A stretch of DNA of 55,350 bases, from the NCBI GenBank assembly GCA_038046345.1, contig JBBSWJ010000029.1:1-55350 (forward strand), written 5' to 3'. The position numbers were made by a program, and so were the translations under genes. This stretch comes from Nanobdellota archaeon (lineage in GTDB: Archaea > Nanobdellota > Nanobdellia > SCGC-AAA011-G17 > JACPNG01). Below the pieces are notes generated by a model. It saw nothing but the letters and a program-made list of their open reading frames with translations. It did no database searches and had not been told where the DNA came from. This document shows, one piece after another, positions 1-55,350 of the stretch; position 1 is the stretch's first letter; every line of letters starts with the position of its first letter.

Positions 1-42
1 ATGGATGTTTTAAGATAGTATAAACTGTATAGATCAAGAAAG

Positions 43-131
43 AAAATGGGAATGGTCTAGTGTGGGTAATTACAATAATTATTGTGTTATTAATTGTTGT
101 AGGATATTTGTTTGTTAAAAGAAGAAAGTAA
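43..131 (+). pseudogene. Orphan 3' fragment (TM tail plus stop) of a surface-protein gene, matching 3076..3164 with one mismatch (g50 vs a3083)
   Basis: Encodes ...NGNGLVWVITIIIVLLIVVGYLFVKRRK* in the frame ending with TAA at 129..131. The same frame has stops at 21..23 and 30..32 and no homology to the 781-aa gene upstream of about position 43. Confidence 0.5.
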
Positions 132-278
132 CCTTTTGTGTTAATGTCATAATAGCTGAGATAAAGAAAGTACTAACGGAATGACTGTTTTAGGTTATAC
201 AGTAATTTTATTAAGAAGCATACTACTTTAATAATCAAACCAAAATAGGCGGTTAAGTTTATTAAAACCTGGTGGAAA

Positions 279-680
279 ATGACTAAACAAGGACAAGAAG
301 ATCAAACAACCATGAATCATGTATACGAAAATGGTTTGGAAAATACAGTAAGGCTAGAGCTATTGCAAAGTAGATTAGGAAATGCTAGAAAAAGGCAATT
401 AGCAGTTTATATCAGAGCAGCAGCAAGAACAATTTTACCAGTTGTAGGTTTTGTTGCTGTTAGTGGTGGTATAGCTAAGTGTAATGATTATTTATTTGAT
501 AACAGTGGTTTAGCTGAATTGATTACAATTGTGACTGTTGGTACTGCTGGTTGGATATTAAGCACTAGTGGTGCAGTAAAAGACTACTGCTGGTTGGTTA
601 GTGATGCAATAGATTCTATAAGAGATGCAAATATGATGATTAGACATTACAGAAAACAACTCACTGAATTAGAGCAATAA
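279..680 (+). CDS. Hypothetical small membrane protein (two predicted TM helices flanked by charged/coiled segments), cassette copy A
   Basis: 133-aa ORF with GGTGG 4 nt upstream of the ATG. Hydrophobic stretches ILPVVGFVAVSGGIA and LITIVTVGTAGWILSTSGAV. Exact duplicate at 3312..3713. Confidence 0.7.
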   Translation: MTKQGQEDQTTMNHVYENGLENTVRLELLQSRLGNARKRQLAVYIRAAARTILPVVGFVAVSGGIAKCNDYLFDNSGLAELITIVTVGTAGWILSTSGAVKDYCWLVSDAIDSIRDANMMIRHYRKQLTELEQ

Positions 681-818
681 ACATTTCTTTTATTTTTTTA
701 TATCACCTAATTTTTTACACAAATGATTTTTTTTAGAAACATTTAAATATAAGTTACTCTTTTAATTTCCTAAGGTGATAGTTATTACAAAAAAAATTGG
801 TGTAAGGGGGGATTTTCT

Positions 819-3164
819 GTGAATACCAAATTATTATTACTTTTAGTTATAACAATCTCAATTTTTTCTTTTAACTCTAATCTTATTGTTGCAGATATAA
901 ATACGCAATTAAATTCTGAGCTGATTAATGTGACATTATCTCCAGCGGTGGGTGTTGGAGCAACAGTATTCGGAGATCAAATACAGCAAAATAATACAAA
1001 TGTAAGATTTAACTTTACTATTGCTGTTAATGGTACAATTAATTTTACTATAATTAACATAACAGTTCCTCATAATATTACATTTACTGGAGATTTTACA
1101 GTAAATGATACTGATGATGTGCTTGCTGTGGATGAGGATTTTGCAGGTCTAGCTAATGCAACAAATGATACGGGCGAAGGTGGTAATCCATGGGTATTTT
1201 CGAACTCAACAGATGCAGGTGATGATATAAAGTATATACACTGGAATAGTACTGATCCTAATGGAACCGGCGGTGCAGTGATATTTAGCATTAATTTTAC
1301 TGCTAATAATCTAACCGGAAATGTAGATGATGCAAGAATTGATTGGAATATAAGTATCACCTTTGCAGATGGTGGGCATGAAGACCCGAACTCAGCTGCA
1401 AGTGAGAACTCAACAGTAGTATACACATGGGTAGATATGCTTGTACCAAGATTATCTGAAGTTAATGTAACTGATGGGAATGCAACATTAGTTAATGGTA
1501 CTGCATATGGGTTTGAGGCAGATTTTGATGATGATAATGTACAAGTAATGGACCACTTTTCAAATAAAAGTGCTACAGTATATACTACCTTAACAGAAAT
1601 AAATGTTGATCAATTAAATATGTACTACTTATGTAATAGTAGTGTTGGTGAAGCAAATGTAACATTTGCTGCATTCTACAGCAATGTAAGTATGAGTACT
1701 AGTGATTCTGTATCACCATACTTATTTACAGGCACAATTGATCATGCTAACTGTGTAAACACAGAGAATAACGCAACAACATTCTTATTTTCAATAACAG
1801 ATGATGCAAATAGGCATACTTCTGTTAATGATAGCGTAGGTGCAGCAGATGTTAGTGTACCATTTGGATTTGGGGTAATAGGAAATAGCAGTCTCCCAGT
1901 AATAATTGAGGTAAATATAACAGATCAAAGCAGGACACTTAAACTAAACGATAAGGGGTTACGCGGAGGAAATGATTATTTATCATCTAACTCTAGAATG
2001 GACATAAATGTAGATATGAGTGGAAGAGGATTTGCATCAGATTCTGATGGATCAAACCAGTCATTCTTTTACATAACAAACACAACCACCGAATCAAATA
2101 CTCGCTTTGAAGATTGGTTTTCAGAAGGACAACAAATAGGATTGTTAAACATATCTAGGGATATAGACGGCAGTGGTAGTTTAACATCACAATTTAATGG
2201 AACAATACCTAAAGGACTTATAAACGATACTGATGGAACATCTGGAACATCAACAGGTAATTTTACAAATTTCCTGCTATTAATAAATGACTCGCGTGAC
2301 TACACACAACACTTCTTTGGAGTATTTGTTGTGGACGGAGGAGATCCAACAGCTAAAATAACAAGCCCTGCTGATACGAATATTAATGTGTTGAACAGCA
2401 TAAAGTATGGTTGTTCAGGAACTGATAGTGTTAGCGGTATAGCAGAATGTAAGGTGAGTGTATCAAAACCTGATGGAACTGTTATTAGTAAGACTAGCAG
2501 TAATTGTGTTGATCAGACATTCACTAATACTGATACAAATCTACCAGGAGCATACACTGTTGAATGTACAGTTACGGATAGTGTTGGATACACATCTGCT
2601 AAAACAACTGGTGCATTTGATGCTAGTACCTCAGCTGGAACTAGCGGTGACAGTGGCGGTGGCAGTAGTGGTGGAACTGGTACTAGCAGATCTGGAGAGG
2701 AACTAACTTTAGATGCTGATTTGAGTACCTCTGATGCAAGCTTTACTGGTAAAGCTGGTGAAACAAAAGTCTTTAGTTTGAGTGGCGGTGATGCTCATAC
2801 CGTGACATTTGTTGAAGTTACTGAAGATTCTGTAACTATAACAATTGAGAGTTATAAAGCTGAAGTAACATTGAATGTTGGTGAGACTAAAGATGTAGAT
2901 ATGGACGGTGATGGAACACCTAATATTCAAGTAACATTAGAAAGTATTACTAATGGTGTTGCAAAGATCAGCTTTGTAAAACTGTCAGATGTAGTCCCTG
3001 AAGAAGAAACAGAACAAGAACCAAGCACTGAAGAAAAAGAAGAAGGAAAAATAGAAGAAGAGGTTAATAATAACCAAAATGGAAATGGTCTAGTGTGGGT
3101 AATTACAATAATTATTGTGTTATTAATTGTTGTAGGATATTTGTTTGTTAAAAGAAGAAAGTAA
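819..3164 (+). CDS. Large surface (S-layer-like) glycoprotein, copy A: signal peptide, sequon-rich N-terminal region, PKD/Ig-like domain, G/S linker, C-terminal TM plus KRRK tail
   Basis: GTG start preceded by AAGGGGGG. N-terminal hydrophobic signal. 35 N-X-S/T sequons by my count in the first ~520 aa. AYTVECTVTDSVGYT resembles a PKD motif. Tail is LVWVITIIIVLLIVVGYLFVKRRK. Confidence 0.9.
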   Translation: MNTKLLLLLVITISIFSFNSNLIVADINTQLNSELINVTLSPAVGVGATVFGDQIQQNNTNVRFNFTIAVNGTINFTIINITVPHNITFTGDFTVNDTDDVLAVDEDFAGLANATNDTGEGGNPWVFSNSTDAGDDIKYIHWNSTDPNGTGGAVIFSINFTANNLTGNVDDARIDWNISITFADGGHEDPNSAASENSTVVYTWVDMLVPRLSEVNVTDGNATLVNGTAYGFEADFDDDNVQVMDHFSNKSATVYTTLTEINVDQLNMYYLCNSSVGEANVTFAAFYSNVSMSTSDSVSPYLFTGTIDHANCVNTENNATTFLFSITDDANRHTSVNDSVGAADVSVPFGFGVIGNSSLPVIIEVNITDQSRTLKLNDKGLRGGNDYLSSNSRMDINVDMSGRGFASDSDGSNQSFFYITNTTTESNTRFEDWFSEGQQIGLLNISRDIDGSGSLTSQFNGTIPKGLINDTDGTSGTSTGNFTNFLLLINDSRDYTQHFFGVFVVDGGDPTAKITSPADTNINVLNSIKYGCSGTDSVSGIAECKVSVSKPDGTVISKTSSNCVDQTFTNTDTNLPGAYTVECTVTDSVGYTSAKTTGAFDASTSAGTSGDSGGGSSGGTGTSRSGEELTLDADLSTSDASFTGKAGETKVFSLSGGDAHTVTFVEVTEDSVTITIESYKAEVTLNVGETKDVDMDGDGTPNIQVTLESITNGVAKISFVKLSDVVPEEETEQEPSTEEKEEGKIEEEVNNNQNGNGLVWVITIIIVLLIVVGYLFVKRRK

Positions 3165-3311
3165 CCTTTTGTGTTAATGTCATAATAGCTGAGATAAAGA
3201 AAGTACTAACGGAATGACTGTTTTAGGTTATACAGTAATTTTATTAAGAAGCATACTACTTTAATAATCAAACCAAAATAGGCGGTTAAGTTTATTAAAA
3301 CCTGGTGGAAA

Positions 3312-3713
3312 ATGACTAAACAAGGACAAGAAGATCAAACAACCATGAATCATGTATACGAAAATGGTTTGGAAAATACAGTAAGGCTAGAGCTATTGCA
3401 AAGTAGATTAGGAAATGCTAGAAAAAGGCAATTAGCAGTTTATATCAGAGCAGCAGCAAGAACAATTTTACCAGTTGTAGGTTTTGTTGCTGTTAGTGGT
3501 GGTATAGCTAAGTGTAATGATTATTTATTTGATAACAGTGGTTTAGCTGAATTGATTACAATTGTGACTGTTGGTACTGCTGGTTGGATATTAAGCACTA
3601 GTGGTGCAGTAAAAGACTACTGCTGGTTGGTTAGTGATGCAATAGATTCTATAAGAGATGCAAATATGATGATTAGACATTACAGAAAACAACTCACTGA
3701 ATTAGAGCAATAA
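3312..3713 (+). CDS. Hypothetical small two-TM membrane protein, cassette copy B (identical to 279..680)
   Basis: Protein identical to copy A, with the same upstream sequence. Confidence 0.7.
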   Translation: MTKQGQEDQTTMNHVYENGLENTVRLELLQSRLGNARKRQLAVYIRAAARTILPVVGFVAVSGGIAKCNDYLFDNSGLAELITIVTVGTAGWILSTSGAVKDYCWLVSDAIDSIRDANMMIRHYRKQLTELEQ

Positions 3714-3851
3714 ACATTTCTTTTATTTTTTTATATCACCTAATTTTTTACACAAATGATTTTTTTTAGAAACATTTAAATATAAGTTACTCTTTTAATT
3801 TCCTAAGGTGATAGTTATTACAAAAAAAATTGGTGTAAGGGGGGATTTTCT

Positions 3852-6194
3852 GTGAATACCAAATTATTATTACTTTTAGTTATAACAATCTCAATTTTTT
3901 CTTTTAACTCTAATCTTATTGTTGCAGATATAAATACGCAATTAAATTCTGAGCTGATTAATGTGACATTATCTCCAGCGGTGGGTGTTGGAGCAACAGT
4001 ATTCGGAGATCAAATACAGCAAAATAATACAAATGTAAGATTTAACTTTACTATTGCTGTTAATGGTACAATTAATTTTACTATAATTAACATAACAGTT
4101 CCTCATAATATTACATTTACTGGAGATTTTACAGTAAATGATACTGATGATGTGCTTGCTGTGGATGAGGATTTTGCAGGTCTAGCTAATGCAACAAATG
4201 ATACGGGCGAAGGTGGTAATCCATGGGTATTTTCGAACTCAACAGATGCAGGTGATGATATAAAGTATATACACTGGAATAGTACTGATCCTAATGGAAC
4301 CGGCGGTGCAGTGATATTTAGCATTAATTTTACTGCTAATAATCTAACCGGAAATGTAGATGATGCAAGAATTGATTGGAATATAAGTATCACCTTTGCA
4401 GATGGTGGGCATGAAGACCCGAACTCAGCTGCAAGTGAGAACTCAACAGTAGTATACACATGGGTAGATATGCTTGTACCAAGATTATCTGAAGTTAATG
4501 TAACTGATGGGAATGCAACATTAGTTAATGGTACTGCATATGGGTTTGAGGCAGATTTTGATGATGATAATGTACAAGTAATGGACCACTTTTCAAATAA
4601 AAGTGCTACAGTATATACTACCTTAACAGAAATAAATGTTGATCAATTAAATATGTACTACTTATGTAATAGTAGTGTTGGTGAAGCAAATGTAACATTT
4701 GCTGCATTCTACAGCAATGTAAGTATGAGTACTAGTGATTCTGTATCACCATACTTATTTACAGGCACAATTGATCATGCTAACTGTGTAAACACAGAGA
4801 ATAACGCAACAACATTCTTATTTTCAATAACAGATGATGCAAATAGGCATACTTCTGTTAATGATAGCGTAGGTGCAGCAGATGTTAGTGTACCATTTGG
4901 ATTTGGGGTAATAGGAAATAGCAGTCTCCCAGTAATAATTGAGGTAAATATAACAGATCAAAGCAGGACACTTAAACTAAACGATAAGGGGTTACGCGGA
5001 GGAAATGATTATTTATCATCTAACTCTAGAATGGACATAAATGTAGATATGAGTGGAAGAGGATTTGCATCAGATTCTGATGGATCAAACCAGTCATTCT
5101 TTTACATAACAAACACAACCACCGAATCAAATACTCGCTTTGAAGATTGGTTTTCAGAAGGACAACAAATAGGATTGTTAAACATATCTAGGGATATAGA
5201 CGGCAGTGGTAGTTTAACATCACAATTTAATGGAACAATACCTAAAGGACTTATAAACGATACTGATGGAACATCTGGAACATCAACAGGTAATTTTACA
5301 AATTTCCTGCTATTAATAAATGACTCGCGTGACTACACACAACACTTCTTTGGAGTATTTGTTGTGGACGGAGGAGATCCAACAGCTAAAATAACAAGCC
5401 CTGCTGATACGAATATTAATGTGTTGAACAGCATAAAGTATGGTTGTTCAGGAACTGATAGTGTTAGCGGTATAGCAGAATGTAAGGTGAGTGTATCAAA
5501 ACCTGATGGAACTGTTATTAGTAAGACTAGCAGTAATTGTGTTGATCAGACATTCACTAATACTGATACAAATCTACCAGGAGCATACACTGTTGAATGT
5601 ACAGTTACGGATAGTGTTGGATACACATCTGCTAAAACAACTGGTGCATTTGATGCTAGTACCTCAGCTGGAACTAGCGGTGACAGTGGCGGTGGCAGTA
5701 GTGGTGGAACTGGTACTAGCAGATCTGGAGAGGAACTAACTTTAGATGCTGATTTGAGTACCTCTGATGCAAGCTTTACTGGTAAAGCTGGTGAAACAAA
5801 AGTCTTTAGTTTGAGTGGCGGTGATGCTCATACTGTAACATTTGTTGAAGTTACTGAAGATTCTGTAACTATAACAATCGAGAGCTATAAAGCTGAAGTA
5901 ACATTAAATGTTGGTGAGACTAAAGAAGTTGACATGGACGGGGATGGAACACCTAATGTCCAAGTAACATTAGAAAGTATTACTAATGGTGTTGCAAAGC
6001 TCAGCTTTGTAAAACTATCAAATGTAGTACCTGAAGAAGAAACAGAACAAGAACCAAGCATGGAAGAAAAAGAAGAAATACCTGTAGGATCAGGCGTAAC
6101 AGAAACAGGTATAAGCTTATGGACATGGGTAGTATTATTAGCTGTGCTGGTACTAGTTGGCTTTGTAGTATTCAGAGTCATGAAAAGGAAGTAA
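3852..6194 (+). CDS. Large surface glycoprotein, copy B, with a divergent C-terminal anchor
   Basis: Identical to copy A until about aa 660. A few substitutions follow, then a different tail: PVGSGVTETGISLWTWVVLLAVLVLVGFVVFRVMKRK. Confidence 0.9.
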   Translation: MNTKLLLLLVITISIFSFNSNLIVADINTQLNSELINVTLSPAVGVGATVFGDQIQQNNTNVRFNFTIAVNGTINFTIINITVPHNITFTGDFTVNDTDDVLAVDEDFAGLANATNDTGEGGNPWVFSNSTDAGDDIKYIHWNSTDPNGTGGAVIFSINFTANNLTGNVDDARIDWNISITFADGGHEDPNSAASENSTVVYTWVDMLVPRLSEVNVTDGNATLVNGTAYGFEADFDDDNVQVMDHFSNKSATVYTTLTEINVDQLNMYYLCNSSVGEANVTFAAFYSNVSMSTSDSVSPYLFTGTIDHANCVNTENNATTFLFSITDDANRHTSVNDSVGAADVSVPFGFGVIGNSSLPVIIEVNITDQSRTLKLNDKGLRGGNDYLSSNSRMDINVDMSGRGFASDSDGSNQSFFYITNTTTESNTRFEDWFSEGQQIGLLNISRDIDGSGSLTSQFNGTIPKGLINDTDGTSGTSTGNFTNFLLLINDSRDYTQHFFGVFVVDGGDPTAKITSPADTNINVLNSIKYGCSGTDSVSGIAECKVSVSKPDGTVISKTSSNCVDQTFTNTDTNLPGAYTVECTVTDSVGYTSAKTTGAFDASTSAGTSGDSGGGSSGGTGTSRSGEELTLDADLSTSDASFTGKAGETKVFSLSGGDAHTVTFVEVTEDSVTITIESYKAEVTLNVGETKEVDMDGDGTPNVQVTLESITNGVAKLSFVKLSNVVPEEETEQEPSMEEKEEIPVGSGVTETGISLWTWVVLLAVLVLVGFVVFRVMKRK

Positions 6195-6263
6195 TTAACC
6201 TTTTCTTTTTCTATTTTTTAATTGCATAATCATTATAAAGCTAAATATGAAGACATAGTTCTT

Positions 6264-7007
6264 ATGAATATTTTAAAATTATTGATCATCTTGCTTTTTT
6301 TAATACCATTAGCAAGCGCTGGAGAAAGATACGAACTAGATTTTGAAGATATACCAACAAAAACAATAGAATACACTCTTCTAAAAAGAGACATAGCAGT
6401 GTTTAATTATCCTGTGAGAGTGTATAAAGAACCACAAATAGTCGATGGAAAAGAACAGATAGAATATGAAATAGAAGAACAACAAGAAGCAATAATGGTA
6501 AGGGATATAAGAATTACGAAAAAAGAGATAAAAGTTACTGATCTAACACTATTTATTGAAGGGGCACCAACCCCACAATATGTTGCAGCAGCAGCTGACG
6601 ATGTAATTAATGTTGATTTTGAAAAGGATTTAGTGGATGATCTTAGAATAGAAATTATTAAAGTTGATCCAGAACAAGGAGTGTTCTTTAGATTTGTACC
6701 AATCGATACAAGCAATGCCACTCCAAACCCCCAGGAGTTTAAGGGTGGAAAATCAGTACCTAAGATAACTGGTGGTGGTGAATCATCGTTATCGTTCTGG
6801 GATAAAACAAAATTGAGCATATCCAATATTCCGGATAAAACAAGTGAAATTATTGGTCTTTTGATATTGGACACATCACCGGAAAGCCCATGGCAGGTGA
6901 GAGTATTAGCAGGCCATTGGAAGATTACTATTATAGCAGTTTTAGTTCTGATAATCCTTGCATGGAATCAAAGAAGGATAAGAAGATTACTTAGAAGACG
7001 ATTATAG
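6264..7007 (+). CDS. Hypothetical exported protein with a signal peptide and a C-terminal TM plus Arg-rich tail
   Basis: ORF 6222..7007. The internal ATG at 6264 gives MNILKLLIILLFLIPLASAGE (a signal peptide). C-terminus is ITIIAVLVLIILAWNQRRIRRLLRRRL. Confidence 0.7.
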   Translation: MNILKLLIILLFLIPLASAGERYELDFEDIPTKTIEYTLLKRDIAVFNYPVRVYKEPQIVDGKEQIEYEIEEQQEAIMVRDIRITKKEIKVTDLTLFIEGAPTPQYVAAAADDVINVDFEKDLVDDLRIEIIKVDPEQGVFFRFVPIDTSNATPNPQEFKGGKSVPKITGGGESSLSFWDKTKLSISNIPDKTSEIIGLLILDTSPESPWQVRVLAGHWKITIIAVLVLIILAWNQRRIRRLLRRRL

Positions 7008-7015
7008 CTTATTAT

Positions 7016-7099
7016 CGCAGAGAGAGGGATTTGAACCCCCAAATCCTTTCGGAAGCTAGTTTTCGAGACTAGTGCACTACCGGATTATGCGATCTCTGC
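7016..7099 (-). tRNA. tRNA-Ser (anticodon CGA), 84 nt, long variable arm
   Basis: Folded by hand on the reverse complement. Acceptor GCAGAGA/TCTCTGC, D stem GCAT/GTGC, anticodon stem CTAGT/ACTAG with loop CTCGAAA. 15-nt variable arm, T arm GGGGG-TTCAAAT-CCCTC, discriminator G. Confidence 0.9.
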
Positions 7100-7106
7100 A
7101 AGAATT

Positions 7107-7481
7107 TTACTCAAGCCCAAGCATCTTTTTTTCTTTAGAAGTCAGCCTTAAAGATTCTTTCTTTTTCTTTTTTATTCTTTTTTTGTGTTCATATTCCTCA
7201 CGTTTTTTAGGATCTTTTAAGTCATTAACAGTCTTTTTGAAGGCATTTATTTGGTTAACTGACAGAAATCCAAGTTTATTATAACGATACCTGATATCTC
7301 TTAGAAATCTTGATTCTTGGTATAATGATTTATCAATATCAAATAGCTTTTGAAATTTTAGGTCTTCAATTGGTTCAAATAAATCATTCATCTCGCAATT
7401 GATACATAATGGTCTCTGCCGGCGATTGTTAATAAGAACATAATTCTTTTTGCATAATACACATCTTTGCTTGTAAGCCAT
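7107..7481 (-). CDS. Hypothetical zinc-ribbon protein with a Lys-rich C-terminus
   Basis: 124-aa ORF with CVLCKK...CINCE (CxxC-x15-CxxC) at the N-terminus and KKRIKKKKKE near the C-terminus. Confidence 0.65.
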   Translation of the reverse strand: MAYKQRCVLCKKNYVLINNRRQRPLCINCEMNDLFEPIEDLKFQKLFDIDKSLYQESRFLRDIRYRYNKLGFLSVNQINAFKKTVNDLKDPKKREEYEHKKRIKKKKKESLRLTSKEKKMLGLE

Positions 7482-7607
7482 ATGATCATGAAGATTGATA
7501 GTTCATAAAGTTTTTGGGGGCGATTTTTAAAGGAATTGTTGCTTTGTCTTAGTATTATAAGGCAAATTTGTATGGACAAAAAGGTATGTTGTTATTTTTG
7601 GGTTACA

Positions 7608-7619
7608 CTATATATATAT
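7608..7619 (+). promoter_or_regulatory. TATA box about 27 nt upstream of ATG 7640 (leaderless-type promoter)
   Basis: CTATATATATAT. The same spacing recurs at 8925, 15123, 26445, 27714, 43385 and 47123. Confidence 0.5.
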
Positions 7620-7639
7620 GTAATGTATACCTTTATCTT

Positions 7640-8176
7640 ATGCAAAAGAAATTTACTTATGTTATTTTTGTAGCAACATTATTGGTACTTCTTCTTACAG
7701 CTCAACAGTGTGATATTCCAGATACTCCAGTTACTGAAGCTATTGCACATCAAGATACTGAGTTTGTAAAAGATTTGTATGTTACTAATGTTGGTTTTGT
7801 ATATGCTGGTGATCCCAATGAAAACAGTTCTGCAACATTAAACAGTTCTGCAACATTAAACATAGGTAATGAATATAATCTGAAAGTAACAAAATATGTT
7901 ATCGTTAGAGGAAAAGAAGTTAAGCTTGATGATATCGGAAGTGACGGTGCAGTAGTTGTTATTGTTGATAGTGTAACAGAAGTAATCTCACCTAAAATTA
8001 CAGAGTTAGTTAATGGTCTTTTCATAACTTTAGTAGAATATACAGAACGTGATGCTACATTTAATATTGGAGATGAATATGTTCTTAATGTTGAAGAATC
8101 AGCTACTGTAAATGGAAAACAATTGACACTTGATGACGTTGGAAGTGACGGCGCAGTAATTGTTACTGTGTACTAA
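7640..8176 (+). CDS. Hypothetical exported (possibly lipid-anchored) protein with an internal two-domain repeat
   Basis: Start chosen at MQKKFTYVIFVATLLVLLLTAQQC. The motif ATLNIGNEYNLKV...VKLDDIGSDGAVVVIVD recurs as ATFNIGDEYVLNV...LTLDDVGSDGAVIVTV. Confidence 0.7.
   Translation: MQKKFTYVIFVATLLVLLLTAQQCDIPDTPVTEAIAHQDTEFVKDLYVTNVGFVYAGDPNENSSATLNSSATLNIGNEYNLKVTKYVIVRGKEVKLDDIGSDGAVVVIVDSVTEVISPKITELVNGLFITLVEYTERDATFNIGDEYVLNVEESATVNGKQLTLDDVGSDGAVIVTVY
7823..7858 (+). repeat. Perfect in-frame 18-bp tandem duplication (AACAGTTCTGCAACATTA x2, encoding NSSATL NSSATL)
   Basis: Read directly from the sequence, inside CDS 7640..8176. Confidence 0.9.
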
Positions 8177-8296
8177 AGTGTAATATTCTGAAATTTTTGA
8201 AGGAGAGTATGTGAGCGTTAATGCAAGATTTGGGATGGTTGCTGATGGTATGGATACATTTATTTAGTGTATAACTTATAGTAAAAGTTAATACAT

Positions 8297-8818
8297 ATGA
8301 GCTTAGAACGAAATTTACAAAATGCATCTGAAACAAATAATGTCCTTTTTACTAGTGTTGATTATATTTTAAATTGGGGGAGAAGTAATTCAGTGTGGTA
8401 CCTACTGTTCGGGCTTGCATGTTGTGCTATAGAGATGATGCAAACTGGAGGGCCAAGAGCAGATCTTGATAGGTTTGGTTCTGTATTCCGTGCAACACCA
8501 AGACAGTCAGATCTTTTAATTGTTTCAGGTACAATCACATTAAAAATGGCTGAGAGGGTTAAATTACTTTATAACCAAATGGCTGAACCAAAATATGTTA
8601 TTTCTATGGGCAGCTGCGCAAATTGTGGTGGTTTATTTGATTTAGGTTATTCATGCCTAAATGGAATTGATAAACTAATTCCAGTGGATGTGTATGTTCC
8701 TGGTTGTCCACCAAGACCTGAGGCTTTAATTGAGGGGCTATTAGTACTTCAAGAAAAAATAAGGAGAGAGAGGTATCTTGGTGATAGAAGACTTAAGGGG
8801 AGGCAATTATCTGCTTAA
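8297..8818 (+). CDS. nuoB: NuoB-like subunit (NADH:quinone oxidoreductase 20-kDa subunit / energy-converting hydrogenase small-subunit family), solitary
   Basis: [17 protein letters not shown] and [11 protein letters not shown] supply the four Cys of the N2-type 4Fe-4S site. The overall sequence is a typical NuoB core. Confidence 0.85.
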
Positions 8819-8924
8819 AATTAATTGGGTTGGTGAGCTATAATATATTGTTTTTGTGATATCCTTAAGATTGTGGTTTCTGAGCTGCTGTCTTGAAAAA
8901 GTATTTTTCGTATAACAAACGAAA

Positions 8925-8936
8925 GATATATATATG
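8925..8936 (+). promoter_or_regulatory. TATA box about 26 nt upstream of ATG 8956
   Basis: GATATATATATG, preceded by the short inverted repeat TTTCGT-N7-ACGAAA (8907..8925). Confidence 0.45.
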
Positions 8937-8955
8937 TATAACCTATGTTTATCTC

Positions 8956-9612
8956 ATGGAAAGACTACCATTATCACTTTGGATTAAGAAAGAAACACAG
9001 CGAAAAATAGCGCAAGCACAAGATATCATAGTAGAAGAAGTTTATGCCATCTTTGAGAAAGCAATATTACATGGTGGAACAGCAATTTGGAGATGCTATG
9101 CTGGAAAGCGATTCTCAGAAGATATTGATTTTTACTTTCCTAAGAACAAAGAAAAGATAGATTCTATTTTTCAATCTTTAACAAATAAAGGTTTTCAAGT
9201 TCTTAAGAAGAAGATATCTGAAACGAGTGTTTATTCAGAATTGCTTTTTGAAAGAACATCTGTAAGGTTAGAAGCAACATTCCTAAAAAAAGAAGCTATC
9301 ATCACTGATTATGAAACATTAAATGGGCGTATCATCGCTGTTTATAGTTTAACACCTGAAATGTTTGTTATTGAAAAGGCTCATGCATACCTCAAAAGAT
9401 TCAAAATTAGGGATTTATGGGATATATTTTTTCTTTTACACCTAATAAAAAATAATCATATTGTAAAGAAAGAGCTTGAGCACCTTATTAAAAATTATAA
9501 AAATCCAATTGATGAAGCAGACCTTAAAATAATTATTTTTGAAGGAATTGTACCATCATCACAGGAAATGTTTAGGTACATCACACAAAAATGGGAAAAC
9601 GAATACATCTAG
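8956..9612 (+). CDS. AbiEii/AbiGii-family nucleotidyltransferase toxin (type IV TA, DUF1814-like)
   Basis: GGTAIWRCYAGKRFSEDIDFYF matches the family hallmark GGTAL...RxSxDxDF. Start placed at MERLPLSLW. Confidence 0.75.
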   Translation: MERLPLSLWIKKETQRKIAQAQDIIVEEVYAIFEKAILHGGTAIWRCYAGKRFSEDIDFYFPKNKEKIDSIFQSLTNKGFQVLKKKISETSVYSELLFERTSVRLEATFLKKEAIITDYETLNGRIIAVYSLTPEMFVIEKAHAYLKRFKIRDLWDIFFLLHLIKNNHIVKKELEHLIKNYKNPIDEADLKIIIFEGIVPSSQEMFRYITQKWENEYI

Positions 9613-10175
9613 ACAGGATAGAACAACTATTTGAGAAAAGCCCAGTAGTAGATATTAGGTCTATAAAAAGAATTATAAAACTACACTCAAAAAATACTGC
9701 ATATGCTAAACTTGTTATACATAATTTGCTTAAGAAAAATAAAATACAAAAAATTGCAAAGGGATACTACACCAAGTATAATGATAACTCCCTTGCTGTT
9801 CTTTGCTATAACCCTGCGTACTTAGGATTACAAACTGCGTTGAGTTATCATCAACTTTGGGATCAGGAAACAATACCAGTAATTCTAACACCACAAAAAA
9901 TACGACAAGGGATACGTACTGTTGCTGGAGGGAATGTCATGTTTAGAAATATTCAAAAAAAATACTGTTTTGGTTTTGATTATTACCAAGATGGTATGTT
10001 TTATTTGCCGTACTCTGATATTGAGAAAACGTTTATTGACCTTGTTTTATTTAAACAACCTATTTCTAAAGAACTTTTAAAAATTTTTCGTAAAAAAGTT
10101 GATAAGAAAAGAGTAATTACATACTTGAAAGTATACCCAGAAAATATTAGAAGAAAGGTATTAAAATTAATTTAA
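9591..10175 (+). CDS. AbiEi-like antitoxin / wHTH transcriptional regulator
   Basis: The N-terminal region ...IQKIAKGYYTKY, then PAYLGLQTALSYHQLWDQ and ...DIEKTFIDLVLF, resemble the AbiEi (COG5340) pattern. Overlaps the toxin gene by 22 nt. Confidence 0.6.
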   Translation: MGKRIHLDRIEQLFEKSPVVDIRSIKRIIKLHSKNTAYAKLVIHNLLKKNKIQKIAKGYYTKYNDNSLAVLCYNPAYLGLQTALSYHQLWDQETIPVILTPQKIRQGIRTVAGGNVMFRNIQKKYCFGFDYYQDGMFYLPYSDIEKTFIDLVLFKQPISKELLKIFRKKVDKKRVITYLKVYPENIRRKVLKLI

Positions 10176-10402
10176 GGTTGAACTAAAATCTATGATTTGT
10201 TAGCCTTGTGAACATCTCTATAAACATTTGTTTTACTTCTAGGGGTGTCAATAATGGATGAAAGATACTCATTCACATTAAAATGTACTTTAATTTTCTT
10301 AGGTGGAAGGTTAAACATAGCAAGGTTATCAATCACTGCTTGTTAATCAATAAATATTCTCTTCCAGCACTAAACTCATAAAGGTAGCTATTCAAGAAAA
10401 AA

Positions 10403-10486
10403 CGCCGAGGGCAGGATTTGAACCTACATATCCTTTCGGAAACTGGTTTTCAAGACCAGCGCACTACCAGATTATGCGACCTCGGC
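10403..10486 (-). tRNA. tRNA-Ser (anticodon TGA), 84 nt
   Basis: Reverse complement folds with acceptor GCCGAGG/CCTCGGC and anticodon stem CTGGT/ACCAG around loop CTTGAAA. Long variable arm, T arm GTAGG-TTCAAAT-CCTGC, discriminator G. Confidence 0.9.
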
Positions 10487-10523
10487 AATGAGATTACGGT
10501 ATGAAAAGAACTTTTAAACTTTC

Positions 10524-11228
10524 TTATTTCTTAATAAATTGCCACTGATGAGGTCTGTTTAGAATCATATGCTTGCAACGTTGTGTAACGTCAACAAAGG
10601 CAGGAATTTTTTTGTTAAAGGCGTCTAAAAAAAACCAGCGGTCATCAAAAGTTATATCTCCTTCAACACGAAATTCAATTTGTTCAAGAACTTCGCGGTG
10701 TATCAGCAAGCAACCAAGACCTGCTGATACAATAGGCTGCAATGGTTCTCCGTAAAAAATTTCATTATGGGTTAATGGCCTCATAGATGGTACTGGATCA
10801 TCTGAAGGAAGCGACTTATAAGCTAAAGGAATGAGCACATTATTATCATTCCAAATATTTCTTGCAAAATAGATGCCAGAGATAAGCTTTTTATTGTGAG
10901 ATAATAATTTTTGAATGAGATTTGGTGGCGGGATAACATCCTGTTCTAAGCTTAAAAACCATTCATATCCCCCGTCAAGAACTTTTTTTCTAAGGAGATT
11001 ACGAGACGCAACAATACGCTCACGTGCTCCTTCAATCCATGGACCACGGGATACTTCAAAACCAAGGCTAGCAAGCTGCTTAAAATATTTAAGATCTTTA
11101 CTATTCTCCACTAGAGCAACATCAAATTTGCGGTAAGTTAGACTGCGCAGCCCGTTCATGTACTCGAGAATACAATATTCTTTATGAAAACTAGTTGGAC
11201 AGCCTACAAGCATATTATTTTTTACCAT
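10524..11228 (-). CDS. Probable GT-A fold glycosyltransferase (GT2-like)
   Basis: 234 aa. The N-terminal beta-alpha pattern VGCPTSFHKEY...VALVENSKD, the acidic motif SLEQDV and GLGCLLIHREVLEQIEF are typical of GT2-type enzymes. The call rests on pattern only. Confidence 0.5.
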   Translation of the reverse strand: MVKNNMLVGCPTSFHKEYCILEYMNGLRSLTYRKFDVALVENSKDLKYFKQLASLGFEVSRGPWIEGARERIVASRNLLRKKVLDGGYEWFLSLEQDVIPPPNLIQKLLSHNKKLISGIYFARNIWNDNNVLIPLAYKSLPSDDPVPSMRPLTHNEIFYGEPLQPIVSAGLGCLLIHREVLEQIEFRVEGDITFDDRWFFLDAFNKKIPAFVDVTQRCKHMILNRPHQWQFIKK

Positions 11229-11230
11229 TT

Positions 11231-12211
11231 CTACTCGAAATTTGAGCGGTATTTCCTTTTTAAAAGAATACCAATTATAATGAATAGTATTACAACAATT
11301 ATAATAACTATTGTAGTAATAAAAATTGACTTACCATGGATTTCACCACCTAGAAGAACACTTTTTTGTTGGCTCTTAAGCGGTGTTGCTTCCCGCTCAA
11401 GTTGCTTGAAATTATCAATAACAGCATCTACTTTAGTGGGTTCAACTGGCTCTGAGCCTGCAGTAATCTTGGTTATAAAATATGATTTATCACAATAAGC
11501 AAAATCATCAAATTTTACATTAGGATAAACACTTGGATGGCAGGATTTTGGCAGATTGTCTTTTAATAAGATGATCATTGACTCAACAGAATTATCAGGC
11601 AAGGGCACAGTCAGTTTGGTAATACCATTAGGATAAGTGGTGAAAATACTCCCTTGTGTTATTGAACCGGACTTAGAAAATGCACCTTCAACTGATTTGA
11701 AGTTAGACACAGCGTTAATAGTGATATCAACAACATCACTTGGATGAAGAACTACCCCTTGATTTAGCCCGCTTATGTTTAGATCAGCAATTAAAGAATC
11801 ATTATCCATGCCACATTTAACAATGTCAACACCTAATAAGTCGCAAGTAAAAAATAATCCTGGACATGAGGCTGCATCTGAAATAGATCTGTTAACTCCG
11901 CTTTCAGTAAAAGTTGCAATAAATGTATGCATTCCTTCTTTATTTATAGAAGCAGATGGAGTAGTGAATGTGTCATATCGACTCTTAGCAGTATCACTAG
12001 CTTTAATGTGTTTACCTTCCCAAAATCCTGATAGTTTTGTTCCGTCCATGTTTATACTTATAGAATCAGTATAAATCTTTTGATCATCAAGGTCAGCAGC
12101 AAAAGTAATCTCGGCATGGCCATCATCGAAACATTCAATGTCATAAAACCTTAATGCATTGACTGCAGGAAGAAAAATTAGAACTAACAATAATAAAAAG
12201 TACCACCTCAT
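11231..12211 (-). CDS. Hypothetical surface protein with a signal peptide and a C-terminal TM plus basic tail
   Basis: N-terminus is MRWYFLLLLVLIFLPAVNA. C-terminus is SIFITTIVIIIVVILFIIIGILLKRKYRSNFE. Confidence 0.75.
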   Translation of the reverse strand: MRWYFLLLLVLIFLPAVNALRFYDIECFDDGHAEITFAADLDDQKIYTDSISINMDGTKLSGFWEGKHIKASDTAKSRYDTFTTPSASINKEGMHTFIATFTESGVNRSISDAASCPGLFFTCDLLGVDIVKCGMDNDSLIADLNISGLNQGVVLHPSDVVDITINAVSNFKSVEGAFSKSGSITQGSIFTTYPNGITKLTVPLPDNSVESMIILLKDNLPKSCHPSVYPNVKFDDFAYCDKSYFITKITAGSEPVEPTKVDAVIDNFKQLEREATPLKSQQKSVLLGGEIHGKSIFITTIVIIIVVILFIIIGILLKRKYRSNFE

Positions 12212-12239
12212 ATCTATGCTTATTTAAACTTGTTTTTAA

Positions 12240-12851
12240 TCATTTTGGTGGTCTAATAATACCAATCAATTCAAAATTCAAACGATCAACAGCCCTGATA
12301 ATGTCAATTTCGTTGCCCCCATGAACTAAAATGCAGTTATTTTTCAGGCTTACTGAAGTATCATTAGCTAATTCAAGAATTATCAAACCATCTTTTGTTT
12401 TATCACAGGTTAAAACCGGAATATCTGGATGTTTGCTATCAAACTCAGTAAACGAGCTAAATACAGGGATACCAAAAAATGACTCAATAAACCCATCTAT
12501 ACTCAATCCTGCTAGAGCTGTAAGCCCCCTTAATTCAGGATCAAATGGATTGATGCCAACAAATATTTTCTCCTTGCTTAAGACATAATCTTTTACATTA
12601 CCTATAACAGAAATATTGTCTACTAAGTTTGGTGGATTACGAGAGTTTAGATAATATGGATTACCATTGTGTATAAACTCTACCCTGTATGTTGTGATCT
12701 TACCATTGGACACTGGTTGAACTTTAAAATCATTATACAAGTAAGCCCCTTCAATTGCTAGATTCTGTTTTACTAACACCGTACCTAAAAAGAGCAAGAA
12801 TAAAACTACTACAACAAGAAATATTTTTTTTATTTTATGTTCATTATTCAT
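12240..12851 (-). CDS. Hypothetical N-terminally anchored protein, paralog of 12848..13423
   Basis: N-terminal TM segment. The C-terminal block NDTSVSLKNNCILVHGGNEIDIIRAVDRLNFELIGII aligns with the neighbouring protein. Confidence 0.7.
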   Translation of the reverse strand: MNNEHKIKKIFLVVVVLFLLFLGTVLVKQNLAIEGAYLYNDFKVQPVSNGKITTYRVEFIHNGNPYYLNSRNPPNLVDNISVIGNVKDYVLSKEKIFVGINPFDPELRGLTALAGLSIDGFIESFFGIPVFSSFTEFDSKHPDIPVLTCDKTKDGLIILELANDTSVSLKNNCILVHGGNEIDIIRAVDRLNFELIGIIRPPK

Positions 12852-13423
12852 GGGATAATACCAAGCAAGTTATAAGCTGATCTTTCTAAAATCTTGACAA
12901 TGTTTTCTATTGACCCCTCAAAGTATAAACAGTTATCTTTAAGAGAGATATTTGAAGTATTATTTCCATCCAGTATAACTAAAACTCCAGTAGATTCGTC
13001 AGCATTGTCACAGTTACGAACTGGGTAATTATTAAGCTTACATAGCTCTGAGTCCGCAGGACATGCAGGAAATACCTTAGAGTTAATACCATAAACAGAA
13101 GAAAAACTATTAAATTTAACTCTAGCAAAATTACCCAAGCTTGATCCAGGGCTCGTACTAAAATATATCTTAGACACTTTAGAAAACTGAGAAAAATCCA
13201 CTAATTCAATGTCTAGCACTTCTGAAGGCAGAAAAGAAAATATGACATCTTGATTATTTACTTTAGTAACCCAAGCATTATCAATAGGTTTAAACTCAAA
13301 TCCATTGAACTCGCGAATATCTTCTTCGTTGTTATTTGAATTGCTTATATTCAAAGCACTGCCTATCATTATGCTAATAAAAAATAATCCAATAATTATA
13401 ACACTAATTTTCTTGCGATCCAT
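12848..13423 (-). CDS. Hypothetical N-terminally anchored protein, paralog of 12240..12851
   Basis: N-terminal TM segment. C-terminal block is NNTSNISLKDNCLYFEGSIENIVKILERSAYNLLGII. ATGA overlap with the downstream gene. Confidence 0.7.
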   Translation of the reverse strand: MDRKKISVIIIGLFFISIMIGSALNISNSNNNEEDIREFNGFEFKPIDNAWVTKVNNQDVIFSFLPSEVLDIELVDFSQFSKVSKIYFSTSPGSSLGNFARVKFNSFSSVYGINSKVFPACPADSELCKLNNYPVRNCDNADESTGVLVILDGNNTSNISLKDNCLYFEGSIENIVKILERSAYNLLGIIP

Positions 13424-13460
13424 GAATAAGGCTAGAAGTAGTGGTTTTTATAATTTTCTT

Positions 13461-14351
13461 TTAAAAAATAGCAGGAGTTATGTATACTTCAACGATAGCC
13501 CCAATTATTAACAGGATTAAGGCAAGGACCATAAGCGCAGAAACATCGCGAATTATACGTTGAAACTTTCCAGTATAGAACTCATGGTGAATTACCGCTA
13601 CAGAAATAATTCCACCAGCTAATCCACCTGCAAAATAAGCAAATATCTCAAAAATACCATGGGTAAGGTAACGTAGAACTCCAATAGTAAACAAACCAAA
13701 ATACAATGACACCCTTTCGAGACCTACTGCTGCCGCAGCAGTGGAAAGCCCATTACGTATGTAAGCACCAGCAGCACCGGCAATAACACTGGCGTTCCAT
13801 GTAAGTATAAAAATAGCCCCAGCACCGTAAAAAAATGAGAAAAATAAGCAGAATATTAATACTTTAACGTTATTATTGAATATTTTTATAAAAATTTTGC
13901 TACCTATAAGATCACCAGTACTAAATTGGTTTGTAACTGCGTTGCTATTTATGTTTTTAATAGTGCTAATCTGCGCTGAGAATAATGATTCAACCTGGTC
14001 GGATGGCAACAAAGAATACCAAATCACAAAAGCTATTAAGATGCCAAGAAATAATGCCATAAAGAAAGTTATTGCTTTACTATGAAATTTTAACAATCTT
14101 TTTTCTTCTAAAATAACCTCGCTTTTACGTTCTTCGCTTTTTATGGACGTATACATTAAAGGAATTGCGGCAAAAACAGTCAAGAACACCATTATCAAAC
14201 TTGCTTGATCATGAAATATCCATAATCCAAGAATCACAGCAATACTAGCATAAAGAACTCCATATAAAAAGAGCTCCTTCATTGATCTATCACTCTCTTT
14301 GCCAGCAGTTAATGACTCAAGAACCATTACAAGGTTATTGTCGAATCTCAC
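13461..14351 (-). CDS. SpoIIM-like (DUF95) polytopic membrane protein
   Basis: Multiple TM segments. YGAGAIFILTWNASVIAGAAG and THGIFEIFAYFAGGLAGG resemble SpoIIM/DUF95 signatures. Confidence 0.6.
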   Translation of the reverse strand: MRFDNNLVMVLESLTAGKESDRSMKELFLYGVLYASIAVILGLWIFHDQASLIMVFLTVFAAIPLMYTSIKSEERKSEVILEEKRLLKFHSKAITFFMALFLGILIAFVIWYSLLPSDQVESLFSAQISTIKNINSNAVTNQFSTGDLIGSKIFIKIFNNNVKVLIFCLFFSFFYGAGAIFILTWNASVIAGAAGAYIRNGLSTAAAAVGLERVSLYFGLFTIGVLRYLTHGIFEIFAYFAGGLAGGIISVAVIHHEFYTGKFQRIIRDVSALMVLALILLIIGAIVEVYITPAIF

Positions 14352-14374
14352 TATATTAATGTTTCGTTAGTGAA

Positions 14375-14740
14375 CTAACTTAATGAGACTATTGAAACAC
14401 CAATCATTATAACAATAATACTTACCCATCTTAGCTTGCTAATATTTTCTTTGAATAAAAATTTAGAGAGTAAAGCAACCAGAACATAACTAACACTCAC
14501 TAAAGGATATGCCATACTCAAATCTAACTTTGATAGCACAACAATCCAAATTATACCGCTTAATCCATACAGAACAACCCCAAGCATAACAAATGGCCGT
14601 GTAAAAACATGAAAGAAATCTTTTACTAAAGTGTTTATTTTTAGATTAATTTCACCATGACGAATCATGCCGTACTTTAAGGATAATTGACCAAAGACAG
14701 CAAGTAGAATACTAATAAATGCTAAAGATAAACCAGCCAT
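14375..14740 (-). CDS. Small 4-TM DMT/EamA-type transporter subunit, ArnE-like (polyprenyl-phosphate-sugar flippase type)
   Basis: 121 aa. LLAVFGQLSLKYG and VLSKLDLSMAYPLVSVSYVLVALLSKFLFKENISKLRWVSIIVIMIGV align by eye with E. coli ArnE. Confidence 0.65.
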   Translation of the reverse strand: MAGLSLAFISILLAVFGQLSLKYGMIRHGEINLKINTLVKDFFHVFTRPFVMLGVVLYGLSGIIWIVVLSKLDLSMAYPLVSVSYVLVALLSKFLFKENISKLRWVSIIVIMIGVSIVSLS

Positions 14741-14741
14741 G

Positions 14742-15101
14742 TTAGCTTTTTGATAATAATATCACTCCAATAATTATTACTCCAACTCCCGTTCCCCTAA
14801 CTAAACTTATTTGTTCTTTTAAAATAACAACTGATAATACTGAGATAATAGCCATTCCAAGCGCTAATAAAGGATATGCAAGACTCAACTCAACTTTTGA
14901 TAGAGTTGTAATCCATAGTATTGAGCTAGCAATGAGCAAGCCCGCAGCAAGCCATATCCAACCGTTTGATATTATTGCGATACCAGACTGGATTATATTC
15001 CCAGGTATAAACTCAATAGTTTCAGCTTGTTGTTTTAATAACAGCTCTGATATGGATATAACAATCACAACTAACAATAAACTTCTAAACCCGCCTTTCA
15101 T
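14742..15101 (-). CDS. Small 4-TM DMT/EamA-type transporter subunit, ArnF-like partner
   Basis: 119 aa with the same architecture (LSKVELSLAYPLLALGMAIISVLSVVILKEQISLVRGTGVGVIIIGV). Lies 1 nt from the neighbouring subunit gene. Confidence 0.65.
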   Translation of the reverse strand: MKGGFRSLLLVVIVISISELLLKQQAETIEFIPGNIIQSGIAIISNGWIWLAAGLLIASSILWITTLSKVELSLAYPLLALGMAIISVLSVVILKEQISLVRGTGVGVIIIGVILLSKS

Positions 15102-15122
15102 GAAGTGGTGTGATAAGGTAAC

Positions 15123-15132
15123 TTTATATATA
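15123..15132 (+). promoter_or_regulatory. TATA box about 25 nt upstream of ATG 15152
   Basis: TTTATATATA. Confidence 0.45.
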
Positions 15133-15151
15133 TTTCTTATTGAATTGTTAT

Positions 15152-15859
15152 ATGTTAAAAAATAAATTACTGAGAATTAAAGAGATCAAACAGGAAACAC
15201 ATGATACAAAAACATACAAGTTTGATACTAAAGGGCTAAATGAAATTTTTTTACCAGGCCAATTTTATATGGTGTCTGCCGTGATAAACGGTATTGAAGT
15301 AAAGCGAGCATACTCAATTGCGTCAAGTCCAACTGAAAAGGGGATTATAGCAATAACAATAAAGATTATGAACGGCGGTAAGTTTTCAACACATAGCTTT
15401 GAGCGTTTCAAAAAAGGGGATGAAGTAAACTTTACAGGACCATACGGTAAATTTGTTTATCATGATGAATTAAAACCGGTTTATCTTTTAGGCGGCGGCA
15501 GCGGTGTTGCACCATTAAGAGCGATAATGAAATACATAATTGATAAGAATATTCAAGTGCCAGTTAAATTAATATGCTCTAACCATACACCTAAAGATAT
15601 CATATTCAAAGAAGAATTTGAACAATGGGCAGAAGAACATAAGAACATAAGCTGTTATTTTACCATCACTAGTCCAAATGGGGTGGTATGGAATGGGCAT
15701 GTAGGGAGACTGGACCAAGAAGTAATTAAAAAAGAAGTTGATGATGTTGATGGATTATTTTTTATTTGCGGACCACCAGTTTTAGTAAAAGCAATTGAGA
15801 CATCACTTATCATGCTGGGAGTACGAGAAGAAAATATCAGAACAGAAAAATATAATTAA
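15152..15859 (+). CDS. FAD/NAD(P)-binding oxidoreductase of the ferredoxin-NADP reductase (FNR-like) family, with no Fe-S domain
   Basis: RAYSIASSP is the RxYS FAD motif and LLGGGSGVAPL is the NAD(P) motif. The C-terminal FFICGPP is also present. Start taken at MLKNKLLRIKEI. Confidence 0.8.
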   Translation: MLKNKLLRIKEIKQETHDTKTYKFDTKGLNEIFLPGQFYMVSAVINGIEVKRAYSIASSPTEKGIIAITIKIMNGGKFSTHSFERFKKGDEVNFTGPYGKFVYHDELKPVYLLGGGSGVAPLRAIMKYIIDKNIQVPVKLICSNHTPKDIIFKEEFEQWAEEHKNISCYFTITSPNGVVWNGHVGRLDQEVIKKEVDDVDGLFFICGPPVLVKAIETSLIMLGVREENIRTEKYN

Positions 15860-15969
15860 TCGATACATTTATAACTCTTTTATGTTTATGAATATTATGA
15901 AAAAAGTTTGTGATGATATTGTTTCTCTAAAATTAATTATATCACTGTCTGGGAAAATAAGAGGTGTTT

Positions 15970-16007
15970 GATGAAGGGCGATTTGTTTTGCTCTTCATCT
16001 TTTTTTT
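15970..16007 (+). terminator. Hairpin (10-bp stem, 10-nt loop) followed by T8, abutting the HAD start codon
   Basis: GATGAAGGGC (15970..15979) pairs with GCTCTTCATC (15990..15999), including one G-U pair. T8 lies at 16000..16007. Confidence 0.4.
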
Positions 16008-16658
16008 ATGAAGCAGTTTATATGCTTTGATCTTGATGGGACTATTGTATCTTCAGACTTGGCTAATACAAAAGCATATCTGCATGCATTTAAGCTGTAT
16101 AGCCTACCATTACCAAACCAAAAAAAATTGATCAGCCTTTATGGAAGACCACATGAAGAAGTTGTAAGCCAGTTTGTGCATAAAGATACACCTAAAAAAA
16201 TAGTTAATAGCATTGTATCAGCACATGAACATTTTTTAATAAAGGAATCATATAAAAGTATAATGTTAATACCCCATGTTTTTGTTATTTTAAAAAAATT
16301 AAAAAAGGATTATCTTATGGGAATAGTTTCAAATTCATCCCATGCAAGCATTGAGAAATCACTAAAAAAAACAGGGATCCCACTATCATGGTTTTCAGTT
16401 ATAATCGGTGCTGATGAAGTTAAAAGGGCAAAACCATATCCCGATGGATTAGTAAAAGCAGAAAAAATCCTTAAACAAAAACCAATAGCAATGATAGGGG
16501 ACAGTATATATGATATTATGGCTGCGAGAAATGCACACATACCTGGTATTGGAGTTTTAACAGGAAACTATACAAGAAAAGAGCTCTCACTAAATAAACC
16601 AGCATATATAATAAAATCTTTAGCTTATCTACCAAAAATTTTAAATAAGCTACGATAA
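16008..16658 (+). CDS. HAD-superfamily hydrolase (phosphoglycolate phosphatase-like)
   Basis: CFDLDGTIVSS is motif I (DxDGT). VSNS, a conserved K, and GDSIYDIMAA (motif IV) are also present. Confidence 0.85.
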   Translation: MKQFICFDLDGTIVSSDLANTKAYLHAFKLYSLPLPNQKKLISLYGRPHEEVVSQFVHKDTPKKIVNSIVSAHEHFLIKESYKSIMLIPHVFVILKKLKKDYLMGIVSNSSHASIEKSLKKTGIPLSWFSVIIGADEVKRAKPYPDGLVKAEKILKQKPIAMIGDSIYDIMAARNAHIPGIGVLTGNYTRKELSLNKPAYIIKSLAYLPKILNKLR

Positions 16659-16670
16659 AGAATATTTTGG

Positions 16671-17111
16671 ATGGTATTAATAGAAATTCTGTTTACATTA
16701 GCGATTATTTCTGTGTTAGTTTTTTTATTGTTTAAGGTGTCTAATTTAATTATAAACACTGGTTTGATAATAATAATTATATTGCTAATATTATTTTTGA
16801 TCTTTAACGTAAACATACTATTTGAAACAATTAAAGGACCAATACAAGGCGAGGTTAATGATAATTTTGATTTAACCGAAGAAGAATGCAGAAAAATTGG
16901 CGGCGATTACGGGAGGCATGGAATTGCTCAAAACTTATATTGTAACCCTCCAACAAGTGATGGCGGGAATATATGCAATAAATCAGATGAGTGTGAAGGG
17001 TTATGCATGCTTAGTGATGATGGTAAGGGGTATTGTCAAAAGTATAAGTACCAGTTTGGATGTTTCTCAGCATTACAAACTGATGGAGTTATAGCTCTGT
17101 GCGTTGATTAG
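16671..17111 (+). CDS. Hypothetical membrane-anchored Cys-rich extracellular protein
   Basis: Two N-terminal hydrophobic segments followed by a domain with 8 Cys (CRKIGG...CNPP...CNKSDECEGLC...YCQKY...GC...LC). Confidence 0.6.
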   Translation: MVLIEILFTLAIISVLVFLLFKVSNLIINTGLIIIIILLILFLIFNVNILFETIKGPIQGEVNDNFDLTEEECRKIGGDYGRHGIAQNLYCNPPTSDGGNICNKSDECEGLCMLSDDGKGYCQKYKYQFGCFSALQTDGVIALCVD

Positions 17112-17239
17112 TTAGCTTCTGTTTAATTTTTGGAGTTTTGTTTGGCATTGCGTAGGAGGTTTAATAATCTTTTCTTACTGTTACTTACTGTTTAGTTTAT
17201 AATAATTTTTATATATTAGTTATAAACTGACAGAATAAT

Positions 17240-17536
17240 ATGTACGAAGGCGAAGAAGAAATTGATGAAGAAGGTTTTGAAGAAGACTATGGTTCCTCTG
17301 AGTCTACACAGGAAGAATCTACTGATGATTATGATGGAGAAGAACTAGATGAAGTTGAAGAAGGCTTTATGCAAGGCTACGTTGAGGGAGAAAGAGCAGC
17401 TAAATGCTCACTATGTAAAAAGTTACTTGGTTCAGTATTCGTTGAAGAAGAGATAGACGATCAAATATACCGTTTTTGTAATGAACAACATGCTGAAGCA
17501 TTTAAGAGGAAACATACCGAACCTACAGAAGAATAA
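17240..17536 (+). CDS. Hypothetical acidic protein with a C-terminal TRASH/zinc-ribbon-like motif
   Basis: The N-terminal half is rich in D and E. The C-terminal half contains CSLCKK-x19-FCNEQH. A TATA box (17206..17217) lies about 29 nt upstream. Confidence 0.6.
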   Translation: MYEGEEEIDEEGFEEDYGSSESTQEESTDDYDGEELDEVEEGFMQGYVEGERAAKCSLCKKLLGSVFVEEEIDDQIYRFCNEQHAEAFKRKHTEPTEE

Positions 17537-17538
17537 GC

Positions 17539-18078
17539 TTACTTGTGCTTATATTTTTTTGTAATTGACAGGCTGATAAGGATTAGTATCATGAAAACAA
17601 GTAAACCAAAAATTACCTCAGAAAAATGAAATGATTTTTTATCCGAAATTGTTTCTTCAAACTCTTTTTTTATTTCCAAATTTTCGCCAGTTGAGTTATA
17701 TTCTTGTGCGGGAGTGATATTCACAGCCAATTCTACATTTTTTTCTGGATTAGTACATAAATGATTAGAACATGAATCATCACACTCACATTCTTTGTCT
17801 TTACATGGATTATCAAACCTAAACTTCACTTTATCAGAATCGACATCTCTTAGGTGAACTCCAATTGTGTTTACATTTCTATCCTCGCTTATAATTGCCT
17901 TTTCGTTATTGATGCATATAACCACTTTATTGTCAAAAGAATTTATTGAAAGTAAAGTAATATTTTTACCCCTAAAAAGAAAACTATCATTTACTTCAAG
18001 AGTGGCATAATCAGTTTTAGCTTCGACAAAGATAACACTAAGAAGTACCATTAAGATAAGCATTAAGTAAACTTTCAT
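17539..18078 (-). CDS. Hypothetical Cys-rich surface protein with a signal peptide and a C-terminal TM plus basic tail
   Basis: Start taken at MKVYLMLILMVLLSVIFVEA (the ORF extends to 18096). Contains NPCKDKECECDDSCSNHLC. Tail is VIFGLLVFMILILISLSITKKYKHK. Confidence 0.65.
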   Translation of the reverse strand: MKVYLMLILMVLLSVIFVEAKTDYATLEVNDSFLFRGKNITLLSINSFDNKVVICINNEKAIISEDRNVNTIGVHLRDVDSDKVKFRFDNPCKDKECECDDSCSNHLCTNPEKNVELAVNITPAQEYNSTGENLEIKKEFEETISDKKSFHFSEVIFGLLVFMILILISLSITKKYKHK

Positions 18079-18116
18079 GAGTTGGTGTACTATCAAAAAA
18101 TATAAAAGGGTTTTGG

Positions 18117-19172
18117 CTATCTTTTAATTAAAATTCTACCCTTTTTGGATATGATACTTACTTCTTCCTCGTTTTTAAAACCGCTAACTTTTGAAACAAT
18201 ACTTGGAAGCTTGATAACACCGGATTGTATCTTTAAATTTGTAATAATCTCTTGGCTGTCTTGATTATCACTTAAAATCTTAGATATTTCAGAGTTATTA
18301 ACTGAGTTTTTGTACTCTTTAGCTTTCTTAAACAGGTACTCAGCGATCATGCCTCCAATGTTCTTATTGGTTGCATTTGTTATACCTTCAAGCCCAGGGC
18401 TTAAATTAACTTCAATTACGTAAACCTTATCAGACTCAAGCATATCAACTGCACAGATATCTGCACCAATAGCCATTGCAGAACGTACAGCGATGTCTTC
18501 TGCTTGGTCATCTAACTCATGTGCAATACCTACACCGCCCTGATGGATATTAGCACGGTTCTCAAATTTTTCAGCTTTTCTGATCATAGCAGCCATGACT
18601 TTATTCCCAATTACTATGGCTCTAATATCTGTTGCATTGGTTTCTATATATTCTTGTATAATATACGGTTGTTTAAAAATTTCAAGAGAATCAGCTATGG
18701 ATTTTGCGCTACCAATTGAATCAGCAAATAAAACTCCCTTTCCATGTGTTCCTTCTGGGATTTTTATGACTAATGGATAATGTGCTTTTTTAAGAATTTT
18801 TTTGGCAGCCTCTATATTAGCAGCGACGTAACTTTGAGGTATCGGGATGTTTTTCTTTTGAAGCTCAATAAGTGTAAAATACTTGTTATGACCATTTGTA
18901 AACCCTGACGGGATTATTGGTAGATAACATTTATGCTGCAAAGACTCAGTAATTGCACGTTGTAACATACTATACTTGTGGGAACCACGGATATAGACAC
19001 AGTCAAAATCTTGAAGTTTTGTTCCATCATACATAGCTATAATACCCTTGCTTGAAGCATGTACGTCAATTTTTTTGATATTGATATCAACAACTTCAGA
19101 GAAGTATTTCTTTGACTCTTCCATTATAAGGCGACTACTCTTTCCACCGAGACTTATTACTCCAAGCTTCAT
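18117..19172 (-). CDS. rimK: RimK-family ATP-grasp ligase (alpha-L-glutamate ligase type) with a ~60-aa C-terminal extension
   Basis: Typical RimK layout (MKLGVISLGGKSS..., ATP-grasp core ...IEVNLSPGLEGI...). The extra C-terminal segment GVIKLPSIVSKVSGFKNEEEVSIISKKGRILIKR looks AbrB/SpoVT-like. Confidence 0.8.
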   Translation of the reverse strand: MKLGVISLGGKSSRLIMEESKKYFSEVVDINIKKIDVHASSKGIIAMYDGTKLQDFDCVYIRGSHKYSMLQRAITESLQHKCYLPIIPSGFTNGHNKYFTLIELQKKNIPIPQSYVAANIEAAKKILKKAHYPLVIKIPEGTHGKGVLFADSIGSAKSIADSLEIFKQPYIIQEYIETNATDIRAIVIGNKVMAAMIRKAEKFENRANIHQGGVGIAHELDDQAEDIAVRSAMAIGADICAVDMLESDKVYVIEVNLSPGLEGITNATNKNIGGMIAEYLFKKAKEYKNSVNNSEISKILSDNQDSQEIITNLKIQSGVIKLPSIVSKVSGFKNEEEVSIISKKGRILIKR

Positions 19173-19504
19173 TTCTTTTTAGATGGATCTATCAAAAATC
19201 TTCTTTTTAAAGTTCTTGTTCCTATTAGAACTTGATATTTCATATGCTCACGGTTTGTGATAGTAAACAAGGTCCTGATCTTTCTCCTTTTGATTGTTAA
19301 TACTGCAAATGCTGTTTCCCTCTTTTGATAACCTGTAGCTGCTCTTATATTAATACTCTTTTTATGTAATTCTAATCCAAGCTTTTTAGCTAGTTTATCA
19401 TTAATGCTGTTATATTTTGAACCGGTATCAATTTTTGCGCGTACTTTGAAACTTTTGTCTCCATGTCTGATGGATACCCTTTCAGTCAAACCAATGATTT
19501 CCAT
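19169..19504 (-). CDS. RimK-associated retropepsin-like aspartic protease (COG4067 / 'putative ATP-dependent zinc protease' family)
   Basis: AKIDTGSKYNSI carries the D-T-G active-site motif, and ...MKYQVLIGTRTLKRRFLIDP is also present. ATGA overlap with rimK. Confidence 0.75.
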   Translation of the reverse strand: MEIIGLTERVSIRHGDKSFKVRAKIDTGSKYNSINDKLAKKLGLELHKKSINIRAATGYQKRETAFAVLTIKRRKIRTLFTITNREHMKYQVLIGTRTLKRRFLIDPSKKK

Positions 19505-19578
19505 ACATAATTTTCGTGATAGTTCGTATATAAAATTGTCGGAAAGTTTTATATACTGTTCTCATTTTCTGTCCAAAT

Positions 19579-19896
19579 ATGCTTGAAACAAATGGGTTAG
19601 AATTGGTTTTAGAAGTGTTTGATGGCTGGGTTAAAGTTCCAGTCTATCTTCCAACATATATATCTAGAGATGGCCAGTGGGTACCAATTAAATCTGGTGA
19701 AGAATTTATTGCTGTAAAAGGTGATTCAAGATTTGTAGTTCCAAGAGATTCGTTTGTTTGGGAAGTTGCACATGGTTATACTGGATGGATAAACTTTTAT
19801 TTTAAGGAAAATATGCCTGATGAAATAATGAGTGATGGTGAAATTTATGCAGTTCCAAAACAATGGTACGAACAAGATAAAGATTCCGCCCCTTAA
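19579..19896 (+). CDS. Hypothetical protein
   Basis: 105-aa ORF, divergent from the rimK operon, with plausible globular composition. No motif recognised. Confidence 0.5.
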   Translation: MLETNGLELVLEVFDGWVKVPVYLPTYISRDGQWVPIKSGEEFIAVKGDSRFVVPRDSFVWEVAHGYTGWINFYFKENMPDEIMSDGEIYAVPKQWYEQDKDSAP

Positions 19897-20082
19897 TTTC
19901 TTTTCTTATTGATGCTTCGTATTTTAATCGGTTTTTCTTTCTACTTTTTTGCTGTGCTCAAACATGTAAAACTGCTTGATGGAATAAACCAAGGAAAAAC
20001 TAATTTTTAGCCAGAATAATCCACTCAAGGAAAGTTTTATATAAACTCAGCACAGCGTATATCATAATGAGGTGAGAATAAG

Positions 20083-21084
20083 GTGCAAGGATCAAATTTA
20101 AAAAAAGTGGTACTCTTCTTGATGTTTGCCATCTTATCATACTTATCATACTTGCTATTAAAACCTTATCTAGTAGTAATTATTGTAGCTGGCGTTGTTG
20201 CATATTTCCTATGGCCACTTCAAAGAATGATAAATAAGCATATAAAAAGGCCAGCAATAGCAGCGTTGATATTATTGATACTATTAACTGCATTAATATT
20301 AACATTTGGAGGGCTTATTGCTAATGCAGTTATCAATGAATCTTTTGAATTGTACCAAAATGTGAAAGATTTTAAAATAAGCGTGTACACCAGCGAGATT
20401 AATAATTTTTTAGGTAAAAATATTGATGTGGACATTTATATTAAAAAAATTATAAATGATTCTCTAAGCTTTATCCTTAAGGGAGCGACATCATTTATTT
20501 TGGGTATACCTCAAAGGATTATAGGTTTTGTTGTGTTTGTGTTTGTACTTTATTATCTTCTTAAAGAAGGGGATACTGTAACGGCGCATATAAAAAGATT
20601 ACTTCCGTTAGATCAAAAGGAAAAAGAATCATTGCTTAATAGATTTAGAATAGTTTTCAAGGCAACAGTATACGGGGTTTTGTTAGCCGCATTGATACAG
20701 GGAATTGTTGGTACAATAGGCTTGCTTGTGTTTCAAGTACCATCACCAATACTATTTGGGTTGTTGCTAACTGTTGCATCTACAATACCATATCTTGGTG
20801 CATCAATAGTATGGTTCCCAATAGCATTGTACTTAATTGCAATAGGAGATTTGTTTAATGGTTTTGGTTTGATGATATTTGGAATAGTTGTAGTAAGCTT
20901 TGTAGACAATGTAGTAAGACCATTTATAATCAGCAAGAAATCTGAGATTCATCCAACAGTAATATTACTTGGAGTATTAGGCGGGCTTTTATTGTTTGGT
21001 TTTATAGGATTAATAATTGGTCCACTGGTATTGGCATTGTTTACTACTTTAATTGGTTTTTTTGAAAAAGAATACCATAGTTAG
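20083..21084 (+). CDS. AI-2E family transporter (PerM/UPF0118)
   Basis: GTG start after GGTGA. Polytopic membrane protein with the N-terminal LKPYLVVIIVAGVVAYFLWPL pattern. The C-terminal ...VRPFIISKKSEIHPTVILLGVLGG is typical of the family. Confidence 0.8.
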   Translation: MQGSNLKKVVLFLMFAILSYLSYLLLKPYLVVIIVAGVVAYFLWPLQRMINKHIKRPAIAALILLILLTALILTFGGLIANAVINESFELYQNVKDFKISVYTSEINNFLGKNIDVDIYIKKIINDSLSFILKGATSFILGIPQRIIGFVVFVFVLYYLLKEGDTVTAHIKRLLPLDQKEKESLLNRFRIVFKATVYGVLLAALIQGIVGTIGLLVFQVPSPILFGLLLTVASTIPYLGASIVWFPIALYLIAIGDLFNGFGLMIFGIVVVSFVDNVVRPFIISKKSEIHPTVILLGVLGGLLLFGFIGLIIGPLVLALFTTLIGFFEKEYHS

Positions 21085-21611
21085 TCGCCTTCAAACTTAA
21101 TAAGAGAAAATACTTTTATCCCATTTTGCTCAAGCTTTTCTCTGCCTTTTAGGTCTGGTAGCTCAATAATAAATGAACACTCAATAACATTACCACCTAA
21201 TCTGTTAATCAAATTAACTGCTGCAAGACTTGTACCTGCGGTGGCGATTAAGTCATCTACTATAAGCACGTTATCGCCCTGGTTTATAGCATCAGTATGT
21301 ATCTCAAGTGCGTCACTTCCGTATTCTAGATTATATTCTTCTTGAAGTGTTTCACCGGGCAGCTTACCTTTCTTTCTTATAGGAACAAACCCAACACCTA
21401 ACTTTTCTGCTAATATTGCTCCATGAATGAAGCCGCGAGATTCTATCCCTGCAACAACATTGATGTTCATTTCTTTATAACGATCATAAAGATGGCTTAT
21501 TGCTTGTGAAAGGCCCTTAGGATCTTTAAGCAGAGTGGTTATATCTCGAAACATCACTCCTTGTCTAGGCCAATGCGGGATTGTGCGTATTTTTTCTTTG
21601 AGATAGTCCAT
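21081..21611 (-). CDS. apt: Adenine phosphoribosyltransferase
   Basis: IPHWPRQGVMFRDITTLL, GIESRGFIHG and the PRPP motif VLIVDDLIATAGT are present. Confidence 0.9.
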   Translation of the reverse strand: MDYLKEKIRTIPHWPRQGVMFRDITTLLKDPKGLSQAISHLYDRYKEMNINVVAGIESRGFIHGAILAEKLGVGFVPIRKKGKLPGETLQEEYNLEYGSDALEIHTDAINQGDNVLIVDDLIATAGTSLAAVNLINRLGGNVIECSFIIELPDLKGREKLEQNGIKVFSLIKFEGD

Positions 21612-21693
21612 AGCTGTTGTTAGATCTTATAATTTAATACTTTTGTTACACTAAAATAGATAGGTGATAAGGTTATAACAATATACTTAAAGA

Positions 21694-21987
21694 GAGTAGG
21701 GTAGGCATAAGCCGCCTTCTGTCAGTTCCCGTGATGGTCGAACTGAGGTGACATTCAACTTAGCACCCTTTTTGGGCTTGCACCGATTGGGGCTCACCGT
21801 TTCATCATGCCAGTATCATTGTCAGCTGTTTAACAGCATCATCCTAAATAAAGGCTGTATCGTTTCTGTGTGGTTGCCTTTTCTTTCGAAAACTTCCTTT
21901 TCAGAAAGCAACCCATAAGAGCTCTTAACGAGCTGGTGGGCGGACTTTCCTCAGTCATAGACCGTAAGTCACCTACCTACCTACTAC
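21694..21987 (-). ncRNA. rnpB: RNase P RNA (archaeal)
   Basis: The reverse complement carries CR-I GAGGAAAGTCCGCCC (plus-strand coordinates 21938..21953). It also carries the CR-V/P4 3' strand ACAGAAGGCGGCTTATG (21706..21722). Terminal P1 pairing is GTAGGTAGG... with ...CCTACCCTAC. The segment is a local GC-rich island without an ORF, and a TATA-like AAATTTAAAAG lies about 25 nt upstream on the minus strand. The ends are approximate. Confidence 0.85.
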
Positions 21988-22016
21988 TAAAACACACTAT
22001 CTTTTAGCTTTTAAAT

Positions 22017-23873
22017 TTATCTGATAAACTCTTTAACGGCATCACGAAACCAAAACAGCAGATCATTTACATAGTTTCCTTCGCTGCTAAATGACAAAGA
22101 AACAGTGGCTCCATTGTTGAGGTTTGGAATGTCCCCCCAGAATAGAGGAAATACTGCTGGCTGATTAAAGCTTAGACTTTCACTAAGTGTATCTTGTTTT
22201 TCTGATTCATATAAATATCTAAGTCTTAAACCAAGTGAAGGCACTTCTATAGAAATGCCTCCGTCCACTTGCCCGTGCTGGTCTAGTTTTGCTGATGGAT
22301 GGAAGCCAATTAATTCATCATATAATCTTCTAGTTAGGTATACATCAAAATAAGATGAACCACTAGTGTATCTGCTGGCTATTCCTAATGTTTCTTGTTC
22401 AAACAAGACATCTGGCAGGCATAATCTTTCTTTAGTGCCCAATTGTCTATTAAAACTCCCCATAAAACTTTCATTGGAGCATTTTGCCCAACCGTTAAAT
22501 AGTCTTGTTGGATCTTCAGCTTGAAGCAGGACAAATAATTCTAAATCTAAATCTGAAATATCAAATGAACTAAAATCACCAGTCCATCCTGTTTGAGTAA
22601 TAATACCATAACCACCTAATGTATCTGGGTGTATGCTTAGCCTAGCTCTACCGGTCATAGAAACAAAATTAGCATAATCAAATTCTACAAAATCTCCAAT
22701 TGCTCCAACAATCAAGTCTAAACTAACATTTTCAAAGAGATTAATGCTATCTGGTGTTATGTATGCGCCTAACTCCCCGCCCCATAGACTGTGAGTAGAC
22801 TCGCTGGAAGTTTTTGTACTAACGGTTGTCCTTTCAAATGGATTGCTTATACTTAGATGATCAAGAAACTTTCTAGGCGGCAGCTCACTCTCTGCCAGGC
22901 TAACTGATAAAGTATCCCCGCTATTACTGGTTAAGTATTTCCATCCGCCACTAAGACCTAGTATGAATCTTGGTAATCTAAATTCTTTAAGACCATAAAC
23001 TAATAATCTCTGATTATGCTCTGTGCTGCTTTCTATTACTGTATCTCTGTCAAGATGATAAGCAATTAATGGTCTTGAGATTGTCCATACACTATGAGAA
23101 TCTGTTGTTAGTTCTGTATCTTTATGGACTGTGCTATCAAAATCTATACCTAGCTTACTTGATATACTATGTTTAGTTAAACCTCTTTCGTGTTGTATAT
23201 GATCTTCTAATCTTTGTGATTCAACACCTAGCTGCAAGTTTGAGTCATTAAAAAATTGGTTAGTATGGGATATATTACTGCCTGAAGTATTAGCTTGCCT
23301 CCTGGCAGAGTTAAATGTAAACTCTGGTAAGATGGACATGCCACGCTGCCAATTAGCTATCGAATATGATCTACGGTTGCCGCCAGCGATGGAAGAGTAT
23401 CCTATAAGCTCAGCTCTGAATAGCGGTCTTGTATTGCCAGTATTGTCAATTATTCTTATTGTTGAGATGTTATTATCAAAGAGGCTGTTTGTTGTTCCTT
23501 CTTCAAATGGTGATATTTCAGATGCTACGCCGGGAAGATTTAACTCAAGCCTGTACGTTGTTTCAATGTCGGGTATAATTTCTGATAATTTAGCTCTTAG
23601 TGCTTCTGCTTCTTTTTCAAGTAGTTTGATGTATTCATACCTGTAATACTCAAGCCCAAATTTATCTTTTATGTCTTGTAAGACATGAAGCCGGTATTGT
23701 CCGTTTATTAGATCATTTACTATTTCTTGGTTTTTAGTTGTTTCGCTGATAAAGTTAGGATCTTGGTTCTGTTTGGGATTAGGGACATTTTGTGCGTGAG
23801 AAATACCGGTGTACAAAACTATTGCTGCAAGCGCTGAACTTAAACCTTTACTCAAAAAATTAGTTAAAGCCAC
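22017..23873 (-). CDS. Large secreted beta-rich protein of unknown function (paralog of 47889..49919)
   Basis: Signal peptide MALTNFLSKGLSSALAAIVLYTGISHA|Q and no TM anchor. Many alternating-hydrophobic strand-like segments. Its C-terminal blocks align with the 676-aa protein. Confidence 0.8.
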   Translation of the reverse strand: MALTNFLSKGLSSALAAIVLYTGISHAQNVPNPKQNQDPNFISETTKNQEIVNDLINGQYRLHVLQDIKDKFGLEYYRYEYIKLLEKEAEALRAKLSEIIPDIETTYRLELNLPGVASEISPFEEGTTNSLFDNNISTIRIIDNTGNTRPLFRAELIGYSSIAGGNRRSYSIANWQRGMSILPEFTFNSARRQANTSGSNISHTNQFFNDSNLQLGVESQRLEDHIQHERGLTKHSISSKLGIDFDSTVHKDTELTTDSHSVWTISRPLIAYHLDRDTVIESSTEHNQRLLVYGLKEFRLPRFILGLSGGWKYLTSNSGDTLSVSLAESELPPRKFLDHLSISNPFERTTVSTKTSSESTHSLWGGELGAYITPDSINLFENVSLDLIVGAIGDFVEFDYANFVSMTGRARLSIHPDTLGGYGIITQTGWTGDFSSFDISDLDLELFVLLQAEDPTRLFNGWAKCSNESFMGSFNRQLGTKERLCLPDVLFEQETLGIASRYTSGSSYFDVYLTRRLYDELIGFHPSAKLDQHGQVDGGISIEVPSLGLRLRYLYESEKQDTLSESLSFNQPAVFPLFWGDIPNLNNGATVSLSFSSEGNYVNDLLFWFRDAVKEFIR

Positions 23874-24063
23874 TATTATTGAATAGTGAGTAGCTATTTA
23901 AGCTTTTTTTAAACATAATCAAAATACATAATGCATAATCTACTTATTACACAGCTAGATTATTGTTGTTTAACTGAAGAATATGTTTCTTTTCACCAAA
24001 CTGATATAACAATACCCTTTTATATTTTATTAGAACTTTTTTTTAAAAAAATTCGGGAGAAAA

Positions 24064-24918
24064 GTGGCAATTATAGAAATAATCAAAGTCCAAGCAGTGT
24101 TTAGTGGAATTATGCTAATAATATGCTGGTTTTATTGGCTAACCATAAAAGATAAGGTGGTATTATACCAAAAAACACTAATAACCGTGTTATTCCTAAT
24201 AATCTTTGTAGTGGCAGCGCAGGTTATCAACCTGTTTTTTAACAATTCTGCATTAATCATAGCTCAATGGGTGATAACGTTAGTTGTGGCTGCAATAGTT
24301 TGTATAACTGCATTTGCTATTTTGGATGGTCTTAAAAAAGGTAGAAAGCAGGAATTTGACAGTATCTTAGCAAGCAACCAAAATTATGAAGAAGCTTTTT
24401 TCAAGAAAAAATTCATTATACCTCAAGTAGTACAGTTAAGAGAGCTTAAAGCTAAGATCATAAAATATGAAGAACAAAAAATAGGTTTAGAACAAGATAT
24501 TGATAATACAAGAACACGGTTGAGTGAGTTAGAATTAAAAGTTGAATCAAAAAATGCTGCTTTTACTGAACGTGAAAAGAACATGAAGAATAAAGAAATG
24601 ACCTTAGATAAATTAGAAAAAAAGCTGAACTACGACGAAGAAGAAATAAAGGAAGAACTAGATGAAATAAAAGATCTTAAAATTAAACTTAGAGAAAAAC
24701 ACAAAGAGATAAAATCAATAAAAAACCAAAATAAAGAATTTATCAACCTAAAAGAAAAAGAAAAATACCTAAAAACTACTGAAAAAGAATTGTTATCCCT
24801 TAAAAAAAGTTTAGAAGAAGAACAAGAAAGAATTGAAGATCAACAAGATAAACTTATCAGTGAGCGAAGGAAACTAGAAAAGTTAAAAACAAAGGAGATT
24901 CATCAAGATGATGTATGA
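24064..24918 (+). CDS. Hypothetical membrane protein with a long K/E-rich coiled-coil C-terminal domain
   Basis: GTG start after GGGAG. Three N-terminal TM segments, then about 180 aa of heptad-like K/E-rich sequence. Confidence 0.7.
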   Translation: MAIIEIIKVQAVFSGIMLIICWFYWLTIKDKVVLYQKTLITVLFLIIFVVAAQVINLFFNNSALIIAQWVITLVVAAIVCITAFAILDGLKKGRKQEFDSILASNQNYEEAFFKKKFIIPQVVQLRELKAKIIKYEEQKIGLEQDIDNTRTRLSELELKVESKNAAFTEREKNMKNKEMTLDKLEKKLNYDEEEIKEELDEIKDLKIKLREKHKEIKSIKNQNKEFINLKEKEKYLKTTEKELLSLKKSLEEEQERIEDQQDKLISERRKLEKLKTKEIHQDDV

Positions 24919-25216
24919 ACTGTTAATAATGATAATTGGATCAGTGGGCTTAATAGTTCTTTCTTTAATATTCCTAATAAAAGTGAAACCATTTGAAGAC
25001 ATGAAGCATAAACAGGGGTTGAGTTTATTGTTAATGAGCGGGTTATCATTTTTATTATTGATATTATTAGAAGGCATAAAAACAATATATACTAATCTAT
25101 ATCTAATAAAATGGCTCCAGGTTAGTTGGATTATTACAACACAGTACTTGGTGGTTTTACCAGTTATGGTACTATTATTGTTTGTAGCTTTGTATAGCCT
25201 ACCAAAAGAAACATGA
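24908..25216 (+). CDS. Hypothetical small polytopic membrane protein
   Basis: 102-aa ORF overlapping the upstream gene by 11 nt. Three hydrophobic segments. Confidence 0.55.
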   Translation: MMYELLIMIIGSVGLIVLSLIFLIKVKPFEDMKHKQGLSLLLMSGLSFLLLILLEGIKTIYTNLYLIKWLQVSWIITTQYLVVLPVMVLLLFVALYSLPKET

Positions 25217-25390
25217 TATCAGGAGAATCCGACTAAGGCCAGTATTCCAATAGTTTTATTAACTAGATATTTTGCTTATGCGCATGTCTAGTAAATCTCA
25301 GGAAGAAGAAATAAATCTTAGCGATAGAGCAAGCTTGTCACTAAACTGCTTAATAATAATATTTGTTGGGTCCGCGAAACTAGCGAAGCA

Positions 25391-25690
25391 ATGCATACTG
25401 ATGGAAGATCGTCAGGCATCTATTATGTCGCTGAGCTTGGGGGGTGCCGACTACAATTTAGTGTGGGCGATGCTTTTACCGGTGTTCTTTATTTTTATCG
25501 AGTGGGAGGTCTGGTCAGTGATCTTGAAATTACTGATGATCGACTAAATGATTACTTTAGAATAAAAGAAGATAAATACCAAATACAACAAAGACAAATA
25601 AGAGCAAAAAGAGAAGAAACAAAAAAAATGGAACGTAGGGTTAGAACAAACGAACTTATCGATGTGGTTATGGAAGCACTTCAATCCTGA
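25391..25690 (+). CDS. Hypothetical protein (uncertain)
   Basis: 99-aa ORF in a locally GC-richer stretch, with a globular-looking N-terminal half and a K/R/E-rich helical tail. It competes with the overlapping ORF 25272..25547. Confidence 0.35.
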   Translation: MHTDGRSSGIYYVAELGGCRLQFSVGDAFTGVLYFYRVGGLVSDLEITDDRLNDYFRIKEDKYQIQQRQIRAKREETKKMERRVRTNELIDVVMEALQS

Positions 25691-25775
25691 GCTGCTAAGT
25701 ATTAATTTTAACGTCCTGTTTGGGATCTATTTGTTAACAAAAATTTTAAGCATTGTAAAACATTTAAGTGAAGTA

Positions 25776-26306
25776 TTATTTTTTAAATATGAATACTAAT
25801 GCGGTTATGCATCCACCTATTGCAACAGCAATTAAATCAAGAATGGTATCAGTATAACCCTTTGTCAAAATTAAAAAGGGTGGTGGTAGAATTGACAAAA
25901 CCCATTCAAATATCTCCCAAACACCGGCTAAAGCAAGAGAGAAAGCTACAGCAATTAGAGCTAACACTTTTTTGTTATTAAAATAATTATGCAGTATAAC
26001 AACTGTAAGACCAGCCGTCCATGCGCCAGAAGCAAGATGAAATAATTTATCCAGCCCAAAATATTTAGGGTCTTGTTTCCAATAATTAGAGAAGAATAAA
26101 ATCATTTCTAAGATAAAAATCATCATGATTGCTGCATCAAGCTTGTAGTATGAATTATTTTTTTTACCCTGAAAAAATAATGGAGCTGTTAAAAAAAAAG
26201 CTGGTACAGAAAATAACAAAGCATTCCAATAATGTTTTAAGGTTAAAACAACTAAGAGTACACAATACATTACGCGTAAGGTTGTTGAAATGTGCTTCCA
26301 GTTCAT
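25776..26306 (-). CDS. Polytopic membrane protein (weak VanZ/YjdF-like pattern)
   Basis: 176 aa with 5-6 hydrophobic segments. Contains GLDKLFHLASGAW... and ...WEIFEWVLS...DTILDLIAVAIGG. Confidence 0.6.
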   Translation of the reverse strand: MNWKHISTTLRVMYCVLLVVLTLKHYWNALLFSVPAFFLTAPLFFQGKKNNSYYKLDAAIMMIFILEMILFFSNYWKQDPKYFGLDKLFHLASGAWTAGLTVVILHNYFNNKKVLALIAVAFSLALAGVWEIFEWVLSILPPPFLILTKGYTDTILDLIAVAIGGCITALVFIFKK

Positions 26307-26476
26307 AAGAAAGAACTTTTATTTTGCTTTTTAAGGATTTTGTTTGCTTATTTTAATTTTTTAAGTAATTATACAGCAGTAGTGGTGGGTTGAACTGATA
26401 CTTTGTTTAGTTGTTACTATTTTTTACAGATAATTTTACAGATAAGGATATATACGGTATGGGTATTATTTTCTTT

Positions 26477-27622
26477 ATGCATGAAGAACTGAAAAAATTA
26501 ACGATTAAAGGTAAAAGGAATGTAGCTAATCAAACAGGAGAATATAATTTAGCTGTTGAAGACACCCTGCTAGGAAGCTTGGTCATTGATGATAGAAGTG
26601 AGCATATAACCCCATGGACTTTGGTATGGCCCGACACTAAAAATAATCTTAATTCTTTAGAAAAATCATTTTTAGAAGTTGTTGATGCATTCTCAGAACA
26701 AATTAATTTGAAAGGTTGTGATTTAAAAGCTCTAAAGTTCTACATTTATACCACGGCTGCTTGGGAGCATTTTACGTTTAGAGAGCCAGAATCTTATCCG
26801 TTTCGTCCTTTGAAAGAAATTGATAAACAAGATGACTCTCTTATATTCTATTATGGAACTAGCCAACAGGTTTTGGATGCTTATTATTCTTCGTTAAGTC
26901 AGGCAAGCTCATCAGATGTTGATGAATATAGATTCTTTTATAATGATAAAATAAATCCTAACTTTAGGGCTCGCATAACAGGAGGCAGCAAACCATTTGT
27001 TTTAGAATTTGCTGGATCTCAAATTAATCTTCCTCAATGGCAGGGACGAATTGGATCAACAGATCATTATCCAACACCAGGATTATTGCGGTATATAATT
27101 AATCACCATCAAGAAAAGAGTAAAATTGAAAATCTTGATTTAGATGACGCTGCGCAGAAATTAAATGAAACTATCCGAAGGACATTGTGGCCAGGCAGAC
27201 CAACACATATTATTTTAGAGAGGCATAGAAAACTTACAACAAGAAGTTCGCAATTTGATAATACCCCAGCAGCTTCCGAAGGTGAAGTAGTTATTCATAC
27301 ATATCGAGAATTTTGTAGTTTAGAGGAAGCAGTAGAAGGATTAGAAGAAAAACCAGAAATTTATTTTGGATTGTATTCACGAAATGAATGGCAGGGTATC
27401 TATGAGATTATTCTAGCTAACCATGAAATGGATCAACACATTTTGCCTGACCAACAAGGTGACTTTGTGTTTCTAAGATCTTATCAGGTTGAGCTAGATG
27501 ATGATATGTGGGAAGCAAGAACTGAAGTTTCTTTCCATAGTCTATTTGAAGAGTTAAAAAAGAAATTTGAAACTGAGAAGGAACATGGTAGGCCTAAAAT
27601 ATACGGATTAAGAAAGATTTAG
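26477..27622 (+). CDS. Hypothetical cytoplasmic protein with no recognisable motif
   Basis: Long ORF (26411..27622). The ATG at 26477 lies about 25 nt downstream of the TATA-like GGATATATAC (26445..26455). Composition is less K/I-rich than the neighbouring genes. Confidence 0.7.
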   Translation: MHEELKKLTIKGKRNVANQTGEYNLAVEDTLLGSLVIDDRSEHITPWTLVWPDTKNNLNSLEKSFLEVVDAFSEQINLKGCDLKALKFYIYTTAAWEHFTFREPESYPFRPLKEIDKQDDSLIFYYGTSQQVLDAYYSSLSQASSSDVDEYRFFYNDKINPNFRARITGGSKPFVLEFAGSQINLPQWQGRIGSTDHYPTPGLLRYIINHHQEKSKIENLDLDDAAQKLNETIRRTLWPGRPTHIILERHRKLTTRSSQFDNTPAASEGEVVIHTYREFCSLEEAVEGLEEKPEIYFGLYSRNEWQGIYEIILANHEMDQHILPDQQGDFVFLRSYQVELDDDMWEARTEVSFHSLFEELKKKFETEKEHGRPKIYGLRKI

Positions 27623-27692
27623 CCATAACACGAGGTATTCATGGTAAGAAAACTTATATACATTTTTTAAAGTTATATTTAAACCCTGTTAG

Positions 27693-27732
27693 GGTGACCA
27701 CGGTTTGAGGAAGTTTTATATATGTGGTCACC
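27693..27732 (+). promoter_or_regulatory. Perfect 9-bp inverted repeat GGTGACCAC / GTGGTCACC bracketing the TATA box of the Fic gene (candidate operator)
   Basis: GGTGACCAC at 27693..27701, TTTTATATAT at 27714..27723, GTGGTCACC at 27724..27732, and the ATG at 27744. A third GGTGACCAC lies at 28646..28654. Confidence 0.55.
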
Positions 27733-27743
27733 TTTATAGGTTT

Positions 27744-28673
27744 ATGTTCATTGAAAAAAGACGTTCTGGAAAAAATACTAAGTATTATTTAGTGCATTCT
27801 TATAGGGACAAGCAAAATAAAGTTAAGAAGATTAGAAAATTTCTTGGATCTAATCTTTCAAAAACTCAGCTTGAAAAGTTACAACAAAGAGCTGAAGTGT
27901 TGATTCTTGAGCGTATTAAAGAATCAAGAGTTGAGGTATTTGAGTTTTCTCTTTCTGAGAAAGAGATCGAGAAACTAAACAAGTTAAGCAAGGAGATTAA
28001 AATAGTTCATTTGGATAAAGAGGCATGGAAACTATTTACTGAAGATTTTGTGTATAACACCAATGCCATTGAAGGGTCTACTGTCCTGCGTGATGAAATT
28101 CCTAAGATTTTAGAAAAGAAAAGGGTGACAGATCCTGAAGAGATTGAAACAAAAGGCGTTGCAAAAGCTATAGGTTTTATTAGAACAATAAAGCAAGAGT
28201 TTTCTCTCTCCTTCATGAAGAAACTCCATTTATTATGTTTTGCTGGTTCAAAAGATTTTGCTGGGAAGTTTCGAGATGTTGAAGTTGCTGTTGTAGACCG
28301 TGAAGGGAATGTTATTCATAGTGGCATTCCTGTGAAAGAAATGAATGAAGCTCTTGAAGAGCTGGTTGAGTGGTATAAAGAGAATAAACAAAAGTTTACC
28401 CCAATAGTTCTTGCTGGTATTATTCATAACCAATTTGAGAATATTCATCCTTTTGCTGACGGTAATGGGAGAGTCGGAAGGCTGTTGTTAAATTATATTC
28501 TCTTACGGCATAAATATCCTCCAATTAACATTCTTCTTGAAGATAGAGCTACATATTACAAAGTTTTACAAGATTTTGAGAGAAGACATAAAGTAAAGCC
28601 GATAGTTGATTTTTTAATAAAACAATATCAGAAAACTCTGAAACAGGTGACCACACAAAAGAAAAAAAGCTAA
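27744..28673 (+). CDS. Fic-family protein (AMPylase-type), class II with an internal inhibitory motif
   Basis: Fic motif HPFADGNGRVGRLL. The upstream TNAIEG fits the (S/T)xxxE(G/N) inhibitory helix. Start taken at MFIEKRR. Confidence 0.85.
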   Translation: MFIEKRRSGKNTKYYLVHSYRDKQNKVKKIRKFLGSNLSKTQLEKLQQRAEVLILERIKESRVEVFEFSLSEKEIEKLNKLSKEIKIVHLDKEAWKLFTEDFVYNTNAIEGSTVLRDEIPKILEKKRVTDPEEIETKGVAKAIGFIRTIKQEFSLSFMKKLHLLCFAGSKDFAGKFRDVEVAVVDREGNVIHSGIPVKEMNEALEELVEWYKENKQKFTPIVLAGIIHNQFENIHPFADGNGRVGRLLLNYILLRHKYPPINILLEDRATYYKVLQDFERRHKVKPIVDFLIKQYQKTLKQVTTQKKKS

Positions 28674-28703
28674 AATGTAGGGGTAATATACCCATAATAA
28701 AAA

Positions 28704-28801
28704 CGCCCAAGCCGGGAATCGAACCCGGATCGCAGCCGTTCTACAAAACCATAAATGAATTTTTCGACAGGGCTACGTGATAGCCGTTACACTACTTGGG
28801 C
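28704..28801 (-). tRNA. tRNA-Asp (anticodon GTC) with a ~26-nt intron in the anticodon loop
   Basis: Reverse complement folds with acceptor GCCCAAG/CTTGGGC, discriminator G and T arm CCGGG-TTCGATT-CCCGG. The anticodon stem TAGCC/GGCTG encloses 33 nt beginning CTGTC. The exact splice sites were not resolved. Confidence 0.75.
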
Positions 28802-28825
28802 ATTAGGGTGAGTTCACATAATAAC

Positions 28826-30376
28826 TTATAAAGATTGTGTCTTTCTGCTTATATCATCAAATAATTCTCTTCCGCTCATGATAACAACATCTTGATCTAA
28901 CATTGACACGAATTTCTGAATCTTTTCCATAACGTCTTCTTCATCAACAGCATGTACTACAACATTGGTATGCGAGCCTACTGGTGATCGGTTAATTTCA
29001 GCCGCTAGTTCTTCTGCTGTTTTGTGCCCGGACCATATCGAGCTTGCTCCAATGATTGGTGTGCTGCCAATATACCTTACTGCACCTGCTAGCTCTGAAT
29101 AATACTCACCGCCTTTAAACAAAACACCACTTGTTATATTAGCTAAATGATCTGCAATTTTAATATCTGGTTCATCAATAACAGAAACAACTTCTAAATC
29201 CAAACTTCTTAATAATCTACTGCAATCTTCTGCGTATTCGGTTTTGTAACTGAACATACTTTGAAAAGTATATGCCTGGCATGTTGATGCGCCTATAAAG
29301 AAATCATTTGGCCCTGCATTTTTGTAATAGTATTCTATTAATGTTGGAGCGAGTAAAGCAATTATTGGTGGTACTTCCCAATTGATTGGAAAATCAGTTT
29401 TATGTAAGAAAAATTCTTCAGTAAGAAAGTTTCTAGAAAATAAACCAAGATTATCTCCGTCACTTAGATATATTGCTACTGCTTTTGAATCTCTTGGTAT
29501 AGTAACAAAATGATGATTTGGCTGAACTAAATCATTAGTATTTATCTGATTAAGAACTGACAGATTTGAGATAGTATTTGAAGGTATTGCCAATAAAGAA
29601 TTAATTGAAGCATCCCGCACCCATTCGTACTCACTATTATTTCCACGCCACCCCAACACTAATCTTCCAGGTCTTGAGCTAGAAAAAACTTCTCTTGAGA
29701 ATTGAGGGCTGCCTTCACCTGAATGGAATACACAGATATTTTCATAAACTGCAAAGTCTGTTATAAAATGAAGAAGTGATGGTTCTATCTCTATCAAGTA
29801 TCTATCATTACAATCAACATTTTCTAATACCCATTTATTGTCTAGCTCACTAGCATCAAATCGTTCAAGTTTTTTTATTGTTTCAGACAGCTTTTCTTCT
29901 AATGATCTTTCTACTACTATCGCATTTTTTATTCCGGCTAATGAAACTGCTGCGTATAATGATTCTTTTCTGTGCTTATCGTAAATTATATAACCGCTTA
30001 TGCTACTCAAGTGTTTTTTAAGATGCCAGTCTATATCATCATTGTAAGAGATAGTGATACCATGATTATCACTTAAGTAGTTTAACCAGCCTTCTGGACC
30101 AAAAGGTGTGATCCATATCATCGAAGGTTCTTTTCTTGCCGATAAACCTTGAAGACTTGCGATTAATACTTGTTCTTCGGGTGATAAAAAACTGGTATTT
30201 ATGACGTCTAAATTATAGGGGGTGTAGTATTGTGGTGGTTGATAGGTATGAATATATTCTTGAGTCTTAAAGGGTGTTGCTTCTGGATTATAAGATGAAC
30301 TTCCTGATCCGCAACCAATGCTCATCCCTAAAGCAAGAGCTATAATTCTTTTAGAAAAAAGTTTTTTCAAAAGCAC
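28826..30376 (-). CDS. Hypothetical secreted lipoprotein-like protein
   Basis: The N-terminus MLLKKLFSKRIIALALGMSIGCGSGSSS is lipobox-like. The 516-aa soluble body carries no motif I can name. Confidence 0.75.
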   Translation of the reverse strand: MLLKKLFSKRIIALALGMSIGCGSGSSSYNPEATPFKTQEYIHTYQPPQYYTPYNLDVINTSFLSPEEQVLIASLQGLSARKEPSMIWITPFGPEGWLNYLSDNHGITISYNDDIDWHLKKHLSSISGYIIYDKHRKESLYAAVSLAGIKNAIVVERSLEEKLSETIKKLERFDASELDNKWVLENVDCNDRYLIEIEPSLLHFITDFAVYENICVFHSGEGSPQFSREVFSSSRPGRLVLGWRGNNSEYEWVRDASINSLLAIPSNTISNLSVLNQINTNDLVQPNHHFVTIPRDSKAVAIYLSDGDNLGLFSRNFLTEEFFLHKTDFPINWEVPPIIALLAPTLIEYYYKNAGPNDFFIGASTCQAYTFQSMFSYKTEYAEDCSRLLRSLDLEVVSVIDEPDIKIADHLANITSGVLFKGGEYYSELAGAVRYIGSTPIIGASSIWSGHKTAEELAAEINRSPVGSHTNVVVHAVDEEDVMEKIQKFVSMLDQDVVIMSGRELFDDISRKTQSL

Positions 30377-30423
30377 TTATTTATTTTTGTAGTGATTAAT
30401 ATAAAAGTCTTTTCTTAACAAAA

Positions 30424-30437
30424 ATGTGTTGCTGGGA
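30424..30437 (+). repeat. Direct repeat ATGTGTTGCTGGGA (left flank of the Bro-N gene); a degenerate copy lies at 30464..30478
   Basis: Matches 31625..31638 (ATGTGTTGCTGAGA) at 13 of 14 positions. The second copy, ATGTGTTGAGCTGGG, has one inserted base. Confidence 0.6.
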
Positions 30438-30498
30438 TATTCTCTTTGATGCTTAAATGGATTATGTGTTGAGCTGGGTAGTCGGTATATTATAAAGA

Positions 30499-31377
30499 TT
30501 ATTTAGCGCCCCTGTTCTTTTTTGATCGCTTATCTTTTATTTTAAAATTATTCTTTGACAGATTTAATAAATTATCTTTTGCGTTTTTTTGGGTGATTAT
30601 GCTATCTCCAAGCTGCTTTTCAATATCTATTCTTGTGTTTCCTGCAATAGTACCTCCTCTTATTGCTATGTTTTTGCTGTCTTCAAACTTAGCTGGATTT
30701 TCTTTTTTTGATAATTCTGTCGTAGTTGCTTCCGCTAGCATATTCAATACAAGCTCAAGATTGGTCATATTGTCTCTCAAATTCTCCTTTTTTAAGTTTT
30801 TTAGCTGTTTATATTCAGCTACTGTCTTACCAGACCATGCTTTTGTAATCTCATTTGTAAGAATAGCAAAGTCAGATTCTTTTTCTAGTCCAGACCTGTT
30901 CCATTCATCAGTTAATTCTTTTCTGACTTCTATGGTTTTTAGCCTTTGATTAATCCATTCTTTGGAATGCCCTTTTTGCAGATAGGTTTTCATAGCCCTA
31001 TCGAATGCAAGTTCAGGGTCATATGTTTCATTTATTCTCTCGTTACCTACTTTAGCAAGCCATACTTTGAAAGGCTCTGCTTTTTTTGAAGGAATTGATT
31101 GGGCAAGCCTTAGGATTTGCTCGGTGTCGCCTACATCTGTGAGCCTCATCTTGCCATCTGGTGAAAGCATTTTCAAAGTGTTACAATTTGTAACGGTTTC
31201 GCTTCCTTCATCTTTCAGTCTCATTTTCAGGACCCTCCAATATGTTTGCGGGTTTTCGCTCCCTGTAAGCACAGCTATAACATCAACAATTGAAAAATAC
31301 CATTTTTCCTCTTCTTGACTCCATTCTACTCTTACCTTTTTGTTCTCAAATAGTTTTATTGCATGTTCTTTGTCCAT
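30499..31377 (-). CDS. Bro-N domain protein (phage antirepressor / DinD-like family)
   Basis: The N-terminus FENKKVRVEWSQEEEKWYFSIVDVIAVLTGSENPQTYW has the Bro-N pattern. The C-terminal half (EWINQRLKTIEVRKELTDEWNRSG...NLRDNMTNLELVLNMLAEATTTEL) matches the common bacterial Bro-N/DinD-type architecture. Confidence 0.8.
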   Translation of the reverse strand: MDKEHAIKLFENKKVRVEWSQEEEKWYFSIVDVIAVLTGSENPQTYWRVLKMRLKDEGSETVTNCNTLKMLSPDGKMRLTDVGDTEQILRLAQSIPSKKAEPFKVWLAKVGNERINETYDPELAFDRAMKTYLQKGHSKEWINQRLKTIEVRKELTDEWNRSGLEKESDFAILTNEITKAWSGKTVAEYKQLKNLKKENLRDNMTNLELVLNMLAEATTTELSKKENPAKFEDSKNIAIRGGTIAGNTRIDIEKQLGDSIITQKNAKDNLLNLSKNNFKIKDKRSKKNRGAK

Positions 31378-31624
31378 TGTTTCACTTCAGACTAATTTCA
31401 CTTTAAACGCTTTCTGCATTAAGGAATTTTTATTTTTTTTAAAATACTTATTCATCTCTTCTAACGTTGTTCCTGTGATCGTTCTAGCAGCTGTTTTTTA
31501 TAGTACTTTCTTATTGTAAATTTTTCATTGTCCATATCGATGATTTTCCATTTTTCTCCATGATTACTTTCTAATCATGACCCATTTTTAATATCACATG
31601 TTGTAATCGAGATTTAGAATTTAT

Positions 31625-31638
31625 ATGTGTTGCTGAGA
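31625..31638 (+). repeat. Direct repeat ATGTGTTGCTGAGA (right flank of the Bro-N gene)
   Basis: See 30424..30437. Confidence 0.6.
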
Positions 31639-31802
31639 AAAAACCTAAAAGTTTTCGAATTATTTAGAATAATCTTCTAAAAATCAGGAATTTGTTAAAT
31701 TTAGTATAATCACCAGCATTCAACTTAAGAATCATCACCCGTTATTGCGACAGAGAGATTTGTAGAAACATTTAAAAGTCTGTATTGAACAAAGTTGTAT
31801 AA

Positions 31803-31930
31803 CCCGCTGTAGTTTAGTGGTAGAACATTCGGCTGTAGCTAGTAGCGCTGTTTTGACCTTAGCACTTGCCAGGGATGATAAATATTCAGCAGAACCCGGA
31901 AAGTCGCTGGTTCGAATCCAGCCAGCGGGA
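31803..31930 (+). tRNA. tRNA-Tyr (anticodon GTA) with a ~56-nt intron
   Basis: Acceptor CCCGCTG/CAGCGGG gives a C1-G72 pair, with discriminator A. D stem GTTT/GAAC. The anticodon stem TTCGG/CCGGA encloses 63 nt beginning CTGTAG. T arm GCTGG-TTCGAAT-CCAGC. Confidence 0.85.
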
Positions 31931-31932
31931 TT

Positions 31933-33351
31933 TTACTCATTTTTTTTAGCAGTCAAATATAATCTATTGGACTTAGTTTGTAATCTTTTATTTTTATTGC
32001 TGTATAATACAGCTGCTGGTGGCAATTTTATTGTTCCAACAATATGAACTTTACTGTGCACTTTATATGTTAAAACTCTTTCTTCTCCGGGAGCTAAGTT
32101 TCCAAATCCCCATGTTAATCTTATTCCCTGAGCTGCTTTTTGAATTTTTTCTGGTTTTAAAGTTCCAAACTCAGGTGTTGGGCTCATTAAGTGCGGCAGA
32201 AAATCTACTATTTTTACATTAGGGATATTACCAAGCTTATTCCTGATTATTAATTTTATTTTTATCTCTGTTATACCATCTTTTTCTCTTGTTACTGAGT
32301 AAAGCTCCTTTTTAATTGTTATTTTTCTAGTGAAAAAATATACTATAAATATTATTAATGCTATTACTAATACTACACCAACTACAAATGATCTAAAATC
32401 AACTTTTACAACTATCTCTTGGTATTCACCAGGCTTTAGCTCAAATGCCCACTCGAAATAGTTTTTAGTAGCTGCTGTTGGAGCCGGTGTTGCTACTGCA
32501 AATGTTTGTTCAAATCTGTTTAATGGTATTCTAACTTTTTCTTCTACTGCTAAATTTCCATCATTAGTTTTTACCATGGTAATCTCTTTTTTAAAAAATG
32601 AGTTTTTCTTCTGAACTTGTTCTGTTATGTCCGGGTTTTTAATTATCTGAAATGTTTTTTTGTAATTACCAAGCTCTTCTTTTTCTGTTACTACTTTTAT
32701 TTGCAGTGTATACTGGCCCGGTGTTGTTGATGTTGGGATATCAAGCAGAATTTTTTTACTTATTTTTACATCGTAGATAAGTGGAGTAGTGAATTCATCT
32801 TCAAATAATTCTGATATTATCTTTACTGTAGCATTCTTTATCAGAATGTTTACTGAAGGTTCTACAGTTACTGTAAACTCTTTTTCTTTTGAAATTGTTA
32901 TGTCATCTGGCAGATCAGTATTAATTATGGTTAATTGCGGAGGGTTTATCAATCTAAACTCTAATGGTATTCTGACTTTTAATTCAGGATTTGTAACTGC
33001 TGTTATTGTTAGCATTGTTTGTATTCTCTGATTAGGTGGCACTGATTCGAATGTTTTAATCTTAACGTCTACATCCCTTGTTTCTCTTGGTGGTATTTTG
33101 ATAGTATGTGGTTTAATTATTATATCTTGTATTGACTCTGAGAATGGATGGACATCTAATTGGTTTGAGTTTATAGAAAATGTTGTTTCTGTGTCACCTT
33201 TGTTTCTTAGTTCTAATGTGTAGGCTGCTACTCCTCCCGGAGTTATTTCTGTTTTACTCCTTAAAATTTCTGTGCTTAGTACACTTCCAAAAACTGGAGT
33301 AACAAGGAGTAATATAATTGTTAGCAATAGAAATAGTTTTGAGTTGACCAT
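31933..33351 (-). CDS. Hypothetical surface protein with CARDB/NEW3-like beta-sandwich repeats, one TM segment and a ~125-aa C-terminal domain
   Basis: Signal peptide MVNSKLFLLLTIILLLVTPVFG. PGGVAAYTLELRNKGDTETTF is a pattern typical of CARDB/NEW3 domains. TM segment is FVVGVVLVIALIIFIVYFF. The C-terminal GNLAPGEERVLTYKV is DUF11-like. Confidence 0.7.
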   Translation of the reverse strand: MVNSKLFLLLTIILLLVTPVFGSVLSTEILRSKTEITPGGVAAYTLELRNKGDTETTFSINSNQLDVHPFSESIQDIIIKPHTIKIPPRETRDVDVKIKTFESVPPNQRIQTMLTITAVTNPELKVRIPLEFRLINPPQLTIINTDLPDDITISKEKEFTVTVEPSVNILIKNATVKIISELFEDEFTTPLIYDVKISKKILLDIPTSTTPGQYTLQIKVVTEKEELGNYKKTFQIIKNPDITEQVQKKNSFFKKEITMVKTNDGNLAVEEKVRIPLNRFEQTFAVATPAPTAATKNYFEWAFELKPGEYQEIVVKVDFRSFVVGVVLVIALIIFIVYFFTRKITIKKELYSVTREKDGITEIKIKLIIRNKLGNIPNVKIVDFLPHLMSPTPEFGTLKPEKIQKAAQGIRLTWGFGNLAPGEERVLTYKVHSKVHIVGTIKLPPAAVLYSNKNKRLQTKSNRLYLTAKKNE

Positions 33352-33557
33352 GAATCTGTTGGCGGTTATGAATATTTAAAGTTTTTGTGGGGTGTTTTAG
33401 CCGAATTCTCTATAAACGTTCGGATAATGTGCCAAATAAGTTTGATTTGCACTTTATTTGAAAAAGCCAATAAGGCAGGGTTGTTGATTTTATGATGAAA
33501 ACAGCGTATTTGATTATCATGCATAACCCTAAAAAATCTATCTAAATCATAAGATGT

Positions 33558-34799
33558 ATGGATGATAAAGGGTATTACCAAAAACGTTGGTACAAAGGTC
33601 TAATCCCAATAGATATACTATTCCCAAATAAACAATTTGGCGGGATTTATCACTTAGGAATTCATATTTTGTATGACCTTATTATGAGGGACGTAAGGTT
33701 TACAGCAAAAAAAGTGTATAGTGACTCTGGGAGACTAACAAGCAAACTAATAGGGATAAGCATATCATATGAAAGAGATTTTAAAAGAATACCAAAATTA
33801 CTAAAGGAAAATAATATCAAGATCACAAAAGATAGAGAACAAATAATATTTTGCGGCGGAACTGCAGTAATGTTAAACACAAAATCTATAGAACCAATAG
33901 CAGACTTTATAGTTCTTGGAGATATAGAAGCAATAATGCCTGAAGTTTTAAAAAAATACAAAGAACAAGGAAAGGAACAATTTCTTAAAGAAATAAAAGA
34001 CATAGAAGGGGTTTACATACCAGGCGGAAAAAAAACAGTAAAGGAAATTGAAGATTTAGATTTAGTCGCATATCCATTGTACCAACCGCTGCCAGAAAAT
34101 ATGAATAACAAATTTGTTTTTGGAGAAACATTCATGCTTGAAATTGAAAGATCCTGCCCATACAGCTGTTCATTTTGTGTTATTCCGGCCGTCAATAAAA
34201 AAAATAAAATAAGAAGCCTTGAAAGCATAAAGAAAATAATAGATGCAGGAATTAAGATAAATAAAAGAGAACATGTAACAATATATAGCCCAGCGTTTAC
34301 ACATCCAAAAAGAAAAGAAATACTAAAATACTTACTTGAAAAAGGCTTAAGATTTTCACTGCCATCAATAAGAGCAGAAGTAATAGACGAAGAATTACTT
34401 GAATTAATACAACAAGGCGGAGAAAAAAGCATAACAATAGCACCAGAAAGCACTGAAAGATTAAGAAAAGATTTAGGGAAAGCTGTATCAAATAAAGTTT
34501 ATGAGAATATTATAAACTTAGCAAAAAATCATGGTCTAAAAGTAAAATTGTATGCTCTGATAGGCACACCTGGAATGTCTGATCTAGATGTAGAGGAATT
34601 ATGCCGGTGGTTAAATCAACAAAAATGCTACGTTTCAATTAATCCTCTAGTCCCTAAAAAACTTACAGAATTATCATACTATAAATTTGACACGGAAAAA
34701 ATAAAAAAACAAGCAGAGATAGTAAAGAAAAATCTAAAAGTAAAATACAAAATAGCTAATATTAATAATTCTTACGAAGAGTATATAGCAGGAATATGA
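33558..34799 (+). CDS. Radical SAM protein (COG1032-like, with an N-terminal B12-binding-like domain)
   Basis: ERSCPYSCSFCVIP contains the CxxxCxxC motif, preceded by a Rossmann-like N-terminal domain. ATGA overlap with the downstream gene. Confidence 0.85.
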   Translation: MDDKGYYQKRWYKGLIPIDILFPNKQFGGIYHLGIHILYDLIMRDVRFTAKKVYSDSGRLTSKLIGISISYERDFKRIPKLLKENNIKITKDREQIIFCGGTAVMLNTKSIEPIADFIVLGDIEAIMPEVLKKYKEQGKEQFLKEIKDIEGVYIPGGKKTVKEIEDLDLVAYPLYQPLPENMNNKFVFGETFMLEIERSCPYSCSFCVIPAVNKKNKIRSLESIKKIIDAGIKINKREHVTIYSPAFTHPKRKEILKYLLEKGLRFSLPSIRAEVIDEELLELIQQGGEKSITIAPESTERLRKDLGKAVSNKVYENIINLAKNHGLKVKLYALIGTPGMSDLDVEELCRWLNQQKCYVSINPLVPKKLTELSYYKFDTEKIKKQAEIVKKNLKVKYKIANINNSYEEYIAGI

Positions 34800-35323
34800 G
34801 ATATGAAAATCATCTAATATTAAGAATTGGAATATTAGCCGGGCTGTTTGTTTTGCCAGCTGATATATTTTATAAGATTCTGTTAAAACCAACACTATTC
34901 ATAACTGAAAAAATTCTTCTAAAATATAATCCTATCGTTATAGGAACAAAGATAGTTATAGGGGAACATAGCCTTAATTTTGTTCCAGCATGTACAGCCA
35001 CATTAGCGTACTTGCTACTTGCAGGATTGGTGCTTACAACAAGAGATATGACATTAATAAAAGGATTGAAAGTATACTTTGTTGGTGGCACTATCATATT
35101 TATTGCTAATATTATACGTGTAGCAGGGCTAGCGGTATTATTAATAGAAAAAGGGTATAACACATTCAATAAAGTGCATTTATTTATCTGGGATGGACTC
35201 TCGAGTGTATTTGTGGTTTTAGTGTGGATATTCTTAGTGTATTATTTTAGCATAAAAGAAATCCCAATATACAGTGATATTAAGAAACTGATACGACACC
35301 TAAAGTTATCAAGGAAACAATAA
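34796..35323 (+). CDS. Miniature exosortase/archaeosortase-family protein (175 aa)
   Basis: Polytopic membrane protein. Candidate catalytic residues appear in the family order: FVPACTATLAYL (Cys), FIANIIRVAGLAVL (NxxR Arg) and KVHLFIWDG (His). Confidence 0.65.
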   Translation: MRYENHLILRIGILAGLFVLPADIFYKILLKPTLFITEKILLKYNPIVIGTKIVIGEHSLNFVPACTATLAYLLLAGLVLTTRDMTLIKGLKVYFVGGTIIFIANIIRVAGLAVLLIEKGYNTFNKVHLFIWDGLSSVFVVLVWIFLVYYFSIKEIPIYSDIKKLIRHLKLSRKQ

Positions 35324-35729
35324 TAGCAGCTATTAATACGCCTAAACTAATAGCACAAAAAGCCTTGGCTCTGTTCAAACCAAAAAACCAAGAAATAACT
35401 GAAGCAGTATAAGCGCCGGTTAATGGAAATGGGACCGCTGTGAATAATAAGATCGCAGTAAACTCAGCTTTAGTACCTATTTTGTGTTCAATCTTTTTCC
35501 TTGTTCTATCAATATACTTATTAAATAATTTGTTGTATGATACGTTATTCATAAATAAATGATGGAATTTATTCATAAAAAAATACACTAAAGGAATAAC
35601 TAAGATATTACCCAGTATTGCGATGATAATCACTAAAAAAAATGGGTCACCTGCTGTAAATCCATAAGGTATTGCCCCGCGCAACTCACTGATAGGCAGC
35701 AATGATAAAATAAATACTTTCCATAACAT
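35280..35729 (-). CDS. Small multidrug-export-like membrane protein (COG2426 / Sm_multidrug_ex family)
   Basis: LLPISELRGAIPYGF is the hallmark N-terminal motif. 149 aa with 4 TM segments. Confidence 0.7.
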   Translation of the reverse strand: MLWKVFILSLLPISELRGAIPYGFTAGDPFFLVIIIAILGNILVIPLVYFFMNKFHHLFMNNVSYNKLFNKYIDRTRKKIEHKIGTKAEFTAILLFTAVPFPLTGAYTASVISWFFGLNRAKAFCAISLGVLIAAIIVSLITLGVVSVS

Positions 35730-35834
35730 GAAACTGAATAATATTTTAGGTATTAAAGCATTTTGATGATTAAAACGTTTTTAATAATTGGTGAGCTGTA
35801 AAGTAAATGTCATGAGAAGAATCAAAAATAAAGC

Positions 35835-36182
35835 TTATACTATTCTGGTTTTAGCTACCTCACGCCAAGCAAGAAATGCAAATGCTCCAGCGATTCCACT
35901 AAAAGCGAAACCAAGCAACATTTCTCCTTCAGCTACGCGTTATGCAGCTTTATTTGCAGCATCAATCACTTTATCTGTCAGTTCTGGTGCTTTTAATAGA
36001 TGTGTCTGTAATACAGCAGTTTTCTCAATTGCGTAATTTAGGTAGCTCTGTGCTGAACAAGCAATACTAACACCTGTAAACACTCCGTAAAGAATTGCTG
36101 ATCTGCTCATTGTGCGATCAACTGATCTGTCGTGGTTTATAAGCCTTTGTTTTGTGCGGCATGGTTCGTGGTGATGGAGCAA
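35835..36182 (-). pseudogene. Small two-TM membrane protein interrupted by an in-frame TAA (35940..35942)
   Basis: The 80-aa ORF ends ...DKVIDAANKAA*. The same frame continues RVAEGEMLLGFAFSGIAGAFAFLAWREVAKTRIV* (a clean TM helix) to the stop at 35835..35837. The region is locally GC-rich. Confidence 0.4.
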
Positions 36183-36218
36183 TAAATATAAAAAACTTTA
36201 AATAAATAAACACTTTTT

Positions 36219-36710
36219 ATGAATTACATGACTGTTGCAATAAGAAAAGGATTGAGTTTTGGGCTAACTTCAGGTGTTATAACTACCCTTGGGCTAATAA
36301 TTGGATTAAACTCTGGAACGCATTCAAGACTGGTAGTTGTTAGCGGAATCTTAGTCATAGCTGTTGCAGATGGTTTATCAGACGCAATTGGTATACATCT
36401 ATCAGAAGAAACAGATAAAAAATCTAACAAAGCGGTATGGCAGACAACTATATCAACATTTTGTTCAAAGTTTATTTTTGCGTTAAGCTTTATGATACCA
36501 GTAATGCTGTTTCCATTAAATATAGCAATTTTAATTAGTATAATATACGGAATAACACTTGTTTGTGTATTAACTTACTACATTCAAGTCCAAAAAAATA
36601 ATAAACCATGGAAGATGATGCTTGAGCATGTGATATTAACATGTATAGTGGTTATTGTGTCACATATAGTAGGAAATGCATCAGCATCAATCAGTACCTT
36701 GAATTATTAA
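36219..36710 (+). CDS. VIT1/CCC1-family membrane protein (Fe/Mn transporter-like, short form)
   Basis: GLSFGLTSGVITTLGLIIGL and VIAVADGLSDAIGIHLSEE resemble VIT-family motifs. Confidence 0.6.
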   Translation: MNYMTVAIRKGLSFGLTSGVITTLGLIIGLNSGTHSRLVVVSGILVIAVADGLSDAIGIHLSEETDKKSNKAVWQTTISTFCSKFIFALSFMIPVMLFPLNIAILISIIYGITLVCVLTYYIQVQKNNKPWKMMLEHVILTCIVVIVSHIVGNASASISTLNY

Positions 36711-37553
36711 AATATCCTCTGTAGTCAACTTACCAGATTTTTTAAATTTTTCTTCAACTGACTTAGCTTTTTTCTTGATAAGCTCTTTTTCCTTCTTTTC
36801 TCTGATCTCTTTAGCTGTTTTTGCATAAGTGTTTATCTTATTTTCAATGGCAGAAAGCTGATCTATCTTAATCTTAAGTGTATTTTTGAATTTAATATAC
36901 TCATTTTTTTTATGAATAAACTCCTTCCAAGCTGTTTCTTGCAGTTTTTTTATATCAATTATTTTATTAGACAGCCCCCAGTATTCTTTTTGTTTTTCTT
37001 TGTTTGAACTTAAACTATCTAAAAGCTGTTTATGCGCATTGTCCGCTTTTTCCTTGATATCGTGTAGTAGAGAAGAAAGAATATTTATTTTAGAGAATAC
37101 TTCATTAAATTTTTCGTTCTCAGCGTATTTTCTTTTAAGTTTTTTAATGCGTTCAAGAACCCGCTGTTCCTGTTCATAAGAAAATGCTTCAATCTCTATG
37201 CTTTCCTCAAGACGAGCGATATCTGACTTTAAACTACCAAGAGATGGTTGCTTGTCTGAAGCAGAAGCTTGAGTGCGTAATAGTTTAATCTGCGATATAA
37301 TACTTTGAACTTGTGAGTTATATTTGTCACGCTCTTTCCTTAATGAACCGGCTGATTTCAGTTCATCAACAGGGCGTAATTTTTTTACTTGGTCGATATG
37401 ATCTTTTAAAACAGCATTTAAACGATCCTTCTCTTTGAATGCTTTTTCTTTAGCAATATGAAGGTCGGAAAGAATCTTTTTATCAGAAGCAATCTGCCTA
37501 GTTAAATCGTTAATATTCTTCTTAAGCTTTTGTTTTTCTTCTTCTAAAAGCAA
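36687..37553 (-). CDS. Archaeal coiled-coil protein (COG1340-like)
   Basis: 288 aa, almost entirely K/E/L heptad-like sequence. Lies directly upstream, by transcription order downstream, of the stalk operon. Confidence 0.65.
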   Translation of the reverse strand: MLLEEEKQKLKKNINDLTRQIASDKKILSDLHIAKEKAFKEKDRLNAVLKDHIDQVKKLRPVDELKSAGSLRKERDKYNSQVQSIISQIKLLRTQASASDKQPSLGSLKSDIARLEESIEIEAFSYEQEQRVLERIKKLKRKYAENEKFNEVFSKINILSSLLHDIKEKADNAHKQLLDSLSSNKEKQKEYWGLSNKIIDIKKLQETAWKEFIHKKNEYIKFKNTLKIKIDQLSAIENKINTYAKTAKEIREKKEKELIKKKAKSVEEKFKKSGKLTTEDILIIQGTD

Positions 37554-37591
37554 CTGCTACCTCTGATCCATCTTAACATAAAAAAGAATGG

Positions 37592-37882
37592 CTAACCAAA
37601 GAGAGCGCTCAATCCAACTGATGCGTCTTCAACTTTTGCTTCTTCTTTCTTTTCAATTTTCTTCTCAGCTTTTACTCCGCTAGCAGATGGTATTGCTGCT
37701 ACTGGTGCTACGGCTACTTTGATAACTTCATCAAGATTGACCCCGCTTAATGCTGCAATGAGTGCTTTAATCTTTGTTTCATCAACAGCAATTCCTGCGG
37801 CTTCAGCAATTTTTTTTAAGTTTGCTTCGTCAACTTTTTTGCCAGCTTTGTGCAAAAGTAGTACTGCGTATAGTAGTTCCAT
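37592..37882 (-). CDS. rpl12: Ribosomal stalk protein P1 (archaeal L12)
   Basis: Begins MELLYAVLLLHKAGKKVDEANL... and ends in the conserved stalk tail ...EDASVGLSALFG. GGAGGT lies 4 nt upstream of the ATG at 37882. Confidence 0.9.
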   Translation of the reverse strand: MELLYAVLLLHKAGKKVDEANLKKIAEAAGIAVDETKIKALIAALSGVNLDEVIKVAVAPVAAIPSASGVKAEKKIEKKEEAKVEDASVGLSALFG

Positions 37883-37895
37883 TGTTACCTCCCGA

Positions 37896-38702
37896 TTAGT
37901 TATTAGCTCCATTGTTTTCAAAATTTTTTTGATCTGTCACAGAATCTAAAGCGTTATATTCTTGAATAGCCTTGGTTAATAATGGTACAACTGTGTCATC
38001 AGTGATGTAATTTAAGTTAATTGCAACACTAATAGCTTCTGAGACAATAAGTTTAATGTTTTTTATAATCTGTGCTTCATCAATATTAAGTGTGTCTTTA
38101 CCATAGATTATTCCATGATCATATATAGCAAGAACATTGAGCCCAATTTCCATAGGTTCTATTCCTAATTTAGTCAGAAGATTTGCTGCTTTTTCTGATA
38201 TTACTGCTCCTTCCTTAACAAGTACTTTATCTTCTTTAACAGCAATTTTTCCGTTTTCTACTGAAGTTTTAATACCTAACTGTCCAAGTTCTCCGATGAT
38301 TGGACCAGGCTGGAATGGTGTTGGACCAGCAGTGATAATTAGATCTTTTGGAGCTGTTTGACCTGGTTTTGCTGCAGCAGAAGACTTGCTTTTTTTAATT
38401 TCGTTATATAACCGGAATGGGTCTTCGTTGCTAAGTATTAATGCCGGCATGCCGTCCATATAAGCTAGTAAGCTGCTTATGTTATCTTTTTTGATATCCT
38501 TAAATGCAATTACAATAAGACGCTTTTTAGCCATGAAAAAACTAGCTTTACCTTTAAGTTGTTGAATCATTCTCTGCAGTTGTAGGGAAGGAAGCCCGTT
38601 CATATTGACAATGCTAATAGTGTTATACTTTTTTACTAACTCTTTTATCCTGATAGTAACATCCTGTTTGTTTTGAGCTTTACAGCAAGTTTTCTCACTC
38701 AT
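37896..38702 (-). CDS. rplP0: Ribosomal stalk protein P0 (uL10), unusually short
   Basis: The N-terminal domain ...ISIVNMNGLPSLQLQRMIQQLKG..FFMAKKRL is typical of archaeal P0. ATG at 38702 after GGTGA (the ORF extends to a TTG at 38714). The protein ends ...DQKNFENNGANN without an acidic or GLxALFG tail. Confidence 0.85.
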   Translation of the reverse strand: MSEKTCCKAQNKQDVTIRIKELVKKYNTISIVNMNGLPSLQLQRMIQQLKGKASFFMAKKRLIVIAFKDIKKDNISSLLAYMDGMPALILSNEDPFRLYNEIKKSKSSAAAKPGQTAPKDLIITAGPTPFQPGPIIGELGQLGIKTSVENGKIAVKEDKVLVKEGAVISEKAANLLTKLGIEPMEIGLNVLAIYDHGIIYGKDTLNIDEAQIIKNIKLIVSEAISVAINLNYITDDTVVPLLTKAIQEYNALDSVTDQKNFENNGANN

Positions 38703-39351
38703 TTTCTTCACCAACCAATACCGGGTTAGACATAGTAAATTTTAAAAATATACTGCCGATATCTTCTTTATTGTGTGGAAGTGCCTGGGTTATTGCTTCA
38801 ATTATAGAAATAGCATTCTGAGCAAGCATATCATCGCTCATGGACTCTTTACCAATAACTGATTTGATAATTAGTTCTTTTTTAATTTGTAATCTCACTG
38901 TTTTTTTAAGTCGATCTTTAACAATATCTAGCTTAGCAGTTGGTGGGACAACACAACCAAGTTTAGGATTTGGCATCTTGCCGCGCGAACCAAGTATTTT
39001 ACCAAATACTTTTGCGATGTCAACCATTAAAGTAGATTGAGCTATAAAGTAATCATAATCTTCTGTTAACTTTTTAATATTTTTTTTGTCTAGATTACTG
39101 AAGTCACTTTTAAGAATGGTATGATCTAAGATTTTTTTTGATGCATCACTAAGCTCTTTGTCTACAAGCCCACATATTTTGACAGGTCTACCAATACCAT
39201 GCGGAAGCAATGCAGATGTATCAACTCTATGTTCTGGATTTTTGAGGTCTATCTGTAATATGTTAATGATGATATCAACAGACTGATCAAAATTACGTTT
39301 CTTTGATGATCTTAGTTTTTTTATTGCTGTTGTTAATAGTTTATTGTCCAT
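38695..39351 (-). CDS. rpl1: Ribosomal protein uL1
   Basis: Contains KKRNFDQSVDIIINL... and LPHGIGRPVKICGL.., as in archaeal L1. GGAGGG lies upstream of the ATG. Confidence 0.9.
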   Translation of the reverse strand: MDNKLLTTAIKKLRSSKKRNFDQSVDIIINILQIDLKNPEHRVDTSALLPHGIGRPVKICGLVDKELSDASKKILDHTILKSDFSNLDKKNIKKLTEDYDYFIAQSTLMVDIAKVFGKILGSRGKMPNPKLGCVVPPTAKLDIVKDRLKKTVRLQIKKELIIKSVIGKESMSDDMLAQNAISIIEAITQALPHNKEDIGSIFLKFTMSNPVLVGEENE

Positions 39352-39540
39352 AAAATATCCCTCCTACACTTGAGTAGTTGTAACGGGTTTATGAGTAGCG
39401 ATCTATAATGTTTATAATACTTTTGGTGAATTTTGAGTATTGTGTTATCCCGAAACTGCTTCCGTTTTGAGCTCATCCCAGACTTCTTGTGGTGTTTTGG
39501 ATATTTATTGCATCTTAAGAATCAAAAAACAACAATAGCC

Positions 39541-40254
39541 TTAAATTGTTGCTATGTAATAGAGCATGTATATACCTAAAGTGATTAAAAATAATCCTAT
39601 AAACAACCTCATTAAACCTTTATGTTCCTTCCTCCATTCTTCAAGCATTTTAGATGTTTTAGAGTAGTATGCCAAACCAATTATAACAAGCAATGGTAGT
39701 ATAAATATGATGTTATACAACACTAATAATGGAACTGCTTTTGCGTATGCCCCTTGGCTTATTAATGCTATTACCGCTAAATAAGGCGCTCCAGTGCATG
39801 GCAGTTCAACTAGCACTACAAATATTCCTAATGCTGCAGTTAAAAATATACTAAACGTAGGGTGGTGTTTTTGTATTTTTGCTATCTTATTTGTATACTC
39901 CTTTACTTTCCTAGCTCCGCCCGGTAACATTTGTAATGAGAACCATCTTCCATACCAGAAATAATCCTTTATTTCAGATAACCCTGCAAGTATGGCAATT
40001 ATTGCTGCAAACCAATAGAATCCTTTTGTAAAACCAAAAGATACTGTAAATTTAATTAATCCTAATCCAATCAAGAGATAAGTTACATATACTACTAATG
40101 TATAAAATAATCCGCCGATTAGCATTTTGTGCGGTTTGTTGTATACTTTAAACATGAAAGCTATCAAAAATATTAATACTCCAAATACACAAGGGTTTAT
40201 GCTATCAGCTAATGCCGCTATTATTAATACTCCCAAGGTTAGATTTTCTATCAT
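39541..40254 (-). CDS. ccdA: CcdA/DsbD-family thiol-disulfide electron transporter membrane protein
   Basis: AALADSINPCVFGVLIFL and VELPCTGAPYL supply the two conserved Cys. 6-TM layout. ATGA overlap with the VKOR gene. Confidence 0.8.
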   Translation of the reverse strand: MIENLTLGVLIIAALADSINPCVFGVLIFLIAFMFKVYNKPHKMLIGGLFYTLVVYVTYLLIGLGLIKFTVSFGFTKGFYWFAAIIAILAGLSEIKDYFWYGRWFSLQMLPGGARKVKEYTNKIAKIQKHHPTFSIFLTAALGIFVVLVELPCTGAPYLAVIALISQGAYAKAVPLLVLYNIIFILPLLVIIGLAYYSKTSKMLEEWRKEHKGLMRLFIGLFLITLGIYMLYYIATI

Positions 40255-41084
40255 TTAATTAATTCAAGACTACATCCGCTCATTTCAGCTAATTTTTCTG
40301 GGCTGGTGAAGCCGGATGTTCGTGTTATTTCTTCCCCATTTTTTTCTAAGACCCATGTTGGTGTTTTTTCTATTTTTTTGATTAAGCATAACTCTGTTTG
40401 TGCATTTTTTCCCTGAGGATGGCATTCAATTTCTTCTATATTTTTGAAAGCGTATCCAAATAATGTTCTTTGTTTTGCGCATGCGCCGCACTTAAATGAT
40501 CCGTACATTTTTACCCCAGCTTCATCTAAGCATATTGCAAATTCGTTGTAATCCCTGTTTTGCCCACCTATATTAAAAGCTATTAATGGTATTGTAAAAA
40601 TTATTCCAATGGTTATTACCCATGGTATGTATGTCTTAATCAATTCTTTTTTCTTAATGCTTTTCTTTGTATTTTTATTTATGTAAATTGATATGAACAA
40701 CACCGTGAGTATTATTATATGTAGTATTGTGCATAGTGGGCATATTGACCTTAATATTATCTCAGCCATTATCATGTATACAATAAATGTAGTTCCAATT
40801 AAACTCCACGCAACCAAACCTTTGTTATGTACTATCTTGTTCATACCATAGTGAGCTAGTAAGTAGAGGATTACAAACCATAAAGCTCCAAATAGTGCAA
40901 CTGGCACATTAAACAACTCAGAATAAATACTTGAGTTAACTAACGAACAGCTGATTTCTTCTCCAAAATCGCAAAAGCTTCCTTCAGTTATACCGGTGTA
41001 ATGATTCTTTACTAAATATAATGAGAGCAGGATGCCTATGACTGATAAAATCTTAACTACTCTTAATAGTGTTTTTCTGTTCAT
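40251..41084 (-). CDS. VKOR-family disulfide oxidoreductase fused to a thioredoxin-like domain
   Basis: Loop Cys pair (FCDFGEEISC), membrane CxxC (SICPLCTILH) and C-terminal Trx-like CxxC (FKCGACAKQ). Confidence 0.8.
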   Translation of the reverse strand: MNRKTLLRVVKILSVIGILLSLYLVKNHYTGITEGSFCDFGEEISCSLVNSSIYSELFNVPVALFGALWFVILYLLAHYGMNKIVHNKGLVAWSLIGTTFIVYMIMAEIILRSICPLCTILHIIILTVLFISIYINKNTKKSIKKKELIKTYIPWVITIGIIFTIPLIAFNIGGQNRDYNEFAICLDEAGVKMYGSFKCGACAKQRTLFGYAFKNIEEIECHPQGKNAQTELCLIKKIEKTPTWVLEKNGEEITRTSGFTSPEKLAEMSGCSLELIK

Positions 41085-41485
41085 TTAAAATTGAACCATT
41101 CTTTAATTTTAGCTGGTAGACCGTATAATGCTAGCAATGCTAATGGTGCCATAAAGTTTGAGGCTCTTTCAACAAAGTCCCATACTGGCTCACCGCTTAT
41201 TGGCCTTATTAAAGCTGTTATGAATCCCCATAATGCTGCGTGTGCTAGTATTATCCTCATCGGGAAAAACAGTGCAAATAATGCAGTTGTTACATCCATA
41301 ACACCAATTAATGGTAATAAGGTTCTAGCTGTTGTTTCTGTTATGCCTACTGCTGTAAAATAATGGATCCATCCTTCCTTTGTTTGCAGTGCAAATATTC
41401 CATGGCCCAAGAATGTTCCAAAAATACCCAACCGTAAAATCCACTCTGCTAGCTTTTCTTTTGGTACACCACTTTTTTTTACCAT
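41081..41485 (-). CDS. DoxX-family membrane protein
   Basis: ILRLGIFGTFLGHGIFAL and 4 TM segments. ATGA overlap with the VKOR gene. Confidence 0.65.
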   Translation of the reverse strand: MVKKSGVPKEKLAEWILRLGIFGTFLGHGIFALQTKEGWIHYFTAVGITETTARTLLPLIGVMDVTTALFALFFPMRIILAHAALWGFITALIRPISGEPVWDFVERASNFMAPLALLALYGLPAKIKEWFNFK

Positions 41486-41540
41486 GGTGTTAGTCTGTTT
41501 TTCTTATTTATATTACTTTCTTTTTTTGAAAATTTTATTT

Positions 41541-41990
41541 TTATTTTTTGAGAGCGAAAAGCCAACCTTTTTCTTTTTCAGTATCATACCAAATAGAATT
41601 AAATTTTTTGCAGGTTATTTTGTTGCGCTTGTCTTCTTTGTATAAGGAAGGATCGTTGAGGTATAAGAACTTTCCATAAACTTTATTTACAACAACATAA
41701 TGACCAAAGTTATTTATAGTATCAAACTGGCCAATGATGACTACCCAGTTATTAGAGATTAAATCCTTGATATCTCTGATTTTTGCGTTTCTCATTGTAG
41801 TATGGTTTATTCGAAAATGTTCAGCTACTAATGAAAAGTTTTTGTGAGGACTACCATGAGCTTTATTTGTTTTTAGAAGTTTGACAACTTGTTTTTCTGA
41901 TCTTTTGATACCAAAGTATTCAAGAGCCATTCTCATTGTTGCTGCACCGCAAGTCCAACATGTTTCCTGATGATAAAAAGGTATTTTCAT
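41541..41990 (-). CDS. Stand-alone peptidase C39-like (papain-fold) domain protein
   Basis: The N-terminal YHQETCWTCGAATMRMALEYFG carries Q...C, and the later FGHYVVV carries His. The order matches the C39 catalytic residues. Confidence 0.65.
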   Translation of the reverse strand: MKIPFYHQETCWTCGAATMRMALEYFGIKRSEKQVVKLLKTNKAHGSPHKNFSLVAEHFRINHTTMRNAKIRDIKDLISNNWVVIIGQFDTINNFGHYVVVNKVYGKFLYLNDPSLYKEDKRNKITCKKFNSIWYDTEKEKGWLFALKK

Positions 41991-42067
41991 TTTTCTTATT
42001 TATATGAATTAAAACTACTATAAAAATAATTCGGAAAATATAAAAGTATTAAAATCTTAAAAGAAAC

Positions 42068-42568
42068 ATGAATCAACAAAATTTTTTCTTAAAATACGGA
42101 ACTAAGCTTATGAAAAATAAGATTATTTCGATAACTGCAGCTGTTGCTTTAAGTTGCACTAATCTTGGATGTGTTGATAATACTAATTTAGAACAGTCTG
42201 TTTTGTATATTCCAACTGAAACTTACAAATTTAGTGATGGCATTACAGAATTTAAATCAAAGATATCACATGGCAGATGGATTGTTACTTTTCGAGGAGA
42301 GAGTGAGGGAAAGGTATGGTGCGCAGCTTGTGCTGAACTAGATCCAAATCTAATGAGTATTTTAGAAATGTATAGCAAACCCGGGCTTAGATACGGAGAG
42401 GTGGATCTTAATTATGATTTTAAGAATGCTGAAGCTATAACTGATAATTATGGGGTTGTGGCAGTTCCAACAACTTTATTTTTTAAAGATGGTACACTAA
42501 CCGGAAGGGTTGTTGGTGTTGGAAGCGGTGGCGAGTTTATTAGGAATATTGAAGCTGTTCTTAGATAA
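42068..42568 (+). CDS. Exported (lipoprotein-like) thioredoxin-family protein
   Basis: The N-terminal MKNKIISITAAVALSCTNLGC is signal/lipobox-like. Contains WCAACAEL (CxxC) and VPTTLFF (cis-Pro loop). Confidence 0.75.
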   Translation: MNQQNFFLKYGTKLMKNKIISITAAVALSCTNLGCVDNTNLEQSVLYIPTETYKFSDGITEFKSKISHGRWIVTFRGESEGKVWCAACAELDPNLMSILEMYSKPGLRYGEVDLNYDFKNAEAITDNYGVVAVPTTLFFKDGTLTGRVVGVGSGGEFIRNIEAVLR

Positions 42569-42601
42569 AGTATTTAAGTTATTGAGTTCTTTAATGATGG
42601 T

Positions 42602-43099
42602 ATGAATTCTAAACTAAAATTAATTGATGAAATCAAGAAAAAAATGCATGAGTTAAGACGAAATAACCCGAATATTAAGATAGTAACCACTAATGGTGCT
42701 TTTGATTTGCTGCATGTTGGGCATTTGAAGAGTTTAGAGGAAGCTAAGAAATGCGGTGATGTATTAATTGTCGGTTTGAATTCTGATTCTTCTATTAAGC
42801 AGTATAAATCTAAAGATCGCCCAATAATAAGTCAGAATGATCGTGCTAAAATGCTTTCTGCTTTAGAATGTGTTGATTATGTTGTTATTTTTGATGAGCC
42901 TAACCCGTGCAAGATGCTTGAAGCTATTAAGCCAGATTTTCATGTTAAATCTAAGTCTGGTTTTCTTGGTATTGAGAAAGATGTTGTTGAGAAAGGGGGC
43001 GGACGTGTTGTTTTGATACGTCCTGTTAAAGGTGTGTCTACCACAAATATTTCTAAAAGGATATTTGAGATATGCTCTAAAGAGATTAGAATTAAGTAG
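42602..43099 (+). CDS. Cytidylyltransferase-family nucleotidyltransferase (RfaE/HldE domain II-like or TagD-like)
   Basis: NGAFDLLHVGH is the HxGH motif, with GLNSDSSIKQYK..RPI also present. VSTTNISKRI is the ISTT motif. Confidence 0.8.
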   Translation: MNSKLKLIDEIKKKMHELRRNNPNIKIVTTNGAFDLLHVGHLKSLEEAKKCGDVLIVGLNSDSSIKQYKSKDRPIISQNDRAKMLSALECVDYVVIFDEPNPCKMLEAIKPDFHVKSKSGFLGIEKDVVEKGGGRVVLIRPVKGVSTTNISKRIFEICSKEIRIK

Positions 43100-43205
43100 T
43101 ATGACAGAATTTATTTAATGGCTCTTGGCGTAAACCTCCACAGTATGGGCATTTTTCTCCATCATCATGGTATGCCATACATGTGTTACATTGTTTACGA
43201 TTCAA
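43092..43205 (-). CDS. Possible 37-aa zinc-ribbon miniprotein (TTG start)
   Basis: Hand translation of the minus strand gives (L/M)NRKQCNTCMAYHDDGEKCPYCGGLRQEPLNKFCHTT*, with a CxxC-x11-CxxC motif. It is below the ORF-track size cutoff and overlaps the neighbouring gene's 3' end by 8 nt. Confidence 0.3.
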   Translation of the reverse strand: MNRKQCNTCMAYHDDGEKCPYCGGLRQEPLNKFCHTT

Positions 43206-43384
43206 AAATCACCCCGCATAATGTTATCTTTTTATTGTAATATTTAATATTTGGTTATCACTATTAGATTGTGTTGTTTGTTATCTGCATGAGATGAAGG
43301 TTTTTAGAATTATCATAAACTGATTTATTGGGATATTGATTTGGATTATACGTTCTGAATTGCTATTTTAGATATAACCGTTAA

Positions 43385-43395
43385 TTTTAAATATA
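43385..43395 (+). promoter_or_regulatory. TATA box about 27 nt upstream of ATG 43417
   Basis: TTTTAAATATA. Confidence 0.45.
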
Positions 43396-43416
43396 ACCAT
43401 TAAATTCACATGGTAT

Positions 43417-44043
43417 ATGGGATTTGCAATATTATTGAGACTCAGTGGCTCATTAGACCAGAAAGCAAGAGAAGAGATTATTTATGCTGAATCTCCTGTA
43501 GACTTAGGTAGGAGATTTGATAAGGATAGAGAAACTGTTTGTGAAGAACGCTGGTTTCCAACTATTTCCGGTGGAGGACTTAGTTTAGTAATGCAACTTA
43601 AAGGTTCTTCTTATCGTATGTCTTATGTGCAGGGGGGCGGAATTGGTAAATTATACCCTGGAGAAGGATATATTAATGGAAATGCTAGAACATTATTTAA
43701 TGATATCGTTATTGATGCTTTATCTGCCACATCTCATCGACCAGTTTTTAACCAAAGTGAATGGTTGTATCGGTCTATGGTAAAAATTGTCGGAGAAGAT
43801 AAAGTAAGAGTAAGCCCAATAATAAGTGGATATAGGTTGGCGTTTGTACTTCTTTATAGGGATGAAGCAACAGATGAACAACGTGCTAAATTTTTGAGAG
43901 AAACAAGATTCGGTCAACTATTCCCTGGCATGGTAGACCGAGTTGCTAGAAGATGGGATAGAGATCCATTCCAAGGTTTACCGGCTTCAAATTCCAGTAG
44001 GGCTAAAGATATAGCAGAATTTCTTAGACCAGCGGAAAGTTGA
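43417..44043 (+). CDS. Hypothetical protein (R-rich, atypical composition)
   Basis: 208-aa ORF with a leaderless-type promoter. No motif recognised. Confidence 0.65.
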   Translation: MGFAILLRLSGSLDQKAREEIIYAESPVDLGRRFDKDRETVCEERWFPTISGGGLSLVMQLKGSSYRMSYVQGGGIGKLYPGEGYINGNARTLFNDIVIDALSATSHRPVFNQSEWLYRSMVKIVGEDKVRVSPIISGYRLAFVLLYRDEATDEQRAKFLRETRFGQLFPGMVDRVARRWDRDPFQGLPASNSSRAKDIAEFLRPAES

Positions 44044-44142
44044 CTATTGGTAATATAACCAAAGCCTCTTTTGCCCACCAAAACCTTTTTAAATAGTGAC
44101 AACTCGAGAATGACAACAAATAACCTTTGGAGGTAACACAAT

Positions 44143-46119
44143 ATGTTTAGAAAACTATTAATAAGTATTTTAGCAATTATGCTTTTCGCAGTGCTACCAG
44201 TAGCTGCTGTGGGAGACCTTACAATTACTAACGCAGTCGGCACAACTGGGCAATCTGTAAACCCTGAAGCAGAGATCACAGGAAGTTTTGATATTAAAAA
44301 TGGCGGGATATCTTCAATCACAAATATAGGCATAACTGCTACAGATCTTGTATTTGGTACTAATAAAATACCATCTTCTAAAGTGGTTATAACTCCAAAC
44401 AGTGTAGCTACACTTGATGCAGGCCTATCAAAAACTATAACATTTACCTTAAAAGTACCTGTAAATCAAATACCCGGCTTATATGCTGGTAATTTCGAAG
44501 CAAAAGATGTTACAGCAACAAATAGCGCAGTTACAGATCTTTCTATTACTGTTAAAACATTAAAATCTTTAAATGTAGTTGAAGATGTAGTCACAATAAC
44601 AGGAGAAGACGGGGAGGCTGTTGAAGGCGTTGTTACTATGAAAAACACAGGAAATGTAGACCTTACTTTTGATACCTCCAGTATTATTCATGATATCACC
44701 CTTACAGACAATGATGAGGATGAGATCACATTATTTGTTGCAGCTATACCAACCAGTATTGTTCCTGGAGAACAGAAAACATTCAAAATAAAAGCAGATT
44801 TTGAAACAGGCATAGATGTTGATACTTATTCAGGCGAAGTTACCATAACAAGCAAAGAAGGAGCAGTAGATAAATTCAACCTTGAACTAAATGTTCAACC
44901 GGAAGTATGTGAAAAAGGGATTGTTGGTAATTTAGAAATTGACCTTCAAAAGCCGGACAATGGAGATGACTTTTCACTAGGAGAGACTGTAAGCATAGAA
45001 GTAAAAGTGGACAATGAAGATGATAGTGACTTAGACGTTGAAGTTGAAGCATTCTTATACAATGTAGATGAAAACTCTGTAATCGAAAGAGTTACTAGCG
45101 ATTCCCTTGAAGTTAGAGAGGGAGAAAATGAAGACTTTAACCTAGATCTAGACATACCATTTGACAGTGATATTAATGAAGATGATGAGTACATCTTATA
45201 TGTAAAAGCATACGAAAACGGGGATGAAGATAAAAACTGTGCTCAGGATCAAATAGACATCGGAATTGATCGCCAAAAGGATGATGTCCGTGTTGAAAAT
45301 GTTCTTGTTACACCAAGCACAGCAGCATGCGGAGAAGTTGCTGAATTTGTTGTTGATGTTATAAACGTTGGAAGCAACGATCAACGTGATGTGCATGTGG
45401 AATTGATCAATTCAGAACTTGGAATTAAAGAGCAATCAGAAGAATTTGACATAGACAAAGGTAGTGACCCCGATAATGACGCCAAGAAAAGATTTACTTT
45501 TACAATTCCTAATGATGCTGAAGAGAAAACTTATAGCATTGAAGGAGTAGTAGTATTTGATGATGGAAACGAGAAGAATTCAGAGTTTGTTTCATTAAAC
45601 GTTCTTGGATGCGGCGAAACACCTGTTGAACCACCGGTACAAGATGAGGAAGATATAACTATACAAGTATTAGACCCAGAATTTGATGCTACTGGCAAAA
45701 GCTTGAGCATACCTACAAATATTAATAATAACCTTAATGTGCAAAAAACACTTCATGTAAGCCTTGCAAATGTTGATGATTGGACTACTGATGCAAGTTC
45801 TGAAAAAGTTGTAACATTAAAACCAGGTCAAATGACTACACTGTACTTTTATATAACCGTAGACGATGATTCTACTGGTTTACAAACAGCAACTTTAAAT
45901 GTTAAGGACACAGCAGGAAGTATACTTGTAAGTGATACCTTTTCAGTTGAGCTTAACGAAGATAAAGTTACGGTTGTAGATGACCCAGATAATGATGGGC
46001 TTTTAGGTGGTATTAGAGATTTTACCACTAACAGCAACGTATTAGTATGGGTTATTGCAGATATAATCCTAGTAGTAGTTGTAGTGCTGCTATTAAAGTT
46101 TTTATTCTCTAAAAAGTAA
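44143..46119 (+). CDS. Large acidic surface protein with CARDB-like repeats and a C-terminal LVWVI-TM-basic tail
   Basis: GGAGGT lies upstream of the ATG. Signal peptide MFRKLLISILAIMLFAVLPVAAVG. Repeated ...V.N.G... beta-sandwich patterns. Tail is NSNVLVWVIADIILVVVVVLLLKFLFSKK. Confidence 0.85.
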   Translation: MFRKLLISILAIMLFAVLPVAAVGDLTITNAVGTTGQSVNPEAEITGSFDIKNGGISSITNIGITATDLVFGTNKIPSSKVVITPNSVATLDAGLSKTITFTLKVPVNQIPGLYAGNFEAKDVTATNSAVTDLSITVKTLKSLNVVEDVVTITGEDGEAVEGVVTMKNTGNVDLTFDTSSIIHDITLTDNDEDEITLFVAAIPTSIVPGEQKTFKIKADFETGIDVDTYSGEVTITSKEGAVDKFNLELNVQPEVCEKGIVGNLEIDLQKPDNGDDFSLGETVSIEVKVDNEDDSDLDVEVEAFLYNVDENSVIERVTSDSLEVREGENEDFNLDLDIPFDSDINEDDEYILYVKAYENGDEDKNCAQDQIDIGIDRQKDDVRVENVLVTPSTAACGEVAEFVVDVINVGSNDQRDVHVELINSELGIKEQSEEFDIDKGSDPDNDAKKRFTFTIPNDAEEKTYSIEGVVVFDDGNEKNSEFVSLNVLGCGETPVEPPVQDEEDITIQVLDPEFDATGKSLSIPTNINNNLNVQKTLHVSLANVDDWTTDASSEKVVTLKPGQMTTLYFYITVDDDSTGLQTATLNVKDTAGSILVSDTFSVELNEDKVTVVDDPDNDGLLGGIRDFTTNSNVLVWVIADIILVVVVVLLLKFLFSKK

Positions 46120-46143
46120 ACGGGGTGATACTTTTTATTTTTC

Positions 46144-47013
46144 ATGTTTCCTGAACATTTAAGCAAGGACTTTGGTAAATTTGTAGAGAGTTTTGATAAG
46201 CCTGCGCCAGATTTGTTTGATAAAAATGAGATTATTCCAGAGATTAAACGATTACTAGAGAATGCTATCAATATACGTGCAGGCAACGCACCAATAGCCA
46301 TTGCGTTTTCCGGCGGGCTTGATTCATTGATATTAGCTTTTTTATGTGATAAACTAAAAAAGAAATTCCACTTGTACTCTATAGGTACTGAAGGGGCTCC
46401 AGATTTAGAGTCTGCTCAGAAAGTTGCAAATTATTTTGGTTGGCCAATTACTATCAAAGTTCTTAACCAGGATTATGTGGAATCATTATTAAAAGAGGCG
46501 TATAATATTATACCAAATCCAGATGTTATAAAAATGGGTATTGGGGCTGTGGTTCTAGAAGTCTTAAGACTTGCTAAAAATGATGGGCATACCGCTTTAA
46601 TGGTCGGTCTTGGCGCTGAAGAAATTTTTGCAGGATATAACAGACATGAAAACGCTATGAAACAGGGAAGGTTACATGAAGAATGTTGGGCTGGATTGTA
46701 TAATCTGTTTGAGCAAGATTTATCTCGTGATGGAGCGCTAGCTGCTAATGTCAGTATGAAGCTTTTTGCTCCATTTCTAGACAAGCCAGTAATTGCATAT
46801 GCCATGCGTATTGTACCAGAACTAAAATTAAGCCTAGACCAAAAGAAGATTATATTATGCGACATGGCTGTTGCTGCAGGAATACCTAAAGAGTTTGCCA
46901 TGAGAAAAAAGAAGGCTATGCAGTATGGAAGTTATTTTGATAAAGAATTTGAGAAGATTGCCAAAAAACGTGGTTTTAACAGCAAAAAGGATTATATGAA
47001 CAGTCTAAAATAG
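46144..47013 (+). CDS. Asparagine-synthetase-type PP-loop ATP pyrophosphatase domain protein (no glutaminase domain)
   Basis: IAIAFSGGLDSLILAFL carries the SGGxDS motif. MVGLGAEEIFAGYNRH is the AsnB synthetase-domain pattern. Confidence 0.75.
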   Translation: MFPEHLSKDFGKFVESFDKPAPDLFDKNEIIPEIKRLLENAINIRAGNAPIAIAFSGGLDSLILAFLCDKLKKKFHLYSIGTEGAPDLESAQKVANYFGWPITIKVLNQDYVESLLKEAYNIIPNPDVIKMGIGAVVLEVLRLAKNDGHTALMVGLGAEEIFAGYNRHENAMKQGRLHEECWAGLYNLFEQDLSRDGALAANVSMKLFAPFLDKPVIAYAMRIVPELKLSLDQKKIILCDMAVAAGIPKEFAMRKKKAMQYGSYFDKEFEKIAKKRGFNSKKDYMNSLK

Positions 47014-47153
47014 GATCAACTGAAATGTCTGAATAAAATGCTGATCTACTAAAAAAGAGCAACACATTCGGTTGTAATTATTAGCCTATAACCCTATTTT
47101 GTATCCTTTAACATATGAAAACTTTTTTATATAACAAACTAAAAGATACTGAT

Positions 47154-47897
47154 ATGTACCATGAACTGTTTTATGCTCTTGTCGCGGTGATAGCAGTCAG
47201 CTTAATTTCATTAGTAGGGGTTTTTAGTTTGTATATCAGACCTAAAGTGATCAGCAAGGTGTTATTGCTATTTGTAAGTTTTGCAGCAGGTGCTTTAATT
47301 GGTGATGCATTTCTTCATTTAATCCCTCAAATAGCTGGGGACGGATTCACAACAGAAACAGCGTTGTATATCCTTTCAGGTATTTTGTTGTTTTTTATTA
47401 TTGAAAATATAATCCACTGGCATCATTGCCATACTCATGGATGCGGGCATGGTACTCCAAGATTTGTATGGACTAATCTAATAGGGGATAGTGTTCATAA
47501 TTTTATTGATGGTATTATAATAATGGCAAGTTTTATGATAAATGTTCAAGTTGGTATTGCAACAACGATTGCAGTAATACTCCATGAGATCCCGCAAGAA
47601 ATTGGAGATTTTGCAATACTGATGCACGGCGGGTTATCAAAAAAGAAGGCGCTTTTGTTTAACTTTTTCTCTGCTTCGTTTGCGATTATTGGTGCTTTAC
47701 TATTATACTTTGTTAAATGGATAAGCGGATTAACAAATTTTTTGATTCCATTTACTGCTGGAAGTTTTATTTATATTGCCGCTGCTGATTTAATCCCAGA
47801 GTTACATAAAGGAGATGTAACCGTTAAATCTTTTTTACATATTGTCTTATTTGTTATTGGGGTGGGCGTGATGGCGTTGCTTTTGTTTTTAGAATAA
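47154..47897 (+). CDS. zupT: ZIP-family divalent metal transporter (ZupT-like)
   Basis: HEIPQEIGDFAILM is the ZIP signature, and a His-rich loop HWHHCHTHGCGHG is present. Start taken at MYHELF, about 25 nt downstream of the TATA box at 47123..47133 (the ORF extends to 47115). Confidence 0.85.
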   Translation: MYHELFYALVAVIAVSLISLVGVFSLYIRPKVISKVLLLFVSFAAGALIGDAFLHLIPQIAGDGFTTETALYILSGILLFFIIENIIHWHHCHTHGCGHGTPRFVWTNLIGDSVHNFIDGIIIMASFMINVQVGIATTIAVILHEIPQEIGDFAILMHGGLSKKKALLFNFFSASFAIIGALLLYFVKWISGLTNFLIPFTAGSFIYIAAADLIPELHKGDVTVKSFLHIVLFVIGVGVMALLLFLE

Positions 47898-49919
47898 TTT
47901 ATCAAGCATCCATTCTATTCCATGTTCTATAAATGATATACCATCTAAGGGGGCTACAGAAACATAAACTGTTTCTTCATCGCCGTCTTTTTGCAATACT
48001 ACATATGGCCTCCAGGTAGTTGCAACCCCCAATCCTACAGAGAATGTCTGATCTTGATTTCCTTCCTTAAGAAAGAATGATTGACTATAATCTAGGAGTA
48101 CGCCTGATAGGTTTAAGTTTGCTGAGAGATCTAAAATACTTAAATTTTCATCTATGCCTACAACTGGATGTATTCCAAATGGTCCCTCAGATAAATACAT
48201 GCCCAAGTTATATCTGCTATCGTATCTAAGGCTTACACCACTGAAATCTTGACAGTTAAGTAATTTAGCAAATTCTATTCTGCTTCTTACTTGCTGCCTT
48301 TGGAATAGCTCTATATCTCTATGATCAAAATAATCACTAAACTGTTCTAATAATTCTGATTCATTATCCGAGGTAATTGGTATAAATAACTCTGCATCTT
48401 GTACTGTTTCCAATGAGAATATTCTGTCACCTTCATTATAAGTTAAGTGAGTTTGTAATAATGATCTTGGTATAAAACCCCATTGTGGGATTTGAGTGCG
48501 ATTACCTAAGTGATATGATGATTTGTCAGTATCTCTCGCAATACCAAGTATTGTTCTTCTGGCTATACCAAATACTTTTGTATCATTTAAAAGATATGCA
48601 GAAAATGCTAAGCCTACTTCCTGGTGTTCTGATCTTATTTCTGTTTTTTCTTCGCTTTCTTCTATTTCTATTGCGTCATCTATGAGCGTTAAATACTCAG
48701 TTATAGTTCTTCTAGGCAAGCTGATTCTTAAGTCTGTGCTGCTAACTGTATCTTTTTCTCTAGTGCTTCTTAAAAGTGTGCCTATGTATCCTCCAATGTC
48801 TAGAGAGAATCCACGTGATAATTCAATCTGCCCTCCGATGTAAATAAACACATCATCATGAATTCTTTTATTTTTTTCTGTGTCCATGCTTAAACTAGTT
48901 TCTTGTTCAGTTAATGTTGTGACTGGAGAAATGCCTATTGCTCCGTCTGTATTAAAATTAATTCTGTATCTCTCTGTTGTTATCTTTTTTTTTTCTGTGT
49001 CTATACCAAATAATGCATATCCACCATACCGTGTTCTATCTTTTTGTATTCGCCATTCATTTGAAGTAAACTCTTTAACGTTTTCAGTTGTTAATCTTAA
49101 ATCAATGTCAGCTGCGATATGATCTTCTGTTATAGCTACTATCCCTTCATGAGTTGGTGTATCAGATAAAACCATTGCTGATAATCCAACATTCATTCCG
49201 TAACCTAAACCGTATCTACTGGCCATGCTTATGGTTGTGTTGCCTTCTTTGTAGGTAATATATCCGATTAAGTCAGCTGTGTACTTGAAAGGAATATGGA
49301 AATTGTTTATTGTTGCTTCTAAGTGGCTTCCAGTTTTTTCTATTGTGGCTATACCACCTTGTAGATCGTCTGCTAAGCCTATTACCCCGCTAAGCACGTC
49401 TTCTAAAGTAAATCCGTCAATAAGCTCAAAAAGACCTAGTGGGTTTTGTCCATGTAATGTCTGGTTTATCCCTCTTAATATGTCTTCTCCAGTAAGGTCG
49501 TTTATTGGTGTGCCTGCAAACTTTAGTGTTTCACTGCTTATCTCTCCGTACTGTTCGTATGGTATTCCGGCTATAACAAAGTCGTTGTGAAAGATGTCAT
49601 AATATAAGTTTTTTCCTATACCATAAACAAGACTGTTATTTCTTATTGATGGATGAATCAATGAGCTAGTATCTTTTTGGTCTACTCTTATGTTGCTCAA
49701 TAAGTATCCATCACCTTCTGCTAATAGCTGGTATAGACTTGGTGGTTTTGGACTTGTTGTGTTATCTTCAGTTGCTTGTACATCATAAGATTGATAACCA
49801 TCTTTTTTTAGTGTTTCATTTAATGATGTATCTGCGTTTGCTGGTCTAGGTAATAAGCTTAAAATAACAGTTGCTCTTGCTACGTGTTTGAATAATTTAT
49901 TTTTAATTGATTTTTTCAT
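47889..49919 (-). CDS. Large secreted beta-rich protein of unknown function (paralog of 22017..23873)
   Basis: Signal peptide MKKSIKNKLFKHVARATVILSLLPRPANA|D and no TM anchor. GVSLRYDSRYNLGMYLSEGPFGIHPVVGID aligns with GIASRYTSGSSYFDVYLT...LIGFHPSAKLD of the 618-aa protein. Confidence 0.8.
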   Translation of the reverse strand: MKKSIKNKLFKHVARATVILSLLPRPANADTSLNETLKKDGYQSYDVQATEDNTTSPKPPSLYQLLAEGDGYLLSNIRVDQKDTSSLIHPSIRNNSLVYGIGKNLYYDIFHNDFVIAGIPYEQYGEISSETLKFAGTPINDLTGEDILRGINQTLHGQNPLGLFELIDGFTLEDVLSGVIGLADDLQGGIATIEKTGSHLEATINNFHIPFKYTADLIGYITYKEGNTTISMASRYGLGYGMNVGLSAMVLSDTPTHEGIVAITEDHIAADIDLRLTTENVKEFTSNEWRIQKDRTRYGGYALFGIDTEKKKITTERYRINFNTDGAIGISPVTTLTEQETSLSMDTEKNKRIHDDVFIYIGGQIELSRGFSLDIGGYIGTLLRSTREKDTVSSTDLRISLPRRTITEYLTLIDDAIEIEESEEKTEIRSEHQEVGLAFSAYLLNDTKVFGIARRTILGIARDTDKSSYHLGNRTQIPQWGFIPRSLLQTHLTYNEGDRIFSLETVQDAELFIPITSDNESELLEQFSDYFDHRDIELFQRQQVRSRIEFAKLLNCQDFSGVSLRYDSRYNLGMYLSEGPFGIHPVVGIDENLSILDLSANLNLSGVLLDYSQSFFLKEGNQDQTFSVGLGVATTWRPYVVLQKDGDEETVYVSVAPLDGISFIEHGIEWMLDKLF

Positions 49920-50035
49920 AGAATCATATTGTTTTGGTATTTTTAACCAGCAGTGGTGGGGCTTATAAGTTTTATGTTATTCTTGAGCTGTAAATTAAAC
50001 TTTACCTAAATTGATATTTAGCAGTTTAATCTGTG

Positions 50036-50599
50036 CTACAGTCTAATTATTTTTGCAAATGTGCCGGTTAAGTCCAGTATTATTGATGGATTATTTTGTA
50101 GTGAACCGGCATCAATAGCTATGCTTATCTCTTTCTTAAAGTTTTGCGGGATTTGTTTTAGATTTGTAATTGGATCCATACCATGAAGATTAACTGATGT
50201 TGTTACTACTGGAATTTTTGTTGCCTGAATTTTTTTAGTAAATTGATGGTCTGGTATTCTAATTCCTATTGTGCCTGAGTCGCTTATTTCTTTGTTAATA
50301 GCATTCTTTTTTTTAAGTTTTACTATAAAAGTAAATGGGCCAGGTAAGCTGTCAATGTAAACTTGTTTTATGGTTGTATTGTCTAAAACCCATTTTTTTG
50401 AGGGGGGGATTATGCTTAGAGGGCTATGGAAGTTTTGTTTTACTTCTCTTAGATGGATTATTGCTTCTTCGTTGTTTGCATCACAGCCCAGCCCGTAGAT
50501 AGTATCAGTTGGGTATATGATTATTTCCCCGTTTTTTAGATGTTTTTTAAGGCTTTTAACACTTATTTCTTTGTGATTGATTATCTCCATGTGGATCAT
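50036..50599 (-). CDS. tsaC: L-threonylcarbamoyladenylate synthase, YrdC/Sua5-domain only (TsaC type)
   Basis: IIYPTDTIYGLGCDANNEEAI and GPFTFIV...IGIRIPDH...PVVTTSVNLHG are present. Confidence 0.85.
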   Translation of the reverse strand: MIHMEIINHKEISVKSLKKHLKNGEIIIYPTDTIYGLGCDANNEEAIIHLREVKQNFHSPLSIIPPSKKWVLDNTTIKQVYIDSLPGPFTFIVKLKKKNAINKEISDSGTIGIRIPDHQFTKKIQATKIPVVTTSVNLHGMDPITNLKQIPQNFKKEISIAIDAGSLQNNPSIILDLTGTFAKIIRL

Positions 50600-50709
50600 T
50601 GTTGAGTAAACATTAAAATATTATCCTAAAAGTAGTACCACTTTAAAATGAAAACTTCAGCGAAAACTTTATATATTCTAAAATAGTCAAGCCAAGTATC
50701 ACCTCTTTT

Positions 50710-50743
50710 CCCCAGGCAGGAACCTTCGGGTTCATGCCTAGGG
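50710..50743 (-). other. GC-rich 15-bp-stem hairpin enclosing the rad50 stop codon
   Basis: CCCCAGGCAGGAACC-TTCG-GGTTCATGCCTAGGG. On the minus-strand RNA, 14 of 15 positions pair, including one G-U pair. The TAG stop (50738..50740) lies in the 5' arm. Confidence 0.55.
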
Positions 50744-52774
50744 TTTATAATCACTAGTCACGGTCGAGATATTATCTTTCTTATTTATGTATAATACGTT
50801 ATCAACAAAACTTCCGATCTTTGGTTCGTGCGACACTAAAATAATTTGCTTAACATGTAATTCATCAAGAACTAATTTGAGTCTATCAATCTGTTCATTA
50901 GAAAACCCATCGGTAGGCTCATCTAAAATGATTAAATCTTTTGTTTTTAAACCAACAACCAATAAATTGATGACTTGATTTAAAGCCAGCCTATAAGACA
51001 AAGCAACTGCAGTTTTTTCCCCGCCGGATAGATTAGGATACTCAACCACAAATCCATTTTGTTCAACTACCGGTGTAAAATCCTCATCTAATGTTGTTAA
51101 TAACTCTTCACTGCCCATCAATGTTGCAAACCATTTTTTGTATAAGCTAGCAAACTCAGAATGAATCTTTAGTAATATCTGATGTTCTATCATTTCTATA
51201 GATTTAATAAATGATGATTCAATCCAATGGTGTATTGATTGTAACCGCTCTAAAATATCTTTCTGTTTTTGTCGTTGCTCAAGCTCTTCAGATACTTGTT
51301 TTAACAGGTACTCTATTGATTCTTTTTGGGTTACTATTCTTACAATATCCATCTCAATTAGTTTTAGTTTTGCTTCAACTTGCATTAACTTATCTTTTTT
51401 TCTTGACAATTCGTTTTCAATGTTACTTAAATCTTGTTTGTTCTGGAGGTCAATTATCCTAATGTTTATCTTGCCCATCTCTTCATTTAGTTGGTTTGTC
51501 TGAGCTTCAATGTCTTCTTTTCTTTTGGTATTGTTTACATATTGTTGAAATTGTAATTTCTTTAATGCATGGTCACTTTTAAACTCTTGAATATTCTGTA
51601 ACTCATTAATACATAAGCTGTGTTGCTCCTGAAATTCTGATAAATTAATCTCTACCGCTGTTTCTTCAATTTTATGCGATGATATCTTATCCTGCTCTTT
51701 GTTGATTATACTGTTTTTATGATTTATTTGAACTTGTTGTTTGCATAATGGGCATTCGTTTAATGATTGAATCTGTTGTATTATCTTGTCAGAGTTTTTC
51801 ATTCCTAACCTTAACTCTAACAGTTTTTGCTTATATCCCTGTAGTTGGTCTGCTAGGTCTTCTTTTTTGGCTAAAGTATCTAAGAGTTTTTTTTCATCGA
51901 AGTCTTCTGGTTTTAAAATAATTTGATTAATGTTTAGTTTGCTCAGCTCGATTTTAAGCATGTTTTTTAATGTAACCTTCTCGTCAAGCCGGTTATTCAG
52001 ATGGACAAGCTCCTGCTTTTCCTGTGTTTTTTGATGAAACTCTCTTTCTGTTGCGTCTAATGATTTCTTTAATTCTAACTGTTGTATCTCAAGAGATTCT
52101 TTTTCTGGTAACATTACTTTATGTTTTATATTTAAGTTCTCAAGCTGCGAGAATAAATTTTTTTGATGGTTTTGTTTTGAAATAAAATCCGATAACATTA
52201 ATTCAAACTGTTTTTTTTGAACCTTAAGAAAAGAAACATAAATTTTAGCATTTTCTATTACCTTTTTGTACTTATCAACACCAAAAACTTTCCTTAAAAT
52301 ATCTAACCGTATATCCTTATCTCCGTATAATATATACTTCATTTCTTCCTGCGGAGTATAAACAGTATAACGATAAAATAATGCCTTAGACTTGGTTAGT
52401 AGCTCCAGAGGGTAGCTTAGAAGTTCTAGTATCCTTTGTTTTAATTCAATCGGTGTTAGCCTCTGTTTATTGCCGTCAACTGTGAGCGCTCCATTGTCTT
52501 GCCCGGTACTTGTTAATGTTCTTTTGATTATGATATTCTTTTCTTCAATAGTTAAATGAAGCTCAACACTACCGTTGTTTGTGCCATTTCTTAATAAACT
52601 ATCACCAGTGAGACTTCCTTTTTGTAAACCAAAAAGTGCAAAATCTATCCCTAACAAAATAGTGCTTTTCCCAGCACCAACTTCACCTGATAGTAATATA
52701 GCTCCTTCAGGAAAAACAATCTCTTCTTTAGTGTAAGTTCTTATATTTTCAAAAACTATTTTATTAATTTTCAT
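50738..52774 (-). CDS. rad50: Rad50 ATPase (compact, 678 aa)
   Basis: Walker A GEVGAGKST, zinc hook CPLC in the mid coiled coil, signature LSGGE and Walker B LIILDEPT. ATGA overlap with mre11. Confidence 0.9.
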   Translation of the reverse strand: MKINKIVFENIRTYTKEEIVFPEGAILLSGEVGAGKSTILLGIDFALFGLQKGSLTGDSLLRNGTNNGSVELHLTIEEKNIIIKRTLTSTGQDNGALTVDGNKQRLTPIELKQRILELLSYPLELLTKSKALFYRYTVYTPQEEMKYILYGDKDIRLDILRKVFGVDKYKKVIENAKIYVSFLKVQKKQFELMLSDFISKQNHQKNLFSQLENLNIKHKVMLPEKESLEIQQLELKKSLDATEREFHQKTQEKQELVHLNNRLDEKVTLKNMLKIELSKLNINQIILKPEDFDEKKLLDTLAKKEDLADQLQGYKQKLLELRLGMKNSDKIIQQIQSLNECPLCKQQVQINHKNSIINKEQDKISSHKIEETAVEINLSEFQEQHSLCINELQNIQEFKSDHALKKLQFQQYVNNTKRKEDIEAQTNQLNEEMGKINIRIIDLQNKQDLSNIENELSRKKDKLMQVEAKLKLIEMDIVRIVTQKESIEYLLKQVSEELEQRQKQKDILERLQSIHHWIESSFIKSIEMIEHQILLKIHSEFASLYKKWFATLMGSEELLTTLDEDFTPVVEQNGFVVEYPNLSGGEKTAVALSYRLALNQVINLLVVGLKTKDLIILDEPTDGFSNEQIDRLKLVLDELHVKQIILVSHEPKIGSFVDNVLYINKKDNISTVTSDYKP

Positions 52775-53958
52775 AGTTCAATTTCAAATAATGAGTTAGC
52801 TTCTTTAATCACTCGGTCTTCAAAACTTGCATTTTTTTCTCCATCCAGCTTTTCTAAGTTGAGGGTGTGCATAAGAGTTTGGGCAAATCTTTCAAAGTGT
52901 TCATTTTCAAGAGACGTAAGGTCTGCAGCGGCTAATAATTCTGTTTCTAATTCTTCTATGCTCTTTTCAGATACTTTAATTTGATCATAATCTCTTGATT
53001 GTAGTTTTGTTGTGTTTCTTAATATGACATAAGCTTTAGATAATAATTCATAGATATGCACAAAATTTATATCACTAATCTTCCCGCTTGCCAGCTCACC
53101 ATGAATTCGTATTAATACTATTTTATCTTCAATGCCGTCAGCATTGCTAACTATCTCATGAGTAACTTCTTCAGGAGTTTTGTTATTTGCCTCAATATTA
53201 ATACAGTGTACAATCTTCGTGGTTATTGGTATATACTTTAAATTAAACTTATCATCTGCAATGTACATACCGCCTGTCTTAAACTCTTCAAGTTCCTTAA
53301 AAGAATTTGGGAATAGTGCTCCTGGGAAGGCTATTAAAGATTTTTGTTCTTTATGGTTGAATATGTAATGAATATGCCCACCACCATAATAACTAAAATT
53401 CTTAGGCAACATGCTCCTTGGAGATGATTCCATTTTTTCTTTGAGATCTAAAGGCATGAATTCATAAATTCCTGTATGAAATAGAAATATCTTAAAGCCG
53501 TCTTCTTTCTCAAGGTTAATCTTATTGATATCTTTTAATTCAAATTTTTCTAAACCACCCTTTTTACCATAAAATCCAGCTAATTTAACCCCGGTTTTTT
53601 TGTCTATAACAAAATCAAGTTCATTCTTGTTTTTGTATTTCATAACATTGATCAGCAACCCAGCTTCCTCAAACACATCAAGCATTGTTTTCCCTGCAGC
53701 AGAAAAATCGTGGCTTCCAGGTATTGCGTAAACAGGAATACCATGATCATTAACTTTTTTTAAAATCCTCGCAGTATCCTTTACAATGTCTATTGGTGGT
53801 ATTGCTGTGTTAAACAAATCGCCGGCTATTAGTATAAAGTCTAGCTTATTCTCAATGCACAGCTTAATTGCAGTTTCAAATGCTTGCAAACCTAAGGTTG
53901 TTAGTTTTTTATCTTTCCAACCACCTAAATGAACGTCTGATAAATGAGCAAATTCCAT
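52771..53958 (-). CDS. mre11: Mre11 nuclease
   Basis: Phosphoesterase motifs HLSDVHLG, IAGDLFN, PGSHD and GGGHIH. Confidence 0.9.
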   Translation of the reverse strand: MEFAHLSDVHLGGWKDKKLTTLGLQAFETAIKLCIENKLDFILIAGDLFNTAIPPIDIVKDTARILKKVNDHGIPVYAIPGSHDFSAAGKTMLDVFEEAGLLINVMKYKNKNELDFVIDKKTGVKLAGFYGKKGGLEKFELKDINKINLEKEDGFKIFLFHTGIYEFMPLDLKEKMESSPRSMLPKNFSYYGGGHIHYIFNHKEQKSLIAFPGALFPNSFKELEEFKTGGMYIADDKFNLKYIPITTKIVHCINIEANNKTPEEVTHEIVSNADGIEDKIVLIRIHGELASGKISDINFVHIYELLSKAYVILRNTTKLQSRDYDQIKVSEKSIEELETELLAAADLTSLENEHFERFAQTLMHTLNLEKLDGEKNASFEDRVIKEANSLFEIEL

Positions 53959-53999
53959 AGATGTTTTAGAATAAAAATTACTTATAATGATTTAGCAAT

Positions 54000-55331
54000 T
54001 CAAATGGATATCTTCTGCGCGTTCTTCATAACATGCAGCGTTTTCCCAGTTTCATAGCCCATATTACTAGCAAGGTTTTTTATACCATCATACATCTTGT
54101 GATATCCGTGCGTTGGAACTATGAATTCTGGTTTTGTTAATTTAATCAGATCTCTTATGTCTTCTATTGAGCAATGTCCTGATACATGGGCATCTTTAAA
54201 TAATCTTACACCACGCTGCTTTAATGTTTCTTCTAATATTTTACGATTTTCTATGTTTATAGGCACTGGAATAGTTCTATTTGAAAATATTACATGATCT
54301 TCTTGCAAAAATTTAAAATCGAGCTCTTGTTTTGCAATCCTGCTTAATACTGCATTTGATTCACCTTGACCGCCGGTGCAGATAACCAGATATTTGCTTC
54401 TTTTTTTCTCAACTTCTTTTAATACTTTTTTGATTTGCTTTCCAGCATATAGCCTTGCATGCGGGAATTCAACTAATTTAAGTCTTTCAGCTGCTGATAT
54501 ATACTTAAGCATACTTCGTCCTAAAAATACTACTTGTCTGTCAAGTTTACGCCCAAAATCATATATTGATTTTAGTCTTGCTATATGACTTGCAAATGTA
54601 GTTGCAAACAATGCACTTGAACTATTATCTGTCCCAAGCATTACCTCTTTGAGCAGCTCTTTTGCTACGACCTCACTGGGAGTTTTTCCTTCTGTGTTTG
54701 AATAAAGTGAGTTTGATATTAAACACCTTACATTATTACTACCAAGCTCTTTTAACCTTTTTACATTTGGTTTCTTGCCAACTACAGGTGTTGAATCAAA
54801 CTTATAATCATTTGCGTACAACACGGTTCCCTCAGGTGTATGGATAGCAACTATTGCGCACTGAAGTGTTGAATGAGTAATGTGTATAAGCTCTATAGAT
54901 AATTTTTTAGTGATCTCTATTTGTGAGTTTGGACTGATAGATTTTCTTATATTTTTTAGCGGGATTCTATCTTCTTTAATGGCATTATTAAGCACTGCTA
55001 TTGTGTATGGTGTACCGATTATTGCAGCATGTGGATAACTTTTTGCAAGCCATGGAACAGCTCCGATATGGTCTAAATGGCAATGGCTTAATACTATTGC
55101 TTTTACCTGCTCTCTAAAACTTAATAAGATAGTATCATCTGGCAGGGCGCCCAATCCTATGAATTCTTCCCTTGATAAAAGTCTTCTGCTTTTATTTCCT
55201 TCCTCATAGTCTATCACCGCCGGCAAAAAAAAACCCATGTCTAATAGGATAATTTCATCATTATATCGTATGGCAGTCATATTTTTTCCAACTTCTGTAA
55301 AGCCACCAATCGGGATTACCTCTATAGTCAT
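54000..55331 (-). CDS. rnj: Archaeal RNase J (metallo-beta-lactamase/beta-CASP ribonuclease)
   Basis: IPIGGFTEVGKNMTAIRY..IILLDMGFFLP is the RNase J N-terminal pattern. LSHCHLDHIGAVPWL carries HxHxDH. The length of 443 aa and the absence of KH domains also fit. Confidence 0.8.
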   Translation of the reverse strand: MTIEVIPIGGFTEVGKNMTAIRYNDEIILLDMGFFLPAVIDYEEGNKSRRLLSREEFIGLGALPDDTILLSFREQVKAIVLSHCHLDHIGAVPWLAKSYPHAAIIGTPYTIAVLNNAIKEDRIPLKNIRKSISPNSQIEITKKLSIELIHITHSTLQCAIVAIHTPEGTVLYANDYKFDSTPVVGKKPNVKRLKELGSNNVRCLISNSLYSNTEGKTPSEVVAKELLKEVMLGTDNSSSALFATTFASHIARLKSIYDFGRKLDRQVVFLGRSMLKYISAAERLKLVEFPHARLYAGKQIKKVLKEVEKKRSKYLVICTGGQGESNAVLSRIAKQELDFKFLQEDHVIFSNRTIPVPINIENRKILEETLKQRGVRLFKDAHVSGHCSIEDIRDLIKLTKPEFIVPTHGYHKMYDGIKNLASNMGYETGKTLHVMKNAQKISI

Positions 55332-55350
55332 TATAATGTTTAAAAAAATT

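Follow-up and report, generated by a model that had tools for sequence, protein, structure and literature searches.

The analysed window, a complete metagenome contig of 55,350 nt assembled from short reads of a groundwater archaeon (Hainich), carries two old and different 3' ends of surface glycoprotein genes, arranged head to tail. In the deposited sequence both follow the same 2.75-kb body, and two head-to-tail copies appear at an offset of 3,033 nt. We consider it roughly an even bet (probability about 0.5) that these are tandem surface-glycoprotein paralogs homogenised by recombination, with a copy number that probably varies in the population. The graph topology, the age and selection of the 3' ends and the breakpoint are firmly established; the perfect second copy and the copy number are unproven.

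The window was compared with itself, ungapped, at an offset of 3033. Positions 51-2800 and 3084-5833 were 100% identical over 2,750 nt, and a perfect repeat of 2.75 kb cannot be of chance origin. To the left, positions 43-49 match as well and position 50 is mismatched (G vs A). To the right, 18 mismatches were counted in the 245 nt of 2801-3045 vs 5834-6078 (92.7% identity), and from 3046/6079 on nothing above the background of this AT-rich DNA remains (30-42% ungapped identity). The first difference thus falls at 2801 vs 5834, exactly where the preliminary description of this DNA had placed it, identity running to 2800/5833; its estimate of about 17 substitutions in about 250 bp, several of them synonymous, agrees with the 18/245 counted, 11.5 changes being synonymous. 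On base-by-base alignment the differences are clustered past 2800/5833 and not evenly spread, which supports a step in identity rather than a gradient (0/2750, then 18/245, then no similarity), the zero being partly a product of the assembly.

The repeat body, here called R, lies at 51-2800 (+) in its first pass and at 3084-5833 (+) in its second, and contains a gene end (tail 1), a spacer, a 133-aa ORF, the promoter/SD region and the first 1,982 nt of a large gene. The diverged 3' segments v1 (2801-3045, +) and v2 (5834-6078, +) were delimited by comparison with each other; v1 encodes residues 661-742, comprising the last beta-sandwich domain and an acidic linker. In copy 1 it is followed by the linker l1 ('in2'; 3046-3083, +), assigned from its sequence context, which forms the back-edge of the graph loop and is the only sequence physically joining the 3' end of a gene to the start of the next unit. 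Copy 2 ends with linker 2 and the tail-2 TM anchor (…GISLWTWVVLLAVLVLVGFVVFRVMKRK*; 6079-6194, +). The unique sequence before the repeat amounts to 50 nt only. The left flank of the contig (in1; 1-42, no strand assigned) is non-coding in the tail-1 frame and gave only short chance matches in the window or in any fetched locus. A third copy of tail 1 (…NGNGLVWVITIIIVLLIVVGYLFVKRRK*; 43-131, +), preceded by an in-frame stop (TAG at 30-32), had already been reported and was recovered here by tblastn and self-comparison; it represents what is left of an upstream paralog's 3' end, with no gene body attached.

Two ORF pairs offset by exactly 3033 nt, as previously described, occupy the units: 279-680/3312-3713 and 819-3164/3852-6194. 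The large genes encode a surface glycoprotein of 781 aa in copy 1 (819-3164, +), with signal peptide, beta-sandwich domains and the tail-1 TM anchor, and of 780 aa in copy 2 (3852-6194, +), with the tail-2 anchor. Their DNA is identical for 1,982 nt. The large shared part of the proteins was recognised before but underestimated at about 660 aa: 691 residues are identical before residue 692 brings the first substitution (D/E), protein identity outlasting DNA identity because the first nucleotide differences are synonymous. The glycoprotein has a hydrophobic N-terminus and a TM helix at about 753-779, followed by KRRK. Its N-X-S/T sequons number 35 (15.5+-3.4 expected), all within residues 37-490. 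An AF2 model (pLDDT 74) consists of all-beta domains, and Foldseek returned generic Ig-like, adhesin and MG-domain proteins. No sequence match was found in Pfam, NCBIfam or PDB, nor to a described S-layer family, and the family to which the protein belongs has no name and comprises 1,382 relatives at E<=1e-3. The locus product is an S-layer-like archaeal surface glycoprotein built as a chain of Ig-like beta-sandwich domains. An upstream TATA-like box (742-752) and SD (804-812) lie inside R and are consequently the same in both copies. A sigma-70 promoter/terminator scan, a method ill-suited to archaea, gave nothing above shuffled expectation.

The 133-aa ORF (279-680, + in copy 1; 3312-3713, + in copy 2) showed positive coding periodicity and codon usage in this frame only. 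Its two products are identical, as had been stated, and a helical structure with two segments of moderate hydrophobicity is predicted for them; the single-sequence AF2 model is of low confidence (pLDDT 45), and no homologue was found among 5.8 billion proteins. It was considered as the conserved partner of the surface protein and rejected for want of a homologue, and the genes of about 130 aa upstream of the homologues P0010 and P0011 proved unrelated to it. Outside the repeat unit, at 6264-7007 (+), a 247-aa protein with signal peptide and C-terminal TM segment is encoded, which is 35% and 33% identical (E 5e-41 and 3e-31) to the products of the genes immediately downstream of P0011 and P0009, respectively. 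The downstream gene of about 240 aa is the conserved partner of the surface-protein family, as in the relatives. Copy 2, directly upstream of it, occupies the ancestral context.

Whatever walk the assembler took, both 3' ends are old, paralogous and under purifying selection. Between v1 and v2, 11.5 synonymous and 5.5 non-synonymous changes were counted (dS 0.25, dN 0.029, dN/dS 0.115), and both reading frames are open and intact. Both tail 1 and tail 2 match the anchor pattern of the family, and the resemblance of tail 1 to the anchor of the paralog P0008 (…IMWIVTIIVIVLIIVGYFYVKRRD) marks it as a genuine family anchor. The earlier view that the tails are unrelated past 3046/6079 consequently holds for the DNA, which is at background identity; the anchors are still homologous, at the level of protein pattern only. 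Two v2 alleles carry v1-type bases (L002, 5879 T; L006, 5942 T), which is compatible with exchange between the paralogs.

How R itself is to be read depends on the assembly (metaSPAdes, 2x150 bp reads, scaffolds >1 kb kept). Since the window is a short-read contig, the repeat belongs to the assembly path and need not exist in a DNA molecule. At k=55 R forms a single edge of the graph, entered by two paths and left by two, and everything 5' of nt 2800 is a single sequence in the graph. Because its 2,750 nt are longer than 2x150 bp reads can span, the 100% identity is not a measurement; it is produced by metaSPAdes using the one edge twice, and it loses the value as a sign of recency that the preliminary description had given it. 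A molecule that carries v1-l1 must have the end of R at its left and tail 1 and the spacer at its right, and just one linear walk, in1-R-v1l1-R-v2, passes through every one of the four junctions a single time. The position of the v1/tail-1 end directly upstream of a cassette is independent of the assembler's walk.

Sibling contigs show the same graph. Base 51/3084 is the exact first base of L001 and L002 (metaSPAdes) and of L003 (Logan, k=31), and for L003 this is the predicted in-branch node; L001 and L002 cover all of R and continue through one cassette, and L003 is a fragment of R, unbranched from 51 to 1839. L010 and L009 start at 5961 and 6031, the k=31 branch nodes predicted if v1 and v2 are both present. 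L004 (replicate R3) begins with 10 nt of l1 before tail 1, and L005 with 1 nt. The junction at which a gene's 3' end meets the next unit is thus present in independent data (L003, L004, L005, L009 and L010), and v1-l1-tail1, a coherent selected ORF end in at least three read sets, represents real DNA junctions and not a chimera. Any assembly holds at most 50 nt of sequence to the left of R. Exact-protein look-ups returned other contigs with at most one full cassette or fragments of R, all of which start at or inside R and are therefore blind to an upstream unit. A 60-mer of tail 1 had no match in GTDB species genomes or JGI metagenomes. A homologue search for v1 fragments with the C-terminal 142 aa scored nothing, the parent cluster included, and of ten guessed unitig-derived peptides (v1 plus v2 controls) none was present on exact look-up, the controls included.

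For copy number, k-mer coverage was taken from the contig names of replicate R3 as a proxy for read depth. L004, wholly inside R, has a coverage of 6.26 and L006, with 1,753 nt of R and 6,107 nt of unique sequence, 5.76, giving an R/unique ratio of 1.11. The depth of about 2x over the repeat was not seen in this proxy (P ~1.5e-4 under two copies, Poisson); in R2 the values are 8.96 vs 8.68 on another contig, an insensitive comparison. L010 (R3) passes position 6000 with no branch, which suggests that v1 is under-covered in R3, and a coverage gap is found inside R at about 4100-4150. Upstream of tail 1, only the in2-type context is present in R3 and in1 is absent. Sibling contigs also carry unphased variants at 4873 and in a patch at 5687-5762 that occur in neither copy of the window; at least some true differences have therefore been erased or were never phased. 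Similar variant patches lie in the single-copy flank (6443-6500), and a strain mixture alone could be their source. The mismatch-rich start of L006 (4080-4179) was considered as the body of a diverged paralog and discarded, as its changes are transversions without exception, most of them giving T, a pattern typical of poor reads at a coverage gap.

In the favoured explanation, homologous recombination between tandem units, by unequal crossing-over or gene conversion, would most likely have homogenised or re-duplicated the 2.75-kb body recently. The breakpoint lies within the final beta-sandwich domain; the ends with stalk and anchor, which are older, would have been kept distinct, and the orphan tail 1 would have remained at the array's left edge. 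A homogenised 5' body shared by older paralogs, one of the readings first offered for this locus, fits both the step profile and the old, selected 3' ends. Direct repeats of 2.75 kb would also be expected to collapse through recombination, and cells with one unit (in1-R-v2-tail2) and with two units probably coexist. Mixed copy number fits the R3 coverage of about 1.1 and the passage of L010 through 6000. The in2-only left context in R3 fits poorly with in1 lying upstream of every haplotype, unless in1 is undersampled. Between wells, L007 (well H32) shows 0/2256 differences in R, 6/245 in v, 2/116 in tail 2 and 5/1191 in the flank; the 2.75-kb body is thus identical in H51 and H32 over the 2,256 nt compared though the flanks differ by 0.4%, and this step near 2800/5833 does not depend on the loop.

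The main competitor, less probable but still to be reckoned with, is an assembly loop artefact. In that case each genome would hold one full cassette, and the stretch from 43 to some point x in R would not be a real second copy; the v1/tail-1 end would belong to an upstream paralog, truncated or diverged 5' of x and having no more than a final stretch of at least 54 nt in common with the resident gene, and metaSPAdes would have re-entered the shared edge and written the resident body twice. A 2,750-nt repeat is indeed beyond the reach of 2x150 bp metaSPAdes reads, three sibling contigs break exactly at its first base, and the window begins just 50 nt before it; the R3 ratio of 1.11, the coverage gap inside R and the gene-end context (in2) as sole left neighbour of tail 1 in R3 point the same way. 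The artefact mentioned as an alternative in the preliminary description is therefore a serious one as regards the repeated body, but not as regards the junctions, which are not spurious: v1-l1-tail1 is an intact, selected ORF end in several read sets. Such a loop also needs a separate in-branch inside R, and there is none in any assembly, L003 being unbranched and L001/L002 crossing the whole of R. The lower coverage of v1 than of v2 in R3 is unexpected for a fixed single-copy neighbour, and the in1-tail 1 junction is left unexplained. No diverged paralog (<90% identical) other than P0008 was found in the same samples, a weak argument because cut genes are unindexed.

That a 3,033-bp unit (43-3075) was simply duplicated very recently, its copies being still undiverged, had also been suggested for this locus and is improbable. 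The offset of exactly 3,033 nt and the perfect identity over 2,750 nt would agree with it; however, it predicts uniform near-identity up to the unit boundary and an l1 linker kept in copy 2, while the final 275 nt of the unit show their age (dS 0.25 at 7.3% divergence, then 30 nt with no similarity). It further requires an unattached tail 1 at 43-131 beforehand, although tail 1 is a bona fide family anchor. The step profile with its old, selected 3' parts therefore contradicts it, and a rescue by replacement of the 3' end would turn it into the recombination model. Least probable of all is a single chromosomal unit accompanied by a 3,033-bp circle (R-v1-l1), as excision product of an earlier duplication or small episome sharing R, which would give the same graph topology as a tandem duplication and an R3 repeat coverage only slightly above 1x, but the unit holds only the ORFan and the surface-protein gene, with no replication or mobility gene, excision circles that do not replicate are quickly lost, and the orphan tail 1 at the left edge would still require an array history.

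If the array of recombining paralogs is real and variable, it would offer a concrete case of an envelope glycoprotein whose dosage and anchor vary through recombination, in a small-celled archaeon that is uncultured and probably symbiotic; organisms of this kind meet hosts and viruses at the cell surface. The idea already voiced that the repeat serves to vary the anchoring of a dominant antigen is speculation. We hold it rather unlikely that the main surface glycoprotein of this ultra-small groundwater archaeon lies in a recombining array toggling between one and two (or more) units, altering the dosage and the ratio of two stalk/anchor isoforms, and that the 2.75-kb body has recently swept between wells. 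A practical caution applies to MAG contigs built from short reads: a tandem repeat that is perfect over several kilobases, above all at the end of a contig, can be a single edge of the graph written out twice, and where depth or long-read support is missing it should not be taken as a recent duplication.

The locus shares with de Bruijn repeat loops the two in-edges and two out-edges, one out-edge feeding back, and siblings that end at the branch node; unlike in artefact loops, the back-edge here is coherent selected coding sequence in at least three read sets. Among S-layer systems, the sap homologues of Campylobacter fetus have identical 5' regions that end abruptly; they are served by one promoter, with silent copies, switching by inversion and a variable exposed part. 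The genes described here are likewise S-layer-type genes with a common, identical 5' block ending abruptly. In contrast to sap, both copies carry the same TATA-like box and SD, the repeats are direct, and the exposed part is identical, with only stalk and anchor differing. Cassette-type antigenic variation of the sap or pil kind was accordingly rejected, as the upstream regions are identical and the exposed domains are the identical part.

Concerted evolution by gene conversion is known between duplicated bacterial genes such as tufA/tufB, and unstable tandem duplication-amplifications collapse by homologous recombination (the duplication dynamics of Roth and Andersson). The step from identity to older divergence at a breakpoint resembles the former. 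As in the latter, long direct repeats are expected to expand and collapse, and heterogeneity of copy number is compatible with the 1.1x coverage of R3. Unlike these systems, the present one belongs to an uncultured archaeon known from metagenome contigs. The lpl cluster of Staphylococcus aureus consists of tandem paralogs that recombine at conserved cores, with a unit of 3' end, intergenic region and 5' end (Tsuru & Kobayashi 2008, PMC2568036). There, a large cluster was compared across complete genomes; here two units are seen, in metagenome contigs rather than finished genomes, and the conserved part is nearly the whole ectodomain, the membrane-proximal domain and anchor being variable. As in lpl, the boundaries of the repeat unit do not coincide with those of the ORFs, the unit running from a 3' tail through the intergenic region into the 5' part of the next gene(s), and in both cases the products are surface or host-interaction proteins; recombination at an identical stretch reshuffles their variable ends in lpl and probably here as well.

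Self-comparison of the window at an offset of 3,033 nt gave a stepped profile. Positions 43-49 are the same in both units, position 50 is a mismatch, and 51-2800 equals 3084-5833 with zero mismatches over 2,750 nt (the repeat body). This is followed by 18 mismatches in 245 positions between 2801-3045 and 5834-6078, the 3' segments v1 and v2 of the two copies of the surface-glycoprotein gene, and by background-level identity from 3046/6079 on. Two 133-aa ORFs, identical to each other, and two large genes (819-3164 and 3852-6194) encoding 781 and 780 aa are present. The large genes have their first 1,982 nt in common; the first residue to differ between their products is 692, and the products end in different C-termini (…STEEKEEGKIEEEVNNNQ… versus …SMEEKEEIPVGSGVTE…), the transmembrane anchors called tail 1 and tail 2. 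A third tail-1 segment lies at 43-131, preceded by an in-frame TAG at 30-32; the window has no further copy. The preliminary description had listed this ORF layout, the first nucleotide difference at 2801 versus 5834, about 17 substitutions in the next 250 bp or so, unrelated sequence after 3046/6079 and a third tail-1 copy behind in-frame stops, all of which is confirmed. No counterpart of bases 1-42 was found elsewhere in the window or in any fetched locus.

The window is the entire 55,350-nt contig (NCBI, ENA), and the source organism is an archaeon, as judged from an archaeal RNase P RNA, Rad50/Mre11 and RNase J, a GC content of 33.6% and the provenance from the 0.1-um fraction. Sibling contigs are named in the form Hain_H51_01um_R2/R3_..._length_..._cov_..., and the Hainich groundwater filters were sequenced as 2x150 bp reads and assembled per replicate with metaSPAdes v3.13, scaffolds over 1 kb being kept (PMC8672522). 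ERR3858114 and ERR3858115 are among the H51 0.1-um read sets in PRJEB36505. In a de Bruijn graph computed from positions 1-7000 at k=55, the repeat body forms a single repeated edge (51-2800) whose only in-branch node is at 51 and whose only out-branch node ends at 2800, and v1 and v2 have no common 55-mer because the gaps between their differences are all shorter than 55 nt. The contig thus follows a walk from the left flank (in1, 1-42) through the body, v1 and its linker (l1, 3046-3083), the body again and v2. The body was written twice from one edge, 150-nt reads being too short to span it, and real differences between copies, if spaced by more than k, would appear as bubbles in the graph and be collapsed there. 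The 100% identity of the two copies is not a measurement, and the contig exaggerates it.

Variants that could be collapsed in this way do exist. Contigs L001 (GCA_964359605.1, 68,488 nt) and L002 (replicate R2, 68,096 nt) have other bases than the window at 4873 and at 9-10 sites in 5687-5762, a patch with seven synonymous and two non-synonymous changes in a Gly/Ser linker; L006 differs at 4873. At these sites the window has one and the same allele in both copies of the body. Four junctions, in1 to body, l1 to body, body to v1 and body to v2, are reproducible across read sets, as the start points of sibling and Logan contigs show. L001 and L002 both start at the first base of the body (3084/51) and continue through one cassette with tail 2; a Logan fragment of the body from ERR3858114 (L003) starts there as well and ends at 1839, one base short of the 1840/4873 variant. 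Of the Logan contigs, L010 begins at 5961 and L009 at 6031; if v1 and v2 coexist, the k=31 graph is predicted to branch at exactly these two nodes. Two further contigs begin with 10 nt (L004, replicate R3) or 1 nt (L005) of the linker. In no assembly was the repeat resolved from reads, and none has sequence more than 50 nt to the left of the body.

Several observations are independent of the assembler's walk. The changes that separate v1 from v2 number 11.5 synonymous against 5.5 non-synonymous (dS 0.25, dN 0.029, ratio 0.115), and both segments are old coding sequences under selection. One v1-type base each occurs in the v2 alleles of L002 and L006. The two tails align only weakly to each other, and each conforms to the family pattern. 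Tail 1 is very similar to the anchor of the paralog P0008, and the orphan tail 1 at 43-131 is thus the relic of a real gene end. In any molecule with v1-l1, the end of the body lies to the left of this stretch and tail 1 with the spacer to the right, so that an upstream paralog, if only a partial one, must be arranged head to tail. Contig L007, from another well (H32), matches the window without a difference across 2,256 nt of the body, where about 9.5 differences would be expected at the flank rate, against 6 of 245 sites in the v segment, 2 of 116 in tail 2 and 5 of 1191 in the flank. As the loop plays no part in this comparison, it shows independently that there is a breakpoint near 2800/5833 and that the body is relatively young. 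In the single-copy flank (6443-6500), three to four linked SNPs separate L002, L006, L009 and L010 (R2/R3) from the window and L001, which points to two or more strains living together in well H51, or to recombination patches there.

Features of the large protein are a hydrophobic signal sequence and a C-terminal transmembrane helix followed by KRRK. Its 35 N-X-S/T sequons (15.5±3.4 expected) all lie in residues 37-490. No Pfam, NCBIfam or PDB sequence-family match was obtained. An AF2 model based on 40 homologues (pLDDT 74) predicts a chain of beta-sandwich domains, for which the Foldseek matches were generic Ig-like, adhesin and MG-domain proteins. Among 1.84 billion representatives, 1,382 relatives were found at E<=1e-3, many of them full-length, and the C-terminal ~280 residues are best conserved. 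The breakpoint between body and v segments falls at residue 661, within the last beta-sandwich domain (639-721). P0008, a 45%-identical paralog, occurs as one copy flanked by aEF-2 and aEF-1alpha on a different contig from this sample (L092, 99.6 kb; coordinates 7568-9934, 10001-12355), the aEF-2 gene carrying an intein domain.

The 133-aa ORF is coding-like, and a search for its homologues found none anywhere. At its position, directly upstream of the surface-protein gene, relatives (L094 1586-1981 and L095 2224-2616) have ~130-aa genes whose products are 55% identical to each other, with an N-terminal transmembrane segment and a Cys-rich beta region; these genes, upstream of P0010 and P0011, proved unrelated to the ORFan. 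The conserved neighbour in distant relatives is instead the downstream gene for a ~240-aa protein with signal peptide and C-terminal transmembrane anchor (window 6264-7007; L093 6783-7469; L095 5247-5966), the product of 6264-7007 being 35% and 33% identical to those of the genes after P0011 and P0009. It is likely a functional partner of the surface protein and a member of no described family. Copy 2, with tail 2, therefore has the ancestral context, copy 1 being the extra unit, and the 'two-gene cassette' of the preliminary description does not correspond to the module conserved in evolution.

Other genes of the window were also noted. A 202-aa protein (7568-8176; weak DUF4179 match) has two internal repeats (…NIGNEYNLKV…DDIGSDGAVVV… / …NIGDEYVLNV…DDVGSDGAVIV…) reminiscent of a motif in the membrane-proximal domain of the large protein. 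A lone NuoB-like gene (Oxidored_q6) at 8297-8818, near which no other nuo genes were found, has bacterial NuoB as nearest genome matches, with identities as high as 88% at the amino-acid level, against a bacterial MAG contig of 66% GC; the gene's own GC3 of 0.23 is native to the archaeon, and an old transfer from bacteria is possible. It adjoins an AbiEii-type nucleotidyltransferase toxin gene (8893-9612 and an overlapping downstream ORF); AbiEii belongs to type IV toxin-antitoxin/abortive infection systems. Two Rfam tRNAs missed by ARAGORN, 28704-28801 (98 nt) and 31803-31930 (128 nt), probably contain introns, and the tRNA-Ser genes at 7015-7100 and 10402-10487 are 80% alike.

A hint on copy number came from k-mer coverage in replicate R3 only. 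L004, wholly within the body, has 6.26 and L006 (1,753 nt of body and 6,107 nt of unique sequence) 5.76, which gives a ratio of body to unique sequence of 1.11 (Poisson P ~1.5e-4 if two copies). Within the body, at ~4100-4150, coverage is interrupted and the contig tips are rich in errors; the number of gaps to be expected is ~0.2 per kb at 1x and 0.0015 per kb at 2x. L010 is unbranched through 6000, which suggests that v1 is under-covered in R3. These data argue against two fixed copies in R3 and fit either a population in which a minority of chromosomes carry two units, or a first copy that is in part an artefact. For a mixed population it is awkward that R3 has only the l1-type left context, in1 being absent.

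The best-supported account, to which we give a probability of roughly one half, is that of tandem surface-glycoprotein paralogs, as a pair or an array, whose 2.75-kb body would have been homogenised or re-duplicated recently by homologous recombination up to the breakpoint at 2800, with old 3' ends and a copy number that is probably heterogeneous across the population. The conversion tract between older paralogs proposed earlier is retained in so far as the distinct ends are old; the 100% identity, as one edge written twice, does not speak for recency. The main rival, in which all or part of the first copy would have arisen when the assembler looped through an upstream paralog, itself partial or diverged, is less probable. 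A 3-kb circle with a single chromosomal copy is a further, improbable alternative. The age of the 3' ends contradicts a plain, very recent segmental duplication, which had also been proposed earlier. Recent homogenisation or re-duplication of tandem paralogs would be comparable to the lpl genes of S. aureus, where the unit spans a 3' end, the intergenic region and a 5' end (PMC2568036). Genome dynamics of this type are familiar; in the present case they would concern a family of archaeal surface proteins that has no name.

Follow-up and report, generated by a model that had tools for sequence, protein, structure and literature searches.

The usual view of DPANN archaea is that they live in attachment to other cells, and the general picture of their genomes is of richness in lineage-specific surface proteins; to our knowledge almost nothing has been established about the proteins that mediate the contact itself. 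Described proteins with which the two genes considered here (P0001 and P0002, on a 55,350-nucleotide contig of a Nanobdellota archaeon, "the window") can be compared include the bacterial-type OMP_b-brl barrels (PF13505, MBB clan), the secreted beta-pore-forming proteins, the S-layer-type PACE-CTERM proteins of the same genome and the orphan exported proteins of DPANN archaea. Barrels of the OMP_b-brl type occur in the archaeal order itself: PF13505 has matches in 25 of 240 genomes of the order, about one in ten, and the matching proteins all carry a signal peptide and have an aromatic C-terminus (they end ...RLGF, ...KYEF, ...TWRF or ...EYRF).

P0001 and P0002 share with the OMP_b-brl proteins a Sec-type signal peptide, a Gly-rich, Lys-poor and Cys-poor composition and, in low-confidence models, short amphipathic strand runs and a C-terminal module of about eight strands; the strand string FSVGLGVATTWRP of the family is like the archaeal tail ...VGVGLTWRF. 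They show no HMM, Smith-Waterman or hhalign similarity to the barrels, however, are 2–3 times longer than these small proteins and, as modelled, end in an amphipathic helix and not in a terminal aromatic beta-strand. With the aerolysin/ETX-MTX2, leukocidin/haemolysin and MACPF/CDC proteins the family has in common that it appears exported, soluble, unanchored and, in the models, mostly beta, and for an episymbiont a site of action at the membrane of another cell would make sense. But at E<=10 neither protein has a match to the Pfam models of these families, and the family alignment lacks the conserved Ser/Thr-rich amphipathic insertion hairpin of secreted beta-pore-formers. The PACE-CTERM proteins, which are encoded in the same window as their sorting enzyme, resemble P0001 and P0002, which likewise look exported and are acidic and of extracellular-type composition; the pair differs in having no C-terminal transmembrane (TM) segment or PACE-CTERM sorting signal and no NCBIfam match. 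The DPANN orphan exported proteins offer a tiny-genome host, a signal peptide, no known domain, few relatives, variable gene position and a beta-rich tail, all of which apply here (the tail as modelled); what sets P0001 and P0002 apart from them is that they form a two-copy family from an old duplication, with neither adhesin-type repeats nor a giant partner gene.

The genes and their host

The host is a Pacearchaeota-type DPANN archaeon of the tiny-genome groundwater symbiont type. Its genome (821 kb, 97% complete) carries an archaeal RNase P RNA, a pacearchaeosortase (105 bits) and an archaeal signal peptidase I, in keeping with the DPANN-type cell that the first-pass annotation of the window had supposed. 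Both reading frames proved to be as that annotation described them (Table 1), and a protein identical to P0001 is recorded in three assemblies. The genes have a GC content like that of the rest of the window and are flanked by housekeeping genes (apt, RNase P RNA, ZIP, Sua5 and Rad50), the ZIP gene beside P0002 being in convergent orientation. Each would be a single transcription unit with its own TATA-type promoter. Given the distance between the candidate BRE/TATA element and the P0001 GTG, the mRNA of P0001 would be leaderless or near-leaderless.

Table 1. Features of the P0001 and P0002 genes and of their surroundings, with positions in the window
Feature	Position	Strand	Description	Basis
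P0001 gene	22017..23873	(-)	618 aa, GTG start; more divergent paralog	ORF list and translation
P0002 gene	47889..49919	(-)	676 aa, ATG start; paralog nearer to the sister-genus relative	ORF list and translation
P0001 predicted Sec signal peptide	23793..23873	(-)	residues 1-27; predicted cleavage between SHA and Q	sequence
P0002 predicted Sec signal peptide	49833..49919	(-)	residues 1-29; predicted cleavage between ANA and D	sequence
Candidate BRE/TATA element AAAGCTTAAATAG	23894..23906	(-)	about 25 nt upstream of the P0001 GTG; putative	read from sequence
P0001 conserved family core	22020..23426	(-)	approximately residues 150-618, collinear with P0002 211-676	BLASTP and MAFFT; shuffle test z=10.4
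P0002 conserved family core	47892..49289	(-)	residues 211-676; blocks ADLIGY..GN, DTPT, EDHI	alignments
P0001 C-terminal module	22020..22394	(-)	approximately residues 494-618; predicted run of 7-8 short amphipathic strands with an amphipathic helix at the end	DSSP of low-confidence model
P0002 C-terminal module	47892..48251	(-)	approximately residues 557-676; predicted to form eight strands and, at the end, a helix ...KLF	DSSP of low-confidence model
Archaeal RNase P RNA	21696..21984	(-)	32 nt 3' of the P0001 stop, same strand; context, outside the family	Rfam RF00373, 144 bits (gathering score 84)
Pacearchaeosortase	34796..35323		same window as P0001 and P0002	105 bits

Predicted export signals

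The N-termini (MALTNFLSKGLSSALAAIVLYTGISHA followed by Q in P0001, MKKSIKNKLFKHVARATVILSLLPRPANA followed by D in P0002) are each organised into the n, h and c regions of a Sec signal peptide. All four family members share this layout, in which the n-region is positively charged, the h-region is hydrophobic and positions -3 and -1 hold small residues; the predicted cleavage site of P0001 is A-x-A-like. In P0002 the n-region is Lys-rich and the h-region short (8-10 residues); its orthologs have a stronger signal peptide than P0002 itself. The h-regions of the two paralogs are weak: their hydrophobicity over 10 residues peaks at 2.39 and 1.81, where most other exported proteins of the genome are above 3. 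An archaeal signal peptidase I (TIGR02228) is encoded in the genome to which the window belongs, G000 (70.7 bits against a cut-off of 51.85; G000:C14:14512-14787). The signal peptide is the sole hydrophobic segment of either protein: beyond the N-terminus the highest 19-residue Kyte-Doolittle window is <=1.23. The cleavable-looking Sec signal peptides of the first-pass annotation, and its remark that a TM anchor is missing, thus both stand, and P0001 and P0002 look exported and unanchored, export and cleavage being read from the sequence.

The mature proteins are acidic (pI 4.6-5.0), with 3.2-4.3% Lys against 8.7% genome-wide, and 0.1-0.3% Cys. Neither has a PACE-CTERM sorting signal, as judged by the lack of an NCBIfam match and of a C-terminal hydrophobic segment. 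Because the pacearchaeosortase system is in the same window this absence is informative, and with neither a C-terminal TM segment nor the sorting signal the two proteins are not substrates of the pacearchaeosortase anchoring route.

An old pair of paralogs

The first-pass annotation had taken the two proteins for diverged paralogs, with their C-terminal thirds aligned by eye. The paralogy is upheld, but the likeness is not limited to that third. BLASTP aligns 412 aa at 22% identity (E=0.004), Smith-Waterman alignment of the mature parts scores 109 against 44 +/- 6 for shuffles (z=10.4), and the two are collinear over approximately 470 residues. When P0001 was run by phmmer with filters off against all 1972 ORFs of the genome, the two other family members took the top ranks, and P0001 and P0002 rank each other at the top in such searches. 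The motifs G[IV]..RY.S and G.HP...D that had been picked out at first reading are found in the P0001/P0002 alignment. P0007, a full-length relative from an ENA metagenome, has a C-terminal module that aligns with those of both P0001 and P0002, and polar blocks are common to the four members: D-T-P-T, E-[DN]-H-I some 10 residues further on, and LIGY..GN. On these sequence comparisons P0001 and P0002 are true, very distantly related, old paralogs. Internal repeats within the family were unconvincing, with a maximal z of 4.9 among about 50 segment pairs.

Distribution and gene position

Whether the query was either protein or a four-sequence profile, a word-indexed search of 5.8 billion clusters yielded self matches only. 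When a three-sequence profile was run by HMMER exhaustively against 1.84 billion representatives, no more than three clusters came up, namely the two queries and one fragment of the sister-genus relative. In sets of 60 related genomes, of 17 from the taxonomic family and of 240 from the order, the family is present only in G000, with two copies, and in the sister-genus genome G006, with one copy that is related to P0002 at 23% identity (E=1.4e-14). JGI metagenome contigs gave no match to either query, RNA-seq runs containing the gene were looked for and none found, and the literature on DPANN archaea with pore-forming or beta-barrel proteins yielded nothing on the family. It appears from these searches to be almost an orphan, confined to two genera.

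Nor is its position shared. In 12 genomes compared at the RNase P RNA and 7 compared at the ZIP gene, relatives have other genes alongside and no positional counterpart, and no conserved neighbourhood or partner gene pointing to a role was found for either paralog. Such unconserved positions, together with the patchy occurrence in two genera, are what cargo of a mobile element or provirus would show, for instance a virion or receptor-binding protein at variable sites. That origin is nonetheless extremely unlikely. No PHROG family matches at E<=1 and tblastn against 50,697 phage records is without a match; moreover the flanks are housekeeping genes, with no integrase or mobile-element family among the scanned genes beside either paralog, the GC content is that of the surroundings and each gene stands alone, outside any module.

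Evolutionary rate

In a strain about 92% identical both genes are intact, P0001 with one net 3-nt deletion and P0002 without indels. Among the 40 best-supported variants per comparison, which were counted instead of full alignments, P0001 has 17 non-synonymous to 16 synonymous changes, P0002 has 20 to 15 and the adjoining genes have 9 to 24 (Fisher p=0.011), so that on these best-supported variants the non-synonymous/synonymous ratio of the pair is about three times that of the adjoining housekeeping genes. The ZIP transporter beside P0002 keeps 44-55% identity across the taxonomic family, while P0002 has 23% with its only relative. P0001 and P0002 evolve fast, like surface proteins. Purifying selection is still acting on them, as a non-synonymous/synonymous ratio of about 0.3 and the unbroken frames show.

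The raised non-synonymous rate and the orphan status, with the weak h-regions (2.39 and 1.81 against mostly >3), are also what might be seen if the N-terminal stretches were non-functional and the ORFs were cytoplasmic orphans or on the way to loss. The chance of this is slim. The signal-peptide layout is kept in four of four members despite approximately 20% identity, the composition is strongly unlike that of the cytoplasmic proteome, and frames of 1.9-2.0 kb have stayed open across about 8% nucleotide divergence with the ratio just given; in addition both paralogs have been retained since before their 78% sequence divergence.

Domains and fold

The two proteins had been reported as having no recognisable domain, and searches of Pfam, NCBIfam, PHROGs and PDB sequences, which gave nothing significant, agree. 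A marginal match of P0002 to DUF2490, of the barrel clan, has E=0.15. With the family profile, the extracellular Ig-like domain of SLC15A2 came up among PDB sequences at E=0.0048; the match falls to E=0.078 with P0007 alone and disappears with P0001 or P0002, and was set aside as chance. AlphaFold2 on four-sequence alignments gave pLDDT of 30.1 and 29.5 for the two paralogs. Against the PDB, Foldseek with the low-confidence P0002 model returned herpesvirus gB, secretins and porins at TM-scores <=0.12 and E>=0.04, which is noise.

"Beta-rich" as applied to the family refers to strands in the two low-confidence models and to a period-2 hydrophobic moment that is moderately raised (z=1.5-2.3 against shuffles, the 87th-95th percentile of the proteins of the genome). 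The long runs of alternating residues seen at first reading give a modest signal. The amphipathic helical C-terminus then proposed is clear in P0001, with a helical moment (muH) of 0.66 at the 99.8th percentile, but only moderate in P0002 (0.44, 93rd percentile).

The beta-barrel and pore question

The strand pattern had been likened to that of membrane beta-barrel or pore-forming proteins, a comparison for which the analysis found no positive support: there is no outer-membrane-protein (OMP) or toxin family match, the terminus is predicted to be a helix and the periodicity is modest. As a mechanism, the mature proteins would oligomerise and insert amphipathic hairpins, or the C-terminal eight-strand barrel, into a membrane, either that of the host cell or an unrecognised outer layer of the archaeon. 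The proteins look suited to this in seeming exported and unanchored, and in each low-confidence model the homologous C-terminal module contains about eight short amphipathic strands in succession. The strings GVSLRYDS, LGLRLRYLY and FSVGLGVATTWRP resemble OMP strands, and also the ends of genuine OMP_b-brl proteins from the same order (...VGVGLTWRF and ...VGVGVTYRP); that the order encodes such barrels means that the idea is not absurd for these archaea. The DUF2490 match of P0002 points the same way, if weakly (E=0.15). Yet no OMP or pore-forming-toxin Pfam family is matched at E<=10, and PF13505 finds nothing in G000 though it detects real barrels in 25 of the 240 genomes. To the OMP_b-brl proteins of the order there is no similarity by shuffle-calibrated Smith-Waterman or by hhalign (P=0.15-0.8). 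The family termini are ...AVKEFIR, ...WMLDKLF and ...IEDLFKK; with R, F and K as last residues and a terminal helix predicted (for P0001 and P0002, in both low-confidence models), there is no C-terminal beta-signal. The period-2 amphipathicity reaches only the 87th-95th percentile, the best-conserved hairpin reads in the alignment as charged on both faces in P0001 and P0007, the Foldseek matches of the low-confidence model (TM-scores <=0.12) are noise, and the barrel-like composition is common to the S-layer-type proteins of the same genome. A secreted barrel or pore factor is quite improbable on this evidence.

[A composition log-odds score trained on the barrels of the order placed the C-terminal modules in the barrel range; as the S-layer-type proteins of the same genome score equally high, it does not discriminate and was rejected.]

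A bolder version, and a very improbable one, is that the family represents a sequence-orphan class of archaeal secreted membrane-inserting beta-proteins whose C-terminal eight-strand module, alone or oligomerised, enters the host-cell membrane. If true, this would give the symbiont a conduit or anchor in the membrane of the cell to which it is attached, would make the family functionally akin to the bacterial-type OMP_b-brl proteins that other genomes of the order carry and would mean transmembrane beta-structure from an archaeon without BAM machinery.

Enzyme, binding protein or contact protein

Soluble calycin-type barrels consist of an eight-strand meander and, after it, a C-terminal helix, and the modelled strand and helix order of the family, taken as a lead, is calycin-like. 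The proteins might then be exported enzymes, or scavenging or ligand-binding proteins of new fold, such as a soluble eight-strand calycin-like barrel plus helix binding host lipids or other nutrients that the metabolically reduced archaeon cannot make. Apparent export without an anchor suits this, as do the few polar blocks conserved in the four members (D-T-P-T, E-[DN]-H-I and LIGY..GN), and a 0.82-Mb genome implies dependence on external nutrients, which counts for scavenging. Still, such a function is unlikely: no enzyme or binding-protein family is matched, and the one conserved His comes without a clear catalytic constellation. Scavenging proteins tend to be conserved and associated with transporters, whereas P0001 and P0002 belong to a near-orphan, fast-evolving family without a transporter partner; the ZIP gene next to P0002 lies convergent to it, and relatives do not share this pairing.

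The explanation favoured here, to which we give about an even chance, is that P0001 and P0002 are a lineage-restricted, fast-evolving exported family and most likely an exposed envelope or cell-contact component, with a function in binding or recognition. We do not think that the family is an enzyme or an obligate pore. The precursor, with its Sec-type signal peptide, would pass through SecYEG and be cut by the archaeal type I signal peptidase, to leave a mature protein of 590-650 residues, acidic, Lys-poor and almost Cys-free. Since it has no TM segment, no lipobox and no PACE-CTERM signal, the mature protein should end outside the membrane, where it would be non-covalently held in or under the S-layer, or released. 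Its architecture would be a variable N-terminal module (helical in the P0001 model) leading to a conserved core some 470 residues long and mostly beta, in which the C-terminal part is predicted to consist of some eight short strands with an amphipathic helix as cap. The rapid sequence turnover may be driven by the exposure of the family to host cells, viruses or competitors.

Final location, fold class and role are what we infer from these features. With pLDDT of about 30 for both models, "binding or contact protein" is the default reading for orphan exported DPANN proteins, and the unanchored products could equally be a released effector.

Implications

As they stand, P0001 and P0002 are one more orphan surface-protein family. 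The presence of OMP_b-brl proteins in the order makes the barrel question real and testable in this lineage, and may matter more than the two proteins themselves, which lie outside that group. For the contact between a DPANN archaeon and the cell to which it is attached, an exported, unanchored, fast-evolving and old pair of paralogs, restricted to two genera, is a reasonable candidate for part of the exposed interface.

Two predicted secreted proteins of a Pacearchaeota-type host

The open reading frames of P0001 and P0002, the two window proteins of the family, are exactly those called in the first-pass annotation. The window is archaeal: it carries an RNase P RNA of archaeal type, complete in length (RF00373, 144 bits), and a pacearchaeosortase gene (NF033505, 105 bits; cut-off 80). 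Together with a genome of 821 kb (35 contigs, 97% complete), these identify the host as a Pacearchaeota-type DPANN archaeon, which bears out the assignment first proposed. Window DNA occurs in groundwater metagenomes. Two further tRNA genes found by Rfam and unreported by ARAGORN presumably carry introns, which are common in archaeal tRNA genes.

Coordinates of the genes and loci discussed
Feature	Position	Strand	Details
P0001 gene	window 22017..23873	-	618 aa, GTG start
P0002 gene	window 47889..49919	-	676 aa, ATG start
ZIP/P0002 3′ overlap	window 47889-47897		9 nt, convergent
Membrane/coiled-coil pair	window 24064-25216		284 aa and 102 aa
tRNA gene (Rfam)	window 28704-28801	-	98 nt
tRNA gene (Rfam)	window 31803-31930	+	128 nt
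Similar pair	L037 (G005) 2379-3628		adjoins RNase P RNA
Exported protein and multi-pass membrane protein	L057 (G009:C69) 1648-3844		548 aa and 172 aa, downstream of ZIP
OMP_b-brl locus	L065 715-1338	-	
OMP_b-brl locus	L066 1243-2082	+	
OMP_b-brl locus	L068 1498-2166	-	
OMP_b-brl locus	L069 1498-2325	-	
OMP_b-brl locus	L070 1384-2865	-	
OMP_b-brl locus	L072 1459-2046	-	
OMP_b-brl locus	L073 238-1923	+	Big_9 Ig domain and barrel-like tail in one protein
OMP_b-brl locus	L074 1131-2633	-	

Each protein begins with an n/h/c-type signal peptide (...SHA|Q in P0001, ...ANA|D in P0002) that is its sole hydrophobic segment, in agreement with the initial description of Sec signal peptides with no membrane anchor. 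Lipobox Cys, C-terminal transmembrane helix and PACE-CTERM match are absent from both, and the h-regions are weaker than those of most other exported proteins of the genome. The layout is conserved in both relatives from elsewhere, at about 20% identity, and the same genome has an archaeal type I signal peptidase gene. After removal of the signal peptide both would be acidic (pI 4.6-5.0), with abundant Ser, Thr and Gly, almost no Cys and little Lys (3.2-4.3% versus 8.7% genome-wide). From the signal-peptide layout, its conservation, the peptidase and the composition we infer export, and the case is well motivated.

A nearly orphan family of diverged paralogs

The family is close to orphan. A word-based search of 5.8 billion clusters returned self matches only, and an exhaustive HMMER search of 1.84 billion representatives with the family profile gave three clusters, those of P0002 and P0001 and one that is a fragment of 239 aa. 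An ENA metagenome contig carries the fragment's full-length relative, which has 725 aa as called and 761 aa, signal peptide included, as a full ORF. With a truncated copy in G006, a sister-genus genome of the same taxonomic family, this relative shares 63% identity, and P0002 is 23% identical to each. No other relatives turned up in 17 genomes of the taxonomic family, 240 of the order, JGI metagenome contigs or phage records, and a genome-wide check found no paralogs beyond the two.

That P0001 and P0002 are diverged paralogs, first proposed by eye, is supported by BLASTP (22% identity across 412 residues, E=0.004) and by Smith-Waterman alignment of the mature proteins, which scores 109 against 44 +/- 6 in composition-preserving shuffles, either global or in 20-residue blocks (z=10.4). 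It is also supported by an HMMER search of 1972 genome ORFs with filters off, in which the best non-self matches of P0001 are the two other family members (E=0.012 and 0.035; next match 0.36). The similarity first aligned in the C-terminal thirds is real but extends further: it sets in near residue 150 in P0001 and residue 211 in P0002, and stays collinear up to the C-terminus. The N-terminal 120-180 residues are unlike, with a helical segment there in the low-confidence AlphaFold2 model of P0001. The best-conserved blocks are [FY]..[ED]LIGY......GN; D-T-P-T with E-[DN]-H-I some 10 residues on; VYGG.E..LP; G...RY.S; and G.HP...D. The profile also matches SLC15A2, a mammalian peptide transporter, in its extracellular Ig-like domain, though only marginally (E=0.0048), at profile positions 137-270 (residues 205-319 of P0007, the full-length metagenome relative), covering LIGY..GN, DTPT and E[DN]HI. 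It would fit a beta-sandwich in those positions, though it is probably due to chance.

Fold and the barrel question

AlphaFold2 models from four-sequence alignments are of very low confidence, with mean pLDDT of 30.1 (P0001) and 29.5 (P0002), and agree on coarse features only: a mostly beta core and, in the homologous C-terminal module, 7-8 short strands in a row that lead into a helix at the end. Foldseek, run with one of the models, gave only noise. That these proteins are exported enzymes or scavenging proteins with a new fold is rather unlikely.

The first-pass annotation had raised, as a speculation, a beta-barrel or pore-forming protein from alternating hydrophobic and polar residues. 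The alternation is present but modest (z=1.5-2.3 versus shuffles, 87th-95th percentile of genome proteins). As a positive control for barrel detection, Pfam OMP_b-brl (PF13505) was searched across the order: 25 of 240 genomes match, 7 above the curated cut-off, and among control genomes only diderm bacteria respond. The window's own genome has no match. The matching proteins have Sec signal peptides, and four reach 29-46 bits on re-scan. They end in ...RLGF, ...KYEF, ...TWRF or ...EYRF, whereas the family, in place of such an aromatic C-terminus or beta-signal, has the amphipathic helix originally noted. Neither Smith-Waterman (30 comparisons, maximum z 4.2) nor hhalign (P=0.15-0.8) detects similarity between the two groups, and searches of P0001 and P0002 gave no match to families of OMPs or pore-forming toxins. 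A score of amino-acid composition, derived from the archaeal barrels, was set aside: the C-terminal modules fall in the barrel range, and S-layer-type proteins of the same genome score equally high. The barrel or pore interpretation is therefore left without positive support, and is speculation of low probability; membrane-inserting beta-proteins are also improbable.

The OMP_b-brl proteins appear to be native OMP-like barrels of DPANN archaea, cells with a single membrane, and are unrelated to this family; the G014 copy shares a 382-kb contig with that genome's archaeal RNase P RNA. A match at L067 (G134:C24) is bacterial contamination of the bin (GC 0.67, overlapping long ORFs) and should not be counted among them.

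Genomic setting

Both genes stand alone amid housekeeping genes, and a partner suggesting function is absent at the loci examined. P0001 is flanked by apt, the RNase P RNA gene and the membrane/coiled-coil pair; P0002 has a ZIP transporter gene on one side and Sua5, Rad50 and Mre11 on the other. The neighbours of the G006 copy and the ENA relative differ (SRP54, an ATPase_2/DUF234 gene). Mobile-element cargo is a highly improbable origin.

The RNase P RNA gene is 32 nt past the P0001 stop codon on the same strand (window 21696-22019), so read-through into the RNA is conceivable. The pairing is local, since other genes precede the RNA in 12 related genomes. In G005 the RNA adjoins apparent counterparts of the membrane/coiled-coil pair (very similar by eye, going by gene sizes and the N-terminal sequence), and a P0001-like gene does not intervene. 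In the window, one gene of the pair encodes a membrane protein (284 aa) that has a long coiled coil and weak SMC/Rad50-like coiled-coil matches, and the other a small protein (102 aa) with roughly three transmembrane segments; neither is assigned to a family.

The 3′ overlap of the ZIP and P0002 genes illustrates tight genome packing; a terminator would have no space between the two. The stretch downstream of ZIP also lacks conservation in relatives. In G009 it holds a different exported protein with a hydrophobic tail (...LKISLPFLK), adjoining a 172-aa multi-pass membrane protein; the two could be a sorting-signal protein and its sortase. This suggests that, within the taxonomic family, the spot is a site of variable surface proteins.

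Evolutionary rate and interpretation

Across the taxonomic family the ZIP transporter retains 44-55% identity; the identity of P0002 to its only relative is 23%. In two groundwater runs (X9, X10) a strain about 92% identical in nucleotides has both genes intact, P0001 with one net 3-nt deletion and P0002 with no indels. Changed codons, indicative only since the best-supported 40 variants per list were used, number 17 non-synonymous and 16 synonymous in P0001, 20 and 15 in P0002, and 9 and 24 in neighbours (AI-2E transporter and apt); Fisher's test of the pooled pair against neighbours gives p=0.011, and the non-synonymous/synonymous ratios come to about 0.3 (family) and 0.1 (neighbours). Together these results depict real genes on which selection is relaxed or partly diversifying, the usual state of exposed proteins; that the proteins are not exported, or are decaying, is very improbable.

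The initial observation is confirmed. There is an even prospect that these would be lineage-specific, Sec-exported, unanchored and fast-evolving envelope or cell-contact proteins. The family belongs to a familiar class, the orphan exported proteins of DPANN archaea.

Follow-up and report, generated by a model that had tools for sequence, protein, structure and literature searches.

A pacearchaeosortase and its predicted PACE-CTERM S-layer substrate in a DPANN archaeon, with an adjoining radical-SAM gene as a likely passenger

The window (the whole 55,350-nucleotide stretch of DNA analyzed, apparently from a DPANN genome assembled from a metagenome) carried a radical-SAM (rSAM) gene that ran into the start of a gene for a small membrane protein, with genes of the opposite strand on both sides of this pair. 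The features around the junction were as follows.

31933..33351, minus strand: secreted/membrane Ig-like protein of 472 aa, divergent from the rSAM gene, with weak Ig-like Pfam matches only
33558..34799, plus strand: radical-SAM protein of 413 aa with Radical_SAM_N2 and Radical_SAM domains (Pfam PF19864 and PF04055)
34796..34799, plus strand: ATGA overlap, with the sortase start codon on the rSAM stop codon (...GGA ATA TGA G...)
34796..35323, plus strand: pacearchaeosortase of 175 aa, a polytopic membrane protein predicted to be Cys-protease/transpeptidase-like (NF033505, TIGR04178, invariant residues)
35280..35729, minus strand: Sm_multidrug_ex family membrane protein, convergent with the sortase gene (PF06695, 112.8 bits)
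36687..39351, minus strand: coiled-coil protein (36687..37553), then three genes read as ribosomal L12, L10 and L1 from homologs in related loci

Profile searches against exosortase/archaeosortase families bore out the proposal of a preliminary description, which had noted in this 175-aa polytopic protein Cys, Arg and His residues in the order typical of these enzymes. The protein scored 105.4 bits on the NCBIfam model NF033505 "pacearchaeosortase" (cutoff 80), with residues 7–168 aligned to positions 4–165 of the 167 in the model, and 32 bits on TIGR04178, the signature of the exosortase/archaeosortase superfamily (cutoff 23). Pfam PF09721 (Exosortase_EpsH) gave 15.4 bits, under its gathering score of 25.7, so Pfam alone would have falsely refuted an assignment that the NCBIfam models settled. 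C66 (in PACTAT), N105 and R108 (in ANIIRV) and H128 (in KVHLF) were invariant among 25 sortase homologs with 31–95% identity to the window sortase, and its C-terminal motif IKEIPIYSD took the IKxIPIYSD form seen in the family comparison. A member of the PACE-CTERM target family NF033506 co-occurred with the sortase in the window. Judged by profiles and residues, the 175-aa protein is a genuine member of the pacearchaeosortases and a predicted archaeosortase-family enzyme. A literature search found no paper naming "pacearchaeosortase", so that knowledge of the family rests on HMM curation only.

The AlphaFold model of the sortase (pLDDT 82.5) placed C66, R108 and H128 in helices, and by the positive-inside rule all three would lie in the outer half of the membrane. 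A Foldseek search of the model against the PDB returned no match (best E 3.8), and a profile search found no solved chains related to the sortase. To our knowledge no exosortase structure has been solved, and because none exists for comparison the Foldseek result is uninformative rather than negative. The small size of the protein, called miniature in the preliminary description, is an established format, since several curated exosortase/archaeosortase models are 150–170 positions long, those for ArtD (TIGR04175), XrtH (TIGR04177), XrtX (NF046081), XrtS and XrtR having 150–168. The models for these five matched the Cys-Arg-His core weakly (E ∼1e-3) and, at 15–20 bits against cutoffs of 86–170, the window sortase belongs to none of them.

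The curated partner of the sortase was encoded about 9 kb downstream.

44143..46119, plus strand: PACE-CTERM putative S-layer protein of 658 aa (NF033506, 217 bits, cutoff 110)
46036..46119, plus strand: PACE-CTERM sorting signal of the S-layer protein, composed of NVLVWVIAD, a transmembrane (TM) helix and KFLFSKK (tail profile, consensus)

The NVLVWVIA tail at 46036..46059, read earlier as that of a sortase substrate, thus belonged to a protein of the class modeled by NF033506 ("PACE-CTERM-PROT putative S-layer protein"). In 54 of 80 genomes, homologs of this protein were encoded no more than 10 kb away from the sortase; given this co-localization and scores above both curated cutoffs, enzyme and substrate already constitute a curated pair. 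On a profile built from the tails of other genomes only, the tail of the window protein scored 18.0 bits. The family-wide core of the signal was N(-4)-x-x-h-W(0)-[IV]-I, with which LVWVI coincides, and the full consensus was N-x-x-h-W-[IV]-I-[GA]-[DN] followed by a TM helix and then K/R. Together these data point to the S-layer protein at 44143..46119 as the principal substrate of the sortase.

A second candidate was found near the start of the window, where a 3033-bp tandem repeat was present (positions 36–335 match 3069–3368 at 99%).

43..131, plus strand: remnant copy of the tail of the 781-aa protein at the window edge, part of the 3033-bp tandem repeat (translation)
819..3164, plus strand: sequon-rich surface protein of 781 aa, candidate second substrate, with the tail NGNGLVWVITIIIVLLIVVGYLFVKRRK at 3084..3164
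3852..6194, plus strand: 780-aa paralog with the tail ISLWTWVV..RVMKRK (pairwise comparison)

The tail NGLVWVIT was present at 3084..3107 and again in the copy at 43..131, as previously described. Predicted proteins of the window and the loci, 403,429 aa in total, contained the exact pentapeptide LVWVI three times where 0.12 occurrences were expected, and two of these occurrences were the tails of the 781-aa and S-layer proteins, at equal distance from the C-terminus. The codons for LVWVI differed between the two genes, so the match did not arise by recent copying of DNA; recent gene conversion was ruled out as its origin on the same grounds. On the profile derived from S-layer tails, the 781-aa tail scored 10.6 bits, ranking third among 55 anchored tails from outside the family, a score reached by 12 of 5000 shuffles. 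The 781-aa protein, with the N-x-L-V-W-V-I motif in common, is a plausible extra substrate of the sortase. The 780-aa paralog was 95% identical to it and diverged only in the last ∼60 aa. Its SLWTWVV tail, earlier considered similar to the signal, was present but was not supported by the S-layer-derived profile (-0.2 bits; 274 of 5000 shuffles), resembling instead the W-x-W type of tail that characterizes its own family. Among the top 149 homologs in this family, a C-terminal anchor was found in 148 and Trp at the start of the anchor in 96, and the family tail had the form W-x-W...G-Y, related to yet distinct from the S-layer signal. None of the curated short sorting-signal models recognized the 781-aa or 780-aa tails, the best being LPXTG_anchor at 12.4 bits, below its cutoff. 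This very large Nanoarchaeota surface-protein family of the 781-aa type possesses a conserved tail rich in Trp, which is recognized by none of the curated models.

Tryptophan is common at membrane interfaces in general, and 24 of 56 anchored tails of the S-layer family lacked a strict h-W-h-h pattern, as would be expected if the W-rich tails were ordinary TM anchors with interfacial Trp, if the 175-aa protein were inactive or acted on something else, and if no sorting system existed. A plain anchor, however, has no need of the conserved polar positions in the signal, namely N at -4, G/A at +3, and D at +4 or N at +6 inside the helix. The proximity of the S-layer and sortase genes across genomes, the curated NCBIfam models that name each other for both families, the invariance of the catalytic-type residues of the sortase, and the presence in a single genome of two unrelated proteins that retain LVWVI at the protein level while differing in its codons likewise argue against this explanation, which is very improbable.

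The counterpart for which activity on the C-terminal signal is documented (PMC9263693) is ArtA with its PGF-CTERM substrates in Haloferax volcanii. Its substrate is the S-layer glycoprotein, and the signal consists of a motif, a TM helix and a basic tail (PMC6098224; bioRxiv 10.1101/2023.06.07.544157). According to PMC9263693, Cys173, Arg214 and Arg253 of ArtA are critical, and bioRxiv 10.1101/2023.06.07.544157 describes Cys/Arg/His as a suspected triad and the signature motifs as abutting the TM helix in these intramembrane sorting enzymes. The window system has in common with ArtA the TIGR04178 signature, the conserved Cys and Arg, a predicted S-layer substrate and a motif abutting the helix, whereas its signal is W-[IV]-I-[GA]-[DN] rather than PGF, its third residue is the invariant His128 where the third critical residue of ArtA is Arg253, and no counterpart was identified here of the PssA/PssD lipid synthesis on which ArtA anchoring depends. 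ArtA is also considerably larger than 175 aa. By analogy with ArtA, the sortase would recognize the tripartite signal of the substrate C-terminus at the edge of the TM helix that faces the outer leaflet, remove this helix by means of the conserved Cys of the enzyme, aided by Arg and His, and then probably transfer the protein to a membrane lipid. Compared with the NF033505/NF033506 pair, both window proteins passed the curated cutoffs over their full length and showed the same Cys/Arg/His and IKxIPIYSD, but the S-layer and sortase genes, rather than being neighbors, are separated by 9 kb, the start of the sortase gene lies within the end of an rSAM gene, and PAP2, a frequent neighbor in the closest sortase relatives, is missing.

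The rSAM protein itself scored 66 bits on PF04055 (gathering score 29.5) and 64.8 bits on PF19864. Its CxxxCxxC motif, CPYSCSFC (C200/C204/C207), was located in the 413-aa ORF as originally described and was invariant in 21 clade members. The best NCBIfam match was TIGR03960, at 104.2 bits, far under the cutoff of 462.3, and the Pfam B12-binding domain reached 16.7 of the 32.1 bits needed; assignment to TIGR03960 as a B12-binding member was rejected for these reasons. The TIGR03960 proteins, which are bacterial and of unknown function, have the same Radical_SAM_N2 plus Radical_SAM architecture, while the window protein is ∼200 aa shorter and falls in a separate DPANN clade. This clade comprised ∼20 clusters at ≥40% identity and was DPANN-specific, and the next tier of homologs (24–32% identity) was annotated as TIGR03960, e.g., in Clostridioides. 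Sequence comparison thus places the window rSAM in a DPANN-specific clade only distantly related to bacterial TIGR03960. A literature search found no paper mentioning TIGR03960.

The ATGA overlap of the rSAM and 175-aa genes, on which the preliminary description had based their coupling, was read directly in the sequence. Four-bp overlaps joined 6 of the 44 same-strand neighbor pairs of the window and 118 of the 1008 such pairs in related loci (about 12–14%), and this one is nothing unusual, a local accident of a compact genome. The presence of a mis-assembly-prone tandem repeat near the window start and the apparent metagenomic source of the genome raise the idea that the junction is an artefact or chimera of the contig. 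A sister contig from an independent Logan assembly (L167, sample SRR22388197), 95% identical, had an identical 4-bp overlap, with the Sm_multidrug_ex and VIT genes likewise coming next, and the same gene order with variable spacing recurred in more than 20 independent contigs. An assembly artefact was accordingly rejected as the source of the join, its probability being negligible.

Examination of the loci of related DPANN genomes revealed a conserved block in the order S-layer (-), PAP2 (-), sortase (+), Sm_multidrug_ex (-), and coiled-coil, L12, L10 and L1 (-), the three ribosomal names being taken from the Pfam annotation of homologs in those loci. The Sm_multidrug_ex gene was a member in 35 of 80 sortase loci, and homologs of the coiled-coil, L12, L10 and L1 genes occurred in 28–31 of the 80 and in most linked rSAM loci; these four make up the conserved backbone in which the sortase gene, and in some lineages also the rSAM gene, is carried. 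The 472-aa protein sits, by positional analogy, in the slot that an S-layer-family gene occupies in related genomes. BLAST of this protein against the loci found no relatives in any of them, so the idea that it is an S-layer paralog would rest on position only, and it was discarded.

Linkage of the rSAM to the sortase was non-random. In 24 of the 40 rSAM-anchored loci with enough flanking DNA, a sortase lay 0–3.2 kb downstream on the same strand, and in a neighbor-joining tree of the rSAM clade the sortase-linked state was spread across the clade, so that it looks ancestral and long retained. Many linked loci also had an S-layer-family gene, divergent, ∼160–430 bp upstream of the rSAM gene. 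Such an arrangement could be that of a lineage-specific accessory of the S-layer/pacearchaeosortase system, whose position is selectively maintained and which modifies the S-layer precursor (e.g., by C-methylation) or a lipid acceptor before export or anchoring. The lipid-related PAP2 and Sm_multidrug_ex/VTT proteins among the neighbors, and a weak similarity (59 bits) of the window rSAM to TIGR04014, which covers protein-modifying archaeal B12-rSAMs, are in keeping with that role. Pfam assigned no family to two other conserved neighbors of the rSAM (c2 and c4).

Seen from the sortase, however, the association was rare. Only 2 of the 80 sortase loci had a window-type rSAM within 10 kb, a count that covers sortase neighborhoods rather than whole sortase-bearing genomes, and the other 78 included near relatives with an otherwise identical gene block. 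Between one and seven genes separated rSAM and sortase in 21 of the 24 linked loci, at least one of them always on the opposite strand; intervening genes were lacking only in the window, L112 (148-bp gap) and L081 (331-bp gap), and the two genes abutted directly nowhere but in the window and the sister contig with 95% identity to it. The remaining 16 of the 40 rSAM loci had no sortase within 3.4–10 kb. Outside the block the rSAM had no sortase in reach, and PAC2 lay immediately upstream on the same strand in 12 of the 14 such loci examined. In L086 the rSAM and the ribosomal block were retained and the sortase was missing. S-layer tails from rSAM-linked loci (L012, L086, L088 and the window) were indistinguishable from those of rSAM-less loci (L002, L003, L009 and L023). 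The ribosomal genes were equally conserved in the block, so that a conserved position there does not imply function, and rSAM enzymes are cytoplasmic while the sortase active site is predicted to face outward. An accessory role of the rSAM is unlikely in light of these results, although inertia may not be the sole reason for the retained linkage, to which weak functional selection could contribute. Thus the sequence observations of the preliminary description, the identity of the sortase and its class of substrate all held, whereas its proposed rSAM-archaeosortase partnership fails because the adjacency is not conserved in relatives.

The likely interpretation is a pacearchaeosortase with the PACE-CTERM S-layer protein as main substrate and the 781-aa protein as a plausible extra one, the rSAM being an unrelated or loosely associated passenger. 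The S-layer/sortase/ribosomal block would rearrange slowly, one sub-lineage having the rSAM inside it upstream of the sortase; in the window, the intervening genes would have been lost and the S-layer gene moved 9 kb off, bringing the rSAM stop codon onto the sortase start. The resulting overlap would be in line with the roughly one in eight same-strand gene pairs of compact genomes. A bolder proposal has the rSAM recruited into the S-layer/pacearchaeosortase locus in one DPANN sub-lineage, to modify the S-layer precursor or the lipid acceptor prior to anchoring, and adds a separate W-x-W...G-Y-[FYW]-K/R sorting signal. The ancestral order would then be S-layer (-), rSAM (+), PAP2 (-), sortase (+), and the 781-aa-type family may carry this uncurated signal and may be processed by the same sortase. 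This combined proposal is distinctly unlikely.

Under the passenger interpretation, the window offers a routine example of a DPANN protein-sorting system that has been curated but not published, and it cautions that 4-bp overlaps in compact genomes are a poor basis for inferring function. What is gained is an explicit consensus for the sorting signal and a pointer to the very large family of Nanoarchaeota surface proteins with Trp-rich tails. The analysis also documents a conserved block of cell-surface genes adjoining L1/L10/L12, made up of the pacearchaeosortase, the S-layer substrate, PAP2 and membrane proteins of the lipid-carrier type. If the rSAM had indeed been recruited, it would provide the first example of an exosortase/archaeosortase system with a radical-SAM maturase tied to it, and if it matured the S-layer protein or its anchor, this would represent a new enzymatic step in archaeal surface-protein anchoring, in organisms unable to make their own lipids.

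The two open reading frames that the preliminary description had reported as sharing an ATGA are present in the window, the sortase ATG overlapping the TGA of the radical-SAM (rSAM) gene (...GGA ATA TGA GAT...), and the C-terminal tails quoted there were likewise found in place. The window is archaeal, with a GC content of 31–36% and an archaeal RNase P RNA. Two tRNAs of 128 and 98 nt, missed by ARAGORN and detected by Rfam, are probably intron-containing archaeal tRNAs.

33558..34799, + strand, rSAM gene, 413 aa
34796..35323, + strand, sortase gene, 175 aa
21696..21984, archaeal RNase P RNA
31803..31930, + strand, tRNA, 128 nt, Rfam 57.5 bits
28704..28801, - strand, tRNA, 98 nt, Rfam 50.4 bits

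Based on its sequence, the 175-aa protein is a pacearchaeosortase, in agreement with the earlier archaeosortase assignment. It matched the NCBIfam model NF033505 ("pacearchaeosortase") over virtually its full length at 105.4 bits (cutoff 80) and the superfamily signature TIGR04178 at 32 bits (cutoff 23); the match to Pfam Exosortase_EpsH (15.4 bits) was under the gathering score, and weak homologous matches were obtained to other short exosortases/archaeosortases in NCBIfam (ArtD, XrtH, XrtX, XrtS, and XrtR). Alignment of 25 sequences with 31–95% identity to the window protein revealed that C66, N105, R108, and H128 were invariant, together with P, Y, and D in IKEIPIYSD, a C-terminal motif specific to the family, so that the proposed Cys, Arg, and His are indeed conserved. 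Cys/Arg/His is the suspected triad of the exosortase/archaeosortase superfamily (bioRxiv 10.1101/2023.06.07.544157), and Haloferax ArtA was shown experimentally to require Cys173, Arg214, and Arg253 (PMC9263693). The AlphaFold model built on the alignment was confident (pLDDT 82.5, pTM 0.75) and had a helical bundle with a small beta-hairpin directly before the Cys-bearing helix; no solved structure of the superfamily was found for comparison of the fold. The positive-inside rule would put both the K/R-rich C-terminus and the 82–90 loop on the cytoplasmic side, in which case C66, R108, and H128 would lie within the outer membrane half. By analogy, the pacearchaeosortase would act like the ArtA/PGF-CTERM system, although the enzyme is much smaller than ArtA and the signal here is Trp-centred.

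The 658-aa S-layer protein (44143..46119, + strand) matched NF033506 ("PACE-CTERM-PROT putative S-layer protein") at 217 bits (cutoff 110). Sortase and S-layer target thus belong to families already curated by NCBI and named for each other (NF033505/NF033506); a literature search found no paper naming the pacearchaeosortase family. Scanning one genome per GTDB species yielded 116 sortase relatives, labelled Woese-, Pace- or Nanoarchaeota with the exception of a few probably mis-binned contigs, and the best 80 of the 116 loci were taken with 10-kb flanks. Three short sortase-bearing contigs (3.4–4.3 kb; L037, L045, and L048) in bacterial bins (unclassified 'bacterium', Dojkabacteria, and Vicingus) probably represent DPANN DNA assigned to the wrong bin. 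Genes in the loci were called by a simple longest-ORF procedure, and key counts came from tblastn and blastp matches. Homologs of the S-layer protein occurred in 54 of these best 80 loci, by far the best-conserved neighbour within the flanks. Their tails had a common signal in which small or polar residues, with N occupying -4, lead via a hydrophobic residue to W at 0 and then to [IV], I, and [GA]. Members of the window's clade next have D at +4, those of the Pacearchaeota-type clade N at +6, before the helix and the closing K/R cluster; motif and helix are directly contiguous, as in substrates of intramembrane sorting enzymes (bioRxiv 10.1101/2023.06.07.544157). Tails in the window were scored using a position weight matrix trained solely on those of other genomes:

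S-layer protein tail, 18.0 bits, curated substrate class
781-aa protein tail, 10.6 bits, reached by 12 of 5000 shuffles, rank 3 among 55 anchored tails from outside the family
780-aa paralog tail, -0.2 bits, reached by 274 of 5000 shuffles, no better than chance

The proposal that several proteins with the W motif are substrates therefore survived in part, being plausible but unproven for the tail of the 781-aa surface protein and at chance level for that of its paralog. Against an expectation of 0.12, the exact pentapeptide LVWVI was found three times in 403,429 residues. The S-layer and 781-aa tails account for two of these occurrences, and its codons differ between the two genes, so that the match is maintained in the protein sequence.

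The 781-aa (819..3164) and 780-aa (3852..6194) paralogs share 95% identity, their differences being almost confined to the last ~60 aa, pointing to different C-terminal anchor signals. They lie in a 3033-bp tandem duplication (36..6194, with 36–335 equal to 3069–3368 at 99%), each unit comprising an identical 133-aa ORF (279..680 and 3312..3713) alongside a surface protein of ~780 aa that is rich in sequons; a third remnant of the tail is found at 43..131. The family had 1382 homologs at an E of 0.001 or better, named members being from Nanoarchaeota MAGs. Among the best 149 of these homologs of the 781-aa protein, 148 had a C-terminal anchor, with Trp at its start in 96, W-x-W in 55, and, where the helix nears the cytoplasm, G-[YWF]-[YWFL] in about 60. 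The family tail (homologs P0070–P0218) was strongly conserved as [S/N]-x-x-W-[LIV]-W-[IV], a TM helix ending G-Y-[FYW], then K/R. An NCBIfam search returned no curated model recognising this Trp-rich tail, which may be an uncurated sorting signal.

The rSAM protein contained Radical_SAM_N2 and Radical_SAM domains with an invariant CxxxCxxC. Its best family match, TIGR03960, reached 104 bits, far under the cutoff of 462, and no mention of that family was found in the literature searched. It falls in a DPANN clade of rSAMs comprising about 20 sequence clusters (≥40% identity), beyond which the closest homologs are bacterial TIGR03960 proteins (24–32% identity). Divergent from the rSAM gene, a 472-aa protein (31933..33351, - strand) has a signal peptide, weak Ig-like matches, and an internal TM helix at about residues 325–345 followed by ~125 more residues; its gene occupies the slot of the relatives' S-layer-family gene, and it had no detectable homolog in any comparison locus.

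Adjacency, which the preliminary description had itself named as a refuting check, was not conserved in other genomes and spoke against the suggested rSAM–archaeosortase partnership. Only two of the 80 sortase loci (L012 and L013; best 80 of 116) had this rSAM within 10 kb, with two or three opposite-strand genes in between. Loci anchored on the rSAM came from 8 contig look-ups and a metagenome scan yielding 78 loci (metagenome flanks 6 kb), and the counts include the near-duplicates L122/L123, L103/L143, and L084/L090. A sortase lay 0–3.2 kb downstream, always on the same strand, in 24 of 40 informative loci, and none was within reach in the other 16. In 21 of the 24 linked loci the two genes were separated by one to seven others, which always included one or more opposite-strand genes and frequently a PAP2 phosphatase; no gene intervened in the window (-4 bp), in L112 (gap of 148 bp), or in L081 (gap of 331 bp). 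The 4-bp overlap recurred only in one contig from a 95%-identical sister strain, and such overlaps are frequent (6/44 same-strand pairs in the window, 118/1008 across loci). The best explanation of the juxtaposition is that a conserved synteny block was compacted, bringing the two genes into contact.

The linkage nevertheless exceeds random placement, the linked state is scattered over the NJ tree of rSAMs (a tree without support values) and so looks ancestral, and a divergent S-layer-family gene lies 160–430 bp upstream of the rSAM in many of the linked loci, all of which would suit an rSAM acting as a functional accessory of the S-layer/sortase system. This appears improbable, since ribosomal and coiled-coil genes are retained in the block no less well than the rSAM, so that a conserved position in it is not in itself a sign of function, and S-layer tails are alike in rSAM-linked and rSAM-less lineages. 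One locus (L086) kept the rSAM and ribosomal block with the sortase absent. In 12 of 14 unlinked loci examined (L084, L089–L091, L096, L104, L113, L116, L117, L126, L127, and L129), a PAC2-family gene (proteasome assembly chaperone-like) was upstream on the same strand, immediately so in most, so that the rSAM has another close neighbour in these loci. In unlinked loci two opposite-strand membrane proteins that carry no annotation, c4 (~172 aa) and c2 (~191 aa), come next; the first of them was also found after the rSAM in 9 of the 24 linked loci.

In the closest sortase relatives, the block lacks the rSAM and reads S-layer(-) PAP2(-) sortase(+) [Sm_multidrug_ex(-)] coiled-coil(-) L12 L10 L1(-). 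An opposite-strand PAP2-family phosphatase often lay upstream of the sortase, directly next to it in many of the loci where it was seen (L002, L003, L004, L005, L009, L022–L024, L028, L029, L083, L085, L086, L092, L100, L118, and L138); the window has no PAP2 homolog. Together with Sm_multidrug_ex or VTT/DedA-type proteins downstream, this suggests a polyprenyl-phosphate/lipid-carrier theme around the sortase. A ~125-aa polytopic membrane protein with a conserved C-terminus (...LFVPATIIVALKTVF...) was found in 29 of the 80 sortase loci, in the Pacearchaeota-type clade (L018, L031, L033, L036, L041–L044, L046, L049, L050, L052, L054, L056, L059, L062–L065, L067–L071, L074, L075, L077, L079, and L080), near the S-layer gene where positions were checked; no homolog occurs in the window.

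The main points of interest are the explicit signal consensus for the S-layer tails, the conserved block of surface-biogenesis genes, and the Trp-rich tail, as yet uncurated, in a very large Nanoarchaeota surface-protein family.
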